Shown one piece after another: positions 1 to 47,976 of a DNA stretch of 47,976 nucleotides. Numbering within the stretch: position 1 is the stretch's first letter; each line of letters opens with the position of its first letter. The translations under genes and the position numbers were made by a program. The notes beneath the pieces are model-generated. The model was not told the DNA's origin, searched no databases, and saw nothing but the letters and a program-made list of their open reading frames with translations. Source of the stretch: Octopus bimaculoides (Eukaryota); NCBI RefSeq assembly GCF_001194135.2, contig NC_068981.1, positions 102,928,219 to 102,976,194 of the forward strand, in the 5' to 3' direction.

Positions 1-12402: not shown

Positions 12403-12420
12403 TCATATACATATGTGTGT
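9980..12420. repeat. Large mosaic of degenerate (TG/TA/ATGT/ATCT/CA) simple repeats including an N gap (11421-11587)
   Basis: Direct reading. All the Y/I/C/V/H/T-rich ORFs here are repeat artefacts. Confidence 0.9.
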
Positions 12421-13279
12421 GTATACCGTGGATATAAGAATTATGCTGTAATGTAGAGAGACTTAAGTCGACGAAATAAATAACATAAAAAACTCATGCG
12501 AGAAACCCCAATACATTCACACTTGTAGATATGTATACAGATATACTTCTCTCTTTCTCTCTCTTACATGTATGTATATATATATATATATAATCAATCG
12601 TAATACAAGTAGATGGAATGAACAGGCTTTAATCGAAATCACTACAATTGTTTCAATGCATTAGTATCAACTGGTAACTGCCGAATGTTTCACGTATTGT
12701 ATACTATTCTCGCATTAATATGATACAACAATAGCGGTGTACCTTCACATCTTCAGGTGTGTGGGTTCGAGACCACTACTAGATACACTCTCACTTCCCA
12801 TTCTTGTTTTATGATAGCACATCATAGCCGATACCTGTGTAGGAGCACGCTATCTGGTTCTAACTAGTAGTGGGGCTCTAGTATGGGAATTCCAGTGTTT
12901 GAGGAATGAGTAATCACGTCTTAGCTGAAATACAAATATACTCTAACTCGAATTAGTAGCGCCTTTTAGAGTTAACTAGCATATGAACCACTGTTAAAGA
13001 AAGACCACTGATTCTCGTTAGAACTTCTTTCTAGAAGGTGAACTCGTATAAAAGAAGCTGAAGTGTGGATGAATTCTTTTTGTTTCAACCTTTGTTGTTC
13101 CTCGCGTTCTGTAGCTGATTGCGCTGAAAAGTAGGTTCGGTGTAGTGCAACGCTTTATTCACTCGAAACAAATTCATGCATGCGAACTTCTTGGACTCTA
13201 GGAATGTTTATATAGACTTACTCGGTTATGAGTTGATTTCTAGCATTTATAGTTCCACCATGGGTAGACTTCTACTATG

Positions 13280-13505
13280 TAAGTATGTATGTATGTATGT
13301 ATGCATGTATGTATGTATGTATGTATATATGTAGGCATGTATGTAGGTATGTATGTATTTATGTATCTATGTATGTATGTATGCATGGATGCGTGCATAT
13401 ATGTATGCATGCATGCATGTATGAATGTATGTATGCATGCTTACATGTATGTATGTATGTATGTATGTATGTACGTATGTATGTATGTATGCATGTATAT
13501 ATGTA
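13280..13505. repeat. (ATGT)n microsatellite
   Basis: Direct reading. Confidence 0.95.
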
Positions 13506-14604
13506 TGAAGAGCTGTTTTCCTGGGGTTATAACAACAGTAACATCGTCTTATATAGGACTACCACATTCTGTTGGCATATAAACATTACTACCCGGTANN
13601 NNNNNNNNNNNNNNNNNNNNNNNNNNNNNNNNNNNNNNNNNNNNNNNNNNNNNNNNNNNNNNNNNNNNNNNNNNNNNNNNNNNNNNNNNNNNNNNNNNNN
13701 NNNNNNNNNNNNNNNNNNNNNNNNNNNNNNNNNNNNNNNNNNNNNNNNNNNNNNNNNNNNNNNNNNNNNNNNNNNNNNNNNNNNNNNNNNNNNNNNNNNN
13801 NNNNNNNNNNNNNNNNNNNNNNNNNNNNNNNNNNNNNNNNNNNNNNNNNNNNNNNNNNNNNNNNNNNNNNNNNNNNNNNNNNNNNNNNNNNNNNNNNNNN
13901 NNNNNNNNNNNNNNNNNNNNNNNNNNNNNNNNNNNNNNNNNNNNNNNNNNNNNNNNNNNNNNNNNNNNNNNNNNNNNNNNNNNNNNNNNNNNNNNNNNNN
14001 NNNNNNNNNNNNNNNNNNNNNNNNNNNNNNNNNNNNNNNNNNNNNNNNNNNNNNNNNNNNNNNNNNNNNNNNNNNNNNNNNNNNNNNNNNNNNNNNNNNN
14101 NNNNNNNNNNNNNNNNNNNNNNNNNNNNNNNNNNNNNNNNNNNNNNNNNNNNNNNNNNNNNNNNNNNNNNNNNNNNNNNNNNNNNNNNNNNNNNNNNNNN
14201 NNNNNNNNNNNNNNNNNNNNNNNNNNNNNNNNNNNNNNNNNNNNNNNNNNNNNNNNNNNNNNNNNNNNNNNNNNNNNNNNNNNNNNNNNNNNNNNNNNNN
14301 NNNNNNNNNNNNNNNNNNNNNNNNNNNNNNNNNNNNNNNNNNNNNNNNNNNNNNNNNNNNNNNNNNNNNNNNNNNNNNNNNNNNNNNNNNNNNNNNNNNN
14401 NNNNNNNNNNNNNNAGTTAAATTTTATGCATTTATTAAGTATAATATACATATATATATATCAACGTATCAACCGACATTTATGTTGCATTATGTTTATG
14501 ATTGAGATGATTGTGAGAAATCTGCATGACTTTTACTCACACACGTATACACACGCACACGCACGAACACACACTCAACCACTCGAAATGCATATACGTA
14601 CACA

Positions 14605-14734
14605 TAATTTATCGACCCCGAAAGGATGAAAGGCAAAGTCGGCCTCGGCGGAATTTGAACTCAGAACGTAGACAGACGAAATACCGACAAGCATTTCGCC
14701 CGGTGTGCCAACGTTCCTGCCACCTCGCCGCCTT
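14605..14734 (-). mobile_element. Family A SINE, head and core only
   Basis: taatttatcgaccccgaaaggatgaaaggcaaagtc...gaatttgaactcagaacgta...cctcgccgcctt matches the other family A copies. Confidence 0.9.
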
Positions 14735-15124
14735 GCATACAATATAATATTATTGGAGCAGTTTACACATTCTGTCCTTAAAAATAAGATGGAAAATAAA
14801 GAAAGAGTAATGAAAATTATATAAAGTCTAATGCACTTTAGTAGGTAGGAATGGCCGAATTTTTAAGCTACGGAAATTGCACTGAGGCTATCAATTCATA
14901 GGGTCCGAATGTATCAAGTGTAGGAAGGCAAGCTGACAAATCTATCTCAGGGACTGCCAAAAATAATACAAAATATGCGAAATAATTGAATTAGTGTCAT
15001 GTATTATTAATAGCACATCCTGACTTACACACGCCGGAGGGCATTAAATGGGTATACATACTTTCATATATACATAAATACGTACATAATACTTACATAA
15101 GCACAGACATATGTTAGTGTATCT

Positions 15125-15165
<41 letters not shown>

Positions 15166-15194
15166 CATGCATACACACACACTTACATACATGC

Positions 15195-17905
15195 ATACAT
15201 ACATTTTAAAATTACAATTCGTAAAACAAGTCGCTATTCTCTCGAAGCTTTCGTTGAGCAACAGATCATTCCTAACAAAAGTGAGAAAAAATCCGTCCGA
15301 TCTAATGTTTAAAGTTATCAACGATGTCACTAGAGAACACATACAATCATGTGAGGTCAATTACAGGAATATAAATACTCTTGTATATACACAGTCGCTA
15401 TAACTCTTAAAGAACACCTAGGAGAAATCTACAGTGAACAAAGTAACGAAATTATTAAATGGAAACAACCTAAATGGAAAACAAAATTTGAAGAATGGTT
15501 AACTACAACAAAATGTAAGGAGCAAAATGAGTTTACACCTCACGAACTCTACCATAGACAAAAATTAATGAAACTGGCAACTCTTCACAACGAGCTCTTG
15601 AGGGAAAACTAATCACTTTAAAACAGGAACTCAGGAGGATGAGCGAAAAACTCCGCTATCGCATGCAAAGTTTTGAACGAGCCAGTATCAATCGCAAGTT
15701 TGCTTCCAACCCACAAGCATTATAGAGAGAGATGAGGAAGGAAAACGTTACCATTAAGGAAGCTCCCTCTCAAGAAGATCTTCAATCATTCTGGTCAAAA
15801 ATTTGGAACGATAAAAGGGATTTCAACATGAATGCAGCATGGTTAAATACAATTGAGAGAGAATACTGTAAAAAAAAAAGCATACAAAATTGATGCAGAA
15901 ACCTTCGCTGTAGTAGGAGGCAAACTGCCTACTACTATAGGAAGGCACCTGGAAAGGACCTAATAGTTGGATATTGGTACAAGAAACTGACATTTTATAG
16001 AAACCAGTTGATATATATGTTCAAAAGGACTATGAAAGGTCACACTGATATACCAAATTGGATTGCTATATCAAGGATAAATCTTGTTGCCAAAAATGAA
16101 ATCACCGTGATGGCAGGAAACTACAGGCCCATTGCTTGCCTAAACATTATGTACAAACTGTACACAAGTTGCCGCAACTAATTCCTTCAGGACCATTGTG
16201 AGTCGAACAACATTGTGACTGATGAAGAGGCTGGTGGAAAGAAGGGAGTGTTGGGATGTGCCGAACAACTTTTAATAAACAAAGCTGTACTGTTTGAAGT
16301 AAGAAAACAGCGTAGAAACCTTGTGACAGTATGGTTTGATTATAAGAAGGCATTCGATTCTATCCCTCATTCATGGCTGTTGAAGTGCCTACATCTGGCA
16401 AAGTACCCACTACCTTAATTGCTGCTATACAGAGACTCATAAAGACATGGACAACAATTCTCACCCTTCCAACTGAGAGCAAAATAATTGTTTCAGATAC
16501 GAAAGGCATTTCAAAGGGAATATTCCAGGGAAATAGTCTTTCTGTACTTCTTTTCATTTTGGCACTGAATCCGTTATCGTTCCTACTGCAGAAAACAAAC
16601 GGTTACGTTCTAGGATCTTCAACTGCTAGAAATATCAATGCAACTCATAATTTCCTTGTAGACGACCTCAAGATTTATGCTAAAAGTGTTTGCAATGCCA
16701 AAAAGCAACTGGAATTAAAAACAACATTTTCAGCTAATATAGGCATAGAATTTGGCCAAAATTGTTCATATTTGGTTATAGAACGAGGAAATTCAACCCC
16801 CAAACCCCAAACCTGTGCATCAACGGTCACTTTATCTTCCCCATTCCACACAAAGGCATAGATGAAAATGTATCATATGAAGGCACATTTTTGGCAACAA
16901 GATTTGTCCTTGATATAGCAATCCAATTTGGTATATCAGTGTGACCTTTCATAGTCCTTTTGAACATATATATCAACTGGTCTCTATAAAATGTCAGCTT
17001 CTTGTACTCTATAAAGATAGAGTGACCCGAAAATATTACACCAGACTTAGGAAAATATGGCAGTCGGAACTCTCCTCATACAACAAAACAATATCCCACA
17101 ATGAATTTGCAGTACCAGTGCTGATCCCAACATTTGGGATACTTGTTTGGTCTGTAGAGGAAATCCACTCCATAGATATCAAAACCTGCAATATCCTGAC
17201 ATCAACTTGGAAGTTCCACAGAAACAGTGATGTGCACAGGTCCTACTTGAGAAGAAATGAAGGTGGTAGGGGCCTGAGATCAGTGCAGACGACCTTCGAA
17301 TGCCGTATGCTATCACTCAGGCAGCACCTGTTGAACAACAACAGCAAAAATAAATATATAAATGCAGTGCTGGAAAGTGAACTGAGAAACATCGTATGAG
17401 TTGGCAGTGAGCTCCTCAAGAATCACTCTCTTCCTGATGATCTATACAGCCCCAAATCAGCTGGGCTCTCTTACCCCATACAAAACCTGGATGGAAAGCA
17501 CTCAGCATACAAAAACAAGATTATATGTGGGTATGTTGCCCGGAAGCTTCAAGAAGACAGTAGAATTGACACGAAGTGTAGCCTCTCTTGGACACAAGGC
17601 CACTACATCACATCACACTTTGAAGGCTATGCGTTTGCAATCCAGGAACAGGAGATTGCAACAAAGTACATATGAAGAAGAGAGACAGTGTCACTCTTGT
17701 AATCCCAAANNNNNNNNNNAACAAAGTACATATGAAGAAGAGAGACAGTGTCACTCTTGTAATCCCAAAGTGCAACCGCATGTGTAGGCTATGTCATGTT
17801 TCTGTGGAAGACATCATGCATGTGATTAGCAGCTGTCCTAAAATGTCGTCAGGGTACTACCTCTCTATGCGGCACGATGTTGTTGCTAAAACAATTTACA
17901 ACGCA
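15195..17905 (+). mobile_element. R4/Dong-like LINE with decayed reverse transcriptase and CCHC finger, 3'-truncated before the RLE
   Basis: NYRPIACLNIMYKLYT, DYKKAFDSIPHSW, GIFQGNSLSVLLF, HNFLVDDLKIY (RT catalytic motif), RSYLRRNEGGRGL, EGYAFAIQEQEI, CRLCHVSVEDIMHVISSC, RHDVVAK. Contains stops and frameshifts. Confidence 0.92.
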
Positions 17906-18009
17906 CACACGCACACACATATATATATATATCGGTATGTGTGTGTGTGAGTGTGTCTGTGTGTCTTTTGTCTGCCTATGTCCCCCATCGTCACCTGACA
18001 AGTGATGTG

Positions 18010-18074
<65 letters not shown>

Positions 18075-19080
18075 CTATATATATTTGTATATATATTTAT
18101 ATATAGATACATAGATATACACACACACACATATATGTACATATATACACATACATATATTTATGCTATATGTACATGCGTGTGTAAAACACTAAATCAC
18201 CTACAGTCATCATGTCTACCATACCACCATACCACCATACCACCGATATTGTAATCTGGTGATTTATATACCCATTTTTTCTTATGTCTTTTTCTTTATT
18301 TTTGGTTTGTTCTGTAGCTCCAAGTTCTGATTCTGTGGACGTTAGTTATGTCTAATATATTTAGGCAGGATATGAACTAAGCGTTTATGATGGAAGTTAT
18401 TACTTTAATTCATGTCATTGTACTTCGGAAATGGATACCAGAATGCAGCTGAAAATATTCACTTCCGTCTGAATTGCTAAATTACTTAAATGAGTAAGTG
18501 AGAAAGGCCGAGAGAAGAACGAATGTGTCCGCATATGCGTGTATCTGTGTTAGTGCGTGTGTTTGTGTGTGCATATGTTTGTATGTGTGTGTTTGTGTGT
18601 GTGTGTGTGTGTATGTGTGTGTGCGTGTGTGTGTAAAGGAAAGCAATAGAAGTTGAAGGAGAAAGAGAAAAGAGAGATATATAATGAGATGTAAGGAGAT
18701 ATTCATTAATGTACCATAGCAATTAGGATAGCCATGTTGTATAAAATATGTAGTTATGTCGAACTACTAACCTACTAAGCTATTCTACTGTATTTTGTAC
18801 GACCTCTGAAATAACACACATATACATAATTATAAATGTGTGTATGTATGTATATGTCTCTTTTTCATAAGATCTATAATTGGGTAGAAATATATTAAAG
18901 ACAAAAGGAAAGTAGAGTGCGGTGGAACAAATAGAGAACAGGAGAGACACTGTGTAAAAGAATATATAGATAAGATAGGAGTGCCTCGACCAGAAAATCT
19001 GAACCCTTTGTAGCTCAGTGCCTCCTCCCATATAGTTTGCAATATATATATATATATATAAAGTTTCACCCCTTGACTTT

Positions 19081-19121
<41 letters not shown>

Positions 19122-19230
19122 TTTCTNNNNNNNNNNNNNNNNNNNNNNNNNNNNNNNNNNNNNNNNNNNNNNNNNNNNNNNNNNNNNNNNNNNNNNNNNN
19201 NNNNNNNNNNNNNNNNNNNNNNNNNNNNNN

Positions 19231-19273
<43 letters not shown>

Positions 19274-20372
19274 GTCTGAAACAGCTGTAGTGTGCCTTAT
19301 CCTATTTGTTTTATATATACCACCAACTTATTTTGAGAAGCTAATTTTGAGCGATAGTTTATTATCCATGTTGTGATATACCTTCCCATCCCTTTCAGCA
19401 TATGTCTTTTTGTATATATTTGCGTAAATTTATATAAAAAAATTTTTGAGGAGTCAAGGGCTTGGTGTAACGAAATTATATTCTCGGTGCATCGTTAGTT
19501 TGTTTCTGCTCAATGATAACGTCATGTCCTACTTATGTTCTAATCTCACGAAAATCTTTCAAAAATGTGTTTAAAATATAAATATCGTACTTTTTCTGAG
19601 AAAAATCACAATCTTTCAAATCTTTCTAAACAGCCAGGTTTCCCGAAGTGTTCCCTTGATATCAGCCATCTTTTTGTGAGCTCAAAAGAGAGGCAACACT
19701 ATGATTGAGATATTTCCAATCAATTTTATGCAATGTTTTTCAATCTTTACATTCCACAGTATTTTATTTTAAACATTATTTGTGCAGCTATAATGCATAT
19801 TCGAAGTTATAACTTTATAACATTATATGATTTAAATTCAATTGTGTTTTGTTACAGTAAAGTTTAGGATGTAAAAGATACAAAACAGGAGCAAAGGAAT
19901 GCAACTGAGAGTGACATGAAATCAATTCTTTTGTATTTACTGTACACGTTACGGAAATAGTTATCTAAGCTCATATTTTTCTTGTATCACAAATTAAATT
20001 AAATAAGTAAATAAGAAATATTCTTAAGCTTTATAATTACCGGATATAATGTAAGAGTTTCCTGCATTATAACGTCACTTTAATTTCCAGAGTGAGTAAG
20101 AACACTGACGAATATGAAGTGTGCGTTAAGTTTTGTTAATGTCCTGTAATTCTCAAATATCTCAAGCTCCGTGAATGTGTTGTATGTGTAAAGCAAATGT
20201 ACCCACTTACCCAGTTAGATGGCAAGATAATGAATACTTAGAACCACATTAGATTTAAGCTTCAGTTGTAACATTCTATCACTGGATCGTTGTCTTCTAT
20301 ACATTCATGTATAAATATATGCATACATATGTAAATATGTTGATACATACGTATATATTAAAATATATTTAT

Positions 20373-20413
<41 letters not shown>

Positions 20414-21153
20414 GTGTGTGTAAATGTGTGCGTATATGCAAATTATGTGGGCATAAAATGTGTGTATCTATGCTTGCAATGTACCGGATCAATTAGTGAT
20501 ACGGTTAATATGTCTATTTTTCATTCATTCTTACACACACACACGCACCTATATATATATATACACACACACATATATATTCATTGTATTTATGTGTGTA
20601 TATATATATATGTATGTATTATAAAAATACATATAAGGATATCATTGTTTACAATAATATCAAGTGGTATAGCATGCATAAAAAAAAAACATGAGATAAA
20701 AAATTATTAATTAATAATTATCAATTAATAATTTTTTTATCTTATGGTACTTTTTATAAATACCACATACATTTTTTGGCTAATTTCTGGAAGTACATGG
20801 GCATTTTTGTATTTGCTGGCGATAAGAAAGACCGTACATGGCTTTTCCGCTTATGATAGCTGGCCTTGCCAATTATTTTATTTTGCTAAATATAGCTTGA
20901 AACCGTTGGTTCGGAAAATAGATGGTAAATGTTTTTATTTTTCATTCCCTTTCGAAATTATCCCTAATTGTGGTGTAGAGTTTTGACTGCTCCTTCTAGC
21001 GGGTTAGATGTCCTATTATAGACATCTCTGATGTGTTTAAATGTACACTGTATTTAAATGAATAATATATAATCTATTGACTAATTTTTTCTTCTAGCTA
21101 GACCACTGATAGCAAATAGAATTTCCAAAATTTTTTTCCTACCCACAGATTTA

Positions 21154-21199
<46 letters not shown>

Positions 21200-21543
21200 C
21201 ATTGATATACACATGCATACACACTTCTGCCATGTAACCACACACGTGCTTTTCTTGGACTATTCTTTTCCTTCTCTCCGGACCTCCTTTCCTATTTCTG
21301 ACGAAGCGTCATGCACAAAATGTCACACAGTCCAACTTTTTTCCATCTTAAACTGAGCGTCCCTTTGATTTCGTTGTTTTTATTTTTATTTTCGATTTGC
21401 CTATAAATATACGCATGCATACATACGTATATGTATATATAAGTCCGTATAAGCATATAATATATGCATATATACGTAAATGTATGTGTGTGTGGGTGGG
21501 GTGGGGATGAGTGTGTGTGTGTGTGTGCGTACGTATGTATATA

Positions 21544-21751
21544 CGAGGAGGTTCTGAAAAGTTCCTGGTTTTAAGGGTATCGCTGTAGGCCTAGTTGGCG
21601 GGCCAAACCTCCGATTTCTTATACAGGTCTTAGAAAAACTCAAGGGCATAAGTGAGTGAATCTGAGAGGAGAACATGTTGCATAAAGTCATAATTAACTG
21701 ATCCTCCCGTAAATTCTTTTACACAAAGCTAGGAACTTTTCAGCATCCCTC
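21544..21751. mobile_element. Mariner/Tc1-type MITE (about 210 bp)
   Basis: Left end (ta)cgaggaggttctgaaaagttcctggttt and right end aaagctaggaacttttcagcatccctc form imperfect TIRs of about 28 bp. TA is present at the left end; the right terminus is decayed. No ORF. Confidence 0.7.
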
Positions 21752-22056
21752 AAAACAAAAGACTGGAAAAATTCGGTATATTTTTAATTCCGTGTTACAC
21801 ATGTTTCATCACAGGATAGGAGTTACAAAAACATACATGCTGGTAACAATAATAGATATTATTTGTTAATCTTTGCCTAGAGAATTACGGACAGGAGAAA
21901 CTCGTATCATGTAATTCGTATACGTGTAACGTGGAATTACAAATATACTAAATATTTTCAGTCTTTTGTTTTGGTATGTAATTACTCTGCAAATGGAATT
22001 CACCAGAAATTTCAAATTTGCCTCATTTAAAACAAACATCTAACATTTGATTACCG

Positions 22057-22121
<65 letters not shown>

Positions 22122-22761
22122 CGTGCATGCATNNNNNNNNNNTCTATCTATCTATCTATCCGTGCATGCATGCATGCATGCATCCATCCATATGTACATA
22201 CATACATACATACATACATACACACATATAATGAACCACAATAAACTTGTGATATAGGTAGAAATAATACTCAAATGTTCAGCTGTCTTTTTTTTGCCAC
22301 AAAAAGAAAGAAGAAAGGGGTGGAAGGGGGTTAACATTCATGCATTGGATTCTCTTTAAGATGAAAATTAGCAAAAATCTATATATTTGGTAAGGGGAAG
22401 GACAAAGACTTTTGAGTTGTCCAGAGGAAATGAATATGAAGCTATTCGTTCCATCAGGAGTATACAAAAATTGTTCTATAAAAATATTTAAAAAATCTAT
22501 GTCATATGTTTGCAATGCATCAGGTATGTTAACAGGGAATAGTACTAATGATCCAAGGTAGGACGAGTGAAGGATAGGGTAAGATGCTAGCACATTATGT
22601 CAGGTTTAGAGCTGCTGTCTATAATGAATTATTAAGAAGGATTATCTGCAATAGCCTCGGCCATGTCTTCAGTAGCAGTGCACAGCCAAATTTATGAGCA
22701 ACACTGCTAAATTAAAGAGAAAGTAACATGTGATGTGTAGTCATGTAACTGTCCTATGTGA

Positions 22762-23678
22762 TCAAGGAGAGGATGATGTTGATGTGACTTCTTCTGGGGA
22801 TCTGTCAGGAGTGTACGATAACGACATTAATGCATCGGTTGACACTTCTTTCTTATCACTTTGTGAAGGGGTTAATAATATAGCTGATGAACAGGATCTG
22901 TATCATATTACATTGTTGATTTCAGTTCAGCTTCTCTCAAATGTGCCTTTTCCCAGAAATCTAGATCAACAGCATGTGTTTGAGCATTGTGACTATCATC
23001 AATATGCACCGTTGAAATAAACTTCAGTTCTACTGGACATGCTTCGCGAAGTATAATAGCATAGGGGTTCATCCACTGTATGTAAGGAATCAAATCAGCC
23101 GTGGATAATCCTGACACTGCTAATGCGACAGACTTGGAAGCCATATGATACAAAGCTGAGGACGCTATATCATTGCTTTTAAAGCGCAGACAAGAAATGT
23201 CTAACGTACACAAATCTATTAAGCGAGTTACATTTGAGGAATATTGTGAGAAGACAAAACCATCTTCAGCTATTTTACCAGCATTAACAAGCTGAAGGTA
23301 GATATTTAACCAAGCAGTCACTGTCATTGGAGACAAATCCCAGCTCAAGTACCTTTAGCATAACTAGTTCTTGGTTGAAAATCTCTGCATCATAACAAGC
23401 ACCATCACTGACATAAGCAAAATCGGAGAGTTTTGGAGGATAAACTTCCTCCAACTTGACTGCAATAAACAGTGAAGTGATTCCTATAAATTGAAGTTGC
23501 TGTTTAATCACTCACTTTTCATTTGACAAATAACGATCTGTAAAATCGAGTGATAAATAGTAGGTCTTTCGATGTAACTTATATAAGCCAATTTAATAAA
23601 ATTGCCCTCATCTTATACCGTAAAAAGGGATGCCGATCCAATATACGTAGATCTTCAGTATAATTGTGTTCTTTTTCC

Positions 23679-23680
<2 letters not shown>
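22762..23680 (-). pseudogene. CCNE: Cyclin E processed pseudogene (5'-truncated, intronless, disabled)
   Basis: HPFLRYKMRAILLNWL / YKLHRKTYYLSLDFTDRY / [35 protein letters not shown] / [17 protein letters not shown] / LIDLCTLDISCLRF / IQWMNPYAIILRE / DSHNAQTH / ILLTPSQSDKK are colinear with metazoan cyclin E. Lesions: frameshifting deletion at about 23584, TGA at 23512-23514, +1 base at about 23346, TAA at 22908-22910. Confidence 0.93.
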
Positions 23681-23757
<77 letters not shown>

Positions 23758-24090
23758 NNNNNNNNNNNNNNNNNNNNNNNNNNNNNNNNNNNNNNNNNNN
23801 NNNNNNNNNNNNNNNNNNNNNNNNNNNNNNNNNNNNNNNNNNNNNNNNNNNNNNNNNNNNNNNNNNNNNNNNNNNNNNNNNNNNNNNNNNNNNNNNNNNN
23901 NNNNNNNNNNNNNNNNNNNNNNNNNNNNNNNNNNNNNNNNNNNNNNNNNNNNNNNNNNNNNNNNNNNNNNNNNNNNNNNNNNNNNNNNNNNNNNNNNNNN
24001 NNNNNNNNNNNNNNNNNNNNNNNNNNNNNNNNNNNNNNNNNNNNNNNNNNNNNNNNNNNNNNNNNNNNNNNNNNNNNNNNNNNNNNNNNN

Positions 24091-24143
<53 letters not shown>

Positions 24144-24250
24144 AGCACACCGAACTCTAAGACCAGTCAAAAACCACCACACACATACACAAGCATATAT
24201 ACAAACACATAGAACCGTGCTCACCCATACACACAGACACAAACACACGT
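23681..24250. repeat. (CA)n microsatellite with an N gap (23758-24090)
   Basis: Direct reading. Confidence 0.95.
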
Positions 24251-24269
24251 ACCAGATAATACAATGATT

Positions 24270-24940
24270 TAAAGTACTAATGACTTACAGGACTGAGAAG
24301 TAATCATGTCATATGATGCGTCTTTCATTAACCACATCACTAAACTGACCTCTAAATGCAGACATCTCATAGGCTGGATCCTATGAAACTTTGTGATAAG
24401 AGAACGGCAGTTATGTTGACACTATGGAAAATCTTAGGCCTGAGCAAATTAGATTACTACTTCCAGTTTTGGTCGCCAAATTCATCCTATCTCATATTAG
24501 AGACTGAAGGATTACAAAGAACATTCACCAGTAAAATGACTTCAGTTAAAAACCTTAATTACTAGGAACATCTGAAAGCTCTGCATCACTACTCTCTGGA
24601 ATACTGAAGCGGGAGATAGACTATCATATACGTATGGGAAATCCTGGAGAGGTTGGCATAAGAGAGAATTTTAACACACGGACTGGTAGATACTGTCCGT
24701 TAGCTTCGTAATATACCACCTTCTAAATTACGAGCAAAAACACACAATTGTACCAGTCCGATATTTAGAGGTCCTCAATTGTCCAATTGCCTACATAAGA
24801 AGACAGAAATATAATAAGTACTTCTACTGAAACATTCAGAAAAATGTTGGATAAACTCCTGATGACGAAGCCGGACCAGCCAACCATTCAAGGGTGCACT
24901 CAGCTACAATTCAACCATAGACCAATTTTCAACCATAAAG
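24270..24940 (+). mobile_element. CR1-clade LINE 3' fragment, degenerate
   Basis: ASFINHITKLTSKCRHLIGWIL, VMLTLWKILGLSKLDYYFQFWSP, EGLQRTFTSKMTSVKNLNY*EHLKAL, FRGPQL, FRKMLDKLLMTKPDQP match the CR1/L2-type ORF2 end. Confidence 0.85.
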
Positions 24941-25014
24941 CAACAACAAAACCGAAAGAAAATAAATTACGGCGGTGCTCCACTAAAAGAAAGAAAGAAC
25001 AAAAAGAAAAGAAT

Positions 25015-47976: not shown

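What the first reader, a model, noticed from the sequence alone, without database searches (positions are those of the whole stretch)
22762..23680. Cyclin E retrocopy: the only host-gene-derived sequence in the window
Seen: about 920 bp on the minus strand translate, across three frames, into the cyclin box (MRAILL.WL, KLEE.YPPK) and C-terminal fold of cyclin E with no introns, frameshifts at about 23584 (loss of the IEVCEV-equivalent) and about 23346, and stops at 23512 and 22908. Established: vertebrate CCNE genes carry several introns across this region. Inference: an mRNA retrocopy made in trans by a LINE and 5'-truncated at a (TG)n tract. Only RTE, CR1, R4/Dong and PLE elements are visible locally, so which machinery copied a cell-cycle mRNA is an open question. 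Its existence implies germline or early-embryo expression of the parent.
Basis: partly seen in the sequence, partly recalled or inferred. Interest (0 to 1): 0.7.

Follow-up and report, generated by a model that had tools for sequence, protein, structure and literature searches.

The report
Dead cyclin E retrocopy in octopus
This is an old, broken, intron-free copy of the octopus cyclin E messenger RNA that was pasted back into the genome about 20 million years ago and has decayed freely since, which is an ordinary kind of genomic fossil.

Summary
Window 23682..22225 (minus strand) is one uninterrupted copy of the spliced cyclin E (CCNE) mRNA of an octopus, not of a vertebrate.

The CCNE genes of Octopus sinensis, O. 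bimaculoides and Argonauta hians have introns at identical positions. Six of them fall inside the copied part. Five exon-exon joins are exact in the window, and the sixth lies inside a 17-nt deletion.

The copy carries two premature stops, three frameshifting indels and a 12-nt in-frame deletion. Substitutions private to it are 11 synonymous and 44 non-synonymous (omega about 1.1; omega of 0.5 or less rejected, P=0.008), and they are spread evenly over the codon positions. So it was dead on or near arrival. Its private branch (JC 0.07-0.08) puts its origin near the O. sinensis/O. bimaculoides split, about 19-22 Myr ago on a published octopus calibration.

No poly(A) tail and no target-site duplication can be seen. 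Both ends run into microsatellites and assembly gaps, so LINE agency is inferred, not shown. L1-Tx1 LINEs are reported in Octopus. Verdict: an ordinary processed pseudogene of low interest.

The parts
22765..23682 (-). CDS-derived part of the retrocopy. It corresponds to parent cyclin E codons ~123-438 (exon 4 partial through exon 10) and has no introns.
   Evidence: blastn to the spliced O. sinensis mRNA is a single HSP covering 23682-22225. tblastn with P0001 hits three frames.
23585..23586 (-). 17-nt deletion (frameshift 1). It removes codons IEVCEV and spans the exon 4/5 junction. It is flanked by TAT microhomology.
   Evidence: Alignment and junction map.
23512..23514 (-). Premature stop codon, TGT(Cys)>TGA.
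23348..23348 (-). 1-nt insertion (frameshift 2), 4-5 nt downstream of the exact exon 6/7 join at 23353|23352.
23230..23231 (-). 12-nt in-frame deletion (loss of VYIQ).
22908..22910 (-). Premature stop codon, CAA(Gln)>TAA.
22896..22897 (-). 1-nt deletion (frameshift 3).
   Evidence: tblastn changes frame here.
22762..22764 (-). Original cyclin E stop codon (TGA), conserved with the parents.
22225..22761 (-). 3'UTR-derived part. It corresponds to the first ~495 nt of the parent 3'UTR, at about 87-89% identity over aligned sites.
23680..24141 (.). 5' boundary. A (TG)n/(AC)n microsatellite (23680-23757 and 24091-24141) is interrupted by a 333-N assembly gap (23758-24090). No cyclin E homology lies beyond it.
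22058..22228 (.). 3' boundary. A compound tetranucleotide microsatellite, (TGTA)n(TGGA)n(TGCA)n(GATA)n on the minus strand, contains a 10-N gap (22133-22142). The two sides of that gap carry the same motif. There is no poly(A).
   Evidence: No parent 3'UTR homology lies beyond it.

Best explanation
This is a processed pseudogene (retrocopy) of the octopod cyclin E gene.

Proposed history:
1. A fully spliced CCNE mRNA, present in a germline or early embryonic cell, was reverse-transcribed. The cDNA was inserted at a locus unlinked to the parent gene.
2. The most likely agent is the endonuclease/reverse transcriptase of an autonomous LINE acting in trans. Incomplete copying of the 5' end left a copy that starts at codon ~123 and so lacks a promoter and a start codon.
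3. The copy was non-functional from the start. It has since accumulated substitutions and indels at the neutral rate for roughly 20 Myr.
4. Microsatellites now occupy both of its ends.

Shown directly:
- derivation from spliced mRNA;
- an unlinked locus;
- 5' truncation;
- disablement and neutral evolution;
- approximate age.

Inferred:
- the LINE as agent;
- the cell type in which it happened;
- whether the truncations at the two ends are primary or came later.
For: - Cyclin E identity.
- Parent genes in O. sinensis (L001), O. bimaculoides (L004) and Argonauta hians (L002/L003) have coding-exon junctions at amino acids 27, 45, 156, 205, 237, 284, 321.3 and 374. Introns are 94-1622 bp long.
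- The window aligns in one piece to the spliced mRNA. Against the genomic loci it aligns only to exons.
- Five exon-exon joins are exact: 23449|23448, 23353|23352, 23223|23222, 23111|23110 and 22953|22952.
- The parent's neighbours (BtpA-like and prefoldin-like genes) are absent from the window.
- There are two stops and three frameshifts.
- Private substitutions are 11 synonymous and 44 non-synonymous, against a neutral N/S site ratio of 3.54. Omega is about 1.13, and omega=0.5 is rejected at P=0.008.
- Private substitutions by codon position are 14/25/16. On the Argonauta gene branch they are 32/13/90.
- The private branch is JC 0.07-0.08. The copy forms an unresolved three-way split with O. 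sinensis and O. bimaculoides and lacks the lineage-specific UTR indels of both.
- On the calibration quoted in PMC13282606 (JC 0.09 = 25 My) this is about 19-22 My. The same paper quotes 13-33 My for the O. vulgaris/O. bimaculoides split.
Against: - The two classical footprints of LINE-mediated retroposition are missing.
- There is no poly(A) tract. Homology stops about 495 nt into the 3'UTR, at a point with no AATAAA in the parents.
- No target-site duplication adjoining the copy was found. The best flank repeat is 12 nt at 92% and does not adjoin the copy.
- The copy sits on a 1.6-kb contig (22143-23757) bounded by two scaffold gaps.
- The species of the window is not known, so the true parent locus in the same genome was not seen.
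Confidence: 0.9

Rival explanations
1. The mRNA origin is the same but the agent differs. Possibilities are a cDNA fragment made by a non-L1 'stringent' LINE (RTE, CR1 or Dong/R4) through template switching or priming on a microsatellite-type tail, a cDNA made by an LTR or Penelope-like reverse transcriptase, or a cDNA captured during double-strand-break repair. Any of these would explain the lack of poly(A) and the 3' truncation inside the UTR.
For: - There is no poly(A), and the copy ends inside the 3'UTR directly against (TGTA)n(TGGA)n(TGCA)n(GATA)n.
- No target-site duplication was found.
- RTE, Dong-R4 and CR1 are the abundant recently active LINEs in O. vulgaris.
Against: - Microsatellites occur about once per kb throughout the window: about 50 separate arrays (70 TRF rows) in 48 kb. 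Abutting one is weak evidence.
- No LINE 3' fragment lies between the copy and the repeats.
- No repeat family in the window shares sequence next to (GATA)n or (TGTA)n arrays.
- About 20 Myr of decay plus microsatellite growth can erase an A-tail and a target-site duplication.
- L1-Tx1 LINEs exist in Octopus.
Confidence: 0.15
2. It is a functional or recently functional retrogene, or a truncated cyclin-like protein or regulatory RNA, rather than dead DNA.
For: A 146-codon ORF (22908-23348) covers much of the C-terminal cyclin fold. Transcription was not tested.
Against: - There is no start codon or N-terminus.
- There are two stops and three frameshifts.
- Omega is about 1.1 over the whole private branch, with no third-position bias.
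- No protein matching this ORF is on record.
Confidence: 0.03
3. It is an assembly artefact: cDNA contamination, a misplaced contig, or a real exon set damaged by sequencing errors.
For: The copy lies on a 1.6-kb contig between two N-gaps in a very gappy draft with 14 gaps in 48 kb.
Against: - A contaminating cDNA would have an intact frame and selection-shaped differences. This copy differs by about 10% from both Octopus parents, with a neutral pattern and several disabling lesions.
- The two sides of the 10-N gap carry the same (TATC)nCGTGCATGCAT motif. The contig ends therefore overlap and the join to the 3' flank is probably real.
- Sequencing errors cannot remove six introns.
Confidence: 0.03

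Closest known systems
LINE-mediated processed pseudogenes (retrocopies), as described for mammalian L1
   Same: It is an intronless copy of a spliced mRNA of a multi-exon gene. It lies at an unlinked locus, is 5'-truncated, includes 3'UTR, lacks a promoter, carries stops and frameshifts, and evolves neutrally.
   Different: No poly(A) tail and no target-site duplication are visible. The 3' end lies inside the UTR, not at a polyadenylation site. The host is an octopus, whose dominant LINEs are RTE, Dong-R4 and CR1, with L1-Tx1 also reported (PMC13282606).
Octopod G1/S-specific cyclin-E gene (O. sinensis XP_029635699, O. bimaculoides XP_014778229)
   Same: Identity is 80-82% at the amino-acid level and about 90% at the nucleotide level over codons 123-438. 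The 3'UTR is about 87-89% identical over aligned sites. The cyclin box motif MRAILL.WL, KLEE.YPPK and the C-terminal LLTP.QS motif are recognisable.
   Different: The first 122 codons and all introns are missing. The frame is broken five times. It is not in the BtpA-CCNE-prefoldin synteny block. It shows no purifying selection.
Functional retrogenes (for example retrogene replacement, as for amphioxus SYCP1, PMC5803294)
   Same: The origin is the same: reverse transcription of an mRNA.
   Different: There is no intact ORF and no sign of selection, and the parent gene is retained in all three octopod genomes examined.

Membership tests
Processed pseudogene / retrocopy | Collinear homology to the spliced mRNA of a parent gene that has introns in that region, with all introns absent | tested here: met
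   Six parent introns fall in the copied part, at conserved positions in three octopods. Five exact exon-exon joins are present, and one junction lies inside a 17-nt deletion.
Processed pseudogene / retrocopy | Located away from the parent locus | tested here: met
   In all parent loci CCNE is flanked by BtpA-like and prefoldin-like genes. Neither these genes nor any parent intron sequence occurs in the 48-kb window. The parent in the window's own species was not seen.
Processed pseudogene / retrocopy | 3' poly(A) tract at the end of the copied mRNA | tested here: not met
   Homology ends at 22225, about 495 nt into the 3'UTR, against tetranucleotide microsatellites. There is no A-run, and no homology resumes beyond the repeats.
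Processed pseudogene / retrocopy | Target-site duplications flanking the insert | tested here: inconclusive
   No flank repeat adjoins the copy. The best is 12 nt (21998-22009 and 24523-24534) and lies tens to hundreds of nt from the ends. Both ends are masked by microsatellites and gaps.
Processed pseudogene / retrocopy | Disablements and neutral evolution (needed for the 'pseudogene' label) | tested here: met
   There are two stops and three frameshifts. Omega is about 1.13, with omega of 0.5 or less rejected at P=0.008. Changes are even over the codon positions.
Cyclin E subfamily (origin of the sequence) | Cyclin N- and C-terminal folds, with closest similarity to cyclin E rather than cyclin A, B or D | tested here: met
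   Pfam Cyclin_N scores 2.7e-29 and Cyclin_C 5.7e-4 (20.3 bits, below the 22-bit cutoff). In the PDB, cyclin E1 scores 3e-74, cyclin A2 4e-22 and cyclin D1 5e-12. The named hits are cyclin E, apart from one hypothetical Capitella protein.
Functional retrogene | Intact ORF under purifying selection | tested here: not met
L1-type (poly(A)-dependent) trans-mobilisation | A-tail, a target-site duplication of about 7-20 bp, and an insertion at a TT/AAAA-like site | tested here: inconclusive
   None of these is visible. Age, microsatellites and gaps could have erased them. The presence of L1-Tx1 in Octopus comes from the literature only.

The most novel reading that the evidence does not exclude
The copy was not made by a poly(A)-recognising L1-type element. 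It was made instead by one of the 'stringent' octopus LINEs (RTE, CR1 or Dong/R4), by template switching onto, or microsatellite-primed initiation within, the CCNE 3'UTR. The missing A-tail and the tetranucleotide repeats at the 3' end would then be primary footprints. That would make the locus an example of mRNA retroposition by LINE clades thought to be poor at it.
Probability: 0.1. Interest if true: 0.45.

Novelty: new member of a known kind. Interest (0 to 1): 0.12.

Why it matters
It matters little on its own. Processed pseudogenes occur in most animal genomes, and this one shows no sign of function.

It has three modest uses:
1. It is a clean neutral-rate marker of about 1.46 kb, dated near the O. 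sinensis/O. bimaculoides split.
2. It shows that spliced host mRNAs were reverse-transcribed and integrated in the octopus germline about 20 Myr ago. My two searches found no paper that deals with octopus retrocopies or processed pseudogenes.
3. A genome-wide census of such copies and their 3' ends could show which octopus LINE clade can act in trans.

The copy shows no excess of A>G changes, so it is not a fossil of RNA editing.

Tried and rejected
1. Frameshifts as alternative-splicing footprints. Two lesions lie at or next to exon junctions: the 17-nt deletion over E4/E5 and the +1 nt 4-5 nt after E6/E7. Neither fits a GT/AG alternative site, and the deletion is flanked by TAT microhomology. 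I treat this as coincidence.

2. An RNA-editing fossil. Private A>G changes number 9, against 9 T>C, 8 G>A and 8 C>T. There is no excess.

3. Homology resuming after the 3' microsatellite, which would give a hidden tail or polyadenylation site. Local alignment scores of 24-32 fall within the shuffled range, whose maximum is 33-35. Rejected.

4. A target-site duplication. Only a non-adjacent 12-mer was found.

5. Microsatellites as a shared TE tail. Self-comparison of the window shows no repeat family adjoining the (GATA)n or (TGTA)n arrays.

6. Finding the copy or its orthologue elsewhere. No protein closer than the 80%-identical parent gene appeared in the 5.8-billion-protein search. An exact look-up of the 139-aa ORF found nothing. 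The O. vulgaris protein P0016 is not on record for DNA retrieval.

7. tRNA and Rfam scans of the window found nothing.

8. Pfam scans of 20 other ORFs gave only a decayed reverse transcriptase at 16182-16858 and sub-threshold chance-level hits.

9. I ran no further search on classifying the local LINE fragments. Local elements do not bear on which enzyme acted in trans about 20 Myr ago.

Full report
**1. The observation**

The minus strand of 22762-23680 translates across three frames into a cyclin. A frame-repaired conceptual protein matches Pfam Cyclin_N (E=2.7e-29) and, just below its cutoff, Cyclin_C. It matches solved human cyclin E1 at E=3e-74, far better than cyclin A2 (4e-22), B1 or D1.

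In a search of 5.8 billion proteins the best hit is G1/S-specific cyclin-E of Octopus sinensis (E=5e-145, 80% identity). Next come Argonauta hians (72%), decapodiform cephalopods (50-57%) and other molluscs. The window is therefore from an octopod, not a vertebrate. It is a gappy draft with 14 N-runs, 36% G+C and about 50 separate microsatellite arrays in 48 kb.

**2. The parent gene and its introns**

I fetched the genomic loci that encode cyclin E in three species:
- O. sinensis (L001);
- O. bimaculoides (L004);
- Argonauta hians (L002 and L003).

I mapped the exons so that each spliced CDS translates exactly to the annotated protein. All the loci have coding-exon junctions at amino acids 27, 45, 156, 205, 237, 284, 321.3 and 374. 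All lie between a BtpA-like gene and a prefoldin-like gene. Six introns (94-1622 bp) fall within codons 123-438.

**3. What the window holds**

blastn of the window against the spliced O. sinensis mRNA plus downstream DNA gives a single alignment, window 23682..22225. Against the genomic loci, only the exons match, collinearly. No intron or neighbouring-gene sequence matches.

Five exon-exon joins are exact in the window: 23449|23448, 23353|23352, 23223|23222, 23111|23110 and 22953|22952. The sixth (exon 4/5) lies inside a 17-nt deletion.

The copy therefore comprises codons ~123-438, the original stop codon at 22764-22762, and the first ~495 nt of the parent 3'UTR (22761-22225).

**4. Lesions**

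- 17-nt deletion at 23586|23585 (loss of IEVCEV, frameshift).
- TGT>TGA at 23514-23512.
- +1 nt at about 23348 (frameshift).
- 12-nt in-frame deletion at 23231|23230.
- CAA>TAA at 22910-22908.
- -1 nt at 22897|22896 (frameshift).

Two of the indels lie at or beside exon junctions. Neither fits an alternative GT/AG site, so I treat this as coincidence.

**5. Mode of evolution**

In a four-way alignment (window copy, O. sinensis, O. bimaculoides, Argonauta), 55 CDS substitutions are private to the window copy. By codon position they fall 14/25/16. On the Argonauta gene branch the figures are 32/13/90.

By type, 11 are synonymous and 44 non-synonymous, two of them nonsense. The neutral N/S site ratio is 3.54, so omega is about 1.13. 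Omega=0.5 is rejected at P=0.008 and omega=0.2 at P=6e-9. The real genes show non-synonymous/synonymous counts of 5/7, 7/9 and 43/92, which correspond to omega of about 0.13-0.22.

The copy has been free of protein-level constraint for essentially its whole separate history. There is no A>G excess, so it does not record RNA editing.

**6. Age**

- JC distances in the CDS are 0.107 (copy to O. sinensis), 0.108 (copy to O. bimaculoides) and 0.054 (between the two parents). In the UTR they are 0.140, 0.120 and 0.125.
- Three-point branch lengths give the copy a private branch of about 0.08 (CDS) or 0.07 (UTR).
- Informative sites do not resolve whether the copy groups with either Octopus species (6, 6 and 8 in the CDS).
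- The copy lacks both the O. bimaculoides-specific 23-nt UTR deletion and the O. sinensis-specific UTR deletions.

The copy thus arose near or before the split of those species.

With the calibration quoted in PMC13282606 (JC 0.09 = 25 My, JC 0.2 = 56 My), the branch corresponds to about 19-22 My. The same paper cites 13.3-33.5 My for the O. vulgaris/O. bimaculoides split.

**7. Ends of the copy and the mechanism**

At the 5' end, homology starts directly against a (TG)n tract (23680-23757). That tract is interrupted by a 333-N gap and resumes at 24091-24141. No N-terminal cyclin E sequence occurs anywhere else in the window. The copy is therefore 5'-truncated. A little more sequence could still be hidden in the gap.

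At the 3' end, homology stops at 22225, at a point where the parents have no polyadenylation signal. It runs into (TGTA)n(TGGA)n(TGCA)n(GATA)n, a 10-N gap and more (GATA)n. Beyond the repeats, no parent UTR homology resumes.

There is no poly(A), and no target-site duplication adjoins the copy. The two sides of the 10-N gap carry the same motif, so the contig ends overlap and the join to the flank is probably genuine.

An mRNA origin is demonstrated. LINE-mediated target-primed reverse transcription is the standard explanation and the one I favour. It is inferred, not shown.

Microsatellites are so dense here, about one per kb, that abutting them carries little weight. Twenty million years of decay can also erase an A-tail and a target-site duplication.

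This is weaker than it looks. The enzyme acts in trans, and L1-Tx1 LINEs (13 recently active families) are reported in O. vulgaris (PMC13282606).

**8. Rivals**

- A non-L1 or non-LINE route from the same mRNA (template switching, LTR or Penelope-like reverse transcriptase, cDNA capture at a break) stays open at about 0.15.
- A functional retrogene is excluded by the lesions and by omega of about 1.
- An assembly artefact or cDNA contamination is excluded by the neutral 10% divergence, the disabling lesions and the overlapping contig ends.

**9. Comparison with what is known, and verdict**

The sequence meets the defining features of a processed pseudogene:
- no introns, against a parent that has them;
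- an unlinked locus;
- disablement;
- neutral evolution.

The poly(A) test is not met and the target-site duplication test is inconclusive, so assignment to classical L1-type retroposition is left open. It is a new member of a very well known kind. Two literature searches found no paper that deals with octopus retrocopies or processed pseudogenes. That makes it a small data point for that clade, not a surprise. Interest is low.

Noticed in passing
window 1594-1978, 3211-3424, 14602-14734, 46060-46287, 46619-46811(-): A SINE-like interspersed repeat family of about 150-235 bp, at 73-89% identity between copies. Two units lie in tandem at 1594-1978. One copy (3211-3424) is bracketed by (AAC)n and (ATA)n arrays. 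No tRNA-like head was detected by ARAGORN.
   Followed up: partly
window 26840-27214 and 45375-45746: A 378-bp direct repeat, 92% identical, with the copies 18.5 kb apart. Its ORFs have no Pfam match. It is an unclassified element or a segmental duplicate.
   Followed up: partly
window 15894-17672 (+): A decayed reverse-transcriptase region. Two ORFs hit Pfam RVT_1 below the cutoff. A 122-bp inverted duplicate lies at 15977-16098 / 17007-16886 (97.5% identical). The LINE or PLE clade was not determined.
   Followed up: partly
window 22133-22142 (10-N gap) and 23758-24090 (333-N gap): Both gaps that bound the 1.6-kb contig holding the retrocopy lie inside microsatellites. The 10-N gap has the same (TATC)nCGTGCATGCAT motif on both sides, which suggests overlapping contig ends rather than missing sequence.
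   Followed up: partly
window 21751-21800 / 21924-21973: A 50-nt inverted repeat, 86% complementary, with a 123-nt spacer. It looks like a MITE and lies about 85 nt beyond the microsatellites on the retrocopy's 3' side.
   Followed up: no
whole window: Microsatellite density is extreme: about 50 separate arrays (70 TRF rows) in 48 kb, mostly (CA)n, (TATC)n, (TGTA)n and (ATA)n. There are also 14 assembly gaps.
   Followed up: no
L002 and L003 (Argonauta hians GCA_054771915.1, two different scaffolds): The whole BtpA-CCNE-prefoldin block is present twice, with an identical CCNE protein and nearly identical intron lengths. This is either an uncollapsed haplotype or a recent large duplication.
   Followed up: no
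window 37793-38021 vs L001 12341-12567: An interspersed repeat is shared between the window and the O. sinensis CCNE flank (71% over 240 bp). It is probably a common octopus TE.
   Followed up: no
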